A model generated the notes under the pieces. That model worked only from the letters and a program-made list of their open reading frames with translations. It ran no database searches and was not told the origin of the DNA. Below, piece after piece: positions 1 through 64,000 of a stretch of DNA of 64,000 nt. The stretch lies in IMG/VR virus record IMGVR_UViG_3300031555_010821. One strand, written 5' to 3'. Position 1 is the stretch's first letter, and every line of letters starts with the position of its first letter. Source of the stretch: an uncultured virus (IMG/VR IMGVR_UViG_3300031555_010821). Lineage: Duplodnaviria > Heunggongvirae > Uroviricota > Caudoviricetes. The position numbers were made by a program, and so were the translations under genes.

Positions 1-315
1 ACTGCCGTGTCTTCCGCCGGTCATTCGGCCGTTCTTCTGGTATTCGGGTTTCATATATCCGAAGCTCGGGCTCTTTTCGCCGATGGCCCATCCGTGCTCG
101 TCTACCACCTTGTAGAGCGGGCACATGGGGTCAAGGTCAGATACGAGCACAATCTTTTTCTCCTCGACCTTGTCGTGTAGAGCGAAGATCGTGCCCTCCG
201 CCATAAGCATTATTCGAGCAGCCGAGGGAAATGCGATCCTCACCGCACCAGCACAAGCGTTTAGGGAGTTGCAGAGCCCGAAAACGCTTGCTTCATCCAG
301 ACGGATTTTACTCAT
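1..315 (-). CDS. Hypothetical protein, runs off window end (MSKIRLDEAS...)
   Basis: ATG at 315 overlapping upstream stop, GGAGG RBS, open to position 1. Confidence 0.55.
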   Translation of the reverse strand, partial: MSKIRLDEASVFGLCNSLNACAGAVRIAFPSAARIMLMAEGTIFALHDKVEEKKIVLVSDLDPMCPLYKVVDEHGWAIGEKSPSFGYMKPEYQKNGRMTGGRHGS

Positions 316-499
316 CGTCTTCCTCCTTTATCGCATACTTGAGTTCTCCAAACTTGATCCTGGCCGCACACCACGAGAGCTGCCATGATGCGAACCAGCC
401 ATGATGATAGATTTTCCCGTTGAAATACACAAATTCCTGTCTTGCCAGTTCATCGAGGGATAATATCGGGCCACCCTTTCGGTACTTATTCTTTCCCAT
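308..499 (-). CDS. Hypothetical protein (MGKNKYRKGG...)
   Basis: ORF track; start trimmed to RBS-preceded ATG. Confidence 0.6.
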   Translation of the reverse strand: MGKNKYRKGGPILSLDELARQEFVYFNGKIYHHGWFASWQLSWCAARIKFGELKYAIKEEDDE

Positions 500-628
500 C
501 TTCTTCGTCCTCCTTTGGCTGCCAATGATACTCACAATCTATGTTCTCGCATCGGCCGTTCCAAAGTATGCTGCCGCACTTCGGGCAAGGCTCGGCATGA
601 TACATCCCGCCTCCGATATAGCCGCTCA

Positions 629-877
629 TCACACTTCCTCCATGTAGTCATCAAAAGTCGGTGCTTCGTCAGCAATGATAGTGTCTTCAGGGCCATTGAC
701 TCCGATCAACTTATCGCCGCACCCGCCGTTTCCGACGAGCTGGCTGATTCCTTTGAATTCTTTGGTGGCCAGTTCGAAGATTGCTTCAGGGGTGGCTCCC
801 TCTTCGACCCAGACCACTGTCGATACAACCACATCGACGTGGCCGAATACTCGAACCATCTTTTTCTTCTTAGGCAA
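629..877 (-). CDS. Hypothetical protein
   Basis: ORF with GGAGG RBS, co-oriented. Confidence 0.65.
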   Translation of the reverse strand: MPKKKKMVRVFGHVDVVVSTVVWVEEGATPEAIFELATKEFKGISQLVGNGGCGDKLIGVNGPEDTIIADEAPTFDDYMEEV

Positions 878-881
878 GGAT

Positions 882-1244
882 CTACACCTCCGAAATGCTG
901 CTAGGCTGTCTTAACGAGCCATCTACCGGTCTCCAGATATGCAGGCAGAATTCATGAAGATTGACGTATTCGCTGTGCTTCGGATGGAACTGGACGCATT
1001 CTTCCTCAGGCAGGAAAAACATATCTTTGATAGCGGCCATCTCATCCCAAGTTGGGCACCGCTTCTGATTTTTCGGGCTCACACTGATGTGCTCCCATAG
1101 GCCATAAGGACCACAATTATCAACGCTTGCAATCACAAGGAAAGACCGCCCTTGAACAAACACTTTAAAGGTGCCGGCTTTTTCGCCGTTCCAACCGAAA
1201 GGGTTTGGAGTGCGGTATTTGTCGAGCTCCTTCAGGTTTCTCAA
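882..1244 (-). CDS. Conserved phage protein (WEHISVS...CPTWDEM...KDMFF family)
   Basis: WEHxSVS / PTWxEM / CLHIW motifs. Confidence 0.75.
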   Translation of the reverse strand: MRNLKELDKYRTPNPFGWNGEKAGTFKVFVQGRSFLVIASVDNCGPYGLWEHISVSPKNQKRCPTWDEMAAIKDMFFLPEEECVQFHPKHSEYVNLHEFCLHIWRPVDGSLRQPSSISEV

Positions 1245-2044
1245 TTGTTGCCCTCCTTATAGCAGTATTCCTTGCAACCATGTTCATCGGTAATGATCGG
1301 AACGCGGTGTTCTACCAGCGGATATCTGCAAACTCCACAGCAGTTGTATGCGCAATCCTTGGATTCGCAATCAAAGCAGAGTGTGTCGTAGTAAGTCAGC
1401 ATTGTTGTTCTATCCGTCCGGTCTGCTTCCTCGCCGTATAGCAGGTATGCAATACCTTTGCTGTGCCGCTCATCGAACCAGTGCCAGATGTCTTCACGAT
1501 CCGTGCCGGCCGGAAAATGCTGAAACGCTTCTTCAGTTTTCTCAGTATCGGGGTCCATCGGAACATCTTCCAACTCCGACCACAGCTTTTCCAAGATCGC
1601 GTCTCTGCTTTCCAGGGGTTCGATCACTGTGCTAATCGGAGGGTCTTTGCGTAGCATCATTTCGAATTCAACGATGAGCTTCGTGTCGCGGAAAAGAACT
1701 TCGTGGACTGTCATCGTATTCACGATGACCTTTTCGATTTCATTAACTGCGTCCTCCTCCTCCATTCCATCCAAGAGAGTGAGGACATTGAGAGAGCCTC
1801 CCCCATAATAGTCGACAGCGAGATCGAGGTCGCAGCTATCAAAGCCGGAATCGAAATCACGCAGCCCATACCAGCCCGTGCTGTTCAAAGCAATTGATTC
1901 GAGGTCATACCCTTTTGCTACCGACGCTTCGTCTGCGATGGCGAACTTGCATTCGATAACGTATCTACTGAAAGAATGCTTCGTGTCCATGTTTCCAATG
2001 ATTCTTTCAGCCAGTTCTCTTACTGTAACAAGCAAAAGTTCCAT
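1241..2044 (-). CDS. Hypothetical protein with Cys-rich C-terminus
   Basis: 267-aa ORF coupled to neighbours. Confidence 0.7.
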   Translation of the reverse strand: MELLLVTVRELAERIIGNMDTKHSFSRYVIECKFAIADEASVAKGYDLESIALNSTGWYGLRDFDSGFDSCDLDLAVDYYGGGSLNVLTLLDGMEEEDAVNEIEKVIVNTMTVHEVLFRDTKLIVEFEMMLRKDPPISTVIEPLESRDAILEKLWSELEDVPMDPDTEKTEEAFQHFPAGTDREDIWHWFDERHSKGIAYLLYGEEADRTDRTTMLTYYDTLCFDCESKDCAYNCCGVCRYPLVEHRVPIITDEHGCKEYCYKEGNN

Positions 2045-2335
2045 TTAATTCAAAACCTCCTCCGCATCTTCACAATCAGGTTCAAATTCTATTGTTGTCT
2101 CGATGGTCTGCCACTCATAGAAGATGTCGGTATCTCTGACGAAGATCTCTGGATTGCCAAATCCATCCCACAAATCGACAGGCTCATAGCCCCGATCTAT
2201 CATATCTTGCATCACTACTTCGAAATCTTCTCGCACAGCTTTCTTTGCTGCATCTTCATTTCCGAAGGCACAGGCGTCAATCCCTTCCGCGTAGTTCCTG
2301 TGGACAACGATAAAGCATTTTTTCTTCATGTCCAT
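2045..2335 (-). CDS. Hypothetical protein
   Basis: ORF with RBS, abuts next gene. Confidence 0.65.
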   Translation of the reverse strand: MDMKKKCFIVVHRNYAEGIDACAFGNEDAAKKAVREDFEVVMQDMIDRGYEPVDLWDGFGNPEIFVRDTDIFYEWQTIETTIEFEPDCEDAEEVLN

Positions 2336-2346
2336 GTGCTCCCTTC

Positions 2347-3138
2347 TTAGCCAAATACGATTTTCCCGAACAGAGAATACTGGATGATTTCATCTGCGCA
2401 GGCCGCATCGATTTCACAGCAGTCAACCGTTCCGTTCTGGACGGCCCCGTAGGTGTCACAGCCATTTTCTACCCAGAGCCGGAAGCCCTTCAGGAACTTC
2501 TCCAAAGTCAGCTCCCAGACTTCATCAGGATCTTCGATGTCGTGTAGCATCAGGACGCCGCCTCTTGCGATCTGCTCATGGCCCCATTCAGCAACGCGCT
2601 TTTCTTCAATGACCTCGGCTTCTCCACACCAGTAGTTGATGCCGCCTTCCAACGCACCGACCATGATGTCGTCGATATCTTCGGTGGTCAGAATAATCTT
2701 CATCTCAGCAGTGATCGAAAATTTTTCTCTACCGTTCTTCTTCATTGTCGTTTCTCCTTTTTGATTCAGTTCTTTGGCGAAATGCTCCATGATGATATCA
2801 ACATCACCGGGATCACAGGCGCCGGAGCAAAAGCACTTGCCGTTATCCAACAGCCAGTACCACATACCGTCAGGTTCTTCCGACATCTTCTTCCACGCTC
2901 TGATGAACTCAGCCGGTGTGTCAAAAGCGTAGTATGTCGCAATCGCATTGCTGTCGAACCAGTCATCTGTGAAAAACTCGTCTGTTTCGTCCCAGGCGAA
3001 GGCCATAACGATTCGGCCATTCGGGACTTCGATATCAAAGAGTCTGACGCACTCAGGGCACAGAGAAAACCACTGTTCATTGATCTTTGATATCGACCCG
3101 TCGTATTCTTTTCCGCAGTGCGGGCATTCCAAAATCAT
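2347..3138 (-). CDS. Hypothetical protein with N-terminal Zn ribbon; probable two-gene fusion
   Basis: CPHC...CPEC; internal AAAGGAG RBS plus in-frame ATG at 2745. Confidence 0.7.
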   Translation of the reverse strand: MILECPHCGKEYDGSISKINEQWFSLCPECVRLFDIEVPNGRIVMAFAWDETDEFFTDDWFDSNAIATYYAFDTPAEFIRAWKKMSEEPDGMWYWLLDNGKCFCSGACDPGDVDIIMEHFAKELNQKGETTMKKNGREKFSITAEMKIILTTEDIDDIMVGALEGGINYWCGEAEVIEEKRVAEWGHEQIARGGVLMLHDIEDPDEVWELTLEKFLKGFRLWVENGCDTYGAVQNGTVDCCEIDAACADEIIQYSLFGKIVFG

Positions 3139-3590
3139 TTTTCTTGTTCCCCGCTTTCTTTTGTAATCTCCACGCGGTAGCCAAACTTGGCAAGCAGATC
3201 CTCGGCATAGTTGATGCCATCACTCAGAAAACTGGACCAGATGAACGAATCATAGCCGTCGGTTTCGACACAAATCCATTCCCCGATCGCATCATATTCC
3301 AGACGACTGGAACCAAGTTCGCCCGCCTTAAAAGCATTGTTGAGCGCATCAACATCCTCTTTGGAATGAGGGCGGAACCACCGATAACCGTGATTCTCCA
3401 TGTACTCCCCTGCGTCGATATTGGGGTGGTTTTCTGCCTCCAAGCAGCATTCGATGCCGTCAAGGCCATCCAGCGCCTTTCTTAGCTCATAATCCATACA
3501 GGCAGCGCGAGTGAGAAATTCTGTGCCGTCTTCGGCGACATACTTGGTAACGGTCTTTTCGATCAATTCGACCTTTTCAATTGTCTTCAT
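3135..3590 (-). CDS. Hypothetical protein (YVAEDGTEF...C.DYE family)
   Basis: ORF with AAAGGAG RBS; common phage N-terminal motif. Confidence 0.7.
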   Translation of the reverse strand: MKTIEKVELIEKTVTKYVAEDGTEFLTRAACMDYELRKALDGLDGIECCLEAENHPNIDAGEYMENHGYRWFRPHSKEDVDALNNAFKAGELGSSRLEYDAIGEWICVETDGYDSFIWSSFLSDGINYAEDLLAKFGYRVEITKESGEQEK

Positions 3591-3652
3591 ATATGTTCTC
3601 CTTTACTGTGTGGTTTTTGAGAATTGCCAATCGGAAACCAGATGGCAAAATT

Positions 3653-3883
3653 TTACTGATGAAGCAGATAGTTCAGCATTCTGCGCCTTTCACTGAGCTC
3701 GCTGAGGCGGTTGTACTCATATTCTACGTCACTGAGCTTTCCGCGAATGAACGTAACGATCTCGTAGGGGCTATATGTTTCGGCACACTCACGGAATTCA
3801 GCAACAGCTCTCTTCAGCCTACCTTCCATATCTACGATCTCCTCGTCGATTTTCTGAATTTCTTTTTCAATAACTGCTCTCAT
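3653..3883 (-). CDS. Hypothetical coiled-coil protein
   Basis: AAGGAGG RBS. Confidence 0.65.
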   Translation of the reverse strand: MRAVIEKEIQKIDEEIVDMEGRLKRAVAEFRECAETYSPYEIVTFIRGKLSDVEYEYNRLSELSERRRMLNYLLHQ

Positions 3884-3893
3884 ATAAGCCTCC

Positions 3894-3922
3894 TTGATTT
3901 CTTCCTGCCGGTATGTTAAGAT
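3894..3922 (+). promoter_or_regulatory. sigmaA-like promoter on antisense strand
   Basis: TTGATT-17 bp-TAAGAT with TGn extension. Confidence 0.5.
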
Positions 3923-3965
3923 GGAAGAGTGAACGGATGGCAGGGCCCGTCCACTCTCGGTTCAG

Positions 3966-4010
3966 AATCAGGCGCTCAGTAAAGGGGGGCGCCTGATTTC
4001 CTTATTTTTT
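3966..4010 (+). terminator. Stem-loop / intrinsic terminator
   Basis: aatcaggcgc...gcgcctgatt followed by T-rich tract. Confidence 0.55.
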
Positions 4011-4139
4011 CAGCTTGTCAATGATTTCGCGGATTACCGCAGCCGCCTCTTCGCCTGTCTTGGCTTTGAGTTCGACGTTCTGTGCGATGGTTTCGAGGAA
4101 AACGATCAATTCAGCTTGGGTCATTTCATCACGTTCCAT
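4002..4139 (-). CDS. 45-aa protein MERDEMTQAELIVFLETIAQNVELKAKTGEEAAAVIREIIDKLKK
   Basis: Read manually; GGAGG RBS; first gene after the 4188-4224 promoter. Confidence 0.65.
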   Translation of the reverse strand: MERDEMTQAELIVFLETIAQNVELKAKTGEEAAAVIREIIDKLKK

Positions 4140-4187
4140 TCATTGCACCTCCTGCCCGGTACTATGTATTTCGTAGGAGATTTCCTA

Positions 4188-4224
4188 CATACTTATCGTA
4201 CCTTAACTACCTACCATGTCAATA
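4188..4224 (-). promoter_or_regulatory. Repeated phage promoter, copy 1
   Basis: TTGACA-tggtaggtagttaagg-TACGAT. Confidence 0.7.
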
Positions 4225-4312
4225 TAAAAATCTGTTTTTTCACAAAAGATTTTCAAACTATATTCAATTACGAATATCTGGACGCGCCATCATGGATGGC
4301 GCTTTTTTGTTG

Positions 4313-4849
4313 TCAGAAAACTAAAGCCCCATTATCGACGGAAGATCTGATGATTTCATCGACATTGCCTTCGATCTCCCCGCTTCTGATTGCTCGTCCA
4401 TAGGCTCCGTTTTTAAGGAAGAACTCCCCATTTACCTCGATCAGCGGTTCGTGCTCCACAACCCCCCAGCATCCATCCGCTTTCTTTTCAAAGGTTCCAA
4501 GTTTGGTTCCAATGTGGGTCATTGAAACGCCGACCGGATCGTAAGGAACGTACAGTTTCTCGGAATTGATGTGTTCGTGAACGATCACATCAAACTTGTC
4601 CCCCTTGCTGGCTGCGGCCAGGAAACTAAGATTAAAGTCATTGCAGGCCCCGTAGAATTCATCGGTCACATCACCGGTTTCAGCATTTCTAAATTCCGCC
4701 GTTAAAAGCGCGGAGCCTCTCCCGAAGGTTTTGTTTCCGAATGGGGGTTTATGTACAGTGATTCCGTTGTTTCTATAGGTCTGCATTGGTTCAGAATTGC
4801 AGGTATAAAAGCCGGAAAAATAGTAAGCCATTTCCATTTCGTAACTCAT
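4313..4849 (-). CDS. Hypothetical protein
   Basis: 178-aa ORF. Confidence 0.65.
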   Translation of the reverse strand: MSYEMEMAYYFSGFYTCNSEPMQTYRNNGITVHKPPFGNKTFGRGSALLTAEFRNAETGDVTDEFYGACNDFNLSFLAAASKGDKFDVIVHEHINSEKLYVPYDPVGVSMTHIGTKLGTFEKKADGCWGVVEHEPLIEVNGEFFLKNGAYGRAIRSGEIEGNVDEIIRSSVDNGALVF

Positions 4850-4856
4850 CCTCTCA

Positions 4857-5195
4857 TTAAGCGCAAAAAGTGATTTCGGGGGAGAAGCTCGGAAAGAGCT
4901 CCTCCCACTTTTTCTCCAGATTTTCCGGGGTTAAGGGGATTTCAGAAAGAAGTTCACCGGAATCCGCTGAGATAATTATGATTGAAGAGGAATTAGTTTG
5001 AATGAAATGGAGAAGAGAAAGAATGACCTCCTCCACATCATCCTTCTCCTCCTCTATCTTCTTCTCTATATATCCCTCCGGGAAATAGTTGTTTAAGAGT
5101 TGCTCGGTAATTTCGGGGGAAGGGATGGAAGAGAAAAGAGGGGAAATAATGGGGTTGTGGTGTTTGGTTAAGTAGTTAAAATAAGAGTTGTTCAT
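4857..5195 (-). CDS. Hypothetical protein (AT-rich)
   Basis: GGAGG RBS directly after promoter copy 2. Confidence 0.65.
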   Translation of the reverse strand: MNNSYFNYLTKHHNPIISPLFSSIPSPEITEQLLNNYFPEGYIEKKIEEEKDDVEEVILSLLHFIQTNSSSIIIISADSGELLSEIPLTPENLEKKWEELFPSFSPEITFCA

Positions 5196-5208
5196 AGTTA
5201 ATACCTCC

Positions 5209-5245
5209 TATACTTATCGTAACATACCTACCTACCTAGTCAATA
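5209..5245 (-). promoter_or_regulatory. Repeated phage promoter, copy 2
   Basis: TTGACT-aggtaggtaggtatgt-TACGAT. Confidence 0.7.
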
Positions 5246-5361
5246 GTCCCGGCAAATTATTTCTCAAAATGCGCGGAACCGTTTACCTGTTTCCAGCCCC
5301 TTGCCTGATTCCAGATGATGTATGGGTTATCCAGTCCCGCTGTATTGGCCATATCCGGTTC

Positions 5362-5745
5362 TTAAATCAGGTCCTCATACGAGAGCAATCCGTGAATCTC
5401 TTTTAGAGTTTCATACGGCGGCTTATTATCGTATCCAATGTGGCCGGCAAAATACCTCCGTATTTCTAAAAGCATTCTTTCGTATTCGATGGCTTCACGA
5501 ACCGCCTCTATGTTTTCGTAGATTTCGTAGCCGGCGTTGCTGTCTCCGTCGTCGTGCGTGTAGTCATCAATGAAGAATCGCTCATCGCTCCAGGTATGGC
5601 CGTTCACGCTGACGTAGAAATACTTACGCGCAATTTTGTATATGCAGCCTGAAACGGGTTCTCCGTCCCAGCTTCTTTTGTTGTTGCCGGTCGGACGGAG
5701 GAAAACTTCCTGGCCGACTTTTATTTCGAATCGCTTATTCTTCAT
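5362..5745 (-). CDS. Hypothetical protein (MKNKRFEIKVGQEVFL...)
   Basis: Start trimmed to AAGGAG-preceded ATG. Confidence 0.7.
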   Translation of the reverse strand: MKNKRFEIKVGQEVFLRPTGNNKRSWDGEPVSGCIYKIARKYFYVSVNGHTWSDERFFIDDYTHDDGDSNAGYEIYENIEAVREAIEYERMLLEIRRYFAGHIGYDNKPPYETLKEIHGLLSYEDLI

Positions 5746-6115
5746 TCTGATCTCCTTCCGCAAACAGGATGTTTCTTGGCACCTGCGCAGCGCGGGCCAC
5801 CTCATCTATAAAAGCATTGAGCCAGCCTTCCTGCTCAAACTCATAGAAGTCTTCATCGCAATGGAAGCACTGGTAAGCATAGTCCTTGATGTCACTCTTG
5901 AACAAGGGTGAGCCGCAGCGAAAACACACGCGATCGGTGCTTTCCCTGAACACCAGATAGTCCTCCATGTCATCTTCGTCATATCCGTGCTCTCTGAGAA
6001 GCTGCTTCGCTTCCTCGACACTGTCAAAGTATCTGATCTCCCCTTCATCATCCAGAATATACTCTAAGCCGTTCAGGGAAATGCCGTTGATCGGCCGGCC
6101 AACGATTACGCTCAT
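5735..6115 (-). CDS. Hypothetical protein with CxxC Zn ribbon
   Basis: GRPINGISLNGLEY; CFRC...CFHC. Confidence 0.7.
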   Translation of the reverse strand: MSVIVGRPINGISLNGLEYILDDEGEIRYFDSVEEAKQLLREHGYDEDDMEDYLVFRESTDRVCFRCGSPLFKSDIKDYAYQCFHCDEDFYEFEQEGWLNAFIDEVARAAQVPRNILFAEGDQNEE

Positions 6116-6828
6116 TCAGCGTCCTCCTTTTCTGGTTCGTTCATCTTGCCTTTCATATCTTCAGCCCACTGGCTAATCTGTTTGGGCGACAGACCACGTT
6201 CGCCGGAGTAATAGCCGAAATCCAGTCTAACTTCACAACTGCGCGGCCGCTCCCTGCCGTTTTCACGATGGATGTCATACCGCTCAGGATCTACTAGCTC
6301 GACCGCGCCATTCCGAATCAAAAACGATACCACGGGGCGCGAGTGGTATTCAGTTTGCTCGCCGCTCATAAGAGTGACCTCAAGATTCAGGAACGGAAAT
6401 GCTTCCGCAATTTTAGTCCAGTCCTCATAGACTTCTTCCACCTCAGGCCATTTGCCGATGTTTTCGGCATACCCGACGCTTCCGTCTGGATGCATCCATC
6501 CATGTGGGCCGCCGGCATAACAGGTGGCAATCCATTCATTGCAGACATATTCTGTTTGGATGAATCCCCACTTTGCAAGCCAGTTTTCGCGGGCTCTACA
6601 CGTTTCTGCGAAGTGATCGATTGGCGCTCCATCGACGTCTGGGTAGCCAAGAACTTCTTTGACCCAGGCGCTATATTGGTGGTCATTGCCGCCCCATCCG
6701 TATGCGAAAAAGGTATCTGTGCGACGGATGATTTCAAGCGCCTGTTCTTCTGAAACAGAGTCGCCGGTGACGATCATTTGTGGCCATTTTGGCAAGCCAC
6801 GGTTGAACAACATTTTCTGCTTCTGCAT
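6112..6828 (-). CDS. Hypothetical phage protein
   Basis: 238-aa ORF with RBS. Confidence 0.75.
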   Translation of the reverse strand: MQKQKMLFNRGLPKWPQMIVTGDSVSEEQALEIIRRTDTFFAYGWGGNDHQYSAWVKEVLGYPDVDGAPIDHFAETCRARENWLAKWGFIQTEYVCNEWIATCYAGGPHGWMHPDGSVGYAENIGKWPEVEEVYEDWTKIAEAFPFLNLEVTLMSGEQTEYHSRPVVSFLIRNGAVELVDPERYDIHRENGRERPRSCEVRLDFGYYSGERGLSPKQISQWAEDMKGKMNEPEKEDAE

Positions 6829-6993
6829 ATCAATATTCTTCCTCCACGTTCAGCCTGATAATTTCTTCATCATACCAGTCCAGGTCCCGGCTCTCATAGA
6901 GCGCTCGGGCCTTTGCTTTTGCCTCAACAGGGCCCGTTGCCTCCACAAAAGCGTTGGCATATTGCGCGTTTACAACTTCAACACAGTATTTTT

Positions 6994-7995
6994 TCATACC
7001 AGTCTATCCTCTCTAAGATTCTTTGGACAATGAATCAGCTTTACGCTGCCATGCGTCCAGGCGGAGCCACTCATGCCATATACATTCTCGATAGCCCAGC
7101 CGTCTCCTCCATCTGGAAGCGCAGAGCGAATGAACTTGATAGGCAGTCTTACATCCTTGTCAAGCTCAACTTCAAGTACGCTGCCGCCGCCCCCCCAAGG
7201 GTTGTATAGGCCACACATCGTTTTCTTATCAATGACGATGTATCCGCAGTCCGGGTTCTTTCTGGTGTCATAGTGGATGCCATTACGATCCTGGAGCTTA
7301 ATGAGCCGGTTGAGCTCAATCAAGTCGCTCAGCTTCATCTCGACAAGGAATGTTAGGATCATCATGTGCGATGTTACATTGGCTACTTCCTGTCTCATAG
7401 ATTGCAGGAATCCTTCTGGGCTTGCTACGTCTCCTTCCCTGAGAGCCTTCCAGAGCTGGGTCTTCGTATAGCCCTGCTGTCTTGCAAGCCAGACGATGGA
7501 AGCCTTGTCGTCGAGACGCTGCTCGTAGCGGCCATAATAGCACGGGTACACGCTGTTCAGCGTGTAGTCATAATTGCCGTCGCCTGTATCGACCATGATA
7601 TTCACATAGAACGACTGGTCAAGGTAGTGCTTCTCTGGCAGCTCGAAGTAGACAAAATCCATCATCAGATCGGAGAACAACTCGCGTTCTTCGTCCGTAA
7701 AGCCGTCGGGATACGGGCCATCATCAGCGGTCAGCTTTGCCTCGACATCCCGTTCGATCTCGCCCCTGAGCTGGCCCTGGTAATCGAAGTACCACTCCTC
7801 CAGCTTCTCCCAGAAGCTCATTGCGGGATCATCGCTCCGCAGGATCTCCACAGCAGTCTTGCTGTCCATCTCATCTCGGTAGTCAGCATAAATTTCATAG
7901 AAGAAACTTCCGCCCTCATCACGGTCGATCTGCCACATTTTTTCCAACTCCGCAGCAATTAGATCTCTCATTCTAGTAATCGCATCGTCGGTCAC
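6994..7995 (-). CDS. Hypothetical protein (about 333 aa)
   Basis: Long ORF; GTG start after GGAGG. Confidence 0.75.
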   Translation of the reverse strand: MTDDAITRMRDLIAAELEKMWQIDRDEGGSFFYEIYADYRDEMDSKTAVEILRSDDPAMSFWEKLEEWYFDYQGQLRGEIERDVEAKLTADDGPYPDGFTDEERELFSDLMMDFVYFELPEKHYLDQSFYVNIMVDTGDGNYDYTLNSVYPCYYGRYEQRLDDKASIVWLARQQGYTKTQLWKALREGDVASPEGFLQSMRQEVANVTSHMMILTFLVEMKLSDLIELNRLIKLQDRNGIHYDTRKNPDCGYIVIDKKTMCGLYNPWGGGGSVLEVELDKDVRLPIKFIRSALPDGGDGWAIENVYGMSGSAWTHGSVKLIHCPKNLREDRLV

Positions 7996-8130
7996 TTCTC
8001 GCGCACCTCCATCTTTTCGATGACGCGCCAACCAGTGCAAGGAGCATCTGCCCAAATCTGCGCGCCGGCAGGCCAGTCCAAACTTTCGCGGATTCTCTCC
8101 AGTAAATAAACGTACCGTTTTCTTGCCATA

Positions 8131-8316
8131 TTAGTTCTCCTTGTAGAAATCCACGATGGATGACATCTTATGAAAGCATCTAACAGTCCCGCCCCAGGCG
8201 TTCTGATGCGTACACCAGATGCCATCTTCGCTCACAATAGGATCAGATACGATAAACTTTGCTAGAACACGCTGACCATTGGCCGCGCGGTAATAGGCTT
8301 CCAGGATGTATCTCAT
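8131..8316 (-). CDS. Hypothetical protein
   Basis: ATG overlapping upstream stop. Confidence 0.55.
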   Translation of the reverse strand: MRYILEAYYRAANGQRVLAKFIVSDPIVSEDGIWCTHQNAWGGTVRCFHKMSSIVDFYKEN

Positions 8317-8705
8317 TCTTCGTCCTCCACTACTTCGTCCACTGCTGAACCCGGATGCTGCCAATCACAGTACCAAAACAGCCGCTCGGCCATTTCAAGG
8401 TCGCTTTCACACTGGGTAACGAAATCGTCTCCGGTGTAGCAGTACGAGAGGACAACTTCGATCTGTTCTTCGGCTGTCATCGGCCCCCAACCGAGTTTCG
8501 TCTCGTACATCATCGAGTTATCGTGGCTCAGGTCGATGTCGACTGGGATCTGGTTCAGACCAATGTCGGGGATGTACAAGACTTCATCGCCGGGAACAAA
8601 GCGTTCAGCCTTAAAAATCATGCATTCCTGGCCGTCGGTGAAGTGTAGGATGTCATCCAGGGGTCTCCCTTTTAACAGCTCTGCTCGAATCTCCCTCTTC
8701 GTCAA
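8313..8705 (-). CDS. Hypothetical protein
   Basis: TTG start after GGAGG. Confidence 0.65.
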   Translation of the reverse strand: MTKREIRAELLKGRPLDDILHFTDGQECMIFKAERFVPGDEVLYIPDIGLNQIPVDIDLSHDNSMMYETKLGWGPMTAEEQIEVVLSYCYTGDDFVTQCESDLEMAERLFWYCDWQHPGSAVDEVVEDEE

Positions 8706-9202
8706 TCCTGAACGCCTCCTCTGCAAAGGTCTTTTCCGCAGCCAGGGCAGTAGTCCGGGTAATCAAAAGTATCGCAATCCTCGTACCATACATGATTACA
8801 AAGTAGGCACCGATACTGTCTCAGCTCCACATCTTCAGCAGGCCCTCCTCCGGTTTCGTACTGCGGGATCTGCTCCAGACTATCGTCTTCTTCCTTTTCA
8901 GCATCAAGGAGCCACATCAGGCAGCCCGACAAGGTCGGAAAATCTTCTGTCCAAGCATCTCCGTCTCTGTTGTCGATGCCGACAAACCGAGATCCGTCTT
9001 TTTGGACGAACAACCCCCGGCGGCCACGGTGTTCGATGATTTCAAGAGCTTCTTCCTGATCGACATATTTGAACCAGCCGTAGTCAACTCGGGACTTTCC
9101 GCAGTTGGAGCATACAAAATACGGAACACCGTCTTCGTCGAAAAGGATGTCGTGCAGGACGCTGTTGCCGCAGTTTCGACATCTAATAAGACCCACAATC
9201 AT
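8702..9202 (-). CDS. Hypothetical protein with two Zn ribbons
   Basis: CRNC/CSNC and CLLC/CPGC. Confidence 0.7.
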   Translation of the reverse strand: MIVGLIRCRNCGNSVLHDILFDEDGVPYFVCSNCGKSRVDYGWFKYVDQEEALEIIEHRGRRGLFVQKDGSRFVGIDNRDGDAWTEDFPTLSGCLMWLLDAEKEEDDSLEQIPQYETGGGPAEDVELRQYRCLLCNHVWYEDCDTFDYPDYCPGCGKDLCRGGVQD

Positions 9203-9558
9203 TCTTCCTCTTCCTCCTTATCTGCAAGCTCACGCACGACATCTATGAGCGCGTAAGCTAGTTCCATCAGCATCTCGTCGATTTCTTCTGCATCATCAAT
9301 GAGAGTGCGGATACTATTCGGCACACCGGGCACTCGCCCCTGAGCCTCCACCCACATCTTAGCGTGTTCATCAGGATCGAAGCCTTCGTAGTATTCGTAG
9401 ACCTCCTTCACGATGTCTTCGCCGTTGGCGTAAAAGTAGAAGTCTTCTCCAGCAGGGCTGTACTTTCCGAACTCCCACCCGCCATTATCATCTATATAGA
9501 GACTCCAACCGAGCTCTTCCGCTTTTGCCTTCAGGCTATCTCTCAGTTTTTCAGTCAT
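9199..9558 (-). CDS. Hypothetical protein (MTEKLRDS...SPAGEDF)
   Basis: Start trimmed to GGAGG-preceded ATG. Confidence 0.7.
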   Translation of the reverse strand: MTEKLRDSLKAKAEELGWSLYIDDNGGWEFGKYSPAGEDFYFYANGEDIVKEVYEYYEGFDPDEHAKMWVEAQGRVPGVPNSIRTLIDDAEEIDEMLMELAYALIDVVRELADKEEEEE

Positions 9559-9709
9559 TCGCGCTTGCCTCCTGAACTGTGTAAAATTCAGCCGCCATGC
9601 TGTCTGCGGTGATTCGGTCAATACCGACTCTTTCCAGTCGATGGTAGGCACGTTCCTTTTCTGTTTTTGTGCCGGCTTCCAGTAGGGCCATCAGAAGTTC
9701 CATCATCAT
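9551..9709 (-). CDS. 52-aa hypothetical protein
   Basis: Read manually; AAAGG RBS; follows promoter copy 3. Confidence 0.5.
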   Translation of the reverse strand: MMMELLMALLEAGTKTEKERAYHRLERVGIDRITADSMAAEFYTVQEASAND

Positions 9710-9756
9710 TTCCAAAACGTCCTTTCGTATTTACCGTTCGGTAATTTTAACTGTGA

Positions 9757-9790
9757 CTATACGTTAACACACCTACCGACCTAGTCAATA
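9757..9790 (-). promoter_or_regulatory. Repeated phage promoter, copy 3
   Basis: TTGACT-aggtcggtaggtgtgt-TAACGT. Confidence 0.6.
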
Positions 9791-9827
9791 TGTCGAACAA
9801 TAGTTTTCGGAGAATAATCAGATCAGT

Positions 9828-10193
9828 TTAATCGATCTCGCCGCAGGCCATCCGCCGCCTGGTGTTGCTATCGGCAGCGTGATATCTGCGCCACCAAGCC
9901 TCCGCTCTTTTGACTTCCTCCTGTATGAGCCGCTGAAGCTCATCTTTTTCAGATCGCTCCATTAAGTAAACATAGCCTTCAAAGCAACCTTCATAGCAGG
10001 TCCAAAAATCAACGTCTGTGTTCGGTATTCTGGATGCCAGATGCAACGCTGTCTGGAACTCTTCTTCAGTATCACAAGCGATGACCGCCCGTCTGAAATC
10101 GAATTTCAGATCTTGCCAGCTCAGATCGAGATGATATTTCTTTGTTGCTGCCACTACTCTTGCGACAAACTTTTTGTGGGCTCCCAGGTTCAT
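9828..10193 (-). CDS. Hypothetical protein
   Basis: AAAGGAG-preceded ATG. Confidence 0.65.
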   Translation of the reverse strand: MNLGAHKKFVARVVAATKKYHLDLSWQDLKFDFRRAVIACDTEEEFQTALHLASRIPNTDVDFWTCYEGCFEGYVYLMERSEKDELQRLIQEEVKRAEAWWRRYHAADSNTRRRMACGEID

Positions 10194-10389
10194 TTTTTGC
10201 GCTCCTTTTTTGCTTTCGGCTTTTGCTTTACGGCTTGTTGTTTTAGAATTACCGTTCGGAAGCATTAGGGCGCTCAGAGGCTACTGAGAGACTCTGGGCG
10301 CCCCTTGTTCTCCGCGTATGAATGTTGTATGTATTTTCCCTAAAGACCGGATGCCGGCCTTTTAGCGGGATTTGTCGATAGGTTTTGAG

Positions 10390-10743
10390 TTACGCAGACT
10401 CGACAACGTCCCAATCACTTCTCCACTGCTTCTGGATCTCCCAGCGGATGATTTCGTGCTCCTTGGCATCTTCTTCGCTGATGACGAGGTCGATTCCGAT
10501 ACCGCCGCAGTCAGTGGTTTCGATCCGAGCTCCACGGTTGTTCTTCCGAATCACCTTAGCCAGCTCAGCCATCGCTTCTTCGGCCGTATCAAACAAATTC
10601 TGAACAGACATATTCATGCCCGCCTTCTTTGGGTTCCACACGAACATACATTTGTTTTTCTGCTTCAGCAAGCGATCCTGATATGCTACGCGATACTTGG
10701 CGGTTAGTTTCATGCCGTCGGGGGTTGTAATGATTTCTTTCAT
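10390..10743 (-). CDS. Hypothetical protein
   Basis: AGGAGG RBS after promoter copy 4. Confidence 0.7.
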   Translation of the reverse strand: MKEIITTPDGMKLTAKYRVAYQDRLLKQKNKCMFVWNPKKAGMNMSVQNLFDTAEEAMAELAKVIRKNNRGARIETTDCGGIGIDLVISEEDAKEHEIIRWEIQKQWRSDWDVVESA

Positions 10744-10791
10744 TCGGGCTCCTCCTGATTCTGGTTATTCATTTGAGGATGATATATCCTC

Positions 10792-10827
10792 CATACTAAT
10801 CGTAGCATACCTACCGGCCATGTCAAG
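10792..10827 (-). promoter_or_regulatory. Repeated phage promoter, copy 4
   Basis: TTGACA-tggccggtaggtatgc-TACGAT. Confidence 0.7.
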
Positions 10828-10972
10828 TGTTATTTCTTGATTTCAAAGAAATGTTTTCATGCAATCTACATTGCCGTTTATTTGTTTCCGTTACCTTCTG
10901 TTTTCCGAATGGCCTTGTGAAGGGGGGATTACTGGCTGTTTCTGAAAATGGCCATATCCGGGCTGCACAAAC

Positions 10973-11000
10973 AAAAAAGAACGAGGCTTATGCCTCGTTC
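10973..11000 (-). terminator. Intrinsic terminator
   Basis: gaacgaggc-ttat-gcctcgttc stem with U-tract on minus strand. Confidence 0.65.
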
Positions 11001-11034
11001 GTAAATCTTTCAGTTATATTGCGTTTAAGTGCAG

Positions 11035-11280
11035 TCATTTCTCAAGCGGTCTCATCTTGTTTGTAAGGCCCAGAAGAAAATCAGCAGATACGTTTAGAGC
11101 CTTGCAGAGCTTTACCAGTGTCAAAATTCTCGGCTCCTGATGTCCGTTTAGGTAGCTGCTGACCTGACCGTTCCCAAGGGTGCTTGCCCTCATAATGTCG
11201 GCAGAGTTCATCTTCCGTGCAACCATCGCCATGCGAAGCCTGCGCGGAAACAGTTCAAGCGGTTCGTTTTTCCACGGCAT
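11035..11280 (-). CDS. XRE-family HTH regulator
   Basis: FPRRLR...VSSYLNG..EP....LVKLCKALNVSADFLLGL. Confidence 0.85.
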   Translation of the reverse strand: MPWKNEPLELFPRRLRMAMVARKMNSADIMRASTLGNGQVSSYLNGHQEPRILTLVKLCKALNVSADFLLGLTNKMRPLEK

Positions 11281-11806
11281 TAAGTATTACCTCCAATTCA
11301 TTTGCTAACTCCGGGTATACCGCCCGGATCTTATTGATGTTCGGTCTTGATGTGCGATAGCCCCACTGATAGGCTGTGCTGCTCGAAACGCCGACGTTCT
11401 TTGCAAAGGTATCGCGGCTGATCTTATTGTCCTGCCAAAACTGGCAAAGAACGTGCGTAATCTCTTCTGGGAGACGCTCCCTGGAGCGACGCTTTTTCTC
11501 ATTCTCCCTACGTCGGTAGTCAGCCTTGTGCTTCTTGTAGTATTCTTTTTTCCAGTCGGACGCTTTCTGCTTGTGTGCCTGATAGTATTGAGCACTATAT
11601 GCCCGAATCCTTTCACGGTTTCTGCGGTAGTATTCCCGCCTACGCTCTTTATCCCGTTCCCACTTATCCCGGTTGCGCTCTGCATGAAGTGTGCCGTCAC
11701 GGGATTCGGCTGCTTCTATCTCTTCGGCAGTTTCTGAAAACTCGCGTTCGATCTCTTCGTCTGCCTTTCGCATGGCTTCCAGTTCTTCAGGTGTGAACAT
11801 CGTCAT
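11255..11806 (-). CDS. Basic helical protein with C-terminal HTH
   Basis: R/K/Y-rich repeats; ISRDTFAKNVGVSSSTAYQW. Confidence 0.65.
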   Translation of the reverse strand: MTMFTPEELEAMRKADEEIEREFSETAEEIEAAESRDGTLHAERNRDKWERDKERRREYYRRNRERIRAYSAQYYQAHKQKASDWKKEYYKKHKADYRRRENEKKRRSRERLPEEITHVLCQFWQDNKISRDTFAKNVGVSSSTAYQWGYRTSRPNINKIRAVYPELANELEVILNAVEKRTA

Positions 11807-11876
11807 CCTCCATAAGTAAAGTTGGCTTTAATTAAAAGCCACCAATTGTGGTCTAAATTAAAAAACAGCGGATTAT

Positions 11877-12239
11877 TTAATTACGATAGGTCACTACTGG
11901 CTGTCCCAAAGTGCAGTTACAAATGCCACTGCCTCCATTGGAAGGATGATTACTGCAAGAACGACAGGCTGGCGGAATGGTATCATTCGTAGCGTTGACG
12001 GTATTAACGTTCTGTGTCATTTGCACCAACTGCCACCGGGCATTCGTGAGCTGCTGTTCAAGCTCGGCTACACGCAACCTCAGCTCATCGCGCTCTTTCA
12101 ATACGGAAGAATACTCTTGCACTGCTCTCGCAATTTCCAGCTCTTTGTTGGCTTTGGCTGTGAGAATCTGACATTCTGCATCAATATTATTCTCCGCTTT
12201 TTCTCTAAGAAACTTGTAATGCTTCCTACTTATCCACAT
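11877..12239 (-). CDS. Coiled-coil protein with CxxCSNHPSNGGSGICNC tail
   Basis: Start trimmed to MWISRK. Confidence 0.65.
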   Translation of the reverse strand: MWISRKHYKFLREKAENNIDAECQILTAKANKELEIARAVQEYSSVLKERDELRLRVAELEQQLTNARWQLVQMTQNVNTVNATNDTIPPACRSCSNHPSNGGSGICNCTLGQPVVTYRN

Positions 12240-12426
12240 TTGATTCCGCCTCCGTTCTGTTCTCTCAGATGAGCAAGCTCTTGCTTGAGCTTCTTGTTCT
12301 CCTGAACAATCTTGGCATGTATACAGGTTTTGTCGCATTCAGGTGTGTATTGCTTGCCAAAGCGGATATAGCAATGCTCAAAACAAGGGTTAAATAACTT
12401 GTTAGACATTTCAGAACCTCCAATGC

Positions 12427-12921
12427 TCAGTCCAGGATCTCACCAGTCTTCGTGTGCAGAGCGGTGAGCTCATTCAAAACTTCGATTATCTCGTCGATCT
12501 TCTCGTGGATGTCTGTCATGGTCGGGTGGTGTTCCCAACGGATGCAGTCGTCCGATGTCGAGCCGGTGGGCAGCTTCTCGATCTTCTTTAAGTTATCTCT
12601 CAGCGCATAAGGTTTTGCTGTCGTATGGTTATCAGCAGTTATATTTGTCTGACATTCTTTTATAGTAGTTAAAGAATCAACTTTTCTGAAATCACTGTGT
12701 GTAAACCCATTGAGTCCTTCAATCGTTGCCGTTTCCGGCAGAATAGGCTCAGGCTTCACATAAGAATTGCCGCCAAACGGCACTCTCATTACCTCTTCTC
12801 GCTCACCAGTCCAGCTCCATCCGCAGCTAGGGCAATGCTTTCTAGGGATAGGCGGATAGGTGCAAATAACCTCATGTACCAAGTCATGCCCGCACTCAGG
12901 GCAAGTTTCAATAATAAGCAC
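12427..12921 (-). CDS. Zn-ribbon hypothetical protein
   Basis: CPEC...CPSC. Confidence 0.65.
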   Translation of the reverse strand: MLIIETCPECGHDLVHEVICTYPPIPRKHCPSCGWSWTGEREEVMRVPFGGNSYVKPEPILPETATIEGLNGFTHSDFRKVDSLTTIKECQTNITADNHTTAKPYALRDNLKKIEKLPTGSTSDDCIRWEHHPTMTDIHEKIDEIIEVLNELTALHTKTGEILD

Positions 12922-12946
12922 TTCGTTTTCCTCCTCCAGTTGTAAC

Positions 12947-13303
12947 TCATTCTGTCGGCTGCTTGAGCCAACCTTTCATGAAGTTCAAGCAAAACTCCTC
13001 ATCGCAATGTTCAGCATTGCAACCAGTGCATTTGACATTTCGCACTAAGCATAACGCAAGCTCATCATCATCCGTCATTGCACGGATTCGGTCGGCGTTG
13101 GTTCTTTCAATAGGTATAAACATGCCCCAATCGCCAAGAGGGCTACACAACAAATTCACCTCAACCTTTCCTTCCGAACTAATACTCCCGCTTCCGAAGG
13201 AATAAAGACTTTCAATCGTGTGAGCTTGGCCGTCTGGTCTGGCGTTGATGTAATATCTTGCGCAATCCATTTTTCTTTCGCAAAGTTCACCCGTACATCT
13301 CAT
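12947..13303 (-). CDS. Hypothetical protein (TNADRIRAMTDDE motif)
   Basis: Common Firmicutes phage motif. Confidence 0.65.
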   Translation of the reverse strand: MRCTGELCERKMDCARYYINARPDGQAHTIESLYSFGSGSISSEGKVEVNLLCSPLGDWGMFIPIERTNADRIRAMTDDDELALCLVRNVKCTGCNAEHCDEEFCLNFMKGWLKQPTE

Positions 13304-13617
13304 ACCTCTTCCTCCAAATCCATCTTAGCGCCACAATTAGGGCAGTAGTTATCAATACGCTTTCTTTCATGGCAGACCGAACAATTCCCATATACATGGC
13401 ATCTGATTTCGTCTACTTCCTTATTCAACCACCGCCCATGCGGTCTGAGGCTTTCGGGGTCAATAGTCGGCTGTTCAGAAAGGACTTGCAACGCTGTTCT
13501 CATGTTGCTTAGTGCAGCCGTTCTTTCTTCATCGGATAGACACGGGCTAATACTCCAACACTGCATAATAAGGGCAATAGCGTCATGGTACTTGGTTGCA
13601 TCAATCAGTCTAGGCAT
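13300..13617 (-). CDS. Phage Zn-ribbon protein (RLIDA...HGRW...YCPNCGAKM)
   Basis: Family motif; paralogue at 14324. Confidence 0.75.
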   Translation of the reverse strand: MPRLIDATKYHDAIALIMQCWSISPCLSDEERTAALSNMRTALQVLSEQPTIDPESLRPHGRWLNKEVDEIRCHVYGNCSVCHERKRIDNYCPNCGAKMDLEEEV

Positions 13618-13629
13618 CGTCTTTCTCCT

Positions 13630-13740
13630 TTATCGTTTTGAAATAACCGCAGCTAAGATAAGCAGGAAACCTGCAATCAAGGCCCCGCATACACAAACAG
13701 AGGCAGACAAGTTGTAGATTGCCTCAACAAGCTCAGTCAT
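13630..13740 (-). CDS. Small membrane protein
   Basis: MTELVEAIYNLS...; hydrophobic; GGAGG RBS. Confidence 0.5.
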   Translation of the reverse strand: MTELVEAIYNLSASVCVCGALIAGFLLILAAVISKR

Positions 13741-13896
13741 CGTATCCCTCCTCGTTGCGGCCTGTTCCCATCTTGAAGGAACTCGCAAAAAGCAGTGCAA
13801 ATAGCGCAATCCACCACCTGTGGAACACAATTGCCAGCACCGTCCAGCAAATCACGCAAACGCTGTTCTTAACGGCCCAGGCCCACCAGGTGTGCT

Positions 13897-14331
13897 TCAT
13901 TTCTCGTCCTCCATCAGTTCCGGGTTGTCATGAATGTTGCCGATGACCTCGCCTCTCAGGATGCAATCAAAGGTTGCAATGGCATTAAGGCTATTCAGAA
14001 GCCCAAACGCGGCAACATAAAGCCCGCCCCTCGCATATCGGACTGCGCCATCGGTGACGTTGAATGCCTTCTTTACATCGTCATCGATGCGGACGAAATC
14101 GCCCTCGAAAATTTCCACGCCGTTTTTGTCTGGCATTCCTGCGCACCGGCCGACGGTGGCGGGGTCGACTTCAAACCAGCATGGGTAGAAATCGCCGCAG
14201 TCCGTTTCCGAAAAGTAAATATAGATGCGATGGGTTTCAAGGTCTTTCATTACATCTTTGAGGTGGACGTAAAAGCCCACCACCCATTCACCATTGTCGG
14301 TCCGCTTTCCGCGTGCAAGCATCTCACTCAT
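13897..14331 (-). CDS. YopX-family protein
   Basis: RGKRTDNGEWVVG...DKNGVEIFEGD...EVIGNIHDNPEL. Confidence 0.9.
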   Translation of the reverse strand: MSEMLARGKRTDNGEWVVGFYVHLKDVMKDLETHRIYIYFSETDCGDFYPCWFEVDPATVGRCAGMPDKNGVEIFEGDFVRIDDDVKKAFNVTDGAVRYARGGLYVAAFGLLNSLNAIATFDCILRGEVIGNIHDNPELMEDEK

Positions 14332-14626
14332 CGTCTTCCTCCTGTTCCACATCTTGCTTTTCCTGCATGTCCGCGCCGCAGTTGGGGCAGTAGGGCTTGT
14401 CGTAGGTGTTATCTCGCTCACAGTTTGAGCACATCCATCCGTTAGAGCAGTCAATCCACCGCCCATGCGGTCTGAGGCTTTCGGGGTCAATGGTCGGGGC
14501 TTCATCGAGTTTGTTTAGCACTCGTTCAGCCATAGTCATCTTGGTTTCCTCGCTCATTCTGACGCATTTCACCATTTCAACAACTAGCTCACGGTGTAGA
14601 GCATCCGCATAAATCAATCTAGGCAT
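14324..14626 (-). CDS. Phage Zn-ribbon protein, paralogue of 13300
   Basis: PTIDPESLRPHGRW...YCPNCGA. Confidence 0.75.
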   Translation of the reverse strand: MPRLIYADALHRELVVEMVKCVRMSEETKMTMAERVLNKLDEAPTIDPESLRPHGRWIDCSNGWMCSNCERDNTYDKPYCPNCGADMQEKQDVEQEEDDE

Positions 14627-14963
14627 CGTCTTCCTCCATTTCCTTTCTCACCTTCAGAACCGCGGCCTTGCATTTGTCGCATACCACGCTCTCGGATGTG
14701 GGGGAGTTCAAATCAACGCCATCCCCGCAGATCAGGCACGCCTTGCCGATTTTCTCAGCCGCAAATTCTATCCGCTGTGTCACGGTTTCTGCGTTTGCCG
14801 CCGTGCCACTCAGCGGGCACTCCTTCGTGCCTCTATAATCCGCCCATGAAACAGGAAGGGGATAAACGATCTCCCTCAGCTCTTTCGTGAGATGTGCGAG
14901 GTAACAGGTCTTCGGGCAGCTTTTGGGGTTGTAGTCAGCGCAATGTGTGGCATCGTGGTTCAT
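14619..14963 (-). CDS. Cys-rich hypothetical protein
   Basis: Coupled ORF. Confidence 0.65.
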   Translation of the reverse strand: MNHDATHCADYNPKSCPKTCYLAHLTKELREIVYPLPVSWADYRGTKECPLSGTAANAETVTQRIEFAAEKIGKACLICGDGVDLNSPTSESVVCDKCKAAVLKVRKEMEEDDA

Positions 14964-15214
14964 TCCGAATCACCCGCCCTCTTGTTCCATTTTCCGATAG
15001 CATTAACAAGCTCTGAATCGTCAATCTGTAATCCTGAATATGGATTCCAATCAAACCGCACGTGGACACTCCCGCTTTGACGGCATCCGCATTTTCGGCA
15101 ACAGATTTGGAATATGCGTCCAAACTTCAAGTGGCTTTCACCGCCATTCGATGTAGATAGACATTCAACGACTGGAATCGCCCCGCAAAAGGGGCACGGC
15201 TTTAATTCAGGCAT
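14960..15214 (-). CDS. Lar-family restriction alleviation-like protein
   Basis: ELKPCPFCG...C..C...AIGKWNKR. Confidence 0.8.
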
Positions 15215-15470
15215 CCTCTTCCATCCTCTCATAGGTCTTTTCAAAGATATCCGGCTTGCAGGGGTAGAACTCCCCGTTCACGTCCTTGATGATCCAGTCG
15301 CCGGGCGCGGCAATCATATCGCCCTCAAGCGTTTTAATATACATCTCGCACAGGCTAAATGCGGCCAACCGTTTGCCGTCATGAGTCACAAAACGGACAA
15401 TTTCGGTGTGGTTCTCCCCCGTCCACTGCACCGCCTCAACCACAACGGGTTTCTTTCTGTATTTAGCCAT
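15207..15470 (-). CDS. Conserved phage protein (KKPVVVEA...[16 protein letters not shown])
   Basis: Family motif. Confidence 0.85.
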
Positions 15471-15891
15471 CGGCGCCCTCCTGCTTTCTACCTCGGAATA
15501 TCTTGTCGATTGTTCCAGCCTCGGCAATCTTGGGAAAGAACTCCTTGAGATAGTTCACATATTCATCAGACACATCATCGAATCTTTGGTCAACGATAGT
15601 GTCGAAATCTTTCTGCCATTTCTCCGGCACTTTGAACTCATAATATCCGTAGGTGCTGTCGAAATCATCGTCCCATGTCTTAACGAAATTCGGGTCTTCA
15701 TACAATTCTTCCTCACCGTACCCGGTGTTGCGATTGCCGCCGCCTACTCTGGTAAGAATGACGATGTGCTTGTAGTCATCGGTTAAGAAACAGTCGCGGA
15801 ATCTGGGCCACTCGTCCTGCTTGCGGCCAAGCATAGGCATAAAAAGCAGACAGCAGGGATTAAATCCATTCATCAAATTATAAATGCTCAT
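15463..15891 (-). CDS. Conserved phage hypothetical (RFRDCF...TRVGGGNR...DDDFDSTY)
   Basis: ORF and motif. Confidence 0.75.
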
Positions 15892-16063
15892 TGTTTTTTC
15901 TCCTTTCTTTCTGCTGCTTGGAATAAGCAGCGGTTCCGATCTTGTTTAGATTCCTGGCTTTTGCTGCCGCGCTCAATCGCTTGCGCCTACATTGTGGGCA
16001 GAGAAAAGAACGCGGGCCAGCATCGTACACCTTGCCGCAATCCTCGCAAAGTTCTTTAGCCAT
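15878..16063 (-). CDS. Small Zn-finger protein
   Basis: CEDC...CPQC. Confidence 0.6.
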   Translation of the reverse strand: MAKELCEDCGKVYDAGPRSFLCPQCRRKRLSAAAKARNLNKIGTAAYSKQQKERRKNNEHL

Positions 16064-16394
16064 TGTCTTCTCTCCTTTTTCCATCACTGCAAAAACCGTC
16101 TTCAGCAACCGTATAAAACCACTCGTCGTCGCTGTACATTTTCCGTATCATGCATTCTCCGATCACCTTGTCGGCTGGCTTCCGCCACATCATAGATAGT
16201 CTGCAATCCCTGCATCTGACTACCTCCACCGCATCCACGGCAGTCTGCTCGTCAATGATGCGCAGCAAGGAATCTCGGTACTGTTTTGCATACTCATGCA
16301 AGACACCCTTGCCAGATCTCATGCCTGTGATATAAGCGGTTAAACCACTGAGTTCTTCGAGTAACTTGTTCCGATGAATCAGCTCGTCATTCAC
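16056..16394 (-). CDS. Phage protein (VDAVEVVRCRDC...FCSDG)
   Basis: Family motif. Confidence 0.75.
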   Translation of the reverse strand: MNDELIHRNKLLEELSGLTAYITGMRSGKGVLHEYAKQYRDSLLRIIDEQTAVDAVEVVRCRDCRLSMMWRKPADKVIGECMIRKMYSDDEWFYTVAEDGFCSDGKRREDNG

Positions 16395-16471
16395 GCTTGC
16401 TCCCCTTCTCCTTTGCTGCTACTTTTTCGGTATAGACGCGATACCCGGATTTCTCCATGTTCTTCCGAGTC

Positions 16472-16867
16472 TCAGCGTCGGGAGTAGTCTCCGACGGCCC
16501 GTAGGCCATGATTTTGCCACTCTTTTTTACTTTCCAAGACATCGTGGTTCAGGTCCTTTCCGTTTGTTTTATCATTTCGTGTTGTAGCACTCGCAAAGTA
16601 AATCACAGGCTTGCCGATATAGAGGCACAAATCATGCTCCAGTTTGGCGCCGCTGCTTTCGTACCAGTCGGGCAGAAAGTACACAACATCTGCACACTCG
16701 ATCATCGAGATACAGATGCGCATATAATCGCCGCCGCTCAAGCCTTCGGGAAGTTCGGCAGGATTCAGCACGATAAGGCCATCCTGCTCGAGGTCTCTTT
16801 TACCGATCTCGAACTTCTCGCGGTAGCCGGGATCTCCTGTGATTTTGCCTGCAATATATGCTTTCAT
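16472..16867 (-). CDS. DUF4406-like (nucleoside deoxyribosyltransferase-fold) protein
   Basis: YIAGKITG...LNPA...W.ESSGAKLE. Confidence 0.85.
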   Translation of the reverse strand: MKAYIAGKITGDPGYREKFEIGKRDLEQDGLIVLNPAELPEGLSGGDYMRICISMIECADVVYFLPDWYESSGAKLEHDLCLYIGKPVIYFASATTRNDKTNGKDLNHDVLESKKEWQNHGLRAVGDYSRR

Positions 16868-16884
16868 TTGCTTCTCCTTTAAGT

Positions 16885-17385
16885 TCAGGTGTTTTCTTTG
16901 AGTGCTTCAAGGCACAGGTGGTAGTTGCTGTTCAAGTCTCGGAATGCAACCGGATCGCCGCCGGCGTCAGGATGCATTACCATTGCCATGCGCTTGTACT
17001 GCGCCTTGACATCATCAACGCTTGTCGGGCGTGATGAAAAGCCGAGCGCGTAAAAGCAGATCTCAAGAGGCTTGGCTTCAGGAAGATACTTCATACCCGA
17101 AACCCAAGTATCCAGATCATAAATGCCTCTTTCGACCATTCTGGCAAGGTCTTCAAGAGACAGGACAACCTGCGCAAATACGTCAGAGCCATAGCGAATG
17201 TCAACACCGTGAGCTTTCGCGTTTTCTACGCTATGAGCAAAGCGATACGGCTGGCCCTTATAGACAAAGGACACCCAGCATTCGAAGCGGCTCCAGTCGT
17301 AGTTATAGGATTCGACGCCTAATCGCCCCATGACCTTTTCGAGCTTTGCTTCATAGGTTTCAGGCGCTGCATACTGCTTGGCCAT
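16885..17385 (-). CDS. J-domain-containing protein
   Basis: C-terminal VKAQYKRMAMVMHPDAGGD. Confidence 0.85.
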   Translation of the reverse strand: MAKQYAAPETYEAKLEKVMGRLGVESYNYDWSRFECWVSFVYKGQPYRFAHSVENAKAHGVDIRYGSDVFAQVVLSLEDLARMVERGIYDLDTWVSGMKYLPEAKPLEICFYALGFSSRPTSVDDVKAQYKRMAMVMHPDAGGDPVAFRDLNSNYHLCLEALKENT

Positions 17386-17605
17386 TTTCGTGCACCTCCA
17401 CCTGGAAAAGTTCGTCGATCGGACACTCAAAAATCTGAGACAACCGATATAAATAATACGCACTCGGCGCATGTTCTCCGTTCTCCCAAACAATGACCTT
17501 CGGTCTCGAATCATCAAGTTTGCGAGACAGAGTTGCGAGGCTCAATCCGTGTTCAATTCTTTTCCGCTTGATGTTTCGGCCGATAACAGTAGCAATATCT
17601 TCCAT
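17360..17605 (-). CDS. XRE-family HTH regulator
   Basis: IGRNIKRKR...WENG..PS...LSQIFECPIDELF. Confidence 0.85.
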   Translation of the reverse strand: MEDIATVIGRNIKRKRIEHGLSLATLSRKLDDSRPKVIVWENGEHAPSAYYLYRLSQIFECPIDELFQVEVHENGQAVCSA

Positions 17606-17815
17606 TTAATTCCCTCCATAAAACTCAGCTTTGTGTGGTTTTTTCTTCGAGCGCCAGCTTGACTGCCGTGAGGAATAGGCTGAGATACTCCAGATGCGAC
17701 TTTGGAATGATTCCAACCATTCCGTATGAGGCCGCTTTCAGAATCTCAATAACCTCCCCTTTGGTTATGAATTCATCGTTGTTTATGGCCATTCGAACCG
17801 TCCTTTCTTGAACTA

Positions 17816-18391
17816 CTATCGGTCAAGAAAAACAAGGCCGTCTGCTAGACAATGTCTTACGACGCCATTCTCATCCTCTACAAGAGCGGTAGTGAAGTTC
17901 CCGGGCCCAGTCTCAAACTCCTCGTAGTCGCTCGCCCATTGGTGAAACCAACCAGTAATGCAGTGAATGGTTCTATCTTCCCAATATTTCGCACTACACT
18001 TGCGAAGACCGCTCACCGGTGAAGCTCTTCTGAACGGAGCTTCTGTCCATGTGCGGAAGTTCACGATCTGATCTACCAGCGTGTCTGTTTCTCCTTTGAA
18101 GCAGATCGCTCGATCGTCGACATAGCAGATTGCAGGCGGCTTCTCAGCCATGACATCATCAACAATGATGTCATGTTGGCGCAGGTACTGTCGCACTGCT
18201 CCCATTCCGTTGAGGGAAACACAGCGGGTGGATACGACCACGACTTTATAGCCGCGCTCGCGGAGCTGTTCAATAACCTCTCTGATGCCGGGCACAACAG
18301 GGTCAGTGACGATATCAGCTCCTTGCCAACCGCTCTGATAAGAGTGAATAACGCCGTCAAAATCGAATACGACTGTCGGTTTGTATTCCAC
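17816..18391 (-). CDS. HAD-superfamily phosphatase with extra C-terminal domain
   Basis: FDFDG motif I, VVSTR motif II, KPP and YVDDR motifs III/IV. Confidence 0.8.
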   Translation of the reverse strand: MEYKPTVVFDFDGVIHSYQSGWQGADIVTDPVVPGIREVIEQLRERGYKVVVVSTRCVSLNGMGAVRQYLRQHDIIVDDVMAEKPPAICYVDDRAICFKGETDTLVDQIVNFRTWTEAPFRRASPVSGLRKCSAKYWEDRTIHCITGWFHQWASDYEEFETGPGNFTTALVEDENGVVRHCLADGLVFLDR

Positions 18392-18407
18392 GAGGATCCT
18401 CCCTTTC

Positions 18408-18629
18408 TTATTCTTCGGGCACTTCTTCGAGCGCACCATAGATGATGTCTTCTGTCTCGTCTGTTCGCATCCACTCGATCAGAACGTGACCGCAGTATTT
18501 GCACTGGCTCACAATGACAGTGGCGTTCGTATGGATTTCTTTTTGGACGTATCGACAAGGGTCGATGGCATCCACGCCGTTTGGCCGAATGATGACGCCG
18601 TTCGGATGCTGGCATTTTTGTCGTGCCAT
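18408..18629 (-). CDS. Small Cys-containing hypothetical protein
   Basis: Coupled ORF. Confidence 0.6.
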   Translation of the reverse strand: MARQKCQHPNGVIIRPNGVDAIDPCRYVQKEIHTNATVIVSQCKYCGHVLIEWMRTDETEDIIYGALEEVPEE

Positions 18630-19283
18630 TTATTTGGCCTCCGCTTCATCGAAGTAGGTCGCAGCCAAATCAGCCATGTGTGTCATAGCTGCGAGGGGGT
18701 GCAAAGCAAACGCATTGCCGACATTCTGGGAGCCTGCCCGGAAGGAATCGTCCGAGAATCCCATATGCCACCGAATTGCCATCGCTTCATCCCGCGTCAG
18801 CCGCATAAAGCCAGAAATGATATAGACGGATTTTTCTCCGTGTCCGTAAGGCAGCTTGTCATCGTGCTTGTAGCCCATAACTGTCTCCCAGATATAGTCA
18901 CCCATACTGTCATGTTTGACGTTGCCCTTCCAGGCAGCGGCGACTTTAGCCGTGTCATATGTCTTCTGGTTCTTCGGCTCCTTACGATAGATGCCAACTT
19001 TGCAGAGGTCGTGAAGCAAGCCGCAAATTGCAATGCTTTCTTCGTCCTCGGGAGGCAAACCGACTGGACCAAAACTTTTTCGCTCACACTCTCCGAGGTA
19101 AATCTCCCGAAGTCTGTTATACACGTTGATGCTGTGTTCCAAAAGCCCGCCAGGACGGCTCAGATGGAAGCGCGTCGATGCGGGGGCTTCAAAGAAATCA
19201 CTGTTCAAAAGCCAGTCGAGCAGTTTGTCCGCGCCTTCGCGTTTGATGTTATCCGTGTAGATTTCAATGAATGTATCTTTCAT
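18630..19283 (-). CDS. HD-domain phosphohydrolase
   Basis: APAS..H...GGLLEHS...LLHDLCK...HG.KS...IRWHMG...AD. Confidence 0.9.
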   Translation of the reverse strand: MKDTFIEIYTDNIKREGADKLLDWLLNSDFFEAPASTRFHLSRPGGLLEHSINVYNRLREIYLGECERKSFGPVGLPPEDEESIAICGLLHDLCKVGIYRKEPKNQKTYDTAKVAAAWKGNVKHDSMGDYIWETVMGYKHDDKLPYGHGEKSVYIISGFMRLTRDEAMAIRWHMGFSDDSFRAGSQNVGNAFALHPLAAMTHMADLAATYFDEAEAK

Positions 19284-19293
19284 TTTTATCCTC

Positions 19294-19971
19294 CTATTCT
19301 TTTACAACACCAACTTCGACACCAGTTCGAAGCATAGGGCAGCCAAGAAAAGCATCGAGGCGGCGAGAAAGAGTTTTCGACCTGTGCTCCGCGAATCGCC
19401 CGAGTCGATCAGAGCAGAAAGCGCAGCCGCTGTTGCCACAACTAGCATTAGTGTTTTGAAGTACGCCATAGTATGTTCCTCCCGTTGTTGTCTTTTGTTC
19501 AGTCACAAGTCGATCAAAGTGATACTCCATGAGCCAACGAACGTCAGGCGCCCAATTCGGATTGCCTGGGCAATACACAGACGCGATCTGATCGATGTTC
19601 TTGCCAGAATAGATGCTGCTTGAGATCAACTTGCCGAAGTATCGAATGCCTTCCTCCGCAGTCTGGAATTGCATAAATCCTGTCTGATAGTAGAAGCCGA
19701 AGAAGTTGTTCGTGTTCGCCTGGTACTTACCCAGACCGGATTCCAGATTGCAGACCGATAAAGCAAATAGGCCGTTGACTCCGTATTCGTCTTCAACCGC
19801 CTCAAAATATTCGCCACACCCTTCGAGCGCTGATCCTTCCAAGAGCTTGTCGAAATGAGCTGCGCTCAGATTGCTGGTGGCGTATGGGTCATATGTAAGA
19901 ACCGGCTCCTCCGCAACAGGGATGCTAAGTAGCGAGCTTAAAAGCATCGTGGTAAGTAAAGCAATCTTCAT
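19294..19971 (-). CDS. Secreted glucosaminidase-domain (GH73-like) cell-wall hydrolase
   Basis: Signal peptide; YGVNGLFALSVCNLESGLG, NNFFG, YC....W. Confidence 0.8.
   Translation of the reverse strand: MKIALLTTMLLSSLLSIPVAEEPVLTYDPYATSNLSAAHFDKLLEGSALEGCGEYFEAVEDEYGVNGLFALSVCNLESGLGKYQANTNNFFGFYYQTGFMQFQTAEEGIRYFGKLISSSIYSGKNIDQIASVYCPGNPNWAPDVRWLMEYHFDRLVTEQKTTTGGTYYGVLQNTNASCGNSGCAFCSDRLGRFAEHRSKTLSRRLDAFLGCPMLRTGVEVGVVKE
19302..19469 (-). CDS. 55-aa two-TM membrane protein nested in glucosaminidase tail
   Basis: Read manually; GGGAGG RBS; MAYFKTLMLVVATAAALSAL...LFLAALCFELVSKLVL. Confidence 0.55.
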   Translation of the reverse strand: MAYFKTLMLVVATAAALSALIDSGDSRSTGRKLFLAASMLFLAALCFELVSKLVL

Positions 19972-19977
19972 GTTTTC

Positions 19978-20382
19978 TCAGGCCTCCGTCCCGAAGAATT
20001 CGCGGAGCTTCTCGCAGGCAAAGTCCTCCACCAGAATCATGTAGTCAAAACCAGGATTCGGATACTTTCGTTCGAACTCCTTGGCCCACTCGAAGATGCA
20101 GACATACAACTCTCGACTTTCGTATTCCTCATCCTTGTCGGCAAAAAGCGGAATGCAGGTCGTAATATCGTATATCGTTTCTCCGAGCCGGTAGACTTCC
20201 AGATCCGGCAGCTCATCAAGGAAAGCGTCAGTCTCTACACCATCCGAGAACCGGATGCGAAACATGGGACCGACTTCATCATCGACCTTGTCGGGCGTAA
20301 GCTGACGCAGGATCTCTGCTGCCTGGCCGTTTCTGCTGTTCCATTCGCTGTCTCCACAGCATACAAAGATGCTCTTGTTCAT
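19978..20382 (-). CDS. Hypothetical protein
   Basis: Coupled ORF. Confidence 0.65.
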   Translation of the reverse strand: MNKSIFVCCGDSEWNSRNGQAAEILRQLTPDKVDDEVGPMFRIRFSDGVETDAFLDELPDLEVYRLGETIYDITTCIPLFADKDEEYESRELYVCIFEWAKEFERKYPNPGFDYMILVEDFACEKLREFFGTEA

Positions 20383-20846
20383 TTGATTTCCTCCTTCAAC
20401 TGGCGCTCAACGAGCTCCAGATATTCGGTGTAGCCGTACTGCTTCGCCCAAGTTCGGTCCCTGTCCCAGGAAAAGACTTTCGGGTTTTGAAACTGCTCTA
20501 CAAACAGCTTCCAGTAGGCCAATTCTCCTTTGCTTCCGCGCGTCGGTTTACCACTCGGAAAAATTGATTTACACACCGGTAACATCGAGGCGAAAAACAT
20601 ACCCGAATCATCGGGCTTCATTTCTCTCTGCCACATCAGCCAGGATGCTGCCTCCGCAAAATCTTTGGCAACTTTTCTCGATTGTTCTAGAGCTATTTCT
20701 GCTACTTTAGGAATAGCAGTCAGCAGCGCACTTGTATGGTGGACCGACTGTTCGGAATACTGCATGATGAGGAATCCGACGGCTTCGTCGACATCCTCCC
20801 AATTCAAGATCTCTTGCAGGATCTGTTTCTCGTGCTCCGGAAGCAT
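20379..20846 (-). CDS. Hypothetical protein
   Basis: Coupled ORF. Confidence 0.65.
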   Translation of the reverse strand: MLPEHEKQILQEILNWEDVDEAVGFLIMQYSEQSVHHTSALLTAIPKVAEIALEQSRKVAKDFAEAASWLMWQREMKPDDSGMFFASMLPVCKSIFPSGKPTRGSKGELAYWKLFVEQFQNPKVFSWDRDRTWAKQYGYTEYLELVERQLKEEIK

Positions 20847-20847
20847 A

Positions 20848-21129
20848 TCAGCTCTCCCCCTTCATAAGTCGCTTGATTTCGTCCCGGTATTCCTTCGTGG
20901 TCAGGACAGATACTCTAGGCGTTGCAGTGTCCGCATCGAGCACTCTCGTCACGGACGAAATGATGTAACCGTTCATGCTGAGGTTGGCACAGTATCGCGC
21001 GAGTTCGCCCATCGTGTCACCCTCATTCGGGACCTCCACCAGGAATCCGCCGTGTGTAGTCTTAATCCGAAAAACGATGCCTTCAATTCGTTTTGATTGC
21101 ATATCGGCCATCCTTTCATTCACCTGCAT
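20848..21129 (-). CDS. Hypothetical protein
   Basis: Coupled ORF. Confidence 0.6.
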   Translation of the reverse strand: MQVNERMADMQSKRIEGIVFRIKTTHGGFLVEVPNEGDTMGELARYCANLSMNGYIISSVTRVLDADTATPRVSVLTTKEYRDEIKRLMKGES

Positions 21130-21335
21130 TATCTTCTATCCTTTCTGGCGTTGCGATAGCGGTAATACGTTTCTTCATCATCTTCATATCCGCCGATTCG
21201 CTCTAGCAACCGAACCAGGCCGGGAAGTCTCGGCAGAATATAATCAGAAATGATGCCGCAAACGATGATACCCAGGATAACGCACATCATCACGCCGCCC
21301 CATGCAACTAATTTATCAAGCATTTCAATCGTCAT
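21129..21335 (-). CDS. Small membrane protein
   Basis: Hydrophobic helix; GGAGG RBS. Confidence 0.6.
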   Translation of the reverse strand: MTIEMLDKLVAWGGVMMCVILGIIVCGIISDYILPRLPGLVRLLERIGGYEDDEETYYRYRNARKDRR

Positions 21336-21350
21336 TGTCTTTGGCCCTCC

Positions 21351-21608
21351 TTAGTGTTCGGTACTATATCCGGCGAACAGAACTTCTCCTGTTCTGGGGT
21401 TGATGAATTTGTGGTAGTTGAACGGGGCGTGCTCCGCCGGCTCGTAGATCAGGCGGATCATGGCGCCGAACACGGTGCCGTCGAACACCTCGAACTCGCA
21501 GTCGGTACAGTCACGGAAGCCGAAGAACTCGATGATCTGAGCTGCGGTGTTCACGGAGAGGTCGATCTCGCCGTCGGGGTGCTTGGTCTGAACGAAGTAT
21601 TTCTTCAT
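21351..21608 (-). CDS. Hypothetical protein
   Basis: AGGAGG RBS. Confidence 0.7.
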   Translation of the reverse strand: MKKYFVQTKHPDGEIDLSVNTAAQIIEFFGFRDCTDCEFEVFDGTVFGAMIRLIYEPAEHAPFNYHKFINPRTGEVLFAGYSTEH

Positions 21609-21623
21609 CTTCTTGTCCTCCTA

Positions 21624-21974
21624 TCAGTATCGGGATCGAGCGTAGTATGCGATCTCGTGGATTGCATCCTGGATGCCGCTCTTGACAGTCTGCTCAGCGC
21701 CGATCCTGGGGTTGGGCTGCTCTGCTACCATGTAGCACTCGATATGATCGCCGTCGGGCAGGCAAGCCCAGAGCCAGTTGCCGGCCTCCTCATCGCAGTC
21801 GAGGGTAATGATGAAGCAATTCTGCTTCTCCTCCAGATAGTCCAGATAGCCCCAACGGATACGGACTATCTTTTTGCCGATGGATTTCACCGACCACTTC
21901 CAGTTCGGGTCTTTCTCATTTTCTTTTGCAACACACTCTCGAATCAGGTCCGAGTAATTTCTAAGGTCAAGCAT
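21624..21974 (-). CDS. Hypothetical protein
   Basis: First gene after promoter copy 5; AAAGGAG RBS. Confidence 0.7.
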   Translation of the reverse strand: MLDLRNYSDLIRECVAKENEKDPNWKWSVKSIGKKIVRIRWGYLDYLEEKQNCFIITLDCDEEAGNWLWACLPDGDHIECYMVAEQPNPRIGAEQTVKSGIQDAIHEIAYYARSRY

Positions 21975-22031
21975 TTCATTCTCTCCTTTTACCGCTGTGT
22001 GCATTTTAAATAGCTGTGTAGTAAAGTTGTC

Positions 22032-22069
22032 TGTGACTTTACTATAACTGACCTACCGGTAAAGTCAAG
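22032..22069 (-). promoter_or_regulatory. Repeated phage promoter, copy 5
   Basis: TTGACT-ttaccggtaggtcagt-TATAGT. Confidence 0.7.
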
Positions 22070-22442
22070 TAAAATATTCGCATTTTCAGAATTATTTTCT
22101 TTAAATACTGCATTTCGTTGATTGCTTGATATGAGGCTTTGAGAGCTTCATTTCCGGCTTTTTGTAATCGATGTATAGGTGTATGGAAAAGTGCTAAAGT
22201 GCCCGAGAGACGTATCCGTCAAAACAAGCTCCCCGCCTATTACGTTCTTTGTGCAATTTGTATAGTTGCACAAAACCAGTGATTATGCGAGGCTGATTGC
22301 TGTACGAGGCCGCTGGAGCCTTTATGCGGCCCTTTCTGCAAATTGGTAAGATTGTTCCCTGTGCTGGTTTTCTCTCAATTTTGTTGGTTTAGCGAGATTT
22401 CCTGCCAAAGTAGACGTCGGGTGAATATTGCATACGAAAAAC

Positions 22443-22485
22443 AAAAAAATCCCCCACACCAGCCGAAGCCGATGTGGGGGATTCT
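22443..22485 (-). terminator. Terminator ending the late/lysis operon
   Basis: aatcccccaca...tgtgggggatt stem plus U-tract. Confidence 0.75.
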
Positions 22486-22573
22486 TCAATATACCGCTAT
22501 TCAGTTTTTTTGAAGCCGCTAGGGGGCGCAGCCTCCTGAACAGCGGGCGCATCGGGCTGGAGGTCGGACCCGT

Positions 22574-23068
22574 TTACGCTTTGTTCAGAATGGCCATGAT
22601 GATGGCCTCGCAGATTTCCTTCTTCGTGGCACGATCTTCAATGGGAACTCCGTATTCGGCGGCTTTATCCTTGAGCGCGGTCAGGGTCAGGTTAAACAGT
22701 TCAGTAATAAGTTCTGTTGCTGCTTCAAGGGCCAGTTCTTTCTCCACTTCAGGTGCTGCTTCCAGGTTGGCAATTGCTTCATTGTACGCAACAGCATACT
22801 TGCGCATCCAATCAAAAATCCACTGCGCAATTTTCTCCAAACGCTCTGCTGTAAAAATGCCTCTCAGGAACTTGGGAACCTTCTCAGTAAGGCTGGCTAC
22901 GACAATCGCCATCTTCTTGGGGCCGTCAAGGCCGGTCAGTTCAGCGATGGCGACGAATTCGCTGACGGCTTTGAACACATTGCCGCGAACGACAAAGAAA
23001 AAGGTAAGGCCGACTGCGATCGCAAAGAGCGCAGTTACGACGATGCTGATAATTTCAAAGATACTCAT
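22574..23068 (-). CDS. Holin-like membrane protein with C-terminal HeH/LEM-like motif
   Basis: N-terminal TM; AE..G..G.KK motif; directly after endolysin. Confidence 0.55.
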   Translation of the reverse strand: MSIFEIISIVVTALFAIAVGLTFFFVVRGNVFKAVSEFVAIAELTGLDGPKKMAIVVASLTEKVPKFLRGIFTAERLEKIAQWIFDWMRKYAVAYNEAIANLEAAPEVEKELALEAATELITELFNLTLTALKDKAAEYGVPIEDRATKKEICEAIIMAILNKA

Positions 23069-23085
23069 GGTTTACTTTCCTCCAT

Positions 23086-24009
23086 TCAGTTCGGAATCTT
23101 GATTCTCTGACCAACGCGGATGATTTCGCTCTTCATTCCGTTGTAGGTCATGATTTCCTTATACCGGGTGCCGTCGCCCAGGTGCTTTACAGCAATTCCC
23201 CACAGGGTATCGCCCTTGCCAACGACATGGATTTTTTCAGGGGTGGAAGCCACAGCAGAAACGTCAGCCGCATCCACCCAGCCATAGACCGTAGAGCCGC
23301 CGCCACTCACGTTAATGAGGTGGTACGGGTGCTTCGCGTTCTTGGCAATGGCAGTCACCTTGGCTATGCCGGGTTTGCAGGCAGCGCCGATAGTGGTGTT
23401 TGCTGCCGAGTAGTGCTTGCTTCCTGTGAAGTTGACAGTACATCCAACCTTGAAGTCTGCCTTTGCCGGTGCAGGTTTGGCTGGAGCCGTTGCTCCCATG
23501 CTTGCGGCCTTGATGGCGTATTTCGGGACACCATAGCCACGGATGCCCTTCGAGTTGACCGCGATGTTTCGGTAGCCAACAGAGTTGCTCATATTGCCTT
23601 CGATGACGCGGATCGTGCTGCCGGTTACAGACACCACAATGCCGACGTGGTCTGAATATCCAGTGTTGTCGCCATTGCCGCTGTCGTCCCAATCATAGAA
23701 GATGTAGTCGCCAGGGGCCGGCACATACGCATCGTTCTCGACCCAAATGCCAAGCTTCTTGAACAGCATGATATGGGCTTCGCAGCCGCATTCGGTCGGG
23801 ATGATGTCTGTCAGCTCAGCGGCAATCGCCACAGCGCTGGCATAGGTACTGCACCAGGCATCCGTGTATTTCACACGGTAGCCTCTCGCCAGGGGCTTGT
23901 GGGCGTTATACAGGTCGATGATTTTCTTGTGGGAACCATCGGACTCCTTATAGCCCAGATAGCGCTCTGCGGTGCTTACAACCTTTTTTCTCAGATCTGC
24001 TTCAGTCAT
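23086..24009 (-). CDS. Endolysin (CHAP + wall-binding domain + LysM)
   Basis: AWCSTY, PGDYIFYDW, DHVGIV, IEGN; KGDTLWGIA...IRVGQRIKIP. Confidence 0.92.
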   Translation of the reverse strand: MTEADLRKKVVSTAERYLGYKESDGSHKKIIDLYNAHKPLARGYRVKYTDAWCSTYASAVAIAAELTDIIPTECGCEAHIMLFKKLGIWVENDAYVPAPGDYIFYDWDDSGNGDNTGYSDHVGIVVSVTGSTIRVIEGNMSNSVGYRNIAVNSKGIRGYGVPKYAIKAASMGATAPAKPAPAKADFKVGCTVNFTGSKHYSAANTTIGAACKPGIAKVTAIAKNAKHPYHLINVSGGGSTVYGWVDAADVSAVASTPEKIHVVGKGDTLWGIAVKHLGDGTRYKEIMTYNGMKSEIIRVGQRIKIPN

Positions 24010-24021
24010 TTGTGGGCCTCC

Positions 24022-24474
24022 TTACAGCTCGTTTCGCGGAGTATCATAAGTGGCGTCTGTTTTTGCCGCTTCTTCATGCTTCCGCTGTTCTTCGAGTCGC
24101 CAATTACGCTCTCTGTACTTTTCCTTTGTGGTCTTAATCCAACCGAGCGCACCGCACTCACCGCCGCACAGGCCGAATACGCAGGTAATAAGAGTGTCAG
24201 GAGTGGCCGAGTAGGTCTCAAACAGATCGATCATCTTCAAGGTGAACAACAGTAGCCCAACGGCCATGATAATGAGGATGATGTCCATTGTTCCAATCTT
24301 GATGACGCGCTTCGGCTTGACAGCCTCCACTTCTGCTTCCTGCTTCTTTGCAGCCTGCTTCCGCTTTCGCAGTTTTCTGCGGATGCGCGAGATTGCTGCG
24401 GCGATCAGATACACCACTGCAAAGCCAATGGCAAATGAGCCGATGGCAGCCATGATGGTTTTTGCGATATCCAT
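24022..24474 (-). CDS. Holin-like membrane protein
   Basis: 2-3 TM segments, charged C-terminus, immediately upstream of endolysin. Confidence 0.6.
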   Translation of the reverse strand: MDIAKTIMAAIGSFAIGFAVVYLIAAAISRIRRKLRKRKQAAKKQEAEVEAVKPKRVIKIGTMDIILIIMAVGLLLFTLKMIDLFETYSATPDTLITCVFGLCGGECGALGWIKTTKEKYRERNWRLEEQRKHEEAAKTDATYDTPRNEL

Positions 24475-24486
24475 AAAGATTCCTCC

Positions 24487-24750
24487 TTAGAATTTCGGCG
24501 GCAGCTCGTTCACAATCTCGATCAGATGGTCAACCGAGTCATCGCCGCCAAGGTCTTCCCGGTAGCAGGTGCGCATCTGGTTCAGACGTTGGCGCTCATA
24601 TTCGGAAATCTCGCCGGCACGAATGTGCTCTTTCGCCGTGTTGATGATGCGGTCCTGCATACTAAGCCGCTCCGAACGCATCAGAGCATTGACCTGCATA
24701 GATAAAACAAAAAGCCGCTCTTCGAGCGGCAGCTTATCTCCCTGAACCAT
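24487..24750 (-). CDS. Lysis-region hypothetical protein
   Basis: Y..LGGD...VNELP motif. Confidence 0.6.
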   Translation of the reverse strand: MVQGDKLPLEERLFVLSMQVNALMRSERLSMQDRIINTAKEHIRAGEISEYERQRLNQMRTCYREDLGGDDSVDHLIEIVNELPPKF

Positions 24751-24784
24751 GTGTTACATCACTCCTGAAATAGAATCTTTTCAT

Positions 24785-25213
24785 TCAAAGAAACGAGTGA
24801 TCTTTCAGACACTCGCTATAAACTGACTTGATATGCTGCGTCGTCATAACGGTCATATCGTTTTCAAAATCCGGGTGTGTGGCACAGTGATTCTCGTAAA
24901 AAGTAATATCCGTCAGGGTCTGGTCGAAGTGCTCCTTCGTGTGCTTTACATCGTGCAGCAATTCATCGCCGAATCTGAGAATGCGGACGCGGCAGCCGAT
25001 TGCTCGTTGCTCCGCCTGTTCATGTTTGATAGACGAAACTTCCGCTTTCATCTTGTTTACTTCCTCCAGCACCTCACTATTGATTGCGCGGCCAATGGCT
25101 CTAGCCAAAGCCGTCCAAGGGTCGAATTTTATAGGGGAAATCTGAATTAGCGTCATTAAAGCGGCAATACCAATGGCACTTACCGCCGCAATTTCTCCAA
25201 TCAAGTTTTCCAT
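24785..25213 (-). CDS. Lysis-region membrane protein
   Basis: IQISPIKFDPW...RILRFGDEL. Confidence 0.75.
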   Translation of the reverse strand: MENLIGEIAAVSAIGIAALMTLIQISPIKFDPWTALARAIGRAINSEVLEEVNKMKAEVSSIKHEQAEQRAIGCRVRILRFGDELLHDVKHTKEHFDQTLTDITFYENHCATHPDFENDMTVMTTQHIKSVYSECLKDHSFL

Positions 25214-25244
25214 ATGACTTTCTCACCGCCGTTCTGGTTATAGT

Positions 25245-25279
25245 AAAAGGGGCAAGGCTTTCGCCCTGCCCGCTTTTTC
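25245..25279. terminator. Probable bidirectional terminator
   Basis: gggcaaggc-tttc-gccctgccc flanked by A and T tracts. Confidence 0.6.
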
Positions 25280-25299
25280 TAATTTCGTTCTACTTCGAA

Positions 25300-25446
25300 T
25301 TATTCAGCGACGGGATAATCCTCGCCAGTAATCACTGTGTACTCAGCGCCGGTGATAAGCTTGTCGGCAACTGCCTGGCGAACCCCTTCGAGAGTAATCC
25401 GCTTTGCGCGGTACAGAGTTCTGATTGCTTTAGCCTGTACACTCAT
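25300..25446 (-). CDS. xkdX: XkdX-like protein
   Basis: ITGAEYTVITGEDY; position between fibre and lysis genes. Confidence 0.75.
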   Translation of the reverse strand: MSVQAKAIRTLYRAKRITLEGVRQAVADKLITGAEYTVITGEDYPVAE

Positions 25447-25447
25447 T

Positions 25448-25840
25448 TCAAATACCTCCCAGCATGATTTCATACGCTTCTTCAAGCGCGGTCAACTTGC
25501 CCATCTTGGCGGTAATTCTGCCGTCGCGGTGGTCGGTCAGGTCGCCAGCCAGATTGAACTCACTGTTGTCCCACTCTGTTTCTACAGTATCGGTGCCGAT
25601 CTGAATGGGGAGTCCATCTTCATCCAGGACATTTTTACCATTCTCATCAGTTTCGTAGGTGGGGACTTCGGTCTGCTCCACGATGCTCCATGCAAGGCCG
25701 TCCACGAACAAAGCGATAGCGGTTTCGTAGTCCATTTCAATAGTGATAGACTTGCTTTCTCGATTATCCCACTCGGTATCGCTTACCCTGCCTTTGATGG
25801 TTGCGGGGTAAAGGGTTTCGTTTACTTTAATATAAATCAT
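25448..25840 (-). CDS. Tail-fibre-associated protein
   Basis: Synteny before xkdX. Confidence 0.7.
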   Translation of the reverse strand: MIYIKVNETLYPATIKGRVSDTEWDNRESKSITIEMDYETAIALFVDGLAWSIVEQTEVPTYETDENGKNVLDEDGLPIQIGTDTVETEWDNSEFNLAGDLTDHRDGRITAKMGKLTALEEAYEIMLGGI

Positions 25841-25859
25841 ACTTGTTCATCCTTTCATT

Positions 25860-26381
25860 TTAACCTGTAATTGTACACGTTATTGTTTCAAGGTCCATAC
25901 CAGAAATACCACCAGTTATACTACAATCCCCTTCCACGGTGAAGGAATATTCAGCCCATACTACAGAGCCATCATTAGGATTAATAACATAGTCATTATA
26001 GTCAAATGACCACGAGTTACCAGGCAACGATACAACAGTAGTACCATTGTGAGTGAACGTAACGCCTTTACAAGTATTGGGCCAATATTGTGCTTTTACA
26101 GTGATTATATCGCCAGCATTAACTGTGATTGAATATAAGCCTCCTCCTTCAGTCACTATATCACTAGAGCCCGTTAGACTCCAACCATTTAAATATATAG
26201 CCCAGCGTGTGGAATAAAATATACTAGAGGTAAGCTTACAAGGTTGTACAAATGGAATCTCATATGCCGTACCGCCGACCAGCGTTTTACCCTTATCAAT
26301 GCTATACGCTGTACCGCCGACAAGGGTTTTGCCGCCGCTGATTTCGTAGGCTGTGCCGCCTATCAATGTTTTTTGTGCCAT
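25860..26381 (-). CDS. Putative fibre-tip adhesin
   Basis: 3x KTL(I/V)GGTAY then AT-rich beta-rich domain. Confidence 0.65.
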   Translation of the reverse strand: MAQKTLIGGTAYEISGGKTLVGGTAYSIDKGKTLVGGTAYEIPFVQPCKLTSSIFYSTRWAIYLNGWSLTGSSDIVTEGGGLYSITVNAGDIITVKAQYWPNTCKGVTFTHNGTTVVSLPGNSWSFDYNDYVINPNDGSVVWAEYSFTVEGDCSITGGISGMDLETITCTITG

Positions 26382-26396
26382 AGGTCATGCACCTCC

Positions 26397-27194
26397 TTAC
26401 TTGTACTTCCAGTTGATTTCGCCGTTGACCGTGGGGTTCTCTTCGACGTCGACAGATACCAGTTTGCTGTTTCGAAGCAAATAAGTACCCGTGGCCTGTC
26501 CAGAACCGTTTGCTGCTACCTGCCCTGCAAAAGTACCAGCAGTGACTTGGCTTGCAGGATGAGTATGCGTTGTAGGCGGCATACTGGCCGGGAAATTCGT
26601 GATATCAGCCGTTGTATGCTGATGGGCAGACGGCGGCATAGTCGACGGGAAATCTGTTATTTGCGACTTGGAATGACTGTGGGAACTGTTGGCTTTGCCG
26701 CTCAGTTTTGTATCGACTTCACTTTCCGTATAGTACCGATCATCATGGGTGTGTGCGGTAGGTGTCATGCTTGTCGGAAAATCAGTGATTTCAGACTTCT
26801 TGTGGGTATGGCTGAAATCACTGATCTGCGACTTCGTATGAGTATGCGCGGTGGGAGTCATACTGGTCGGGAAATCGGAGATTTCGGAGGTCTTGTGAGA
26901 ATGCGAAGTCGGCGTCATCGAAGTTGGGAAATCGCTAATCTCCGACTTTTTGTGGGTGTGGCTGAAATCGCTGATCTCCGACTTTGTATGATTGTGGGAA
27001 GTCGGTGTCATACTGGTCGGGAAATCAGAAATATCTGCCTTAGAATGCGTGTGCGAAGTCGGCGTCATGGTCGTCGGGAAGTCAGAAATATCAGACTTCG
27101 AATGCTTGTGGGAAGAATTCGCCTTGCCGCCGACAATTCTCTTGATTTCGCTGACGAGCGTTTTCAGACCGTCATAGGTCAAATATTTCGCCAT
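26397..27194 (-). CDS. Tail fibre with HxH...DFP tandem repeats
   Basis: Repeated SHTHxKSxISDFPTSMTPT; HTHDDRYYTESEVD. Confidence 0.85.
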   Translation of the reverse strand: MAKYLTYDGLKTLVSEIKRIVGGKANSSHKHSKSDISDFPTTMTPTSHTHSKADISDFPTSMTPTSHNHTKSEISDFSHTHKKSEISDFPTSMTPTSHSHKTSEISDFPTSMTPTAHTHTKSQISDFSHTHKKSEITDFPTSMTPTAHTHDDRYYTESEVDTKLSGKANSSHSHSKSQITDFPSTMPPSAHQHTTADITNFPASMPPTTHTHPASQVTAGTFAGQVAANGSGQATGTYLLRNSKLVSVDVEENPTVNGEINWKYK

Positions 27195-27211
27195 GCTCGT
27201 GGCTCCTTTCG

Positions 27212-27412
27212 TTAGTCGTTAAACAAGGACGTGATTTCGTCCGTTGAGATGGGAACAATCTCGGGCATTTTAATACCCAAATCATCGGCGTTCAGCTTAA
27301 TGTCCTCACTCAACGGTTTTCCGTTAATGGTACGAGATGTCGGAACGTGCTTGCCGAGTCCTTCTTGCAGTTCCGACTTCGACACACCGGGAACATTGAT
27401 GATTCCTTTCAA
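27212..27412 (-). CDS. Short fibre adaptor
   Basis: VPTSRTINGKPLS repeat; PISTDEITSLF. Confidence 0.7.
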   Translation of the reverse strand: MKGIINVPGVSKSELQEGLGKHVPTSRTINGKPLSEDIKLNADDLGIKMPEIVPISTDEITSLFND

Positions 27413-27429
27413 GTTAACACCTCCCCGGA

Positions 27430-27552
27430 TTATGCAGTATCCTGCAACTTGTCGAGATCGCTAATAACAAGGTTATAGCAACCATCGTTTGCGTTGAAAG
27501 TGGCACCGCCGTTTACATCAGCGGTGCCACGCATAAATGTTTTAATCGCCAA
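27430..27552 (-). CDS. 40-aa hypothetical protein
   Basis: Read manually; AAGGAG RBS, TTG start. Confidence 0.45.
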   Translation of the reverse strand: MAIKTFMRGTADVNGGATFNANDGCYNLVISDLDKLQDTA

Positions 27553-27706
27553 GGCTAATCACTCCTTGAACTACACCTTCTCTAACTGCAAGAAGGTATT
27601 CGAGTGTATCTTCTTCCAACTTAATGGGTGTGCCGTCCGCTGAACCCTTATAGACTGCAACTACTTCCCGGTTTTTGCCCTTTTCGTCTTTCGCATAAAG
27701 TTTCAA
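27542..27706 (-). CDS. 54-aa fibre-associated protein (MKLYAKDEKGKNREVVAVYKG...)
   Basis: Read manually; AAGGAG RBS, TTG start. Confidence 0.55.
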   Translation of the reverse strand: MKLYAKDEKGKNREVVAVYKGSADGTPIKLEEDTLEYLLAVREGVVQGVISLGD

Positions 27707-27719
27707 TGGTCAGCACTCC

Positions 27720-29942
27720 TTACTTGTAAGTCCAGTTGATCTCGCCATTGACTGAGGGGTTGGTGTCGGCAGATACTAGCTTGGTGTTGCGAAGACACGA
27801 AGATCCTGGTGTTTGTGTGGAAACAACAGTATTACCACCAGAAATAGTAAATTGACTACCAGTCCAAGCAATAGCACCCGCAGCACTTCCAGAATAAGGC
27901 ATAAAATAAATATTAGTATTACCATTTTTACCCTCAATACAAAAACCACCGGCTACGTCACGATCACCGAAATACACATCATCACCAAGCAGATTCCAAG
28001 TGCTATTAGCGAAGTTTAAAGAACCCGTCATAGTGCCACCACTTAACGGTAAATAGTTGGTCGGGATGTCACTTGTTAAGGCAATCGTTCCTGCTTTGCC
28101 AGGGTGCTTAATATCATAAGAAGCACTACCATTATAATATCTCCATTGTGCCGAATTATCTGGCAGTAAATAAAAAACACTACGCACACCAGTGGGATCA
28201 CCTAAACATACTCCAGCGTAACTATTGCTAGCTCTACCAATAACAAGTCCTTCATCATCGCCACCGCCAGCATATCTACCACTAATTTTAGCACCACCAG
28301 TAAATGTTGTAGCGCCAGTAACAGTACCGCCACTTAACGGCAAATAACTATGACTATGAGAACTGTTTGCCTTACCATTTAACAGGTTGTTTACTTCACT
28401 CTCGGTGTAGTATCTGTCATCATGGGTATGGGAAGACGCGGCATAACTATGAGTGTGCGAACTCGCTGCGGCGCCAACATCTGAATATGTTAAACTGATA
28501 TTTGCGCTTAAAGCCTTGCCATTGACAGTACGAGAAGTTGGTACATAGTTACTATGACTATGGGAGCTTGCGGCCGCGCCAATATTCGCAGGAGTTACAG
28601 TCTGCCATGTGTTATCGTTTCTCAGAAAAACCGCATTGTTGGCGGTCTGCGTAGCCGGGACATGATTTCCATGAGAACTGTTGGCCTTACCGCTCAGCTT
28701 GGTATCAACTTCGCTTTCGGTGTAATACCGATCATCGTGAGTGTGCGAACTGGCCGCCGCACCAATGTTAGCAGGTGTGACCGTCTGCCAAGAATTGTCA
28801 TTGCGCAGGAACTTAGCATTATTGGCAGTCTGCGGAGTAGGAACATGGGTGCCGTGGCTGGATGCCGCTGCACCTACATCAGAGGCCGTCAAAGAAATAT
28901 CGCCGGTCAGTGCCTTACCATTGACTTTACGAGAGGTAGGAACTGCTCCAACATCGGATGCGCTCGGGGTCCATGTGCTCGGACGAGCTCCAACCTCAGA
29001 AGCCGTATAGCTAGGCTTAGTTGCAGCTTTTGCCCACGCAGGAACAGTGGGGTCTGTTTCAGCAGGGAAAGACACGTTCTTCTTGGTAACAGTAATCTTG
29101 CCTTGCGCATCCTGGGAAATTGTATCGATAAAGGCGGTTGCGGAGCCGGACGCAGAAGGGCTTGCTACTGCACTCTGGACCACCTTGTAGCTTCCTTCGT
29201 TGCCGAACTCTTCCCAATCGGTGCCGTTCCAGATAAATTCCTTCGCTCCGTATGCAACCACATTTCCTGATGTAGCAGTAACGCTTTTGCTGTTGACGGT
29301 TACGGGATTCGTAGTCGAGCCATCAGAAATCTCGGTGGTCGTCTTGCCCAGATACAACATTGCGCTGCTAAGGCCAAGATCCGCAGCAGTAATTTCCTGC
29401 GCAGAAGATCCGTCGTAGGTCTTCGAACCAAACGTAAGCGCGGACGGGTTTTTCAACGACGTCGGGAAGTCGGAAATTTCACTCTTATTGTGAGTATGAG
29501 CGAAATCAGAGATTTCGCTTTTTGTGTGGGAATGAGCAAAATCGGTGATATTGCTCTTCGTGTGCGTATGGCTGAAATCTGTAATTTCAGATTTTGTGTG
29601 ATTGTGGCCGGTTGCGGATTTTCCGCTAAGAGCAGTGAATACGCCGCCGCTGGTAACGGGGTTAGTGCTCCCGCTAGTGGGTGCCGAGTCGAAAGTCAGT
29701 TTGTCCTGTTTGCCGCCGAGCGCTTGTTCGACAGCCTCGGTATCGGCCTTCACGTTGTCGAGCGTCTCAAGGCATTCGTCAATCTCTTGCAGAATATCTG
29801 TAATTTGACCAGACATTCCCTGGATATCCTCCCCCAGACCATCGACGGCGGCCGAATTCTCGGCCGCCGCGTTCTTGGCCTGTTTCAGGAGATTCGCCAG
29901 AGCAAGCAAACCGCTTTCATCAAACGCTTTGTACTTTGACAA
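27720..29942 (-). CDS. Long tail fibre / receptor-binding protein
   Basis: HTH..SEISDF, VPTSR.VNGK, HDDRYYTESE, YLPLSGG repeats. Confidence 0.9.
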   Translation of the reverse strand: MSKYKAFDESGLLALANLLKQAKNAAAENSAAVDGLGEDIQGMSGQITDILQEIDECLETLDNVKADTEAVEQALGGKQDKLTFDSAPTSGSTNPVTSGGVFTALSGKSATGHNHTKSEITDFSHTHTKSNITDFAHSHTKSEISDFAHTHNKSEISDFPTSLKNPSALTFGSKTYDGSSAQEITAADLGLSSAMLYLGKTTTEISDGSTTNPVTVNSKSVTATSGNVVAYGAKEFIWNGTDWEEFGNEGSYKVVQSAVASPSASGSATAFIDTISQDAQGKITVTKKNVSFPAETDPTVPAWAKAATKPSYTASEVGARPSTWTPSASDVGAVPTSRKVNGKALTGDISLTASDVGAAASSHGTHVPTPQTANNAKFLRNDNSWQTVTPANIGAAASSHTHDDRYYTESEVDTKLSGKANSSHGNHVPATQTANNAVFLRNDNTWQTVTPANIGAAASSHSHSNYVPTSRTVNGKALSANISLTYSDVGAAASSHTHSYAASSHTHDDRYYTESEVNNLLNGKANSSHSHSYLPLSGGTVTGATTFTGGAKISGRYAGGGDDEGLVIGRASNSYAGVCLGDPTGVRSVFYLLPDNSAQWRYYNGSASYDIKHPGKAGTIALTSDIPTNYLPLSGGTMTGSLNFANSTWNLLGDDVYFGDRDVAGGFCIEGKNGNTNIYFMPYSGSAAGAIAWTGSQFTISGGNTVVSTQTPGSSCLRNTKLVSADTNPSVNGEINWTYK

Positions 29943-29977
29943 TGGGCTCTACTCCCCTTTAACAGTAAATTTGCTGA

Positions 29978-30991
29978 TTAGTCAGCCAGCAGTGCAGTGA
30001 TCTCAGCCGCAGTAACGGCTTCGATGTCGGTGTCCAGCACATAGTCGGCCAGCTTGGTATCAACCTGGGTGCTGGTGTAGTAGTTGGCAAACTTGTTGTC
30101 AACAGCCTGAACGGCAGAGTCGGTCTCGCCCTTGGTGTAGTAGCCAGCGAACTTGGCATCGACGGCACCAACAGCGGTATCGACTTCGCCCTTGGTGTAG
30201 TAACCGGCGAACTTGGTGTCGATCTCGGTCTTGGTGTAGTAGTTGGCCAGAGCGGTGTTGATGGCGGCAGTGACCTCGGAGGTCTTGGCGTAGTCGCCGA
30301 TGCCGATGCCAGCAATAGCCTCAGCAATGTAACCAACCACAGTGGTGGAAGCAGCACCTTCGGGCAGAGCGCCGATAAGAGCAGTCAGGTTTGCGATGTC
30401 GGTCTTGTTGGTCTGGATGGCACTGTTCATGCCAGCAGCATCAGTCTCGTGACCGGCCAGCCAGTCGGCCAGCTCCTTCAGGGTGTCGTAAGCCTCGGGA
30501 GCGTTGGCCACGATCTTGGCGACTTCCTCGGCGGAGATGGTGCGGACAGACTTGGCGTCGTCGCCCTCAACGGAGCCGATCAGAGTGGCCAGCTTGCCTT
30601 CGTTGGCAGCGATGCGCAGGACTGCGGCATCCAGATCGCCCTGAGCGGCCTTGTCGTTGATGACGGCCAGCAGAGCATCTTCCAGATCACCCTGGGCGAC
30701 CTTGGCCTTGAAAGCCAGAGCCTGGAGACCCGCGACAGCAACATCAGCGCCAGCAACGGACAGAGTGCCGTTGGCAGAGCCGGAGGCGATCAGGATGTCA
30801 ACCATCTTGTCAGCGATGGTCTGAGCAACGCCGTTGACCTTGACGCCTTCCAGTTTGTTGGGCTCGCCGCCAGCGGAAACGAGCTGATTGACCTTCTCCT
30901 GAAGGGTGGTCAGATCGGTGATCTTCGCATACTTCAGCTTCAGTTCGGAAGCGAAGGTGCTCAAATTCTGAAGGGTAATGAGTTTGGCCAT
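29978..30991 (-). CDS. Fibre-like structural protein
   Basis: APEAYDTLKELADW; YYTKxE(V/I/T)D repeats. Confidence 0.8.
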   Translation of the reverse strand: MAKLITLQNLSTFASELKLKYAKITDLTTLQEKVNQLVSAGGEPNKLEGVKVNGVAQTIADKMVDILIASGSANGTLSVAGADVAVAGLQALAFKAKVAQGDLEDALLAVINDKAAQGDLDAAVLRIAANEGKLATLIGSVEGDDAKSVRTISAEEVAKIVANAPEAYDTLKELADWLAGHETDAAGMNSAIQTNKTDIANLTALIGALPEGAASTTVVGYIAEAIAGIGIGDYAKTSEVTAAINTALANYYTKTEIDTKFAGYYTKGEVDTAVGAVDAKFAGYYTKGETDSAVQAVDNKFANYYTSTQVDTKLADYVLDTDIEAVTAAEITALLAD

Positions 30992-31117
30992 TGTTTTTTT
31001 CCTCCTAAGAAAAAATAAAAATTATTCCGGGAAAAAGTTCAGGCACCGCAGCTCCCGGTGGTTCTGCGATGCCTGCCATATTTACGGGGCAAAAGCTCCG
31101 ATTTTTGGTGCTGTGAT

Positions 31118-31300
31118 TTACTCTGCAGCAGCCTCAGTGAACAGGCCCAGAACTTCATCCTCAGTGGCGAACTCGAATCCACCGCCAAAATTGGCGAGTG
31201 CTTCCTCCAGTTCCACCTTGGTAGCGAAGTCGCCCTTCACTTTGCGAATCACTGCATCGAGGTTGTCCAGGGTGATTACCTTCTGCTTGGTCTCAGCCAT
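31118..31300 (-). CDS. 60-aa fibre adaptor
   Basis: GGAGG RBS; KVITLDNL and FATEDEVLGLF motifs. Confidence 0.7.
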   Translation of the reverse strand: MAETKQKVITLDNLDAVIRKVKGDFATKVELEEALANFGGGFEFATEDEVLGLFTEAAAE

Positions 31301-31335
31301 GTCTACACCTCCCTTCTTCTGGGATGGAGGTCAGA

Positions 31336-32589
31336 TTAACTCGTTGCGTCGCCCTCAGAGTCGTAGGCTGCTTCATAGGCGACCTCGACCTCCTCATCGC
31401 TTGCAACCAAAACGCCGCCGAGAGTGTCCTCATCGGCTGCGGGGATGCTGTGGTTCACACCACTGCTGGGGATGCCAGCGGTTTTTTCATAGAGGTCTTC
31501 GACCTCTTCATCGGTAGCAACCAGAACTCCGCCCAGGGTGTCTTCGTCAGCAACGGGAAGTCCAATAACAACGCCGCTGCTGGGGATTCCGGTCGTCTCT
31601 TCGTACAGGTCGTCAGCTTCCTCATCCGTAGCAGCGTCGATTCCGAGATAGCCTTCTCCATCGATCTTCAAGCCGGAGCCGGACTGGATCTTGACGCCGC
31701 CGAGAACGGTCTCAGTTGCAACGGGCAGGACATAATTGCCTCCGCCACCGCCGATGTTTCCAGGTTCACCAACTGTGATATCAACATTCAGGTTTTCACC
31801 AACAAGGGACAAAGTTCCTTTCAAATCCTGAGTTGGCGCAGTCTTGGACCAGAAACGAAGAACGCCGTCCAAAGCCTCCATTGTGGGGCTCAGGCCAGCG
31901 TTCTTTGCAATTTGCAACGATGCGTGTTCAAGCGCTACGTTCGGGTAATGTTCGGCAAGGGCATCCTCGCATACAACATCAATGTACATAACGTGCTCAT
32001 CAACCTGTTCGTTCTCAGGAACGCTCTTCCAGCCCTGTGACGGAATCAGGATCTTCTGGACCGTGATCGATCCGACTCCTTCCATCGCTTTCTTTACCAT
32101 TGCGCCGATAAGGCCATGCGCCTCTTCAGACGTAATGAACGAACCGGGATTATAAGTGACCTGAATGTCTGCATCCAGGGCAAGAGCAATGACGACTGGA
32201 TAGCGGCGGATATCAATGCGGTTATCCTGATAGGCATTGACGGGCTGTGGGCTATCGCCAAGAGTTGCATAGTACAGAAGAATTTCTTCCGTTTCGTCTG
32301 TCTTGGCGAAAATACCGAACTCTCTCAGCCAGAAGCCTTCCTTCAAGCCGCCATTTAGGTCGTTTCGATACTCAACAGTAAGACTCATTTCGCCGTTATC
32401 TACAAAAGGAATCGTTGAAACGGCCTCCGCTACAGGTGCAACGAGTTCTGTCATATCAATCGGTTCCACGCCCTCAGGCATGGCGCCAGAGCCCACTAGA
32501 ATTCGAGTGAACTCAATCGTCTCGCCGGCGAGAAGGCTGGTAATCAGATTGCGGCCTTGGACCGTAATCGTGCCTCCGTAATAGCTCAT
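31336..32589 (-). CDS. Baseplate-anchored tail fibre/collar protein
   Basis: ITVQGRNL...GFWLREFGIFA...LLYY N-terminus; LPVA...LGGV repeats. Confidence 0.85.
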   Translation of the reverse strand: MSYYGGTITVQGRNLITSLLAGETIEFTRILVGSGAMPEGVEPIDMTELVAPVAEAVSTIPFVDNGEMSLTVEYRNDLNGGLKEGFWLREFGIFAKTDETEEILLYYATLGDSPQPVNAYQDNRIDIRRYPVVIALALDADIQVTYNPGSFITSEEAHGLIGAMVKKAMEGVGSITVQKILIPSQGWKSVPENEQVDEHVMYIDVVCEDALAEHYPNVALEHASLQIAKNAGLSPTMEALDGVLRFWSKTAPTQDLKGTLSLVGENLNVDITVGEPGNIGGGGGNYVLPVATETVLGGVKIQSGSGLKIDGEGYLGIDAATDEEADDLYEETTGIPSSGVVIGLPVADEDTLGGVLVATDEEVEDLYEKTAGIPSSGVNHSIPAADEDTLGGVLVASDEEVEVAYEAAYDSEGDATS

Positions 32590-32612
32590 TTTTGAGTTTC
32601 CTCCTTTTCCGT

Positions 32613-33464
32613 TCAGGAATTATTTTGGAGCGCAATGCCGCCAATGGGGGTTTCAATGACGCTCTTCACTGCGCTCCCGTGGGTCATGGCGGCGTCATGC
32701 TGGATGCTCCGCTCCAGCGGCGGTATCGTATCCTGGCTGAAGGTGAAAGCTCCTGCGCCAAGATTGATTCGCATACTTCCCGCCTTTCGTTCTTCATATG
32801 CGAAAACAGGATCGTGCGATATAGTTCCAAAATTCGAGGAAACATGCACTTCGGTGCCGAAATCGATCTCTCTTTCTAAGATGGGGAGGTCGGTCACAGT
32901 GACAGCGTAGCCAAGACCGCAGCCCATATATATTTCCGGGCTGTCGATTGGTGTTGATGTCCTTGCGTATATCTTCAGCGTGACGCCCGCTGCTCGAATC
33001 AGCGGAGTCCGAAACAGAGGCGACGTATCTACCAGGCCCTGCATTTCGCCGGTATCGAAAATCATTGTGGCAGGCTGCTCCGGGTCCTCCGAGTAGTACA
33101 GAGGACGATCCCAGAACATGCGAAACGCCTTGATGATGTCCATGTAGGTACAATCGCAGTTGTTCTTCAGAATCTTGTAAATGAGGTACTGACGGTAGGT
33201 CTCGTCATCGATGATGTCGAACGGAATCGGGTCGCCTGCAAGCTGTCCTGCTTCCATTCTGCTCAGATCGACAATGTTGCCTACGCCGTCGAGCTGCTTG
33301 CCCACGGCGGTGTATACATCGCGGTCGTTTCTGAGCTGTTGATAAAAGTCAAACACCTGCTGGAACTCTATACCAATGACTTCCACCAGGCTTTCGATGT
33401 TGGCCTTTCCCTTAAACTGCTCTACGAGGTCTTCCTTCAACAGGGCGACGTAATCAACCATCAA
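32613..33464 (-). CDS. Baseplate wedge protein (DUF2612-like)
   Basis: TAVGKQLDGVGNIV, DDETYR; follows baseplate J. Confidence 0.85.
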   Translation of the reverse strand: MMVDYVALLKEDLVEQFKGKANIESLVEVIGIEFQQVFDFYQQLRNDRDVYTAVGKQLDGVGNIVDLSRMEAGQLAGDPIPFDIIDDETYRQYLIYKILKNNCDCTYMDIIKAFRMFWDRPLYYSEDPEQPATMIFDTGEMQGLVDTSPLFRTPLIRAAGVTLKIYARTSTPIDSPEIYMGCGLGYAVTVTDLPILEREIDFGTEVHVSSNFGTISHDPVFAYEERKAGSMRINLGAGAFTFSQDTIPPLERSIQHDAAMTHGSAVKSVIETPIGGIALQNNS

Positions 33465-34905
33465 TCGCCACCTCGATCATCTCTTCATTCGTGTATGCCC
33501 GCTGACGCGCAGTGATTTCAGCGCTTCTAACAGGGTAGTCATCAGGCTCCCCTGCCGGGTCTTCCGTGGTGTAGATTCGAATGTCGATGTAGCTGATGCC
33601 AGAACAGGCATCATAAAGCTCACTCATAAATTCCTGCGGGACAACGTCGCTTCCGGCATCGAGTAAGTCCATATTCCTCATTACCACTTCGCGCAGCAGC
33701 TCAACATAGTTCGGAGGAATGGCTTCGTTCTTTCTGAGCGTAATGCCAAGGCGGAACCAGGTGTAAATCGTTGTCGGGCGATTGAATCGAATCGTGATAT
33801 CTTCATCATAAGCACCGGCCACGACGACAGCGGTACTACCGAATGTGTTGATGCCACCGGCCTTATTGGCAAGAATCTGCTTGGCGATTTCTGTGGAGTC
33901 GCCGCCGTCCACAACAATTTCGATGCTGTGAGGCGGTCTGCCGTATTCATCCCATTCATGGCTGGGGTTCTCATACGGGGCAACGCTTTTTACGCCCTGC
34001 ACATTGTTCAGAATCGCGCTTCTGATGCTCTCAAGCATCATGGACGATCTGTTGAAAATCTTGTCCGCGTAGGACTGGCGGAACTCAGCGTCCGTCTCTT
34101 CATCACGGCCAGCAATGTATGCGCAGCGATTGACAACGCTAAGAAGGCCAGCATCCGCCTTAACGATGTTCGTAATAACACCCTCCGGCAAGAGAATGTC
34201 GCCGGTCTCAACCGTGCCGAACACAATCACCGATGTAACGGTGTCAGTCGTCAGGTTTTCTGAGAGGACCAATGCGTTGACTGAGGTCGGGTCATTTGCG
34301 CCCAGAATTAACAACTCGTTTGTCTCATCTACCTCCGCAGTAAATCCTGGTTCCTTAATTGCAGACGCAAGGCCGCTCAGAATGGCAACTGCATTCGCTT
34401 CCGTCGAGGAATAAGAATATACCGCGCCGTTAATGGCTGCGGTGTAAACATCGCCGCTTTCTGCGGAAGCGACCTTAATCCCAACTTGATTGAACGCGCT
34501 TCTGGTGATTTGCCGCGTATCAGTCAAGCTTAGTTGTGTAGTAGGATTCGTAGTAGACGAAATCATCGTGCCGGCTGCAAGAGTCGTACCATCAATACCA
34601 GTGCAGTGGATGGGATAGTAGGATTTTGCAGCAGTTTCTCGCGTAGATCCACCGTACTGTGCAGCATTATCCAGGCTTCTGCCTTCCGCAGTCGCAGGAT
34701 ACATGGAGTAGTATATGTCTTCACCGAACTCCCAGAGCTCCGCAGCACGGTCAGCAATGTTGGTGAGCAAATGATTCAAAAACGATTCCGGGTTCTGCCG
34801 AGTATTTACGCCCCATCGCTCAGAAAGGTTTTTGTGCAAGTCATCAATAATGGTGTCCAGGCGTTTGATGTTCGGACCGTTCGGGGTCAATCCGTATTCA
34901 GGCAT
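33454..34905 (-). CDS. Baseplate J/gp47-family protein
   Basis: TAEGRSLD, GRDEETDAEFR, PPHSIEIVVDGG. Confidence 0.92.
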   Translation of the reverse strand: MPEYGLTPNGPNIKRLDTIIDDLHKNLSERWGVNTRQNPESFLNHLLTNIADRAAELWEFGEDIYYSMYPATAEGRSLDNAAQYGGSTRETAAKSYYPIHCTGIDGTTLAAGTMISSTTNPTTQLSLTDTRQITRSAFNQVGIKVASAESGDVYTAAINGAVYSYSSTEANAVAILSGLASAIKEPGFTAEVDETNELLILGANDPTSVNALVLSENLTTDTVTSVIVFGTVETGDILLPEGVITNIVKADAGLLSVVNRCAYIAGRDEETDAEFRQSYADKIFNRSSMMLESIRSAILNNVQGVKSVAPYENPSHEWDEYGRPPHSIEIVVDGGDSTEIAKQILANKAGGINTFGSTAVVVAGAYDEDITIRFNRPTTIYTWFRLGITLRKNEAIPPNYVELLREVVMRNMDLLDAGSDVVPQEFMSELYDACSGISYIDIRIYTTEDPAGEPDDYPVRSAEITARQRAYTNEEMIEVAIDG

Positions 34906-35251
34906 ACATTTTCACCTCCTCTTTGAAAACCGCTTCTCCAACCGAGCAGGTGTACACAATAGAGATGCAGCGCTGCTTTGGGTCATAGATAAGTACATCT
35001 ATGTTGGCCGCAGTCACTTCTTTGACCTTCATTATTTCGTCGCGTACTAACTGCCGGATCTTTACTGTGTTCGGGTTCTTTACAAACACTTCTTCAAACC
35101 AGGGGAAGCCAAATTCGGGGCCGAGTCTCCATTCATTGAAGATCCAGCGGAGCCTGATAAGCACCGCCTGTCGAACGCTTTGGGTGGTGGAAATATCACC
35201 AAGCGCCGAAACCTTGATGTCGCCATCTCGATCGAGCAAGATGTCCAACAT
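34898..35251 (-). CDS. Baseplate wedge / gp25-like protein
   Basis: QAVLIRL...EWRL...GFPWF. Confidence 0.8.
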   Translation of the reverse strand: MLDILLDRDGDIKVSALGDISTTQSVRQAVLIRLRWIFNEWRLGPEFGFPWFEEVFVKNPNTVKIRQLVRDEIMKVKEVTAANIDVLIYDPKQRCISIVYTCSVGEAVFKEEVKMYA

Positions 35252-35392
35252 TTTCTTATCTCCCCTTTCCTGCTTGAGTGTCGCAAAATTAAATGGCCGC
35301 TTGAGGCATCGTACTTTAGACTATCTGTAGGTAAGTTGATGCCATTAGAAAAAGGCCGCGAAAAACGCCTGTAGGCGTTTTGGCGACCTATG

Positions 35393-36004
35393 TTATGACG
35401 GCGAAGATGTCTGTCCGCCGCTGTCTCCTCCGTGTGTATGGGATGCGAGACTGATGCCCCGGCCTTTCACATCGCCGGTGGCTGTGACCGTTCCATTGAC
35501 AGTAACATTACCGTTTATCACTACGTCTGTAGAGTCGATCTTGACGATGCCAGGTTTTACCGTGACGCGGGTTCCTTTGTTGTCGATCACAACCGCATTG
35601 TCGTCATACGCCGCCTGCACCGCAGGGTTCTGTTTCATAAACAGCCCGGGAATGCACATGGCGTTGGTCATATCGAAGCGGAGGTCGGTGTCTGTTTCCT
35701 GCCCGAACATCCAGTAGTCAAGAGACTGTTCGGAGATAACGATGAGGCAGCCGTCTCCCGATTTCACAGGGAATGCAATTGTTGCCTGCTGATTTGCGCC
35801 CTGCGGGAACACAACGGGGACGCCTGTGATCTGCGGGTAGTCGATGGTCTTTCCGTTCGGCTTCTTGTATTTCAGCGCCGGCTGTACGGTGGCCAGCATC
35901 TTGGCCGGGTCGAAGGAAATGATTTTACCAGGCATAGCAGTGTGTACGCCCTTGAGTTCTTTATGGATGGTGTTGGTAATCTGCTGTACAAATTCTTGAA
36001 GCAT
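35393..36004 (-). CDS. Gp138-family membrane-puncturing spike
   Basis: HTAMPG...VPVVFP...GDGCL; C-terminal SLASHTH. Confidence 0.88.
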   Translation of the reverse strand: MLQEFVQQITNTIHKELKGVHTAMPGKIISFDPAKMLATVQPALKYKKPNGKTIDYPQITGVPVVFPQGANQQATIAFPVKSGDGCLIVISEQSLDYWMFGQETDTDLRFDMTNAMCIPGLFMKQNPAVQAAYDDNAVVIDNKGTRVTVKPGIVKIDSTDVVINGNVTVNGTVTATGDVKGRGISLASHTHGGDSGGQTSSPS

Positions 36005-36873
36005 TATCCTTGCACCTCCAACAATCTTGCCGTGCAGATCCAGTCGCCGCTCACGTTGTCGCCCTCCATGTCGATGGAGTACACCCGGAAGTAACCAGTC
36101 ACGGTCTCCGACTCAACTTTCACATAGTCGTCAATATGAATCGAACCGTTCAGGAAATACTGAACGTCCCATCCCTGCTCATTGGCACCTGTGCTTCCTG
36201 ATTCCGTTGCAGCTACTTTGGCCGGGATGCCAAGCAGGCCGGTTTCAGCAGAAAGTAGATACACTTCCTTGCTCATCACATCATGAGGCTTCTTTACCTG
36301 CATGACACCGTTCTGCAAGCTCCAGGACAGGCCGCAGCAGTTACAACCCTTTGTCATGATATCTCTCGCCTGTCCAACGTAACTGAAGCCATTATGGATG
36401 TCCACAAACTCTGCGTTGTAGGAGTAGGACACAGCCACTCCCATTTGTGCGGCCACGTCATCGAAGATCGTCTTCCAATTGACTGTACCGTTGTACGAAA
36501 CACTGACGTAGGTATCTCGAATCTCCACAAGGTTGTCCACAACCTCGATTTCAGTCTTGCGGTCTGCTCCGTCGTTGGTCGTTGCCACAAAACTGATGAT
36601 GCCAGAGAAGATGAGGGGCAACACGTTTCCGTAGCCTGCTTTCAGGGTTAGAACGCAATCCTTTTCATTGACGACTGCAAGATGTTCCTTGTTCAGATTC
36701 CAGATAGTGACGCGGCCAGTGTTCTGTGTTTCAAGCTCACTCTTCTGAATGGAAAAACTGATATGAAGCGGAACAGTCTGTCCAGGATGGGTCTCCCCAA
36801 TCTCAAAGCCTGTTCCTCCTCCAGGACCACAAGAGATGCGGTACTGTCTGTCGAAGTTTTTATAACCAGCCAT
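36004..36873 (-). CDS. Baseplate hub protein
   Basis: IWNLN, LKAGY, WSLQNG, ETGLLGIP; synteny. Confidence 0.85.
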   Translation of the reverse strand: MAGYKNFDRQYRISCGPGGGTGFEIGETHPGQTVPLHISFSIQKSELETQNTGRVTIWNLNKEHLAVVNEKDCVLTLKAGYGNVLPLIFSGIISFVATTNDGADRKTEIEVVDNLVEIRDTYVSVSYNGTVNWKTIFDDVAAQMGVAVSYSYNAEFVDIHNGFSYVGQARDIMTKGCNCCGLSWSLQNGVMQVKKPHDVMSKEVYLLSAETGLLGIPAKVAATESGSTGANEQGWDVQYFLNGSIHIDDYVKVESETVTGYFRVYSIDMEGDNVSGDWICTARLLEVQG

Positions 36874-36938
36874 CTCTTGCTCTCCTTTTCAAGCGGTTTC
36901 TGTGGTGCATTTGGTGGCCACTTTTGCCCAAAATGACC

Positions 36939-37057
36939 ATATGTATTTATATATAAAAGGTTACGGTTACGGTAAGGTTACGGTTACGGTTATGTCTGGA
37001 ATTTCCACGGAAAATCCACGGAAATTCCAAGGAAATTCCACGGAAATTCCGTGGAAC
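36939..37057. repeat. Iteron-like array: AT-rich tract + GGTTAC hexamers + five 11-bp GGAAATTCCAC-type repeats
   Basis: Read directly. Confidence 0.9.
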
Positions 37058-37124
37058 GTCATCGGACTGTCCTGCGGAGTACCCGCAGGACGCCCAATGA
37101 CAGGAGGTATAGAAAAAGCGCGGT

Positions 37125-37445
37125 CTATTTCTCGATCTTCACGGGAGCGAAAATAAACTGCGCACTTCCATCTTTGAAATCGTTCCGCCCTACCCTATCT
37201 TTCTTGGTCAAGACAGCAAAGAAGCCATCGGGTATGCTTGTCACGCCATAGAAAACATTGAGCGGAAAACGCGGAACGATTTTTATGCCCAAGACAATGG
37301 GGTCATTTTGAGCGGTGTACAGGCTGAACTTCCAGTAATCGCAGGTATCGTTATATGAGAAGCGGAGCATATAAGCTGTCCCGTTCAACACAATACGAGA
37401 GATGCTGTCGTTCATGTCCGGCACTTCGATGATGATATACTCCAT
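37125..37445 (-). CDS. Baseplate plug-like protein
   Basis: LNGTAY.LRFSYN...W...GIKIVP; synteny. Confidence 0.75.
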   Translation of the reverse strand: MEYIIIEVPDMNDSISRIVLNGTAYMLRFSYNDTCDYWKFSLYTAQNDPIVLGIKIVPRFPLNVFYGVTSIPDGFFAVLTKKDRVGRNDFKDGSAQFIFAPVKIEK

Positions 37446-37456
37446 TCCGGCTCCTT

Positions 37457-38032
37457 TCAGATGATTCCAAAACTTTTGAACCCATCGTACAAGGTACTGG
37501 TCAAAGGTTTTTTGGAAGACGATGAAGTGTCAGGGCCCGAGCTGTTTCCTGTAGAAGTATTAGCAGTTCCAGCAGGGGCACCGGTGTCTCCGCTCTTGCC
37601 GTAGCTGTCAGGAATCATCGTTGTGGTCGCCTGGGTAATGCGAATCTTTCGGAAGGAGATCGGGATTTCTCTGGCATAGCCAACATCGACCGATTTGCTA
37701 ATCGTCATGCTCTCAATCGCCATGTTGGTGTATGAGGTGTCCGAGGTGACGACTGTTACCGGCGTTGCGGAGTAATACAGATCCTGGAGCTGTTTAACTA
37801 CCGTATCGACGCGGTTCGGATTGTTGCCGTGACGGTGATACCAAGTGACCGGCGTATTGGTGACGTACAAGGTCATGATGAGCGTTTCGGCGCCCAGGAT
37901 GATAGCATCGCTGACTGAGAAGCCGTTTTCTACGGCGTACTCAGGAACCGTCGCTTCAAAGCCACGGTCTTCATTGATGAGTGCATCGAATTCGATTCCG
38001 TTAATGGAAACAGGCTGTTTTGCTCTTGCCAT
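37457..38032 (-). CDS. Baseplate/tail-tube initiator (Dit-like) protein
   Basis: FDA...PEYAVENGFSVSD; follows TMP. Confidence 0.8.
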   Translation of the reverse strand: MARAKQPVSINGIEFDALINEDRGFEATVPEYAVENGFSVSDAIILGAETLIMTLYVTNTPVTWYHRHGNNPNRVDTVVKQLQDLYYSATPVTVVTSDTSYTNMAIESMTISKSVDVGYAREIPISFRKIRITQATTTMIPDSYGKSGDTGAPAGTANTSTGNSSGPDTSSSSKKPLTSTLYDGFKSFGII

Positions 38033-38041
38033 TCAAATCAC

Positions 38042-40759
38042 CTACCTTGCGTATGCGAGGCCACGAGCGAGTTGTGCAGTCACATCCCCTGCGGACTTAT
38101 CCATCGTAGAGGCGGCGTTCTGCTGAATCGCCCTGTCGCCGTTGAACTCATTATTGATTTCGACGTTCTGGACGATGCTTCTGTTGTTCGTGGTATTGGA
38201 AACAGAACCGGCAGTGTTCGTCTTTACAAGGCCGGCTTTTGCCAGGAGTTCCATATTATTGGTGAGCTCGCCTAGCGTGGCCTTGATATTGACAATACCC
38301 TCCTTGGTAAGGAGTTCCTTGCTGCCGATCATCTCACCTATGGCATTCTTGAGCTTGGCAAAGCCATCCTTAGCATTGAGTTCATGATTGCCGGTCAGAT
38401 CGTTAAGGGCAGCCCTGGTATTAGCGAAAATGGCTTTCGTCGCAGTTGCCACATTGCCGATCAGTTTGCTCAGCACGGCGTTGAAATTGTTCAAACTGGC
38501 GTTGGCGACGATTGGAACGCTCCCAGCCGTTTTATCCTGCGCGGAGTTTGGTCCGACAGAACCGGCGTTAGCATTCTTGGGAATAACGCCAGTCTGTTCG
38601 CTCAGAGCAGCATTGGTATTGGCGATACCATCGTTTGTTATGAGGGCCATATCGCCGGTCAGTTCGTTCAAGGCTGCCTTGATTTTCTCCCTGCCACCCT
38701 TAATGCCCTTGCTCATAAGATCGATCATGTCAGGCATATAGGTGTGGAAGTTGCTCAAGGGGCCATCCTCCGGTTCCGAGAAACCGAGGAACGACTTGAT
38801 TTTGTCTGCGACGTCTTTCACTGCATCGCCGACATGGCTGATGGCGTTTTTGATGCCGTTTACGATACCCATGACAATGTCCTTGCCCCAGGTCAGGGCC
38901 TGCTCGGGCAAGGCGCGAATCCACTCGATGGCTGCGGCGAAGCCTTCAACGATGCTGTCTTTGATGTTGACGACTGTATCGCGGACGCCCAGGACGATTC
39001 CGTCGATGAAGTTTCGGAATCCCTCGAAATTTTCATACAGATAGCTGAAAATTCCGGCGAACGGATTGATGATAAACTGGACAATGCTCTGCCAGTTTGT
39101 GCTCTGGAAGATGCCGACGATGCCGTCGAACAAGCCATTAAAGAAGCCGACGATCGGATCGATAACTTTCGTCTTGAACCAGTTTCCTGCTCCGCTCCAG
39201 ACACCTTTTATCCAGTTCCAGCATCGGGACGCCGCATCCTTGACTTTGTCCCAATTCTTAACCAAAAGGGCAATAATTGTAATGAGGGCGGCAATGGCAG
39301 CAACCACAAGACCAACAGGGCTTGTGATGAAGCCGATCACTGCACTGACTGCTGAGATGGCTCCGCTTAATGTGGCGATAATAGGAACAGCAATAGCAAT
39401 CGCGGCGGCTACTACACCGATTGCTTCGCCAAGGGCGTACATGATTTCCTTGGCATCTTCGCTGCCGGTTATCCAGCTCATGAACGACACAATGGCGTTG
39501 GCGATGACGCCAAGGACTTTGCCTATACCGCCGAGAATTTCGTCGCCCCACTCTGCCCAGAAGGAACGGATTCCCTCAAAGAGCATTTTGAATACCGAAC
39601 AGAATCCTACCCACATAGGAAGAACTGTGTCTCGTATTCCTCGAAATACTGTTACAAGCTTTTCTCGAAGTCCGTCTGCATCGATACCTGCTTTTTCAAG
39701 CAATGAACCGAAGATCGAGTCGCCGCCCTTCATGAAGACGATAAAGTCTTCGATCAGAAGCGCAAGTAGTATTACGGCGGCAGCAATACCGACAATTTTG
39801 AGCCGTGTTAGAGATAGTGCTGTTGTCAGCTTATTGATGTTGGTTATAAAGACTGCCAACTTATTCAAAGCGGCAACACCAAAGACAGCTCCCGCAGCTA
39901 GTGCTATCAGTTTATAGACTTTTTCGATGCCACCTAATTTATCACCTAACCAGACAACGCCATTGCGCACTCGGGTTAAGACACGAAGCAGCCCGTCAAA
40001 GCCCTTTACCATAACGGTAGATAGGGTCTGCGTCAGTTGAATTGCATCATTGGTGTCTGCCAGCCAAAGACCCCACTTGTTACGGATCACGGTCATAGCA
40101 TCCGTAATGGTGGTCTTTACATTGCCGAAGCTGGCTTGTATAGAATCAGCGTTGTTTACAAATGCGTTCTTCAGATCTGTGACAGTAAATTTACCGTCCT
40201 GCGCCATTTTCTCAAGCTGGTCGGATGTCGTGCCGAGCTGCCTGTTCAGCAGTTCAACTGCTTCCGGGGAACGCTCAAGGAGCTGGTTCAGCGTTTCGCT
40301 GTCGATCTTGCCTTTGGCAAACGATTTGTTGATGGCTTCCATCAGGCCAGCAATTTCCTCATTGGTTTTACCGGCCGTCTTGAAGAGCATCGTCGCTGCA
40401 TTATTAAACTTAATTGCCTCGTCTACATTTCCGAAGAGTTCCTTGTTTTCTTTGACGAGGTTGGAGACCACTTTAGAGGTCTGTGCGTACTGCGAACGAG
40501 TGGCAGTTGCAGCTTCAAGGATTTTCTGCTGAATCTCGGCCTGGTTGCCGAGTTCACTTGTGGAGTTGCGGATCTGGTCTTTGACTCTGTTGAATTCTTC
40601 AACAAGAGCGTTCATAGAAGTGAGGCTGAGGCCAATGCCAATGGCGCCCAGGACGCGGGTGGCGGTGCTCTTAATCTTGCTGAATGTGTTATTGACCTTC
40701 TGAACGTCGCCGTTGTTCACTTTAAAGCCAATCACATTACTAAACTCGGCAAGAGTCAA
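38042..40759 (-). CDS. Tape measure protein
   Basis: 905 aa; tape-measure-like N-domain, hydrophobic segments, W/F periodic repeats. Confidence 0.92.
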   Translation of the reverse strand: MTLAEFSNVIGFKVNNGDVQKVNNTFSKIKSTATRVLGAIGIGLSLTSMNALVEEFNRVKDQIRNSTSELGNQAEIQQKILEAATATRSQYAQTSKVVSNLVKENKELFGNVDEAIKFNNAATMLFKTAGKTNEEIAGLMEAINKSFAKGKIDSETLNQLLERSPEAVELLNRQLGTTSDQLEKMAQDGKFTVTDLKNAFVNNADSIQASFGNVKTTITDAMTVIRNKWGLWLADTNDAIQLTQTLSTVMVKGFDGLLRVLTRVRNGVVWLGDKLGGIEKVYKLIALAAGAVFGVAALNKLAVFITNINKLTTALSLTRLKIVGIAAAVILLALLIEDFIVFMKGGDSIFGSLLEKAGIDADGLREKLVTVFRGIRDTVLPMWVGFCSVFKMLFEGIRSFWAEWGDEILGGIGKVLGVIANAIVSFMSWITGSEDAKEIMYALGEAIGVVAAAIAIAVPIIATLSGAISAVSAVIGFITSPVGLVVAAIAALITIIALLVKNWDKVKDAASRCWNWIKGVWSGAGNWFKTKVIDPIVGFFNGLFDGIVGIFQSTNWQSIVQFIINPFAGIFSYLYENFEGFRNFIDGIVLGVRDTVVNIKDSIVEGFAAAIEWIRALPEQALTWGKDIVMGIVNGIKNAISHVGDAVKDVADKIKSFLGFSEPEDGPLSNFHTYMPDMIDLMSKGIKGGREKIKAALNELTGDMALITNDGIANTNAALSEQTGVIPKNANAGSVGPNSAQDKTAGSVPIVANASLNNFNAVLSKLIGNVATATKAIFANTRAALNDLTGNHELNAKDGFAKLKNAIGEMIGSKELLTKEGIVNIKATLGELTNNMELLAKAGLVKTNTAGSVSNTTNNRSIVQNVEINNEFNGDRAIQQNAASTMDKSAGDVTAQLARGLAYAR

Positions 40760-40798
40760 ATCAGATCACCTCTTTCTTTTGTGGATGTCGGCAAAAGA

Positions 40799-40827
40799 TT
40801 GACTTTGCCTAAAACCGTTGGTAAAAT
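40799..40827 (+). promoter_or_regulatory. sigmaA promoter of nuclease moron
   Basis: TTGACT-17 bp-TAAAAT with TGn extension. Confidence 0.75.
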
Positions 40828-40877
40828 AATGCTCTCAGAATCACATGGAACAAGAATTGACCAAGGGGCTGAAGAAC

Positions 40878-42020
40878 ATGGGTAATATCTTTCACATCGA
40901 TGCGTCAAATAACGCAATTCCCTTGCGCGAAGAGAAATACGAGTCCGAAAATCTGCTTCAGGAATTGATTGAAAAACATCCTAACATCCTTGCCGGCGAA
41001 CAGATATCGCCGGATGAGCCGAGGAAGTGGATTCTTATCTCCCGCGAGATGGGAGTCCCTGGTCAGGAAGATGGCCGGGATCAGTGGTTCTTAGACCATC
41101 TATTTATCGATCAGGACGCTACGCCGACCTTTGTCGAGGTGAAGCGCAGCACTGATACCAGAATTCGCCGTGAAGTTGTCGCGCAGATGCTGGACTATGC
41201 GGCCAATGCAACTGCATATTGGCCGACCGAGAGGATTCGAGAAGCCTTCGAGTCTGGCCTTTCCTCCCCTTCATCTGTGCTTTCGAACAGGTTGGGTGTG
41301 TCGCCTGAGGACGAAGATCGGTTCTGGGAAAAGGTTGAGATTAATCTCCGCCTTGGAAAGCTCCGTCTAATGTTTGTCGCAGACGAAATACCGGCATCAT
41401 TACAACGGATTATTGAGTTCTTGAACAGTCAGATGGTAGATACCGAAGTTCTTGGTCTGGAAATCAAACAGTATGTTTCAAGCAACAAGCAGAGAACCCT
41501 TGTGCCAAAACTGATCGGTAAGACTGCCGCTGCAGTCCAGGTCAAGAAGACGAATAACTTCATTTGGACTGAAGAAATCTACCTGGAACAAGTCGAAAAA
41601 GTCAGTGGCGAAGCCGGCAGAATTGTTTGTGAAAAACTATTACAGGATTTCAAATCTTTGGGATGCAAAATCCGATGGGGCAAAGGACTTGTTCAGGGCG
41701 GATTCACTGTTTCAAGTTGCGGGAATCATGCGCATCGGCTTTGTTCTGTTTATTTCCACAAACATGATACGAAGGTCGAAATGCCTTTCAGTGAATACAT
41801 CCCGCCCTATAATGATGGGGAGTATAAGAAATCTCTGATTGCAAAGCTCAACGCTATTGAAGGCTGCAACATTCCCAGCAATCCGTTACGGCCTTCTTTT
41901 GATTGCAGACTGCTGATAGACGGTTCCGCCTACGACAGATTTATTGCAATTATCAAAGACATGGTCAATGACATCAATTCATATGAGGCACAAGCTGAAA
42001 ATTCCTTTTCGGCAAATTAA
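40878..42020 (+). CDS. PD-(D/E)XK (NucS-like) endonuclease moron
   Basis: E..LQ.LI; DHLFID...FVEVK; QMLDY; only long plus-strand gene with a recognisable product. Confidence 0.75.
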   Translation: MGNIFHIDASNNAIPLREEKYESENLLQELIEKHPNILAGEQISPDEPRKWILISREMGVPGQEDGRDQWFLDHLFIDQDATPTFVEVKRSTDTRIRREVVAQMLDYAANATAYWPTERIREAFESGLSSPSSVLSNRLGVSPEDEDRFWEKVEINLRLGKLRLMFVADEIPASLQRIIEFLNSQMVDTEVLGLEIKQYVSSNKQRTLVPKLIGKTAAAVQVKKTNNFIWTEEIYLEQVEKVSGEAGRIVCEKLLQDFKSLGCKIRWGKGLVQGGFTVSSCGNHAHRLCSVYFHKHDTKVEMPFSEYIPPYNDGEYKKSLIAKLNAIEGCNIPSNPLRPSFDCRLLIDGSAYDRFIAIIKDMVNDINSYEAQAENSFSAN

Positions 42021-42064
42021 CATCATACATAATTGGCCCACCCAGCGGTATTCGTTGGGTGGGT

Positions 42065-42340
42065 TTATCTATTTGTCTGAGCCTTGAGTTCTTCGGAGCG
42101 GAAGTATTCGATATCCTGCTCCATACGGAACAGCGCGTAGAGCTTCAGAGCTTCTTCCAATGTGTAATGGTGGTCAAGCTCCATCTTCGAGGCGAGCTTG
42201 GCTTTGATGAGGACATACATCCTCATTTCCAATTCGGAGAAGTAACTGAGGTCTAGTTCTCCGTACCGTTGGTACTCGGAGTCACCTTCTCCAGTAGACC
42301 TTGCAGGCCGCCAAATCGGGCTCCGAGCTTCTTGAAAAAA
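42065..42340 (-). CDS. Tail assembly chaperone extension (GT-like, -1 frame)
   Basis: -1 frame relative to chaperone; T TTT TTC at 42340-42334; YTLEEALKL motif. Confidence 0.6.
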   Translation of the reverse strand, partial: FFQEARSPIWRPARSTGEGDSEYQRYGELDLSYFSELEMRMYVLIKAKLASKMELDHHYTLEEALKLYALFRMEQDIEYFRSEELKAQTNR

Positions 42341-42747
42341 CTGCCGAAGTTTAATCTGATGACCTCGAAGCAAAGGATGAACATATCCTGCAATTCGCCG
42401 CAGAAAATCTCGTTGGCCAGGTCCATCGTGAGGATTTCAGGTCGGCCTGTTTCGGGGTTTTCTACGGAAATATTCTTGTTGTCGATAAGGAGCTTCTTCA
42501 TCAGCCGCTCGACCTTATCGCCGGAAATGGATGAAAATGCATCAGAAATTGCGGGAAGCGCAGTGTCGATTTCAACATCCATGATATTTTCAGTGTCATT
42601 GCCAACAATGGCAGAAAGGCCGGACAGGAGCGGAGAGACAAGCGCTGCCAGCTCACCGCTGAGATTCGCGGCCGTGAATGCGGCAAACGGGCGGATATAA
42701 AAGATGTTATCTCCAACCTGTTTGTCAAATACATCCATTCTTTTCAT
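42253..42747 (-). CDS. Tail assembly chaperone
   Basis: Between tube and TMP. Confidence 0.8.
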   Translation of the reverse strand: MKRMDVFDKQVGDNIFYIRPFAAFTAANLSGELAALVSPLLSGLSAIVGNDTENIMDVEIDTALPAISDAFSSISGDKVERLMKKLLIDNKNISVENPETGRPEILTMDLANEIFCGELQDMFILCFEVIRLNFGSFFKKLGARFGGLQGLLEKVTPSTNGTEN

Positions 42748-42835
42748 ATTGATTACCTCCTGATTATGGGGCCGTCCCCCTTAGACTGCCCAATGTGGGG
42801 AATGGGGAGCAAGTGCTCCCCACCCGTTCAGAACA

Positions 42836-43258
42836 TTACTCAGTCAGAATGCCTGCGCCAGTGTGAAGTTCCCACTCACGATTGGCGGACTCTCTGCCAA
42901 AGCCACGAGATGCGGGGCGGATCGGCCAAGCAGCTTCGGAGCTGAAAACCAAACCGCCCTTCAGGTCTTTCACCAGGATCGGGAACATGCCGTCGCCGGT
43001 CTTGATGTCCTGAGCCAGCTTCTGCTGGAGGAAGGAATTGCTGTCGGAAGTCTGAAGCACCGTCACCTTTACGATGTAGGTATCGTCGGGACTGATACTG
43101 CGAACGATTTCACCGTCACAGCCGACCTTCTTGGTAACGCCATCGCCGTTGGGGTCGATGGTAACGAAGGTGTCTTCGGCAAAGCCGGTTACGATGTGAT
43201 TGCCCAGGGCAATTGTGACTTCCTTGGGGTTGTAAGTCTTAATCTGTCCCATCTGCAA
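42836..43258 (-). CDS. Tail tube protein (DUF3277-like)
   Basis: TYNPKEV...VGCDGE...LQTSDSN...REW. Confidence 0.88.
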   Translation of the reverse strand: MQMGQIKTYNPKEVTIALGNHIVTGFAEDTFVTIDPNGDGVTKKVGCDGEIVRSISPDDTYIVKVTVLQTSDSNSFLQQKLAQDIKTGDGMFPILVKDLKGGLVFSSEAAWPIRPASRGFGRESANREWELHTGAGILTE

Positions 43259-43269
43259 ATCCTCCTTTC

Positions 43270-44814
43270 TTACATTTCGTAGGTCAGGCTGCCGGTGATT
43301 TCAGCGAAATGAATTGCACCAGCCAGTCTGGCCTTAAACTTGCAGTTGTGGAGTTTGCGGCCTGCTCTATCCGCAGGAGCGATGCTGGAAGCCAGCGGGA
43401 CAGAAGTAACAAAGCCGGGGATGGGGTTGCCATCCGCATCGAACTCGTCTTCTGCAATGCCGCCAACATTCTGACCGCGCTTCAGAGAGGCCATCATCTG
43501 GTTCTGAACCAGAGAAATACCAGCATCGGTGAAGGGCACCTTCGGGCGGGTAAGGAACAGATTTACGACAGCAACCTGCATATCGTTCTTCTGCCAGTCG
43601 CGGAAGCGGATAACGTCCGCCCACTCACCTGCCGCGACCTTGCCGTTCATACTGATGTTCTTGTTGCCGACCGTAATGAAGTAATTCAGATTGGCTTCCG
43701 CGAGGGCAGTCATTTCTGTCACGGTCAGCTCAGAGGGATAAACGGAAGCCAGAGTCTTGAACGCAGCAGTTTCACTGCCGGACTCATAGTTGAGCCACTT
43801 AGCAACCCAGGCGACGTTCATGTAGCGATTGGCTTCCGGGATATCATCTTCGGCCTGCTCGGGATTCTCGCGGCCGTAGATGCCCATGGAGCGGTAGTAA
43901 GCATTGCCGACAGTGGGAACGTCGGAATCTTCACCGGCGCCGAAGAAGCCCATTTCGGTGTAGCAGAACATCTTTTCCTGAGTTTCAATGCAGGCGGCGA
44001 TGTCTTCGAACTTGGCGGGATCAACGCCGGCAGGGCAAAGAACATACCAGCCACTGGTCGCCAAAGCTCTCTGGACGGTGATGACAGGATCTTCCAGTTC
44101 AGCTTCGGGAGAATCGACCGGCTCCATTTCCTCAGGCTCAACGGCGACGGGAGTGGTGCTGGGATAATCGATGCTGATGACGTAGGTCACTTCAGGAGAG
44201 CCTTCCTTGAAAATCTTCATTTCAAAGACAACGGGCTCATCGCCCTTCTCAAGAGCCAGCAGGCGAGCATCGTACTCTGTCTGCTTGAAGTGACCGTAAT
44301 GCTCTACGGTGATTCCGTCGATGGTGGCGGTATAGCCATTCTCGACGAACTCAGCCAGAGCCTGGAACAGACCGTGACCGTCTGCTTCAGCAAACGGGAC
44401 AGTCAGGGTGACGTCAATACGGCGGGCGTCCAGATTCATGTCTACACTGCAACCGACCATTTCGTATGCACCGACATGATTGCCAAGCGCAGAATTCATG
44501 GCGGCGATCGTTTCCGCAGCAGCCTGAGCAGCCGCGGTGCGTCGCTGAGTTGCAATGTAGATGGTGTGAGGCGTGGGGCTCTGCGCGAATGCAACTCGTG
44601 CAGCAACACCGACAGGGTCAGCGCCATCGCCGCTTACGATAAAGCCGGCGTCAGACACTTCGTTGATGTTGGAATAAGCACCAACATCCGGTGCAGTGTG
44701 GTCTCCTTTCGGTGCAGGCCCTAAGATCAGGAGATTGTCAAAGCTCGTACCATCAACAATCGGAGTTGCGATGTCGATGTCAACATTGGCAATCAGATCA
44801 AAGTTTTTACTCAT
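43270..44814 (-). CDS. Tail sheath protein (DUF3383-like)
   Basis: [34 protein letters not shown]. Confidence 0.9.
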
Positions 44815-45529
44815 TGCCTGTTTCCTCCTTGATTTCAACTTCGGTAAAGTAGCCAGCATCTTTCTCGGCCAGTTCTTTGCTTCCACCGCCACTGGAGTTC
44901 CCGCTGAAGCTCGGGACGATGATGGAACCGTCATCTTCATTGTTCTTATAGCGGCCGGTCGAACTGGTCGTCGGTGCAGGCTCTTCGGATGTGTAACCGC
45001 CAGCTCCTTCCGGATAAAGGATGCTATCTTCATCGAGAACAGCAACAGAGCCAACGGTGCGCTGGGTGAAATAGAACAGGACATTCAGCCGAGAGCGATA
45101 CTCATAGTTGTTGTCGTTCACCAAGCCGGTGAGGTCCTGTGCTTCACCATCGATCAGAATGCTGAAATCGTTTTTCTGGCACCATTCGATGGTGTAGGGT
45201 GAGCCCAGAAAATCAGCAAGGTCGAGGATGTCGTCCAACGCTGTGTTTTCATAGGCGATAATCGCACCTGTTTCATCATCGATCACGGGTTCTCCGTGAG
45301 TGAACAGGTCGATGGTAATGGAAATGCGGGACAGGTAATGGCCCACCAGATACCCGTCAACCATCTTGTAGACAGGGTTTTGATGGCGATTTACATTACC
45401 CGTGGTGATAGACACAAGAGGCAGTGCCGACTTTGCAACGCGGCTTTGCCGGGAAAAGATGACATCTGCACCGGAAAAGTAATCCTGCAAATACTGCCGG
45501 AAGAGGTTTTTCGCCTGAGATAACTTCAT
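44807..45529 (-). CDS. Neck/tail terminator protein
   Basis: Synteny before sheath; start trimmed to MKLSQAK. Confidence 0.7.
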
Positions 45530-45948
45530 GCGCCGCCTCCCTCTGTGCCGCCTGAAGCCGGTATCGGAGCGCCCAACGGTGGCTCCAGATCTGTCGTTTT
45601 GCCGACATCCGTTGGGCAGAGAACGAACTGATAGTTGTAGTGCGCCAGGATCGTGTGATCCCACATCTGGCAACTCACACACTCATACCAGTCGTCGTGG
45701 TAATAGAGCAGATCGCCCTTCTGGTTCTGTTCTTCATTGGCTACTTTCAATTCGATTTCGCCGTGTGCCTCAAGGCGTTTAATGTGACGCTGGCCCTCAG
45801 GAAGAGCCTGCATTACATCAGAGCCGACAGGATGGACATTCAGGCTTGCCACAAAGTCTTCATTGCCGGAAACGAGATAGCCCTTGACTACGCGCTGTGT
45901 TCCGAACCGCCGAATCCAGTAGTTCTTGTTAAACAGTCTGATGTTCAA
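45526..45948 (-). CDS. Head-tail joining protein
   Basis: QALPEGQR, GDLLYY; synteny. Confidence 0.75.
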   Translation of the reverse strand: MNIRLFNKNYWIRRFGTQRVVKGYLVSGNEDFVASLNVHPVGSDVMQALPEGQRHIKRLEAHGEIELKVANEEQNQKGDLLYYHDDWYECVSCQMWDHTILAHYNYQFVLCPTDVGKTTDLEPPLGAPIPASGGTEGGGA

Positions 45949-45952
45949 GGTC

Positions 45953-46417
45953 TCACTCCTTCTTGATGACGTAGTTGACGTTCTGTCGCATGAAGCCTGT
46001 GTCGATCAGAGGTTGCTCAGAACCTTTCTTCTTGATGGTGGATGGTGCGTTGGGTTCGAAGTCGCCGTTAACGATTTCCTCTTGTACCAGACCTCTCGCA
46101 AATACGCCGAGCTGTTTGAGAGCCTGCTCTGCGCTACCGCCGGTCGAAACCGTTTGATAAGCGTGAGCGCAAGCCTGTTTCAGTTCAGGTTCGTGATTTT
46201 CGAAGCTCTGCTTCATAAAAGGGCGCGGCGGCCTGTCGGAACTGCCAAACTCATTGTAGGCAGCTACATCGACCAGATCTGTGCCGTCTTCGTAGGCGTT
46301 CTCCCCTGCCTGAAAACCAACATGGATGGTGCTCTCAATGAGCTTGTTGATTTCAGCCATAAACTTTTTCCCCTCGGGGGTGAGTTTTGCACCTTCAAAA
46401 TTGAAGTTTGCGGGCAT
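45953..46417 (-). CDS. Neck / virion morphogenesis protein
   Basis: NEFG...PRPF, PNAPSTIKKKGS..PLIDTG. Confidence 0.85.
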   Translation of the reverse strand: MPANFNFEGAKLTPEGKKFMAEINKLIESTIHVGFQAGENAYEDGTDLVDVAAYNEFGSSDRPPRPFMKQSFENHEPELKQACAHAYQTVSTGGSAEQALKQLGVFARGLVQEEIVNGDFEPNAPSTIKKKGSEQPLIDTGFMRQNVNYVIKKE

Positions 46418-46422
46418 GAGGT

Positions 46423-46824
46423 TTACACCTCCTCTTCACCACTAACATGAATCGGTACGATGACCGATCTGCGGAGCTGGAGATATTGGACGCCGTATAC
46501 TGTCAGGCCGAGTTCGGCATCCGCTGCGAGGTTGGATGCCTGATTTGCTCCAAAGCTGATGCTACTGCCGCCCTCGGATACGCTTCCAACAGCGAAGCCG
46601 ATGCCGATAGTTCCAAGATCTCCAAGCGGACTTTCGCCGTAGCCGGCCATCTTCAGCTTGTGGCATACGAGATAGGCAATGCCCTGCTCATATAACTTGC
46701 CAAACTGCTTTCTGCTCACCATGGGACGGACAACTTCGATCCACTTTTCGAGGTCTGCCTCCTTAACGGCTGCAAACTCCGTCCCAATCATGCGGATAAT
46801 CTCAATGGCCGTCATCGCTGTCAC
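46423..46824 (-). CDS. Head-tail adaptor (DUF4054-like)
   Basis: [23 protein letters not shown]. Confidence 0.82.
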
Positions 46825-46827
46825 TCC

Positions 46828-47154
46828 TTACTGATTCTGAGCACCTGCTGCGGCAGCAGCTTTTGCAGCAGCTTCAGCAGCAGCCTTAGCTTCCGCCTCG
46901 GCCTTTGCCTTGGCCTCTGCTTCAGCCTTAGCCTTTGCTTCGGCTTCCGCCTTGGCTTTCGCCTCAGCCTCGGCCTTAGCCTTGGCATCGTTCTTGACCT
47001 TGGGCTCCTCTACAACGGCCAGCAGACCCATTTTGATAAGGGTCGCAACGGACGGAGCATTAGCCATGGCCTTGGAAACTTCCGTAGTGGCGTCGGGCAG
47101 AAGAACGGTGGTGCCCACGCTGATGATTTTCGAACCGATATTCTTAATTTTCAT
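46828..47154 (-). CDS. Capsid-associated protein with AEAKAK repeats
   Basis: GGAGG RBS; tandem KAKAEAEA. Confidence 0.75.
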
Positions 47155-47186
47155 TTGTTTGACCTCCAAATAATTACCAGAATGAA

Positions 47187-47218
47187 GCAGAGGGATTACC
47201 AAACGGCAATCCCTCTGC
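47187..47218. terminator. Stem-loop after major capsid gene
   Basis: gcagagggatt...aatccctctgc. Confidence 0.55.
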
Positions 47219-47226
47219 ACAAAAAA

Positions 47227-48261
47227 TCAGGAAACGCCGACAGCGATCAGGCAGGACAGCGGGTAGTACACGATGACGCCAGCGGTGCGGGCTTCACACG
47301 GAACCACGATTTCCAGATTGCGGGCCTGGAGCGGATACTGATAGAACGGCATCGGATTCTCCAGAGACAGCTTGCGAATGTCATTCTTGAACAGGAAAGC
47401 AACGCCCTGGCCGTTGGCGGCATAGGGGTTGGTATCCACACTGTCGCTGTCCAGCTCAGCGGTGGACACAATGTCCTTCAGGTAGGGAGCGTGCTCCAGC
47501 AGGAATGCCTTGACAGTGGTGGAAGTATCCTTGATGCGGCGGGTGCTGATGTCCATGTAGACATCGGACGGGACGCACAGAGTATCGGGGCGCTCCACGT
47601 TCTTGGTCACGCGGGCAACCTGCTTCTGCATACCGTTGATGTCCAGCAGGATCTCGTCAGCAGTCTTGTCCAGCCAGGTGCTGGCGCCGGACTCGGCACC
47701 GACGCCGATGGTGAACAGGGGGATGTTCTGGCCTTCAGACAGAACGCCCATCAGGCCGAAATCCTTGTCACCGGCCCAAGCGATCTGGTTGGTCAGGCGG
47801 TCGATCTGGTAGCGAGCGGACTCAGCCTTGCGGACATCCAGAGACTTGCCAGCCAGACGGGAGGCCCTCATTTCCTGAGCGGAGTAGCCGTAGCTGTCGC
47901 CGATGGACTTGATGATAGCCAGAGAGGGCTTACCATTCACGTCAGCACGGGGCAGATCGGTGGAATAGTTGTCGATGACCTTAGCCAGGCCGGCCTTGTC
48001 ATAGGTGTAGTAAGTGATGGTCTCAGCACCGGAGTCGGCCTCGGAGCTGATCGGGAACAGAGACAGAGCGGTGAGTTCAGGGTACTCGACATCATAGGAC
48101 TGAGCCTTGATGTAGTCCAGCTCACGGGCAAAGAACACGGAAGCGTCTTCAGCGCTGTCAAAGCGAGTGCCTTCGGAAGCCATGATGGCGGCCGGAATGG
48201 CGGAGTTTCTCAGCGTCTTCAGCTCGACGCTATCGTAGTGGGTGTGCTGCTGCTTCTTCAT
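47227..48261 (-). CDS. Major capsid protein (DUF2184-like)
   Basis: FARELDYI, DLPRADV, YGYSAQE, GVIVYYP; strong codon bias. Confidence 0.92.
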   Translation of the reverse strand: MKKQQHTHYDSVELKTLRNSAIPAAIMASEGTRFDSAEDASVFFARELDYIKAQSYDVEYPELTALSLFPISSEADSGAETITYYTYDKAGLAKVIDNYSTDLPRADVNGKPSLAIIKSIGDSYGYSAQEMRASRLAGKSLDVRKAESARYQIDRLTNQIAWAGDKDFGLMGVLSEGQNIPLFTIGVGAESGASTWLDKTADEILLDINGMQKQVARVTKNVERPDTLCVPSDVYMDISTRRIKDTSTTVKAFLLEHAPYLKDIVSTAELDSDSVDTNPYAANGQGVAFLFKNDIRKLSLENPMPFYQYPLQARNLEIVVPCEARTAGVIVYYPLSCLIAVGVS

Positions 48262-48278
48262 TTCAGTTTACCTCCTTA

Positions 48279-48779
48279 TTACTCCTGGGCCTGATTGAAC
48301 AGCTCAATCATGGCGACCTGGGCGACAGTGTCGACACCACTCAGGAAGCGGGCCTTGATGGCGATGGTAGTGCCTTCAGCTTCAGCGTTGGTGAAGCAGC
48401 CGGCCTCATCACCGGAAACGATCAGATGAACAGCTTCGCCGTAGGCGGGCTCAACATCGGCAGCGATGCGGCCATAGATGCGACCGTAGCGCATAACACC
48501 GACAGAGGCACCCTTACGAACGGACAGCTCGCCGTCCATGTTGTACTCGGTGGTGCGGTTGTTTGTAGCGATACCCTCGAACTTGTCGACGGTAGCGCCG
48601 GCGGCAGGGACGTTGATGCCGTGGCCGGGGTTCTCCCCCTGCACGACACCCATGCCGAACTTCATGATGCCGTTGGCAGCCTCGTTGATGAAGCTATCGA
48701 CAGCGTAGGGAGCCAGGTCGACGATGCCGCCGGCATGGCCCATGGGGGTGTTATAACCGTATCTGGTCTGAGCGCTCAT
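48279..48779 (-). CDS. Capsid decoration/cement protein
   Basis: FGMGVVQG, VMRYGRIY; precedes capsid gene. Confidence 0.82.
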   Translation of the reverse strand: MSAQTRYGYNTPMGHAGGIVDLAPYAVDSFINEAANGIMKFGMGVVQGENPGHGINVPAAGATVDKFEGIATNNRTTEYNMDGELSVRKGASVGVMRYGRIYGRIAADVEPAYGEAVHLIVSGDEAGCFTNAEAEGTTIAIKARFLSGVDTVAQVAMIELFNQAQE

Positions 48780-48780
48780 A

Positions 48781-50259
48781 TTACTTGTCCTCCTTTTTAT
48801 TCATCTGACGGTCGATCATGCGCTGACGAGCATCAGCGGAAGAGGAGCCGTCACTCTCGTCTTTGCGAGAGTCCTTGTTGAACATCTGGCGCTTCTGGTA
48901 ATCGGTGTCCTTCTGGGAACGGGCATTCACATCAGCGATGGCGTAGTCATACGCGGCGTTGATGTAGGCTTCGCTCTTGCCGTCCAGGTTCATGGTGGGA
49001 CGGACTGCCAGAATGATCGCCTTCTTGGCGGCGGAGATACTCATGTTCTCCAGGCCGTCCATATTCAGCTTGCGGCCCAGAAGACCGAGCTGGATGCGCT
49101 GACGAACGATGGCGTCAACAGAGTCCACATTCAGTACGGACTTGCCGACCTGAGCGGCGTTGGTGGACGGGACCACATCATCATCGTCGTCCATTTTGTC
49201 GCAGTCGTCATTGGCAACGGCAGCGCCAATCACAGGCTCATCTTCCTCGTCCTCAACGACTTCAGCCGGAGTCTCCACAGCGGGAGTCTCGACGACTTCC
49301 TCAGCGTCGACCTTCTGGAAGTCTGCCTGAGCAAGCAGCGTGTCGATGATATCGAACAGAATGCCCATATCTTCGTCCTGCTGGGCAATAACGCCCTTGG
49401 CGGTGTCGACATCCTCGGGATCGCCTTCCTCATCTCTGCGGTCACGGCGGTCCTTCACAAGCTGGACCTTCTCTTCGGGAGTGACTGCTTCTTCAGCAGC
49501 GGGCTCTTCGTCCTTAGCGACGACGGGTTCGGTGACAGGCTCTGCGGTGGGCTCGACCTCAGAGTCTGCCTTTGCGGCAATGCGCTCGGCACGACGAGCC
49601 TTGTACTCTTCGATTGCCTTGGCGAACTCCTCCGGGGTCAGAGTGCCGTCGGTGCGATGAGCCTTGGTCTGTGCCTGGGGGGTGGTGGTTTTGCTCATGA
49701 CTTTTCCTCCTTTAAGAGTGTTATCTGGGTCGCGGCTGTCAATATTCAGCCGTGCCTGCTCACCGGCTCTGGCCTCGCGGACAAGTGCCAAGTGATTGAT
49801 GCGGATGTTTCTCTGGATGGCGTCATAGTGCTGACCTTCCCATTCGCCGGGATTCTCCTCCAGATCGAGGTTGTAGCCGAGCGACAGCTCTTTTAAGCCG
49901 GCGTCCTGCATTCCGTCGGTGTCATGGATGATGATTTCAGCACGAACGTCATCATTACTGCGGTATCCCTCGGTCAGAATCGTACCGATCTGGTTCTCCT
50001 TCACATTATCCTTCGTGACAAGCCCTGCGTCATGAGTGATAATGATAGGACGTCCCTTATACGATTTCAGACTTTCGGGATCAAAAACATCCTCAGGGAG
50101 TCGCAGCTCCCGCCTGATGCTTCCATCAGGGTTCTGATATTCGAAGATACCTGTGCTGGTCAGAATCGGCCGATCCACAAGGTAGCCTTCGGGCGTGAAA
50201 TAAGTCTGGCCCAGCGGCAGGCTGTCCAGACGAATCACCTTACTGAGTTTCGGGGTCAT
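48781..50259 (-). CDS. Prohead protease/scaffold (DUF2213-like)
   Basis: TPEGYL, ELSLGY, INHLALV..ARAG; acidic scaffold tail. Confidence 0.9.
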   Translation of the reverse strand: MTPKLSKVIRLDSLPLGQTYFTPEGYLVDRPILTSTGIFEYQNPDGSIRRELRLPEDVFDPESLKSYKGRPIIITHDAGLVTKDNVKENQIGTILTEGYRSNDDVRAEIIIHDTDGMQDAGLKELSLGYNLDLEENPGEWEGQHYDAIQRNIRINHLALVREARAGEQARLNIDSRDPDNTLKGGKVMSKTTTPQAQTKAHRTDGTLTPEEFAKAIEEYKARRAERIAAKADSEVEPTAEPVTEPVVAKDEEPAAEEAVTPEEKVQLVKDRRDRRDEEGDPEDVDTAKGVIAQQDEDMGILFDIIDTLLAQADFQKVDAEEVVETPAVETPAEVVEDEEDEPVIGAAVANDDCDKMDDDDDVVPSTNAAQVGKSVLNVDSVDAIVRQRIQLGLLGRKLNMDGLENMSISAAKKAIILAVRPTMNLDGKSEAYINAAYDYAIADVNARSQKDTDYQKRQMFNKDSRKDESDGSSSADARQRMIDRQMNKKEDK

Positions 50260-50294
50260 CAGTTCCCCTCCCTTTCGAGATTTTCGAATCCGAA

Positions 50295-50600
50295 TTAGTC
50301 GGTCGGATCGCTATTATCGGCGTCTTCCGCCGTTTTCGCATGGTTCAGATCTCCCTCAGCAAAGACGCTGCCCTCACCGTCGGTGTTGGTGACTTCCTCG
50401 CCAAAAGACAGCAGCTTTGTAAGCTGAAGAGTCAGTACCTGCGCATGTTCCATTTCGTCCAGAAGCAAGCCTTCATAGACTGATGCAATGCCGGTATCGC
50501 TCTGCTCCGCTTCCTGGATCGACAACACCAGGGACTCAATCTGTTCGCAGACCTTGCCGAGCTGGCGGCTCATACCCATGATTGCAAATGAGTTCTTCAC
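50295..50600 (-). CDS. Hypothetical protein
   Basis: GTG start after AAAGGAG. Confidence 0.65.
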   Translation of the reverse strand: MKNSFAIMGMSRQLGKVCEQIESLVLSIQEAEQSDTGIASVYEGLLLDEMEHAQVLTLQLTKLLSFGEEVTNTDGEGSVFAEGDLNHAKTAEDADNSDPTD

Positions 50601-50653
50601 AGCTTTCGCTCCTTTCTTCAGAATTGGTGCAGGTGCCAATGGCTTTGCCAACG

Positions 50654-50836
50654 TCACTTGCCATATTTGTCTCGATGAAAGGTATCCTCCCATTCGTAGA
50701 ACTTATCTCTGGTCACAACATCCAGCTCGCACTTTTTCTTACATCGTTTCGTCGATGCTTTGCAAATGCAGATGGTCTTGCCCTTCTTCACATTGACGTA
50801 GACTCGAATCTTTTCATGTGTTTCCATGTCGGTCAT
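50654..50836 (-). CDS. Small Cys-rich hypothetical protein
   Basis: AAGGA RBS. Confidence 0.55.
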   Translation of the reverse strand: MTDMETHEKIRVYVNVKKGKTICICKASTKRCKKKCELDVVTRDKFYEWEDTFHRDKYGK

Positions 50837-50850
50837 TCCTTTGGTAATGT

Positions 50851-51807
50851 TTATACAGGCATAAGCGGTGAGCCTGAGCGGTCATATTGGCTTTTCATTG
50901 GTAGGTCAATTGTGTCGATGTCGAACACCGGAATTGCTACGCATCTACAAGCAAAATCCTCGCCGGGATTGCAGCGTCGGCCCGTGTAAATCCTGCCGGC
51001 GCTCTTTGTTTCATACCACATCTCAGGCGGCTCATCCCAGGAGAACACCTTCCCGTTCAAATCATGGTGGCATTCACGCACTCTCGAATCGTGCGAGTCA
51101 GACCACCGATACTTGGTGCAGCCTGCGTCCTGCTGCTGCATCTTCGAGATCTGAGCGTTCAGCGTCGAAACCTGGTCACGAGCAAGAAGCTGTGCCTTTC
51201 GGCGCGATAGCTTGTACTCTTCCTGGATTGCTCGGGCAATATCAGTGAGCGTAGAACCTCTCCGATAACCGTTCAACACGATTCGCTGCATCTCGCCAAG
51301 TGCCTCGGTCGGGATGCTTTTTATCTTCAGCACGTTTTCATCCACCCAGCGGCGTAAGGCCGCTTCGTAGAATTCGGCGCTGTAATAGTCGTTCATAAGG
51401 TCGATGCCAAGTGTTTCGCGGACCACCCTTTTCCACTCTCTGAGCGAGGTGTTCTTAGTCATCCGTGAAATCTTGTCAACAAGTTCCGCGAGGCCGTAAG
51501 CAGACATTTTCTGCTCCAGCTCTTCCGCGATCTTTTGAAAAACGCGGCGGACTTCTTCCTCCTGATCGCGGAGATCATCATATCTGGCGTCCACCCGTTG
51601 CGCTTGCTTATACGACGCAAGCAGCTCCGGCAAATAGTCTGCCAGAGTCTTGTTCAGCAGCCGCATATAGCCGTTCGTTACTCTCTTGAACTCGCGTTCC
51701 GCCGAGTCCGGGTACTGAGGGGTTCTTTTGCTTTTAATGCTGCTGTGACCGTAGAACTTGCCCTTGACAGCCTTTTTTACCATCTCCTGGTGTTGGAGTT
51801 TGTTCAA
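50851..51807 (-). CDS. MuF / SPP1 gp7-like minor head protein
   Basis: ARDQ, YRW...DSRVRECH, PGEDFACRCVAIPV. Confidence 0.92.
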   Translation of the reverse strand: MNKLQHQEMVKKAVKGKFYGHSSIKSKRTPQYPDSAEREFKRVTNGYMRLLNKTLADYLPELLASYKQAQRVDARYDDLRDQEEEVRRVFQKIAEELEQKMSAYGLAELVDKISRMTKNTSLREWKRVVRETLGIDLMNDYYSAEFYEAALRRWVDENVLKIKSIPTEALGEMQRIVLNGYRRGSTLTDIARAIQEEYKLSRRKAQLLARDQVSTLNAQISKMQQQDAGCTKYRWSDSHDSRVRECHHDLNGKVFSWDEPPEMWYETKSAGRIYTGRRCNPGEDFACRCVAIPVFDIDTIDLPMKSQYDRSGSPLMPV

Positions 51808-51855
51808 TGGTTTTCCCCCTTTCCCGGTTGTTTAGAGAGGTTTGACGGGGTCTTT

Positions 51856-51931
51856 TGGAGCTGGTGGACGGACTCGAACCGACGACCTGCTGATTACAAA
51901 TCAGCTGCTCTACCAACTGAGCTATACCAGC
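51856..51931 (-). tRNA. trnT: tRNA-Thr(UGU) with encoded CCA
   Basis: 76-nt cloverleaf; anticodon arm GCTGA-TTTGTAA-TCAGC; TTCGAGT T-loop. Confidence 0.93.
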
Positions 51932-51941
51932 GTTGTTACAT

Positions 51942-51977
51942 AAAAGAAAGCGGGGCAGCCTTTCGGCCGCTCCGCTT
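51942..51977 (-). terminator. Intrinsic terminator upstream of tRNA
   Basis: aagcggggcagcc-tttc-ggccgctccgctt plus U-tract. Confidence 0.65.
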
Positions 51978-52001
51978 CTATTATTGGGTTGTGTAGAGTT
52001 A

Positions 52002-52136
52002 CTAGTCGGCGTCAGAAGCACCGACCAGCTTGGCGACAATCTCGCCATCTACCTCGATATGAACGGTCTGAGTCTGGCAGATGTTGATGTAGTCGTCGAG
52101 ATTCACTTCAAACTGTTCAAGAGTTACTTTAAGCAT
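52002..52136 (-). CDS. 44-aa Phd/YefM-like protein
   Basis: Read manually; GGAGG RBS; MLKVTLEQFEVNLDDYINICQTQTVHIEVDGEIVAKLV. Confidence 0.55.
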   Translation of the reverse strand: MLKVTLEQFEVNLDDYINICQTQTVHIEVDGEIVAKLVGASDAD

Positions 52137-52172
52137 CGGCTGCTTCCTCCTCGAAAATGCGTCCATGTCGTC

Positions 52173-52388
52173 TTAGTCATCAGGAAAATCAGGCCGCCAT
52201 CCAGCAGCATACTTTTCTTTGTACTGATTCAAACTGAGTTCATTCGCACAACACTCTTCGTCGGGATTATCCAACTGGTATGCGTCGTCCTGCCATCCGC
52301 ACTCATCGCAGATGTCGTAGGAATCTCTATGCTCAAACTCATATTTCCCGCAGACGGGACACAGATGCGGTCCGCGATTTCCCATCAC
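52173..52388 (-). CDS. CPCC-family Cys-rich protein (putative immunity)
   Basis: CPVCG...YDICDECGWQDD...ANELSLNQ. Confidence 0.85.
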   Translation of the reverse strand: MMGNRGPHLCPVCGKYEFEHRDSYDICDECGWQDDAYQLDNPDEECCANELSLNQYKEKYAAGWRPDFPDD

Positions 52389-52399
52389 TTGTCATCCTT

Positions 52400-55300
52400 T
52401 CAACTACCTGTTTTGGATTCAGTGGCCTTTTTATTTTGGAAAACTCTGTTCGCTGCTGCAATATCGACGGCGCCTTTCTTCCTATTGTATCTCAGATGGA
52501 AACAGGTTTTTATAGCTCCGCCGGGGACTCCAACTGCAAGCTCGCCGGTTTTGGTGTTGAAGCGGTAAATCTCGCCGTCTTTGGAAAGAAATCCATCGAT
52601 GTCACCACCGCACGGTTGCTTGAGGAAATCAATTGCGTGTTGAACATACTGTTCTTCATTAAGGCCGGAATACTCATGGCCGTGGGAACGGAAATGTTTC
52701 TTCCGCTTCTTCTTATCCGCGAAGTCAAGGCAAGGCGTGTTTTCGCCGTTTGCGGAAGGTTTCGGCGTGGAGCCACCTATCTTTCCGGGACGACCTCCAT
52801 GGTTGTGGTTGCCGGAATTGCTGTTCCCTTCGTCTGAGTTTTCCTCTATCGTTATCGTAGCTGTTCTTGCGGATTTGTCAATAGATTTTTCGGAAATATT
52901 CGGATTTGTTGAGCCGTCGGTATTTCCTTTTTGACGAATGGTAATCATAGGGTACTCATTGCCATTCGGAGCTGTATAAGTTCCTTTCCCAACTACTTCG
53001 AATTTTCCTCCGACGAAGCTCTCCTCCTGTGACGTGGCATAGGCGCCTGCATAGGGAGAAACATCGAACTGTTTCGTAGCTCCGACAGTCTTGAACACAA
53101 CAGGATCTTCCATATATGCGTACTCATCGGAGTTTTCATCCAGCATCGAGTTTGTTACTTTCGAGTTCCTTGTAAAGCTCCGAAGCTCGCCATTGAACTG
53201 CAATTCTTGCCCGACTTCAGCAGAGGAAGCCGTGAATCTGCTTTCTTCAATCCGATACAGAGGCTGATCGGTTTCGGACATATTGTTCTTTATGAACTCG
53301 ATATCGTCTTTCTCTAAAATGTCTCCAACAGAGTATCCGCCTCCGACAAAAGATTCCATTCTTGAAGCAAAGCCCTCAGGTTCAATTCGCTCACCTGAGC
53401 CCTTAACATCAAGGGAGCTTTCTTTTGTGTCTTTGTCAGATATAACATGAGCGAGCTCTTCTTCGGACAGGGACCTTCCGCTATTCGGCGAAGTCCAATT
53501 TCCGTCGTCGCCAAGTTCAAAGGTGTCGTTGTAGGTTTCATCCATATCGCGGTCGTAGACCGATACGGTTACTTTCGAACCTTTTCCGCACTTCTTTAGT
53601 TCGGAAGTGACTTCACCGCTTGTCTTGCTTCCAAGATTGTTTTCTCCGCCATTGGGAGCAGAGCCTCCCACCTGGCCGGGTACGCCCTCGTGGTTATGGT
53701 TGCCGCTATCGGGCCCCCCGTCCTCTTCAAAAGGGCAGACGCAATCCTCCAGCACTTTGAGGCCATCCGCAAACGGTTGAAAAAGCGATGCCGCGAGGTC
53801 ATGGATTTCTTCCAGAGTGCGGAACGTAGGATTGGTCATCTCCAGATCTACACAATCCGGTTCGCCCTCATAATCGGTGCAAAGGAACAGATACGGAGTC
53901 AGGCCAGTGTCGGGCTCAACAGGGCCAGTCCCGATCGGGATGAGTGCTTTCGGGCTGATGCCGAATTCCTCTTCCGTTTCGCGGAACGCTGCCTGTTCAG
54001 GGCTTTCGCCCTTCTCGCCATGACCGCCAGGACCACAAATCAGACCGTAGCCGAAGTCATTGTGGCGAGTTCCTGTCAGGATCTTGCCCTCTGAAACCAC
54101 GAGGACGCCCACAGAAAAGGGTTTCCCTTCCCCTTGGGTTGAGTTATACCCTTCTGCGTTATCTTGGTTTTCCGCCCTTTTAGCGGATTTTTGCGCCGCT
54201 TCTTCGGCCTGTTCGACCTCTTCTGCGCTCATATCCTGAGGCAGTTTCGTAGCCGCCGGAGCATTGGCAGGAGCGCTGCCTTCTGTACCGGGATCTGTGG
54301 CATGGGCGTTAATGTCAACACCCTGAGCGTACTGAGCGAAATCACCAGACTCGAAGATGCTAACCGGGTTGGTGCCCGATGCCTCCATGCCGGTGTATGC
54401 GGCCATCAGATCGTCCTCATCTTCATATTCGTCCAACAAGGTTTCGATGTCGAACTCGCTGCTGTCAGCCAATTTGCGGCGGACCTCAGACGGGTCAACT
54501 GCTTCCATGCCGACGTAAATCTGAGCAGTCTGGGCTCTTACCTGGGCAGTTGCCGCTTTCTGCTGGTCAAGAGTGGCCTTTTCGGTATCACTCATAGACC
54601 ACAGCGGATTGAATTCGATCTTGATTTTTGGCACTTCATCCACTTCACCGGATGCAATGCCCGCTTGAAAGACGATGGAGAGCAAATACCGCAGGTTGCT
54701 CTTAATCATTCTTTTCTGGATGCGCTCGACGAAGTTGTACCAGTTTTCCAGATCGCTCTCGCCAGTTGAATTCATGCCGGCCGGAGAACGACCGAACAGA
54801 ATGGTCTGGGGAATGTTGGTCAACGCCGACAGATAGTTGCAAGCAGAGTCGATGACGTCAGCAACGCCAGAGAACTGGAAGGAACGGAAGTCATAATCTT
54901 CGCCTTCGCTGTCAATGGTGATGCTGTTCATCATGCCGCGAGCCATGTCGATTGTCTGAAGTCTGCGGAGCACTTTGCTCTCGCCTTCTTCAGTAGCCAA
55001 CTCAGCAGCCAGGTCTTTCATCTTATAGACCGGCTGAACAGATCTGTCGAGCATTCTAGGTGCGCTGCGATGTGAAATCTCAGCGTCCTGGATGGCCTTG
55101 TGGATGCGGATGTATTCAGGCATACCCCAGAACTGGTAGATGGAGTTCGTAGAATTCTCGGGCAAAATGCCGTTCTGGAAAACTAGGCAACGGCTCTCAT
55201 GTACCGTAAAATTTCCGTATCTGCTATATACGGAGTAGAATTCAGGCATACCGAGACGACTGCCGCGAGTGCGGAACGGATCTCTCGGGTCATAGTGGAA

Positions 55301-55819
55301 CATGCTCTCATAATCAGGCTGGATAACTGAGCGATCATAAACACGAATGTCGTCAATGGACTTGATGTGCTTCCAATCCAGAGGCTCCTCCAGACCGTGG
55401 CCGTCATTGATGAGCATGACAGCAATAGAGCCGCCAAACAGACGCGCCCACTTGATGGCAGTCATGGCAGTTTCTTCCCAATCAAGCTCGTCAAGAGCTT
55501 CCTGGTAAAACGATTCGACTTCCTCATCCGATACATCACTCAGCGTGAAGCCGTGTTTCAACGCCTCTTCCGCAGGGGCGTCGATGATTTTGGCGAACAG
55601 GCCATTGCCCTCATAGAACATTGTCAGGGACTCATCTGGAACGGTAACTTCGGGCACAAAAATGTACCGCTCGTGGCTGTCCTTTTCAGTGCCGTATCGG
55701 TTCAGGAGGTTCATATAGCCGTCAGCACGGTATGGTCTGACCGCCTTGCCGGCCTGCTTTTCCAGAAGTCTGGCGTAGGCCATCATGCGGTCTACCTGCT
55801 GCTTTTTCTTATCGCCCAT
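52400..55819 (-). CDS. DUF1073-type portal fused to Nudix, ART-like and RNase-toxin-like domains
   Basis: Follows terL; WARLFGG, IPQTILFGRSPAGMNSTGESD, FNPLW; perfect Nudix box; YR/SFT/QEE; KHFRSHG. Confidence 0.9.
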   Translation of the reverse strand: MGDKKKQQVDRMMAYARLLEKQAGKAVRPYRADGYMNLLNRYGTEKDSHERYIFVPEVTVPDESLTMFYEGNGLFAKIIDAPAEEALKHGFTLSDVSDEEVESFYQEALDELDWEETAMTAIKWARLFGGSIAVMLINDGHGLEEPLDWKHIKSIDDIRVYDRSVIQPDYESMFHYDPRDPFRTRGSRLGMPEFYSVYSRYGNFTVHESRCLVFQNGILPENSTNSIYQFWGMPEYIRIHKAIQDAEISHRSAPRMLDRSVQPVYKMKDLAAELATEEGESKVLRRLQTIDMARGMMNSITIDSEGEDYDFRSFQFSGVADVIDSACNYLSALTNIPQTILFGRSPAGMNSTGESDLENWYNFVERIQKRMIKSNLRYLLSIVFQAGIASGEVDEVPKIKIEFNPLWSMSDTEKATLDQQKAATAQVRAQTAQIYVGMEAVDPSEVRRKLADSSEFDIETLLDEYEDEDDLMAAYTGMEASGTNPVSIFESGDFAQYAQGVDINAHATDPGTEGSAPANAPAATKLPQDMSAEEVEQAEEAAQKSAKRAENQDNAEGYNSTQGEGKPFSVGVLVVSEGKILTGTRHNDFGYGLICGPGGHGEKGESPEQAAFRETEEEFGISPKALIPIGTGPVEPDTGLTPYLFLCTDYEGEPDCVDLEMTNPTFRTLEEIHDLAASLFQPFADGLKVLEDCVCPFEEDGGPDSGNHNHEGVPGQVGGSAPNGGENNLGSKTSGEVTSELKKCGKGSKVTVSVYDRDMDETYNDTFELGDDGNWTSPNSGRSLSEEELAHVISDKDTKESSLDVKGSGERIEPEGFASRMESFVGGGYSVGDILEKDDIEFIKNNMSETDQPLYRIEESRFTASSAEVGQELQFNGELRSFTRNSKVTNSMLDENSDEYAYMEDPVVFKTVGATKQFDVSPYAGAYATSQEESFVGGKFEVVGKGTYTAPNGNEYPMITIRQKGNTDGSTNPNISEKSIDKSARTATITIEENSDEGNSNSGNHNHGGRPGKIGGSTPKPSANGENTPCLDFADKKKRKKHFRSHGHEYSGLNEEQYVQHAIDFLKQPCGGDIDGFLSKDGEIYRFNTKTGELAVGVPGGAIKTCFHLRYNRKKGAVDIAAANRVFQNKKATESKTGS

Positions 55820-55844
55820 TTGCTCTCACCTCTTCTTGCTGTTG

Positions 55845-57248
55845 TCAGATCAGATTGCTGACGTTGAATACATTCTTGGTCTCGATCTCCGCAAAGCCGT
55901 TTGCAGAGGCGTCGACCATATCTTTGAACTTACTGTCAGGGAAGTTCTCAAGCTGATACAGATACTCTTCGTTCCAAGGGCCGTACAGGATGTCAAAGTT
56001 ACCTGCCTGCCACTGTGCAGCCATAGGCTCAGCTCGGGCCTCCTTGCTGCCGGTTTCTGCGACCGCTACCACATCGAAGCCTGCAAGGAACTTGATGTAG
56101 GATTCCGCTTGCTCCTTACCGGCTTGGCCGGGGTCCTTCGGGAGGCGGATGCGGACACGCTTATATGCTGCGCGGTCTGTCTGTGCCGTCAGCTTAATCA
56201 GCTTTCGCACATCAGACGCGGACAATTGTTTGTTGATAACATCTGCGATAAGGTATCGGCCATTCTTGCGTTTGCCGATCAGGACGCCTGCCGTATAAGC
56301 AGGATCGCCGTCCATTGTCTTTTCGGTCGCCGCCAAGTCCCAACACCGTACCCATTGGATGATGTCCTGTGGCACTTTCTCCAGAACCTCGCCGAGCTGA
56401 GTCCGCTTGAAAAACAGACCGGCTGCAGCCTTGATTTTCCAGTTGCCATGCAGCAGACGCTCACGCTCGATCAGAGGCAGTGCGTTCAGGTTTGCCAGAT
56501 AGCCTGGGTTAATCTTCAATAGGGCCTGATTGTCATAAATCGTGGACATGATGAAGGTCACAGACTTAGGCTCGCCGCGCTCTTCGGGAGTTACCAGATT
56601 GAATCGCTCCCAAAGTTCTTCCTGGGTATCTGCCCAATGGACGATTTCTTCACGGCGGACAAAGTAACGGATCTTTCCGCTTCGCTCAGGAATCGGATAG
56701 CCTGTGTCCTGGTCGATCCACCACTCAATGAACTTAGCTACCCAGCTATCCGCATCAGGGTTGCACGTTGCGCGAATGAATGGCGTTACGCCGCAAGTGG
56801 AACGGTTTCGGGAGAGCATATAGAAGAAAGACTTCTCTGAAAAATGCGTCAGCTCATCGAAGCCGATCTCACAAATCTGTGAGCCCTGCCACTTTGCCAG
56901 GTCGATATCACGTTCAATATGAGCAAAGGATACTTTCGACAGAATTCTTCCTTCAGAATTCTTGAACACCCACATATTGCGGGACATCTTTGGCTGAGCG
57001 CCTCTGATTCCTTGATACAGGTTGGAAGCCTCATCCCAAAGGCCACCCTGTGCAAAGATCTGGTTGAAGTTCTTTCGGAATATGGTACAGCCGAAGCCTG
57101 GTACATTCTTATATCGAAGCGGTGACAGTAGGAGTCCATACGACTTTCCACCGCCAGCGGCGCCTCCGTAGATACAGATGTCTGCCTCTGTGGCCAGGAA
57201 GTCAGTTTGCGGACCTTCCTGCGGCTTTAGAATCCGTGGCATATGCAT
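55845..57248 (-). CDS. terL: Terminase large subunit
   Basis: YGGAAGGGKS, FDELTHF, ATCNP, WDLAAT, KDMVDA. Confidence 0.95.
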   Translation of the reverse strand: MHMPRILKPQEGPQTDFLATEADICIYGGAAGGGKSYGLLLSPLRYKNVPGFGCTIFRKNFNQIFAQGGLWDEASNLYQGIRGAQPKMSRNMWVFKNSEGRILSKVSFAHIERDIDLAKWQGSQICEIGFDELTHFSEKSFFYMLSRNRSTCGVTPFIRATCNPDADSWVAKFIEWWIDQDTGYPIPERSGKIRYFVRREEIVHWADTQEELWERFNLVTPEERGEPKSVTFIMSTIYDNQALLKINPGYLANLNALPLIERERLLHGNWKIKAAAGLFFKRTQLGEVLEKVPQDIIQWVRCWDLAATEKTMDGDPAYTAGVLIGKRKNGRYLIADVINKQLSASDVRKLIKLTAQTDRAAYKRVRIRLPKDPGQAGKEQAESYIKFLAGFDVVAVAETGSKEARAEPMAAQWQAGNFDILYGPWNEEYLYQLENFPDSKFKDMVDASANGFAEIETKNVFNVSNLI

Positions 57249-57315
57249 CCCCTTCCTGTGTTACAAAGAGCAAGCCTCCACGGTAGTTTGATTGGTAAAC
57301 GTGTCTGGGGGCAGG

Positions 57316-57906
57316 TTAATCTTCATCGTCCAGATCCTCGTCATCTTCTCCGGCTTCCTCTGCCACCATCGGCAAGTTGAGGTTTTTGTCGCGGCCATTG
57401 TCAGGCAAGTAAATGAAGACGTCTTCGACCTCTTCTCCCTCATCACCGTCGATCACAGTGGTGGAATACCGGCCAAGAGTGCCTGCATCCATTGCCTGAA
57501 GTCTGGCTTCGCTTTCCATGTTCTTGCGCATATCTGCGTTCAAGCTCTCGCGCTCCTTGCGCTCTTCCTCAGAGTCATAGCCGGCAATCTTGAGTAGCTT
57601 CTCAGCAGCCTGCAAATTTCCACCGGCTGCCATAACCAAAAGACGTGCTACGAGAACATCGATGTTTCGAGCGCCCTCTACCAAATCGTCCTCATTGACG
57701 ACCTTCAAAAGGTTGTCTCTCATCTGCCCTCTGGCAGTCATCGCAAGCAGTTGCTGAGCGGCTCTTCTGGCTGCACTTTTTGCCCTCCTGGCCTCACCAG
57801 ATTTGATGCCTCCGATACGGCCTTTTTCCGCCGCTTCCTCACCGCTTTGAAACCGGGTTTCTTTGCCCAGTTCGACGATGTCATTTTTCTTGTTTTCGTT
57901 CTCCAT
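57316..57906 (-). CDS. Probable terminase small subunit
   Basis: GRIGGIKSGEARRAK; C-terminal IYLPDNGR; precedes terL. Confidence 0.75.
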   Translation of the reverse strand: MENENKKNDIVELGKETRFQSGEEAAEKGRIGGIKSGEARRAKSAARRAAQQLLAMTARGQMRDNLLKVVNEDDLVEGARNIDVLVARLLVMAAGGNLQAAEKLLKIAGYDSEEERKERESLNADMRKNMESEARLQAMDAGTLGRYSTTVIDGDEGEEVEDVFIYLPDNGRDKNLNLPMVAEEAGEDDEDLDDED

Positions 57907-57977
57907 TTCGTCACCTTCATGGCATGAAAACAGCCCCTACGCACAAGGTCGTAGAGGCCATTTTACGGGCTTATTTT

Positions 57978-58220
57978 TTAGGTGGGGTTGTTAGCCCCGT
58001 AGAGCAATCGGACTGTTTCTACGCCCTTTTCCACGGTTTCTGCTATATCCAATCCAATGGAGATATAGAAGCGCGGATTCGTCATGCACTCGAATGCTCG
58101 GGTCATAGCGTCCTTCTGCTCTTTGGTGATGCCAAGGCGAAAACCCTTGGCGATTCGGAGCGCCGATTTGAAGTCTCCGGCCGCCACGAAACGGCGGACC
58201 ATATCACTCTTTCGCTCCAT
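57978..58220 (-). CDS. Conserved hypothetical protein
   Basis: ALRIAKGF...PRFY; coupled to upstream gene. Confidence 0.7.
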   Translation of the reverse strand: MERKSDMVRRFVAAGDFKSALRIAKGFRLGITKEQKDAMTRAFECMTNPRFYISIGLDIAETVEKGVETVRLLYGANNPT

Positions 58221-58221
58221 A

Positions 58222-59334
58222 TCAGTAAGTCAGGCCGAGAATTGTCTTGGCCGGATTCGCTTCATGTGTCTTGCGGTACTCCAGACTTTCCAGGTACTCG
58301 CCTTCTGTGCAGATGCCGGTTCGATGCTTGTAATCGTATCGCAGCGCCCAGCTTCCTTCTTCGAAGAATGCTTTCTGGAACGGTCGAAGTGCATCGTTCT
58401 CCACCAGGTTCATCTCCCAATCTGTGTGGCCAGCTCGCTTACCCTGAATCGTGTGAACGTCGAAAACGTATTCAGGAATTTTACCGCCCTCAAGAATGCA
58501 TTTTCGAATATCGATCAGTTCACAGGGAACGTCTGTATGGTCAATGGTTTCAACCAGATCGATATACGGAGTAGATCTTACCGACTTGTACTTTCCACTG
58601 AGCGCATACATCAGAATCATGATGGCCTTGGACTGGAAGAGAGGGTCGCGCTTATCGGGCGTCAACTTCTTGTTCGTGAAGTTATCCGCGTTGATGAGTG
58701 CGTCGATTTCATTCGCATAAGCACCGCCAGTGAAATCTTCATCAGCAGCCTTGATGACCTTCCAGATCAGATCATGCTTCAATGTGGTCAGCATCTTGAT
58801 TGCGTAGCCCGAATCTTCCATATTGCATTCGCGGATGGAATGATAAAGCAGATGGGCATAGACATCATGGGTCTGAGCGTCATAATCAAAGATTCCGCCG
58901 ATCTGTGCATCAGCATCCAATCGTGCTTTGAGCTCCGCTGCATCCTGTGTTGTGCAGAGAGGCCGGCCGGTGCCTTCGTTGTCACTCAGAATGAAGTTGC
59001 AGGAATAATAACAAGCGTCCCTGCTCTTGAGCGCATCGCACAAGAGAGAGACGGCAACTGAAACATATCCACTTTTCTTGCTGTATCCCTTCAGTCCTTC
59101 ATTGGCTGCCAGATGCTTCTTATACAGAGCATCGACCTCTTTCGTGAGTACGCCCCAGCAATCTTCGGCCGAGACTACATACAGACGCTTCCAGAGTGTA
59201 CCGTCGTAGTTGCCGAACATTTCATAGGCCGCGTAACCGGCCTTCTCCTTGTCGCCTCTGCGAATCGCTTTCTGAAGCAGACTCGCCATGACAAACATAT
59301 TGTGTCCGCTTTTCGTTGTAGGCATATAACCCAT
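58222..59334 (-). CDS. RarA/MgsA C-terminal-like helical protein without ATPase domain
   Basis: SLLQKAIRRGD, WKRL.VVSAED, IPEYVFDVHT. Confidence 0.7.
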   Translation of the reverse strand: MGYMPTTKSGHNMFVMASLLQKAIRRGDKEKAGYAAYEMFGNYDGTLWKRLYVVSAEDCWGVLTKEVDALYKKHLAANEGLKGYSKKSGYVSVAVSLLCDALKSRDACYYSCNFILSDNEGTGRPLCTTQDAAELKARLDADAQIGGIFDYDAQTHDVYAHLLYHSIRECNMEDSGYAIKMLTTLKHDLIWKVIKAADEDFTGGAYANEIDALINADNFTNKKLTPDKRDPLFQSKAIMILMYALSGKYKSVRSTPYIDLVETIDHTDVPCELIDIRKCILEGGKIPEYVFDVHTIQGKRAGHTDWEMNLVENDALRPFQKAFFEEGSWALRYDYKHRTGICTEGEYLESLEYRKTHEANPAKTILGLTY

Positions 59335-59370
59335 TCATTTACCTCCTCATTTGGTTCGGGTTTTCCTTCA

Positions 59371-59404
59371 ATCGTATCGTAGCATAACCTACCGCCATGT
59401 AAAG
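59371..59404 (-). promoter_or_regulatory. Repeated phage promoter, copy 6
   Basis: TTTACA-tggcggtaggttatgc-TACGAT. Confidence 0.65.
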
Positions 59405-59430
59405 AGGAAAGTCAGTCGCCTACTGGTTTT

Positions 59431-60150
59431 TTATCGCGGAACGCGGATGTAGATTTTATTCGACCTCAGGTCGTAATCGAAGTATTTGCCCCACTTGATT
59501 TTCATGCGTTCAAAGCTGGCAATCATACTTGCGCGGCTCTTCTTGGAGTTACCACCCTTGTTGGTGTCAGTTCCACCATGAGAGCAGAAATACTTCGGCT
59601 TGAGGACGATGCGGTTTTTCAGCAGTTCCTGGAACACAACATCAGTATCACAGCAGTATCCAATTTCATCGCTGAACTTGGATTTGTACACCTTGCGGTT
59701 AATCCAACAGATGCCGCCCGATGTACCTGCAAAAGCAAATTCAGAGTTGTAGTTCCAGGGGGCGATGGTGGCATCCACACATCCATATCCGATGTCCAGA
59801 TCTACCATCAACTGAGCGATGCGCTCAATCTCCGACGTGACGATCTCGGGGTTTGTGACCCGTTCGTTCTTATCAAGACGGTAGATAACGTCGGCCATGT
59901 CATCACCAAGGGTACAGATGATATCCTCTTCTGCATTCTCAATGACCCAATTCCAAACCTTGGAGACGCTGTTAATCTTTTCGTCCTCGACCGCGATGAG
60001 GTTCTCACGCGGAATGGTCTGAGCATACAACTCATATTCCGACTCGCGGACTACTACCTTGTAGTATTCCAGGAGTGTATGGGTGACAATTGTGTCGTAC
60101 CTTTTATAGCTCGGGATATAGATGCCTAACGGCCTGTACTCTTCTCCCAT
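59431..60150 (-). CDS. TAGT/GREB1-like GT-A glycosyltransferase
   Basis: IYIPSYKR, LGDD, DTD, TNKGGN, KWG. Confidence 0.78.
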   Translation of the reverse strand: MGEEYRPLGIYIPSYKRYDTIVTHTLLEYYKVVVRESEYELYAQTIPRENLIAVEDEKINSVSKVWNWVIENAEEDIICTLGDDMADVIYRLDKNERVTNPEIVTSEIERIAQLMVDLDIGYGCVDATIAPWNYNSEFAFAGTSGGICWINRKVYKSKFSDEIGYCCDTDVVFQELLKNRIVLKPKYFCSHGGTDTNKGGNSKKSRASMIASFERMKIKWGKYFDYDLRSNKIYIRVPR

Positions 60151-60151
60151 G

Positions 60152-60853
60152 TTAACCTCCGTTCACTTTCCACGACGGTGGGAGATTAAACCCGCAGTTG
60201 AAAATGTAGTCGATCGCAGACAGGTTTTCAACAAAGTCGCCGTGAATTTGGGGGTATACAATCGGCTCATAGTCCGTGTATACCAATTGGATGCCTCTCT
60301 TGACATAATCCTCTTCAACGTGGTACGCCATAGCCCCTGTACCACTGAGGTAGGTATCCGCACCTAATTGCTCGCACATTTGGAACAGCCGCTCATCTTT
60401 ATGCCCGGAGATATCAAGATCTGCGGAAGCCCGCAGGGTCTTTGCAGTAATGCCGAATCGATTCATGCAATGCATAATGAGCTCGATGTTCAGCTCCGTC
60501 ATTTTGAGCTGATCGGCGCCGGCCATCTTACGCATGATGTCTGCCAGCTCCATCCCTTCCTCAAAGAACGGGGCCTTCCGATACTCCTGGTCAATGGTCT
60601 TTGCCAGCTTCGGCAGATTATACTTAGGGTCGCTGACCATGACATCGATCAGCGGATCGTCATGATGTGCAGTGACCGGAACGGTCAACTTCTTTGGTCC
60701 TGCTGCTGTGTAGATGCGGTTCCAGTTATGCATCCCGCTTTTTGAAAATGCAACATCGTCGGAAAAGACGAGGACGTTGCTCCGGGATGCTTTATAGAAA
60801 AAGCCCATGTAAGGCAAGAAATTGGGCTGATGTGAAGCGAGAATCATGGGCAC
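60152..60853 (-). CDS. wbqC: WbqC-family protein
   Basis: HQPNFLPYMGFFYK, DDV.F, NRI, LTVP, YRKAPFF, YLSG.G..Y, LSAIDYIFNCG. Confidence 0.9.
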   Translation of the reverse strand: MPMILASHQPNFLPYMGFFYKASRSNVLVFSDDVAFSKSGMHNWNRIYTAAGPKKLTVPVTAHHDDPLIDVMVSDPKYNLPKLAKTIDQEYRKAPFFEEGMELADIMRKMAGADQLKMTELNIELIMHCMNRFGITAKTLRASADLDISGHKDERLFQMCEQLGADTYLSGTGAMAYHVEEDYVKRGIQLVYTDYEPIVYPQIHGDFVENLSAIDYIFNCGFNLPPSWKVNGG

Positions 60854-60854
60854 C

Positions 60855-61517
60855 TCACTTCAGTTCGCGGATAAGCGCAAATGCCTCAGCCGCTTCAACG
60901 CCTACCGTTGTCCCCCTGTACCGAGCCAGCGCTTCAACAGCCTTGATTGACCGTGCCTTGGGGAACGGCTCTTCCTGGGATTCATAGATGCGCAGCGCTT
61001 CGAGCTTGAGGAACGCCGTTTCCGTGATGTCTTCGTAGACAGTCGGTATAAAAGCATTTCCTTCATTCGGAATATCCCAGCCGGTTTCGGAAGGAACTTC
61101 GTAGGCGTACACCCGTTTTACCCTGTGGGAGTATTTCGGGCGGAGGGCTACCATTGCCGCATCGGCCACCGCTTTGTGGTCAAGGTGAATGTCTCCCCGA
61201 TGCGGGATATAAACCTCGTCGGGCATTTCGCTCTGAATGGCAATCAGCAGCTCCTCCGTGAGCTTATGCTGCGGAATCGTACTGAGCTCAGATGCCGGCT
61301 GGCTTCCAAACAGCAGTCTTTTTACACCTAGGAGGCGATTCGCTTTGACCGCTTCCTCTCTGCCTTTTTCAATCAGGGCCTGATCGAACAGCGGGGCGTA
61401 TCCTCTTGTCACAATGTAAACGACCACTTTATCTCCGGCGGCTACCCTTTTTGCAATCATGCCGCCACAGCCCAGGACTTCATCGTCCGGGTGGGGCGCA
61501 ATAACAAAAACATTCAT
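60855..61517 (-). CDS. PIG-L/LmbE-family deacetylase
   Basis: APHPDDEVLGCGG, HLDH, YESQ, AEAF. Confidence 0.93.
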   Translation of the reverse strand: MNVFVIAPHPDDEVLGCGGMIAKRVAAGDKVVVYIVTRGYAPLFDQALIEKGREEAVKANRLLGVKRLLFGSQPASELSTIPQHKLTEELLIAIQSEMPDEVYIPHRGDIHLDHKAVADAAMVALRPKYSHRVKRVYAYEVPSETGWDIPNEGNAFIPTVYEDITETAFLKLEALRIYESQEEPFPKARSIKAVEALARYRGTTVGVEAAEAFALIRELK

Positions 61518-62146
61518 TTGGAGCTCCGCTTCTTTTCCACAGCCGGAACGCCTGCGACAAAAGCACCAGCAGGAACGTCGTTCAGGACGACTGCGCCTGC
61601 CGCTACTGTGGCTTCATCGCCAATGCTGTAACCGCTGACGACCGATGCCTGACATCCGACGTAGCAGTTATTGCCGATGTGGACGCCGCCGCAGATATTG
61701 CAGCCCATCGAAATGTTGTTGTTGTCGCCGACCACGCTGTCTGTCGCAAGGACGGCCTTGCAATTGACGATGTTGTGGTCTCCGAGCTTGGCGGAAGCAT
61801 AGATAATCGCAAACTTGTAGATGTAATTGCCTGTGCCAATCTCGGCGCCTTCCTCGATGCAAGCAGTTTTGTCGATCAGATTCACCGAATCCAGACCAAG
61901 GCGCTTGATTTCATCGTAGTAGCGTCTTCTCGGCTCAATGTTGCCGATGGCGATGAAATACTTGTGTTCGCGGTACTGCTCGATGTCCGTAATCTTTTGA
62001 TAAACGGGAACACCTTCCACAGTGCCGGTTTTATAGTCATCAACGAAAGCCAGCACATGAAAGCCGTTCTCCGTTGCCAGTCTTTTGCAGATGCGGCCCT
62101 GCTGGCCTGCACCGCAAATTACGATATTAACAGCATCATTCTTCAT
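61514..62146 (-). CDS. PglD/NeuD-family sugar acetyltransferase
   Basis: IVICGAG, FVDD, IAIG, hexapeptide repeats, GVPA. Confidence 0.9.
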   Translation of the reverse strand: MKNDAVNIVICGAGQQGRICKRLATENGFHVLAFVDDYKTGTVEGVPVYQKITDIEQYREHKYFIAIGNIEPRRRYYDEIKRLGLDSVNLIDKTACIEEGAEIGTGNYIYKFAIIYASAKLGDHNIVNCKAVLATDSVVGDNNNISMGCNICGGVHIGNNCYVGCQASVVSGYSIGDEATVAAGAVVLNDVPAGAFVAGVPAVEKKRSSK

Positions 62147-62831
62147 CCGTCCAGACCTCCTGCTCTTCAGTTTCCTCGGAGAGTTCTTCGGGGACGGTCT
62201 GTTCCTCCGGCTGCTCCGAAGGCTTCTGATATCCAGGCAGCTCTTCGAACGGAATGATCGCCGCCTGCATCTGATCGTACCAGATTGCGCGGGCGTTAAT
62301 CTTTCTGTTCGCAATTCTGACCTTGGCGCCCTCAATACCGAGAGCTCGTACCAGGTTGTTATAGTCCAACTGATTGCGGCAGACGATCATGACGTAATCG
62401 TACTTCTCGTAATGGATGAGCTCCATTTCCTTGATGTCACGCTCATTGACCGGCTTCTGCTTGTCGACCTCTTCGCGGAGCGTCATGTCCATCATGTTAT
62501 CAACGCCCCAATCGTTCAGAATGTCCAAATCCCAATCACCTGCGTGGGTGTTGAGCTTGACGTTGACCACTTTCTGTTCCTGAACCGTGAAGCCGATTAG
62601 CATTTTGCAGTCCACCATCATGTCGGGATCCTGCTCCTGGAAGATGGCCACACGCTGATTTCCGCCGATTACCTGGTTCTCTTCATTGATAACGATGATG
62701 TCGAAATCGCCGTACATGTCGAGCGATGCCTTGAGGTCTTTCTTTCGCTGTGTCTTAATCTTTCGGGGATTCCCGAAGTCAAGTCGCAAGTCACCAACGC
62801 GGCGCTTGACGACCTCAATGGTCTTTTCCAT
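62136..62831 (-). CDS. ParB/Srx-domain protein
   Basis: NPRKI...L.ASL..YG...IVIN...IGGNQR...N...GDWD. Confidence 0.82.
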   Translation of the reverse strand: MEKTIEVVKRRVGDLRLDFGNPRKIKTQRKKDLKASLDMYGDFDIIVINEENQVIGGNQRVAIFQEQDPDMMVDCKMLIGFTVQEQKVVNVKLNTHAGDWDLDILNDWGVDNMMDMTLREEVDKQKPVNERDIKEMELIHYEKYDYVMIVCRNQLDYNNLVRALGIEGAKVRIANRKINARAIWYDQMQAAIIPFEELPGYQKPSEQPEEQTVPEELSEETEEQEVWTDEE

Positions 62832-63042
62832 TGCTTGCACCTCCATGTTCATAAAAAAAGCACTGCTCATCAGCAGTGCATCGTGGATTTCCCGTCCCCT
62901 AACGGTTCATCCGATTTTTCTGTTTTACAAAATAGTACATGAAGTGCGTGTCTTTCAATGACATTTAGTGCGATTACATGACATTGCATGACAGATTCAG
63001 GAAATATTTTGTGATTTTTGCGCCCGAATGGCTTCATCGCCC

Positions 63043-63082
63043 AAAAAAAGAAAGCCGGCACCGAGAATTGGTGCCGGCTTTC
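63043..63082 (-). terminator. Intrinsic terminator
   Basis: aaagccggcacc...ggtgccggcttt plus U-tract. Confidence 0.75.
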
Positions 63083-63096
63083 GCTCTGGATGTGTT

Positions 63097-63588
63097 TTAT
63101 CTGGCTGCTAGATGCAGTTGTTTCTTGATGTCTAAGATGGCAAATAGTGCTTGGTCAATGGCCTTATCTAACACCTCAACATTTACCGATTCTTTGTAAG
63201 GGGCCTCGATGGGCTCGATTTCTTTTTTTGGAGCTTCTTGGATTGTATATGTAAATACGTCTTTTTCCAGCCACGACCTGATATCAGATGCAGGGCGTAA
63301 CTTCTCCATAATTTCCTTTGCGGCGGTCAGGTCTGCGAATTGAATATGTGTATAGCTGAATCCACCATTCTTTTCTACGGGATACAGAATCTTTGTCTTA
63401 TCTCCTGCAATGGTGGGGTCATTCACATAATAGTAAGTTCTTCTTCCGCTTTTGGTTCCTGTGCAGGCACCGACAATGTCACATATGGCAAACATAGGAT
63501 TGCCCGAAACAACTGCGATACGAACAGTGTGGGATTTGCTGGTAACGGACGCTGTCTGGAGCTTGTCGATCTTTTTCGAGGCGGTCAT
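63097..63588 (-). CDS. Bro-N-like protein
   Basis: VRIAVVSGNPMFAICDIV resembles Bro-N. Confidence 0.5.
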   Translation of the reverse strand: MTASKKIDKLQTASVTSKSHTVRIAVVSGNPMFAICDIVGACTGTKSGRRTYYYVNDPTIAGDKTKILYPVEKNGGFSYTHIQFADLTAAKEIMEKLRPASDIRSWLEKDVFTYTIQEAPKKEIEPIEAPYKESVNVEVLDKAIDQALFAILDIKKQLHLAAR

Positions 63589-63589
63589 C

Positions 63590-63880
63590 TTACTTCGCCT
63601 CCTTTGCTTCTCTGCGAGCTTTTTCCGCTGCTGCAAATGCATCACACACATGAATGTGGCCAGCCAGTTCTTCAAGTTCCTTGACGAGGATCTCCAGCAT
63701 ATCATGCAAAGCATAAAATGCGTAGCTACCTTTGTTCCTCATGTCTCTCTCGTCATCTCCATGCTCCATGAGATAGAGGTAGCAGCTTTCGAATGCTTCC
63801 ATGATGGCGGTGATCGTAATGGCGGTGTTTCTTACGTTCTGTGGGCTTGCTTTCTTTGTTTTCGAATCGAATAAATACAT
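63590..63880 (-). CDS. Hypothetical protein
   Basis: AAAGGAGG RBS. Confidence 0.65.
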   Translation of the reverse strand: MYLFDSKTKKASPQNVRNTAITITAIMEAFESCYLYLMEHGDDERDMRNKGSYAFYALHDMLEILVKELEELAGHIHVCDAFAAAEKARREAKEAK

Positions 63881-64000
63881 TATCGATTCCTCCTTTCATT
63901 TTCGAGGAATGCATGATATAATGCAGGCAAGACATTTCGATGTCTTCCTTTCATTTGGAGCGCCGCTTTTATTTTCGGCGGTTCTCCTTAGAGGGCCTGG

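Follow-up and report, generated by a model that had tools for sequence, protein, structure and literature searches.

A single gene of an uncultured virus encodes a phage portal protein that continues into a Nudix hydrolase domain, an ADP-ribosyltransferase (ART)-fold domain and a BECR-fold RNase-toxin domain. The gene lies on the minus strand of the window, the whole stretch of 64,000 nucleotides analysed here. We consider it fairly probable that the product is the portal of a Brigit-like myophage infecting gut Clostridia, which doubles as a "polyvalent" effector carrier with a cargo that would be packaged, cut free and injected. The domain identities are assigned with high confidence and packaging of the cargo in the head is likely, while its release and injection have about an even chance of being right. 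Polyvalent proteins combine at least two effector domains on one polypeptide in a virion-gene context, and here three enzyme domains stand behind the portal. The locus provides a clean natural case of a structural phage protein carrying a swappable enzyme set, in phages of abundant gut Clostridia.

Architecture and integrity of the portal gene

The features of the locus are as follows, in the order of transcription.

55845-57248, minus strand: large terminase, the upstream neighbour (Terminase_6N/6C)
52400-55819, minus strand: whole polyvalent portal reading frame, 1139 aa (identical in L002 and G001)
54542-55624, minus strand: portal core, residues 66-426 (Pfam Phage_portal_3, E 9.2e-78; PHROG 146/15528 portal)
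54143-54433, minus strand: acidic Ala/Pro-rich spacer, residues about 463-560 (22 D/E against 4 K/R in 98 residues)
53729-54142, minus strand: Nudix hydrolase domain, residues ~560-697 (Pfam NUDIX; Nudix box at 53957-54028)
53654-53722, minus strand: linker copy 1, residues 700-722 (conserved polyvalent-protein junction motif)
53438-53620, minus strand: small alpha/beta sub-domain, residues ~734-794 (model helices and strands, pLDDT 67-89)
52913-53395, minus strand: ART-fold domain, residues ~809-969 (R856, S881-F882-T883, Q931-E932-E933)
52841-52900, minus strand: second junction motif, N-I-S-E-x-x-I-D-K-S ..., residues 974-993 (precedes the linker in relatives)
52763-52831, minus strand: linker copy 2, residues 997-1019 (conserved polyvalent-protein junction motif)
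52415-52720, minus strand: BECR-fold RNase-toxin domain, residues ~1034-1135 (profile, Foldseek and VIA matches to 8ey4_A)
52173-52388, minus strand: CPCC zinc-ribbon gene, 71 aa, probable cognate immunity protein (Pfam Cys_rich_CPCC, E 1.3e-13)
50851-51807, minus strand: head-morphogenesis gene of the MuF type, short (318 aa) and free of cargo (Phage_Mu_F, E 3.6e-21; phrog_324)
48781-50259, minus strand: head maturation protease (DUF2213), candidate cargo-releasing enzyme (DUF2213, E 2.8e-33; phrog_530, E 9.4e-80)

The preliminary description had read the region as one uninterrupted portal-plus-cargo gene, and this reading stands. The frame is single and intact, with an ATG start and zero internal stops, and the protein is 100% identical in another locus (L002) and in a virus record (G001), inside which it is stop-free. 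Contigs from 4/4 public runs map onto 52000-56200 with no variant letters, indels or joints, at patchy cover with a depth of about 3-7 and from runs that may include the source sample. Individual contigs span the BECR-linker-ART-linker stretch (52365-53750), the ART-Nudix stretch (53032-53922) and the Nudix-spacer-portal stretch (54037-54960). An origin by chimeric assembly, or by a read-through of pseudogene type that fuses separate genes, is extremely improbable. The metagenome-like sequence of the window and the stops found in the same region of some relatives (the L037 group and L043) would fit such an origin, but the reading frame is not an assembly artefact because it recurs identically in two further records and because the contigs of all four runs bridge every module junction without differences. 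Dozens of loci also show the same architectural logic.

The portal assignment is secured by a Phage_portal_3 match of 261.9 bits against a curated cut-off of 33.8, covering profile positions 4-356 of 357. The gene immediately follows that of the large terminase within a head module in which terminase, portal, MuF, maturation protease and major head protein follow each other in a row. The MuF protein is as short as first described, with Phage_Mu_F at residues 175-292 as its only domain. An acidic linker had been noted behind the portal and is clearly present in the residue counts. Residues 463-559 of this spacer match no family, and the bare portal of a relative (L013, 454 aa) stops at about this place.

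The Nudix domain that follows was found above the Pfam cut-off at residues 568-630 (E 2.3e-11, 44.3 bits against 21.1; E 2.4e-12 for the isolated piece). In this protein the match spans no more than profile positions 4-67 of 134, and in relatives it reaches about 118-124. The Nudix box consensus is G-x5-E-x7-R-E-U-x-E-E-x-G-U. Residues 599-621 read G-x5-E-x7-R-E-T-x-E-E-x-G-I, and the box seen earlier is thus complete except for T at the first U position. The best NCBIfam likeness of the domain is to MutT and is weak (33.5 bits, far under the cut-off of 148).

Past the first linker, the small sub-domain accompanies the linker in other large proteins as well (matches spanning query 1-79/80), and an atlas search with residues 724-805 gave no usable match. 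The next segment had been singled out for an R-S-E spacing typical of ARTs (LYRIE at 53246-53260, RSFT at 53171-53182, SQEES at 53018-53032), and its predicted structure agrees with that proposal. The three motifs lie at the positions first given for them. The model (pLDDT 80.4) has 80 Foldseek matches in the PDB at E<=1e-3, led by VIP2, Certhrax, Plx2a, C3, iota and CDTa. VIA aligned it to R-S-E toxins at Z 10.5 with an rmsd of 3.0-3.5 A over 136-146 residues, with 105 chains at Z>=8, and all 50 matches listed are R-S-E ADP-ribosyltransferases. In BFVD, 84 matches at E<=1e-3 include T4 ModA/ModB-like proteins, MuF fusions and two portal fusions. Across an alignment of 26 family members, conservation is 90% or more at R132, E134 and E209, F158 is invariant, the S-F-[S/T] motif has S in 23/26 rows and [Q/E]-x-E is retained. 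R856, S881-F-T883 and Q931-E-E933 sit on model strands 131-135, 155-159 and 209-213, a placement of the triad that rests on model strands and family conservation rather than on residue-by-residue superposition on a solved active site.

At the sequence level, the ART domain matches no Pfam model at E<=10 (including ADPrib_exo_Tox, ART and ART-PolyVal) and no NCBIfam or PHROG model. Its profile retrieved nothing from PDB sequences, the 440-residue tail had no meaningful PDB match, and hhalign against ADPrib_exo_Tox segments gave a weak result (E 0.021, probability 2%). The R-to-S spacing is 25 residues, and this spacing is longer in C3 and iota. Catalytic activity is not assured given the missing family matches, the weak profile alignment and the short spacing. 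The domain shares the fold and the R / S-x-S / [QE]-x-E triad with C3, VIP2 and iota ARTs and with T4 Alt, ModA and ModB, but with ~160 residues it is compact, its second motif is S-F-[ST] where theirs is S-T-S, and it shows no detectable profile membership. A homology search with the domain alone returned one 145-aa match, a cluster look-up of 8 homologues returned no names, and the domain is absent from the 50,697 phage records searched. What emerges is a family of ARTs without a match among Pfam, NCBIfam and PHROG models, which sits mostly behind MuF domains (23/37 homologues scanned, 21 with Phage_Mu_F and 2 with Phage_min_cap2).

A probable toxin-immunity pair at the portal 3' end

The terminal domain, with KHFRSHGHEY at 52670-52699 and IKTCF at 52499-52513, had been likened to RNases of polymorphic toxins. 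It has the BECR fold of the colicin D/CdiA-CT type, and the neighbouring gene codes for a homologue of an immunity protein of solved structure. A profile of the domain retrieved 8ey4_A from the PDB at E 0.02. Foldseek placed the model (pLDDT 85.4) on the same chain (E 2.1e-3, prob 1.00) with the tRNase colicin D next, and a wide VIA search gave Z 11.6 and an rmsd of 1.6 A over 85/88 residues to 8ey4_A, the sole chain at Z>=8 among 48,161; colicin D reached Z 7.1. Helices at 22-36 and 41-53, four strands and a helix at 106-120 reproduce the N-terminal helix and sheet of the BECR fold. H28 and H32 are invariant and all 9 sequences have T or S at position 91, in agreement with the active-site pattern given in section 19 of PMC5512222. 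In an atlas search, Colicin_D clusters came no higher than ranks 13 and 16 (scores 0.91 and 0.90), residues 1025-1139 had no homologue at E<=1e-3 among 81 candidates, and neither Pfam Colicin_D nor PBECR matched at E<=10. At E<=10, neither the ART nor the BECR domain matches any Pfam model derived from the work of Iyer and colleagues (ART-PolyVal and the PBECR models). Among the 50,697 phage records, the BECR domain occurs in Brigit only.

The CPCC gene immediately downstream is the probable cognate immunity gene of the BECR toxin, as judged from sequence and gene order. A CPCC profile matched the immunity chain 8ey4_I (E 7.2e-20) and 8ey3_A (E 6.6e-20). A CPCC gene lies at most 400 nt downstream of 44/44 reading frames ending in BECR and in 0/12 loci whose portals lack a BECR end, and 61/80 CPCC loci have a BECR domain at most 700 nt upstream. 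The entry 8ey4, for which no paper was found, is the CdiA-CT/CdiI pair of E. coli O32:H37. Both its toxin and its immunity chain have counterparts here, and the pattern H-x3-H-G-x-E-[FY] aligns. Sequence identity is about 21-25%, and delivery differs: the E. coli toxin travels on a two-partner secretion filament of Proteobacteria, whereas the carrier here is apparently a phage head in Clostridia. The pair connects Firmicutes phage heads with a CDI-type toxin-immunity system from Proteobacteria. An adjacent tRNA-Thr, considered as a toxin-resistant spare tRNA, was rejected: in a scan of 17 loci it turned up in L002 alone, which is the window's own copy, and the other BECR loci lack a tRNA.

Alignment of homologous portals bore out the idea that their C-termini vary. 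Related portal reading frames range from 454 to 1181 aa, sharing the portal-Nudix combination and differing in their tails. The distal cargo and the gene after it are swapped together among relatives, and three toxin/partner types occur at the portal 3' position. Among those Brigit-like loci whose portal cores are 97-100% and Nudix domains 88-99% identical, identity drops to 56-72% in BECR and 56-74% in CPCC. Partner genes also form orphan arrays and fusions (L080, L102/L103, L122). The relatives reside in MAG contigs of 11.6-231 kb assigned to Lawsonibacter, Oscillospiraceae and Lachnospiraceae. The locus has the architecture of a polymorphic toxin: the N-terminal carrier is conserved, the C-terminal toxin varies and a matching partner gene lies downstream.

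This architecture raises the alternative that the virion delivers the RNase, together with the ART, to kill or arrest cells without the matching immunity gene. Lysogens expressing CPCC would be protected, in line with the model put forward for the MuF toxins that temperate phages carry (Jamet et al. 2017, PMC5576092). We regard a role as competition toxin as rather unlikely overall. The exchange of toxin and partner types, the diversification of toxin and CPCC on near-identical backbones, the orphan partner genes, the homology to a CDI pair and the occurrence of relatives in MAG contigs, as might be expected of prophages, all speak for it. An immunity gene in the late operon and an RNase able to harm the phage's own translation fit a competition toxin at least as well as host takeover. 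However, the CPCC gene is located in the late head operon and its expression in lysogens is a presumption, a partner gene is missing for the Nudix and ART modules in the interior, and the alternative overlaps with the effector-carrier reading, as both need packaging and delivery.

Junction motifs and the fate of the cargo

The modules are separated by a highly conserved linker of ~21 residues, GGPGSGN(F/H)xHxG(R/V)PGxxGGS, which occurs in up to 9 copies in large phage polyvalent proteins. The second motif, N-I-S-E-x-x-I-D-K-S, also stands ahead of the linker in five related loci (L004, L008, L017, L063, L064). Within the window, including capsid and protease cleavage sites, the linker was found only in the two portal copies. 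The 23-residue linker matched no PDB sequence, and no paper containing it turned up in the searchable literature. The DNA of the two copies is only 79% alike over 19 nt, so they do not stem from a recent duplication. We tentatively suggest that the motif is a dedicated joint, with the part in phages that the VENN border plays in CdiA toxins. Such a joint might serve both cassette exchange and cutting by the head protease or by self-cleavage, and one portal gene would then load up to 12 free copies each of Nudix, ART and RNase that are later ejected. The role as cleavage site is a guess. The motif could explain the processing or the shuffling of polyvalent proteins.

In established portal structures, the C-terminus faces the capsid interior. 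The cargo would thus lie inside the head, in up to 12 copies per virion, and the CPCC protein would keep the RNase harmless in the producing cell. Because the portal stays in the capsid, injection requires that the cargo is first cut from it. This would happen during head maturation. The junction motifs or their vicinity are the most likely place, and the putative cutter is the head maturation protease, whose gene lies 2 kb further downstream. The freed enzymes might exit together with the DNA and, soon after entry into the next cell, bring about ADP-ribosylation of a host target, RNA cleavage and hydrolysis of a nucleotide-diphosphate compound. The preliminary proposals that about 12 copies of each enzyme are packaged and may be injected, and that Nudix would degrade nucleotide signals or ADP-ribose, are likewise conjectural.

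The cargo might instead never be released. Tethered to the portal or carried on unassembled monomers, it would act only in the producing cell or head, for example in late counter-defence or in conditioning packaged DNA. We judge this quite unlikely. The search of Pfam, PHROG and NCBIfam found no peptidase family in the reading frame, including the zincin-like MPTase that is frequent, if non-obligatory, in the polyvalent proteins described by Iyer and colleagues. In some relatives, an inserted ART cassette terminates the portal frame and Nudix-BECR forms a separate frame of 342 aa; the covalent tie to the portal is thus not always kept, and the domains can work unlinked in the cytoplasm. PMC9503650 suggests that ARTs near packaging genes might counter immunity directed at the portal or terminase. 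Against a permanent tether, the immunity gene implies that the RNase is held off in the producer cell, and the same cargo families occur on MuF proteins, described in PMC5576092 as head-internal proteins (MuF/gp7) bound to the portal. Such strong conservation of the junction motifs also points to processing or exchange rather than to a passive tether.

Precedents and the cultured relative FP_Brigit

The preliminary description had implied that cargo on a portal, rather than on MuF, was new, which does not hold. PBECR RNase, 2H and InPase domains fused to the portal (Iyer et al. 2017, PMC5512222) and NudE-like Nudix and ART domains fused to MuF or portal (Iyer et al. 2022, PMC9503650) were already reported and predicted to be packaged and injected. 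These fusions likewise place several effectors on one virion-associated polypeptide. PHROG 15528, named "portal protein", already models portal, Nudix and the same C-terminal domain, and BFVD contains portal-ART fusions. Since the idea of portal-borne effectors is in print, the value of the present locus lies in testable details. The junction motif and the pairing of toxin and immunity gene at the portal 3' end are absent from the passages of the Iyer papers examined, where the word "linker" occurs 0 times. Polymorphic toxins on MuF similarly combine a head-internal carrier with variable C-terminal toxins (PMC5576092). Among systems with packaged effectors, T4 Alt is described in PMC5512222 as head-packaged and injected, and virions of phi24B contain a large polyvalent protein by proteomics, according to a preprint (10.64898/2026.04.10.717836).

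The cultured relative, Faecalibacterium phage FP_Brigit, makes the cargo-carrier idea testable; a search of the literature found no virion proteomics, structure or assay for the present protein or for Brigit gp30. Gp30 (828 aa), annotated only as "portal protein", is 52% identical in portal and Nudix over residues 11-694 and 43% identical in the C-terminal BECR domain over 1019-1136. The CPCC gene gp31 follows gp30, and the order of head genes is the same. Gp30 lacks the ~300-residue module of small domain and ART as well as both GGPGSGN... linkers, and has a junction of the type H-P-R-D-E-x-G-x-F instead.

Genomic setting of the portal reading frame

The portal ORF has an ATG start and runs through 1139 codons as one uninterrupted frame. 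The large terminase gene immediately precedes it in the following gene order (window coordinates).

55845-57248, minus strand: large terminase
52400-55819, minus strand: portal ORF
52173-52388, minus strand: CPCC gene (71 codons), a zinc-ribbon gene and the first gene downstream of the portal ORF
51856-51931, minus strand: tRNA-Thr (UGU), flanked by the CPCC gene and MuF
50851-51807, minus strand: short MuF gene, downstream of tRNA-Thr
50295-50693, minus strand: 132-codon ORF without Pfam or PHROG family, acidic at its C-terminus, separating MuF from the protease
48781-50259, minus strand: DUF2213 head maturation protease, after the 132-codon ORF

A virion structural protein and then the major head protein follow the protease. 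Tail, baseplate and lysis genes come later, and almost every long ORF in the window shares the same strand. The head, tail and lysis gene content and the near-uniform strand therefore identify the window as phage DNA. FP_Brigit, a cultured Faecalibacterium phage, is the nearest named phage. Related portal genes occur in MAG contigs of 11.6-231 kb from Lawsonibacter, Ca. Avilachnospira, Oscillospiraceae and Lachnospiraceae, as candidate prophages would. Upstream of the terminase genes (58222-62870, minus strand), genes of sugar- or DNA-modification type stand in a row and encode a TET-associated glycosyltransferase (TAGT) as well as WbqC-like, PIG-L deacetylase and PglD-like acetyltransferase proteins. 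This run may be a DNA hypermodification cluster.

For the preliminary description, a stop or frameshift beyond the portal core would have spoken against a single fused protein. Neither was found. The portal protein at locus L002 is 100% identical over 1139 residues, and another virus record (G001) encodes the identical 1139-residue protein with zero internal stops. The interval 52000-56200 is matched at ≥99% by contigs of all four public faecal metagenome runs, one of which is possibly the source sample. Across this interval, the contigs of the four runs contain no differing letters, indels or joints, at low depth and with patchy cover, and single contigs span every module border. An artefactual portal ORF is hence extremely improbable.

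Domains carried by the portal

The preliminary description had read a Nudix, an ART-like and an RNase-toxin-like domain behind the portal, and these readings are borne out by profile and structural evidence. The N-terminal half is recognized by sequence profiles, and the Nudix box is complete. NCBIfam assigns the Nudix domain to no substrate class, its best likeness (MutT) falling below the cut-off.

Residues 66-426: Phage_portal_3 (Pfam E 9.2e-78)
Residues 463-560: acidic Ala/Pro-rich spacer
Residues 568-630: NUDIX (Pfam E 2.3e-11)

Residues 700-1139 yielded zero Pfam matches at E≤10, zero NCBIfam matches and zero matches among PDB sequences. An exhaustive search with residues 700-1010 recovered 191 proteins at E≤1e-3, with one match class covering residues ~805-965. 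Among 37 scanned members of this class, Phage_Mu_F was found in 21, Phage_min_cap2 and Phage_portal_3 in two each and DUF5662 in one; the 11 members without family are mostly stand-alone proteins of 170-220 aa. An alignment of 26 sequences retains R, S-F-[ST] and [QE]-x-E, and an AlphaFold model derived from this alignment (pLDDT 80.4) places the three motif residues on the strands expected as ART strands 1, 2 and 5. Among the matches listed, the model resembles nothing but R-S-E ADP-ribosyltransferases. Foldseek retrieved 80 PDB chains at E≤1e-3, headed by VIP2, Certhrax, Plx2a, C3, iota and CDTa, and VIA gave Z 10.5-9.0 across the best 50 rows over model residues 85-245. Matches in BFVD are phage ARTs, some of them ModA/ModB-like, others fused to MuF or, in two cases, to a portal. 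Kinship with ADPrib_exo_Tox was not demonstrable by sequence profile. Because of the fold matches, the conserved triad on the expected strands and the lack of profile kinship, this domain is assigned to the ART fold, within a family that has no model, and is probably active.

In three MuF fusions (P0007, P0049, P0058), the same ART family is followed by a classical ADPrib_exo_Tox as second domain. VIP2/iota-type toxins are built of two ART domains, which this arrangement recalls. A small alpha/beta sub-domain (residues ~734-794; 53438-53620, minus strand) sits between the first linker and the ART domain; linker and sub-domain recur together in further large proteins (matches over query 1-79/80).

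The BECR domain occupies the last ~105 residues; 9 distinct sequences went into its model (pLDDT 85.4). Of 48,161 chains compared with this model in VIA, a single one reaches Z≥8, the CdiA-CT toxin chain of PDB 8ey4 (Z 11.6, rmsd 1.6 Å, 85/88 residues). Colicin D follows (Z 7.1 and 6.2), then RelE/BrnT-type toxins. Foldseek and a sequence profile (E 0.02) concur on 8ey4. Its motif pattern is that which PMC5512222 and PMC3482391 describe in colicin D-like and phage-borne BECR domains. At locus L043 (1886-4390), a stop splits the BECR domain of the portal, the remainder of which goes on as a 95-aa ORF.

The CPCC gene and variation of the cargo

The CPCC profile matches chain I of 8ey4 at E 7.2e-20, and also 8ey3. 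The toxin match falls on the same entry, 8ey4, which makes BECR and CPCC together homologues of a toxin-immunity complex of solved structure. CPCC follows 44 of 44 BECR-ending ORFs (about nine distinct sequence types), including a non-portal polyvalent protein (L050), and is missing in all 12 loci where portals have other ends. A BECR domain lies just upstream in 61 of 80 CPCC loci on viral contigs; at four of the 19 exceptions, CPCC is beside or fused to the small acidic genes found behind other toxins carried by portals. Judging from homology and gene order, the neighbouring CPCC is the predicted immunity gene of the BECR toxin. The tRNA-Thr does not co-travel with the BECR-CPCC cassette in other loci. 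CPCC genes without a BECR toxin upstream, adjacent or fused to small acidic genes of two other toxin types (L102, L103, L080, L122), resemble orphan immunity arrays.

The length of related portals extends from 454 aa in the bare form, via ~750 aa for portal and Nudix, up to 1181 aa. Their distal ends comprise two ART-like kinds, a JAMM-like H-x-H...S-x-x-D motif (read by eye from the sequence), and DUF4258-like and 'EIHWFE' ends. Behind each of the latter two lies a small acidic gene of a type particular to that end. At two loci (L024, L054), an ART cassette lies between portal and Nudix. BECR and CPCC are only 56-74% identical among loci with 97-100% identical portal cores. In a Brigit-like group (L037:820-4384; also L036, L055, L060), an ART cassette after the portal ends the ORF at 856 aa, and Nudix and BECR form a separate 342-aa ORF overlapping it by ~35 nt. 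The arrangement may reflect either a split form or a frameshift site.

Junction motifs and a possible route of the cargo

The linker GGPGSGN(H)xHxG(V/R)PGxxGGS stands at both borders of the inserted module, and a second match class of the search with residues 700-1010 covers this stretch alone. A loose pattern finds it in 74 of 151 proteins, a set chosen by similarity to a linker-containing query and hence no measure of prevalence, with up to nine copies per protein. The carriers are polyvalent proteins, including some with ART-PolyVal, ADPrib_exo_Tox, 2H phosphoesterase, zeta toxin, Tad3, PARP, DRAT or MuF domains. Conservation between unrelated flanking domains suggests that the junction motif is functional, as a putative processing site, exchange joint or both.

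The portal ORF demonstrably combines its composite cargo with immunity pairing, polymorphism and a head-gene context. In established portal structures, the C-terminus faces the capsid interior. The cargo would thus lie inside the capsid in up to 12 copies. Injection would require prior release from the portal, for which a candidate enzyme is the DUF2213 maturation protease, which would cut at the junctions. The phage Mu portal, trimmed at its C-terminus by its own head protease, provides a precedent. If such release did not occur, the cargo would stay tethered to the portal and not be injected, an alternative of low probability. A further alternative, a role of the portal-borne cargo as a competition toxin, is considered rather unlikely.

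Comparative genomics has described fusions of portals to PBECR, 2H, InPase, Nudix and ART domains (PMC5512222, PMC9503650), and PHROG 15528 already models the Brigit-type portal. In open-access papers and preprints, no experiment on an effector carried by a portal was found. Compared with known fusions, the portal ORF is richer in cargo and otherwise of the same kind. What may be new is the ART family, which no model matched, and the junction motif; the motif strings were found in no searchable paper, and the word 'linker' is absent from the available text of PMC5512222. Other short conserved junctions separate cargo modules at further loci (L050, L037, L054, L001, L011, L004).

W-V-T-I-N-G-T-H-V-L-I-D-E-N-G type
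H-P-R-D-E-x-G-x-F type
G-V-P-G-M-K-W-G, matching Pfam DUF7211 in L004 (E 0.0047)

Follow-up and report, generated by a model that had tools for sequence, protein, structure and literature searches.

Post-replicative DNA hypermodification clusters of phages built around 5mYOX (TET/JBP-like) dioxygenases are among the described systems closest to the locus analysed here. As reported (PMC13229309; 10.1101/2023.12.21.572611), they combine a small ParB-like protein, consisting of a nucleotide-binding domain (NBD) and a C-terminal domain (CTD) with no HTH, with a TAGT-type phage GT-A glycosyltransferase and extra sugar or amino-acid tailoring enzymes, and their genes lie together in phage genomes, frequently close to those for packaging; these features recur in the cassette described below, where the NBD is a putative one. 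The ParB-like activators of post-replicative phage DNA dioxygenases are described as having the NBD and CTD without a DNA-binding domain (PMC13229309). Fusions of the phage ParB fold to DNA methyltransferases, in which the fold is coupled to a DNA-modifying activity, have been reported as common (PMC12704722). A term search of the main texts of PMC13229309 and 10.1101/2023.12.21.572611 gave no mention of a deacetylase, WbqC, or an acetyltransferase.

For these three enzymes, the nearest counterparts are the mycothiol (MshA-MshB-MshC-MshD) and bacillithiol (BshA-BshB-BshC) pathways and O-antigen loci. In the thiol pathways, GlcNAc transfer is followed by PIG-L/LmbE de-N-acetylation, ATP-dependent amino-acid ligation, and N-acetylation, which is the order proposed here for the cassette, and the ligase acting on the GlcN amine is class I aaRS-like. 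O-antigen loci pair WbqC with a VioB/PglD-type acetyltransferase, as for the N-acetylglycyl-viosamine of E. coli O121/Shigella dysenteriae 7. In these loci, membrane enzymes polymerise the sugar on undecaprenyl phosphate after its assembly on a nucleotide carrier.

The window, i.e., the whole stretch of 64,000 nucleotides analysed, belongs to a gut phage and carries, on the minus strand at 62831-59431, a cassette of five tightly packed genes just before the DNA-packaging genes. The window stops ~1.1 kb upstream of the first of them. The genes encode a ParB-like protein (231 aa, 62136..62831), a NeuD/PglD/VioB-family left-handed beta-helix N-acetyltransferase (210 aa, 61514..62146), a PIG-L/LmbE-family de-N-acetylase (220 aa, 60855..61517), a WbqC-family protein (60152..60853; 233 aa from a GTG start or 231 aa from the ATG at 60847), and a TAGT-family GT-A glycosyltransferase (239 aa, 59431..60150). 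The ParB and PglD genes overlap by 11 nt, and PglD and PIG-L by 4 nt; PIG-L and WbqC are separated by 1 nt (7 nt with the ATG start), and WbqC and TAGT by 1 nt. All five ORFs of an earlier sequence-only reading were recovered at its coordinates, on the minus strand, and its overlaps and 1-nt gaps were borne out with the GTG start for WbqC. The cassette does lie two genes upstream of terS, as had been claimed: two minus-strand genes separate TAGT from the putative small terminase subunit. The first encodes a 370-aa protein resembling the RarA/MgsA C-terminal domain (58222..59334; PHROG 16866 at 6.4e-35) and the second a basic 80-aa protein of unknown function with a pI of 9.6 (57978..58220; PHROG 18237 at 1.9e-28), whose gene is present in most related loci and usually occupies this place between the 370-aa gene and terS. 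The 196-aa putative TerS (57316..57906, minus strand; PHROG 2412, function unknown) was so called only because of its size and place directly upstream of terL. The 467-aa large subunit (55845..57248, minus strand) matched PHROG 979 at 9.9e-156 and the Pfam families Terminase_6N (69.1 bits) and Terminase_6C (52.6 bits).

The glycosyltransferase matched PF20691 (TAGT, TET-associated glycosyltransferase) with 35.1 bits against a cut-off of 27.5, with only residues 10-101 aligning to profile positions 3-107 of 205; its alignment to PHROG 842 covers residues 10-202. The PF20691 scores of relatives vary: several are below the cut-off (L004, 19.9 bits), while L016 (28.5) and L130 (29.0) pass, and the L130 alignment spans profile positions 3-197. 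The protein has a GT-A fold, in which an invariant DD pair (D83, D84) occupies the position of the DxD motif. Its best named structural matches in BFVD were TAGT proteins and the T-even beta-glucosyl-HMC-alpha-glucosyltransferase, and generic GT-A enzymes were the only matches among solved structures. The sequence-only reading had set its TAGT call against a grouping of 59431-60150 with polysaccharide GT2 enzymes; this grouping was rejected on the above-cut-off Pfam match and the named BFVD matches, and the TAGT call was kept. At 90% identity, the TAGT family falls into at least 553 protein clusters; among the best 120 of these, not one carries a functional name.

The acetyltransferase was assigned by Pfam (PglD_N, 53.4 bits; Hexapep, 46.2 bits) and by TIGR03570 (NeuD/PglB/VioB; 180.5 bits, cut-off 160.8). 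The deacetylase matched PF02585 with 84.3 bits (cut-off 28.2) and contains PHPDDE at residues 8-13 and HLDH at residues 111-114; an N-terminal PHPDDE and an HxDH are the metal and catalytic motifs of PIG-L/LmbE deacetylases. Its best NCBIfam match was BshB1, and at 68.6 bits against a cut-off of 182.5 it was rejected as a BshB1 equivalog. The WbqC protein matched PF08889 with 195.4 bits (cut-off 21.3; residues 9-222 on profile positions 1-213 of 218), and its structural neighbour in the ESM Atlas was a WbqC cluster (TM 0.91). The predicted structure adopts a class I aaRS-like (HUP) nucleotide-binding fold, for which BshC was the nearest structure, although no similarity to BshC or MshC could be detected at the sequence level. 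WbqC is a predicted BshC-like or class I aaRS-like amino-acid ligase, in which the invariant H8-Q9-P10, straight after strand 1, would occupy the position of the class I HIGH motif. As in O-antigen loci, WbqC occurs together with a NeuD/VioB-family acetyltransferase, implying an N-acetyl-aminoacyl amino sugar.

The ParB-like ORF is open to 62870; the ATG at 62831 was chosen because GGAGGT lies 7 nt upstream and the start is shared with 15 relatives. The alignment of 16 relatives showed a ParB/Srx-type domain at the N-terminus, in which GNPR and GGNQR-type motifs are invariant, and a conserved C-terminal domain (block at residues ~133-185), and HTH_ParB had no match in either the Pfam scan or this alignment; the architecture of this protein is thus likewise a putative NBD plus a C-terminal domain without an HTH. 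No Pfam family, ParB_N included, matched it at E<=0.01. It matched PHROG 620 'ParB-like partition protein' (3.3e-16) and the N-terminus of PHROG 498 'DNA methyltransferase' (1.1e-14), and its family aligned with gp85 of Microbacterium phage KaiHaiDragon (hhalign, 97.9%), which itself matches Pfam ParB_N with 34.9 bits. A search of cultured phages with the ParB N-domain yielded 80 records. Fifty-six of them are cultured lytic Microbacterium phages with the whole triad described below beside terS; the other 24 match in the N-domain only, and all 12 of those listed lie in genes whose annotation is DNA or adenine methyltransferase. The cassette thus shares a homologous ParB N-domain, encoded in phage or prophage genes, with the methyltransferase fusions (PHROG 498; PMC12704722). 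Unlike in those fusions, the ParB-like protein of the cassette stands alone and has a conserved C-terminal domain of its own; it is coupled to a glycosyltransferase in place of a methyltransferase, and the DNA-modifying activity is putative.

The conserved core of the module is a triad of the ParB-like protein, the TAGT glycosyltransferase, and the 370-aa protein. Both TAGT and ParB were present in 57 of the 58 loci seeded on the 370-aa gene with at least 4 kb of upstream sequence, and ParB and the 370-aa gene in 16/16 loci seeded on TAGT in bacterial genomes. All three genes were found in each of the 25 WbqC-seeded viral (IMG/VR) loci with enough flank, so the arrangement of the cassette is not due to chance. 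No ParB-GT or GT-MgsA_C fusion proteins were found, which is weak evidence. The sequence-only reading proposed that tailoring enzymes had been inserted between two DNA-modification genes; ParB and TAGT are indeed constant and the tailoring set and gene order vary, but a third constant partner, the 370-aa gene lying just outside its coordinates, was missed. The profile of this family weakly matched the MgsA_C-only structures 2qw6 (E 0.011), 2r9g (0.026), and 3ctd (0.4) at residues 3-58. No Pfam family, PF12002 included, matched the protein at E<=0.01, and its ESM Atlas neighbours are MgsA_C-bearing clusters, with MgsA_C in 11-45% of members. No paper describing such a module was found in the literature.

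Variant loci carry other tailoring sets: a PseB/FnlA-like dehydratase, a PseC-like aminotransferase, and PIG-L; a UDP-GlcNAc 3-dehydrogenase-like enzyme with an aminotransferase-acetyltransferase fusion; or a UDP-galactopyranose mutase, a PylC-like ATP-grasp ligase, a PLP decarboxylase, and a GNAT, sometimes with a radical SAM enzyme or Mur ligase. Judging by enzyme family, their common theme is a sugar, an amine or amino acid, and an acetyl group, and, as in O-antigen loci, a dehydratase and an aminotransferase for 4-amino-6-deoxy sugars occur among them. The cassette proper would most likely place an N-acetyl amino sugar on a phage macromolecule, deacetylate it, add an amino acid, and re-acetylate it. 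A rival reading is a small-molecule product, either a metabolite similar to mycothiol or bacillithiol (N-acetyl-aminoacyl-GlcN on a small acceptor) or a modified nucleotide or metabolite, which could serve redox control or interfere with the signalling or defences of the host. Such a product is quite improbable: the transferase is of the TAGT GT-A type, not a GT4 enzyme of GT-B fold as MshA/BshA are, ParB-like and RarA-C-like proteins, not metabolic enzymes, make up its constant partners, and the position adjacent to terS is kept across phyla. The sugar chemistry is also swapped freely (2-amino, 4-amino-6-deoxy, 3-amino, galactofuranose), and decoration therefore fits better than one defined cofactor. 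Further differences from the thiol pathways are the left-handed beta-helix NeuD/PglD acetyltransferase in place of the GNAT MshD, the location in a phage late operon with ParB, and an acceptor that is probably a macromolecule.

Membrane segments were absent from all seven proteins (top Kyte-Doolittle 19-residue mean, 1.57), and Pfam scans of the window and variant loci showed no flippase or polyprenol-linked step near the cassette. These results bear on the possibility that a prophage alters the teichoic acid, capsule, or O-antigen of its host, blocking superinfection or re-adsorption of progeny. The pairing of WbqC with the acetyltransferase resembles O-antigen synthesis, but the cassette has no membrane step and no signal-like hydrophobic stretch, its glycosyltransferase is TAGT-type, and its partners are ParB-like and RarA-C-like. 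The module lies in the late operon, not beside lysogeny genes, and is also carried by Microbacterium phages reported as strictly lytic (PMC7302621). The same triad occurs in hosts with unrelated envelopes, which include Clostridia, Bacteroidales, a Treponema MAG, and Microbacterium. Conversion of the host surface is accordingly the least probable of the explanations weighed, and a very improbable one.

In phages of Clostridia the module immediately precedes terS, and in phages of Actinobacteria it does so across the genome ends. The packaging proteins of the carriers belong to different families (TerL, Terminase_6N or TerL_ATPase; portal, Phage_portal_3 or SPP1_portal). This diversity argues against glycosylation of a virion protein, in which the glycosyltransferase would add an N-acyl amino sugar to capsid, tail, or portal late in infection, e.g., for shielding or a change in adsorption, with the ParB and MgsA_C-like proteins as neighbours from the packaging module or regulators. 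TAGT membership by itself does not imply a DNA acceptor, since the animal member GREB1 is reported to O-GlcNAcylate protein (PMC7968844). The triad is nevertheless kept while the terminase and portal families differ, so that no single virion acceptor is conserved among its carriers; the tight linkage to a ParB fold has no known role in protein glycosylation, and the relatives of this fold in cultured phages are N-domains of DNA methyltransferases. A virion protein is thus an unlikely target.

Since hosts and TerL and portal families vary, a universal acceptor, DNA, is favoured over a surface polymer or one virion protein. The best explanation, to which we give somewhat less than an even chance, is a two-layer late-operon module that modifies the phage's own dsDNA. 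The constant layer would consist of the soluble TAGT-type GT-A enzyme, the small ParB-like protein, and the stand-alone RarA/MgsA-C-like protein, and the variable layer would supply and decorate the sugar. TAGT would load the acceptor with a HexNAc, for which GlcNAc taken from the UDP-GlcNAc of the host is the simplest candidate; the PIG-L enzyme would remove the N-acetyl group, exposing the 2-amine; the BshC/MshC-like WbqC ligase would join an amino acid, for which the sequence-only reading put forward glycine, to this amine using ATP; and the NeuD/PglD acetyltransferase would cap the new alpha-amine, giving an N-acetyl-aminoacyl-glucosamine adduct. The genes present, their families and folds, the triad linkage, and the swappable tailoring were observed; the step order, GlcNAc as the sugar, the choice of amino acid, and DNA as the acceptor are inferred. 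Modification would most likely take place on double-stranded DNA after replication, just before packaging, and the ParB-like protein would serve the DNA-acting enzyme as a cognate partner, activating or targeting it, as in the ParB-dependent phage thymine dioxygenases (PMC13229309). Pointers to DNA are the resemblance in architecture to the ParB-like dioxygenase activators, the kinship of the ParB fold to methyltransferase N-domains, the reported commonness of phage fusions between the two, the terS-side position, the named viral proteins that the glycosyltransferase most resembles in structure, among them the HMC-glucosyltransferase, and the lack of membrane segments. By family precedent, the substrates of the dehydratase and aminotransferase variants are UDP-sugars, so that some tailoring may precede transfer, and the simple four-step order leaves unexplained a minimal locus (L045) with WbqC and no deacetylase.

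Other observations also count against a DNA target. The module proteins are all acidic (median pI: TAGT, 5.4; 370-aa protein, 5.9; ParB, 5.1), which is unusual for DNA-binding enzymes, and no enzyme making a known sugar acceptor on DNA was detected. The sequence-only reading had noted the latter for the window, and the negative result extends to related records rated complete. Pfam scans detected no such enzymes among 82 window ORFs or among 107 ORFs of a relative rated complete (G003; this count excludes 28 ORFs of cassette and structural genes and 4 that cross the locus borders), and none occurs among the 92 annotated features of KaiHaiDragon. None of five related records, of which three are rated complete, yielded a member of the thymidylate-synthase family (ThyA homologue) or a C5-methyltransferase (0/5 each), where the positive controls matched 10/14 and 9/14 genomes, respectively; Tet_JBP was also found in 0/5, a weak result because its positive control matched nowhere. 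No 2OG-oxygenase family was detected in Pfam scans of the window or variant loci, and no cognate 5mYOX partner gene for the ParB-like protein in the window, variant loci, or related records. The cassette therefore differs from the 5mYOX clusters in that no 5mYOX, ThyA homologue, or C5-methyltransferase was detected in the window or in related records rated complete, and in its constant RarA/MgsA-C-like partner. In the survey preprint (10.1101/2023.12.21.572611), contigs with a glycosyltransferase but no neighbouring 5mYOX or ThyS (~65%) were judged less likely to be DNA-acting.

Within the DNA reading, one specific possibility is a second route to glycosylated phage DNA that would need no such precursor. 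A ParB-activated TAGT would place the amino sugar straight on DNA without 5hmC, 5hmU, or 5hoC, guided by the RarA-C-like protein, which would recognise DNA that is replicating or newly cut. The sugar could be attached to a canonical base, to the backbone, or at the ends made by terminase, and the swappable enzymes would turn the sugar into N-acetyl-aminoacyl-glucosamine or related adducts. This would be a new, widespread class of DNA hypermodification in phages of Clostridia, Bacteroidales, and Actinobacteria; we consider it rather unlikely. If DNA is the target, the module would represent a widespread, previously undescribed way to decorate phage genomes, and an aminoacyl amino sugar on DNA, made without known priming enzymes, would be an unreported chemistry. 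The sequence-based prediction of modified phage DNA would then change, with a bearing on restriction and CRISPR resistance in gut phages, and new enzymes for DNA labelling could be expected. Whatever the target, the strictly linked ParB-GT-RarA-C-like triad and the BshC-like ligase fold assigned to WbqC stand, and the triad, being carried by cultured lytic Microbacterium phages, is accessible to bench tests.

The window is a tailed-phage genome coding almost wholly on the minus strand, with E217/Pam3-like myovirus structural genes at 27.7-57 kb, CHAP-LysM and glucosaminidase lysis genes, and many early genes without assigned function. Two early minus-strand genes encode a DUF4406 protein (16472-16867, 98.2 bits) and a weak HAD-hydrolase-like protein (17816-18439); they may be nucleotide-metabolism genes, and no link to the cassette was made. 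Seven fecal-metagenome runs were listed (contigs only), six of which contained at least half of the window's sampled words; no RNA dataset containing the window sequence was among the runs listed.

The five cassette ORFs run from 62831 to 59431 on the minus strand, with junctions consisting of an 11-nt overlap, a 4-nt overlap, and two 1-nt gaps, and strong Shine-Dalgarno sequences precede most of them. These coordinates bear out the sequence-only reading, which had described five genes overlapping or 1 nt apart, and its family calls (ParB, NeuD/PglD, PIG-L, WbqC, and TAGT) were reproduced by PHROG, Pfam, and TIGR03570. The ParB-like protein (62136-62831) matched PHROG 620 (3.3e-16) and the N-terminus of PHROG 498 'DNA methyltransferase' (1.1e-14), with no match in the Pfam search. 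The NeuD/PglD/VioB acetyltransferase (61514-62146) scored 180.5 bits against the TIGR03570 cut-off of 160.8, the PIG-L deacetylase (60855-61517) 84.3 bits, and WbqC (60152-60853) 195.4 bits. PIG-L retains the PHPDDE and HLDH motifs, and its best curated family match is BshB1, under that family's cut-off. The TAGT glycosyltransferase (59431-60150) scored 35.1 bits against a cut-off of 27.5 over a partial alignment, and almost its whole length aligned with PHROG 842 'beta-glucosyl-HMC-alpha-glucosyltransferase' (6.2e-12). In sequence searches against solved structures, the TAGT profile gave no matches at E ≤ 10 and the WbqC profile gave five, all judged to be chance, leaving both families with no solved relative by sequence. 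A screen of 675 candidates for longer or fused TAGT forms found none at E ≤ 0.001, which is weak evidence.

The cassette lies two genes upstream of terS, as had been noted before: a 370-aa gene (58222-59334) and an 80-aa gene (57978-58220) separate TAGT from the putative terS (57316-57906), which is followed by terL (55845-57248) and a portal-NUDIX fusion. The portal protein (52400-55819, minus strand, 1139 aa) combines a Phage_portal_3 domain (residues 66-426) with a NUDIX hydrolase domain (568-630) in one fusion, and its long C-terminal extension holds a pair of similar stretches rich in His and Gly (GNHNH...GGS.P).

The ParB-like, TAGT, and 370-aa genes form the actual unit, a triad accompanied by tailoring genes that are swappable. 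A WbqC-seeded scan of IMG/VR yielded 29 loci, 25 of them with enough flank, and the triad was present in all 25. This neighbourhood survey for TAGT, WbqC, and PIG-L, suggested by the sequence-only reading, found TAGT in 25/25, PIG-L in 24/25, and PglD in 10/25 loci; a related terL occurred in 24/25. When one genome per prokaryote species was scanned with a TAGT alignment, each of the 16 loci obtained had the 370-aa gene alongside ParB, with WbqC present in 13. Their carriers were MAGs of Lachnospiraceae, Oscillospiraceae, Acutalibacteraceae, Ruminococcus, and Peptostreptococcaceae, one Treponema MAG, one Bacteroides MAG, and one Parabacteroides faecalis isolate (AGMB00274, whose locus L060 is a variant). 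The best 80 of 206 relatives of the 370-aa gene corresponded to 79 loci. An upstream flank of 4 kb or more was available for 58, and both TAGT and ParB were found in 57 of these. Since several loci are near-identical, the counts are not independent. The terL identity to the window was 53-87% across the 370-aa-seeded loci, and some carriers had other terminase or portal families. The nearest related record (55 kb) had no ParB match.

An alternative in which the glycosyltransferase is a 'moron' between ordinary packaging neighbours, ParB and the 370-aa gene, was rejected, the glycosyltransferase being absent in only one of the 58 loci (L102). The ParB of this sole exception is of the canonical HTH-bearing type. 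An IMG/VR fragment (L001, 1-5293) compared with window positions 55845-60853 was 100% identical in protein sequence from WbqC through terS (TAGT 99.6%), with terL only 84.6% and the portal start 58% identical. This drop points to a recombination junction located after terS and before terL, and the cassette would therefore travel with terS.

Against 50,697 cultured phage records, neither megablast of window positions 57000-64000 nor tblastn of TAGT gave a match. In INPHARED, 56 records from lytic Microbacterium phages (NC_048020.1, 45419-52992, and 55 others) have the triad at the right genome end, and terS occupies the left end as gene 1. The triad region encodes gp85 (ParB-like), gp87 (glycosyltransferase), gp88 (UDP-glucose dehydrogenase-like), and gp89 (MgsA_C-like). 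Using hhalign, gp87 was aligned with the TAGT family (94.1%, E 1.3e-7, 199 columns) and gp85 with the ParB family (97.9%, E 6e-13). The 'AAA-ATPase' label of gp89 looks like a mis-annotation, since an ATPase domain match is absent. Carriers include KaiHaiDragon and Quhwah, with M. foliorum as host; KaiHaiDragon is assigned to cluster EC, and excerpts of the paper on these phages only note the glycosyltransferase and dehydrogenase genes (PMC7302621).

The alignment of relatives shows that GNPR and GGNQR-type motifs are invariant in the ParB-like protein, which also has a conserved C-terminal block and no HTH. The same architecture is described, in an excerpt of PMC13229309, for ParB proteins activating phage thymine dioxygenases on double-stranded DNA. 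The ParB-like protein matched 80 cultured phage records, comprising 56 of Microbacterium phages, C-terminal domain included, and 24 of Firmicutes phages in the N-domain only. Among the matches listed for the latter, 12/12 coincided with genes whose annotation reads DNA or adenine methyltransferase, in agreement with ParB-methyltransferase fusions being reported as common in phages in an excerpt of PMC12704722. The 370-aa protein weakly resembles the RarA/MgsA C-terminal domain, as suggested by weak profile matches to three MgsA_C-only structures and by Atlas neighbours.

Several tailoring sets were found between and around the constant triad genes. They comprised PglD, PIG-L, and WbqC (the window and other loci); PIG-L and WbqC; WbqC alone (L045); a PseC-like aminotransferase and a PseB/FnlA-like 4,6-dehydratase with PIG-L and WbqC; and a UDP-GlcNAc 3-dehydrogenase-like enzyme and an aminotransferase-acetyltransferase fusion with WbqC. 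A further set without WbqC included UDP-galactopyranose mutase, a PylC-like ATP-grasp ligase, an Orn/DAP/Arg-type PLP decarboxylase, and a GNAT acetyltransferase, at times also PIG-L, a Mur ligase, or a radical-SAM enzyme. A sugar, an acetyl group, and either an amine or an amino acid recur as their theme. With its terminal N-acetyltransferase included, the cassette would run in the same sequence as mycothiol synthesis, from GlcNAc transfer through deacetylation and amino-acid ligation to acetylation. As families, PIG-L enzymes and MshC/BshC act on a GlcNAc or GlcN conjugate after transfer, a precedent that speaks for tailoring at the acceptor. UDP-sugars must be the substrates of the dehydratase and aminotransferase variants, so tailoring probably occurs at both levels.

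DNA is tentatively preferred, at a little short of an even chance; an amino sugar would be placed on the phage's own DNA and then deacetylated, joined to an amino acid, and acetylated. Arguing for DNA are the RarA-like partner, the ParB partner and that partner's relatives in DNA modification, the viral relatives of the glycosyltransferase, the absence of membrane segments from module proteins, and the terS-adjacent position kept across phyla. DNA is also favoured by an occurrence that crosses unrelated host envelopes and unrelated phage virion modules. A virion protein is an unlikely target, a small molecule a rather improbable one, and the host surface a very improbable one; part of the probability is assigned to none of these. 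Counting against DNA is a TAGT relative that glycosylates a protein (excerpt of PMC7968844), as are the acidity of all module proteins and the rating of such glycosyltransferase contigs as less likely DNA-acting in an excerpt of a survey preprint (10.1101/2023.12.21.572611).

The failure to find known acceptor-making enzymes also counts against DNA. Pfam scans of 82 window ORFs detected none, as the sequence-only reading had stated, and none was found in scans of 107 ORFs of a related record rated complete (G003), in the variant loci, or in the KaiHaiDragon annotation. ThyA-family and C5-methyltransferase searches with working controls each gave a hit in 0/5 related records, and Tet_JBP gave 0/5 with a control lacking signal. 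One N6_N4 methyltransferase stretch in another related record (G005) was sub-threshold (19.4 bits) with five stops and was not counted as a gene.

The module is placed with phage hypermodification clusters, as a variant not described in the literature searched. It falls outside the 5mYOX- or ThyA-based kind, since their defining enzyme was searched for in the window and related records and not detected. Neither a ParB, TAGT, and MgsA_C-like module nor PIG-L/WbqC tailoring in phages was described in the literature searched, which for the two surveys covered their main texts. Among the WbqC papers listed, titles and abstract openings concerned neither phages nor WbqC function; the likeness of WbqC to BshC is a result of this analysis.

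G003 encodes a 487-aa radical-SAM protein (L032, 13257-14720) and a PAPS-reductase-like protein (L034, 9257-10123) far from the cassette, with no counterpart detected in the window. Just upstream of ParB, relatives carry a RelB/YafQ toxin-antitoxin pair (L004, 7188-7785), an RtcB RNA ligase (L010, 4637-5845), or an ArdA anti-restriction protein (L059, 5603-6586). In a related provirus (L017), a ribosomal protein S6 homologue (3965-4249; Pfam Ribosomal_S6, 93.4 bits) is located among the early genes.
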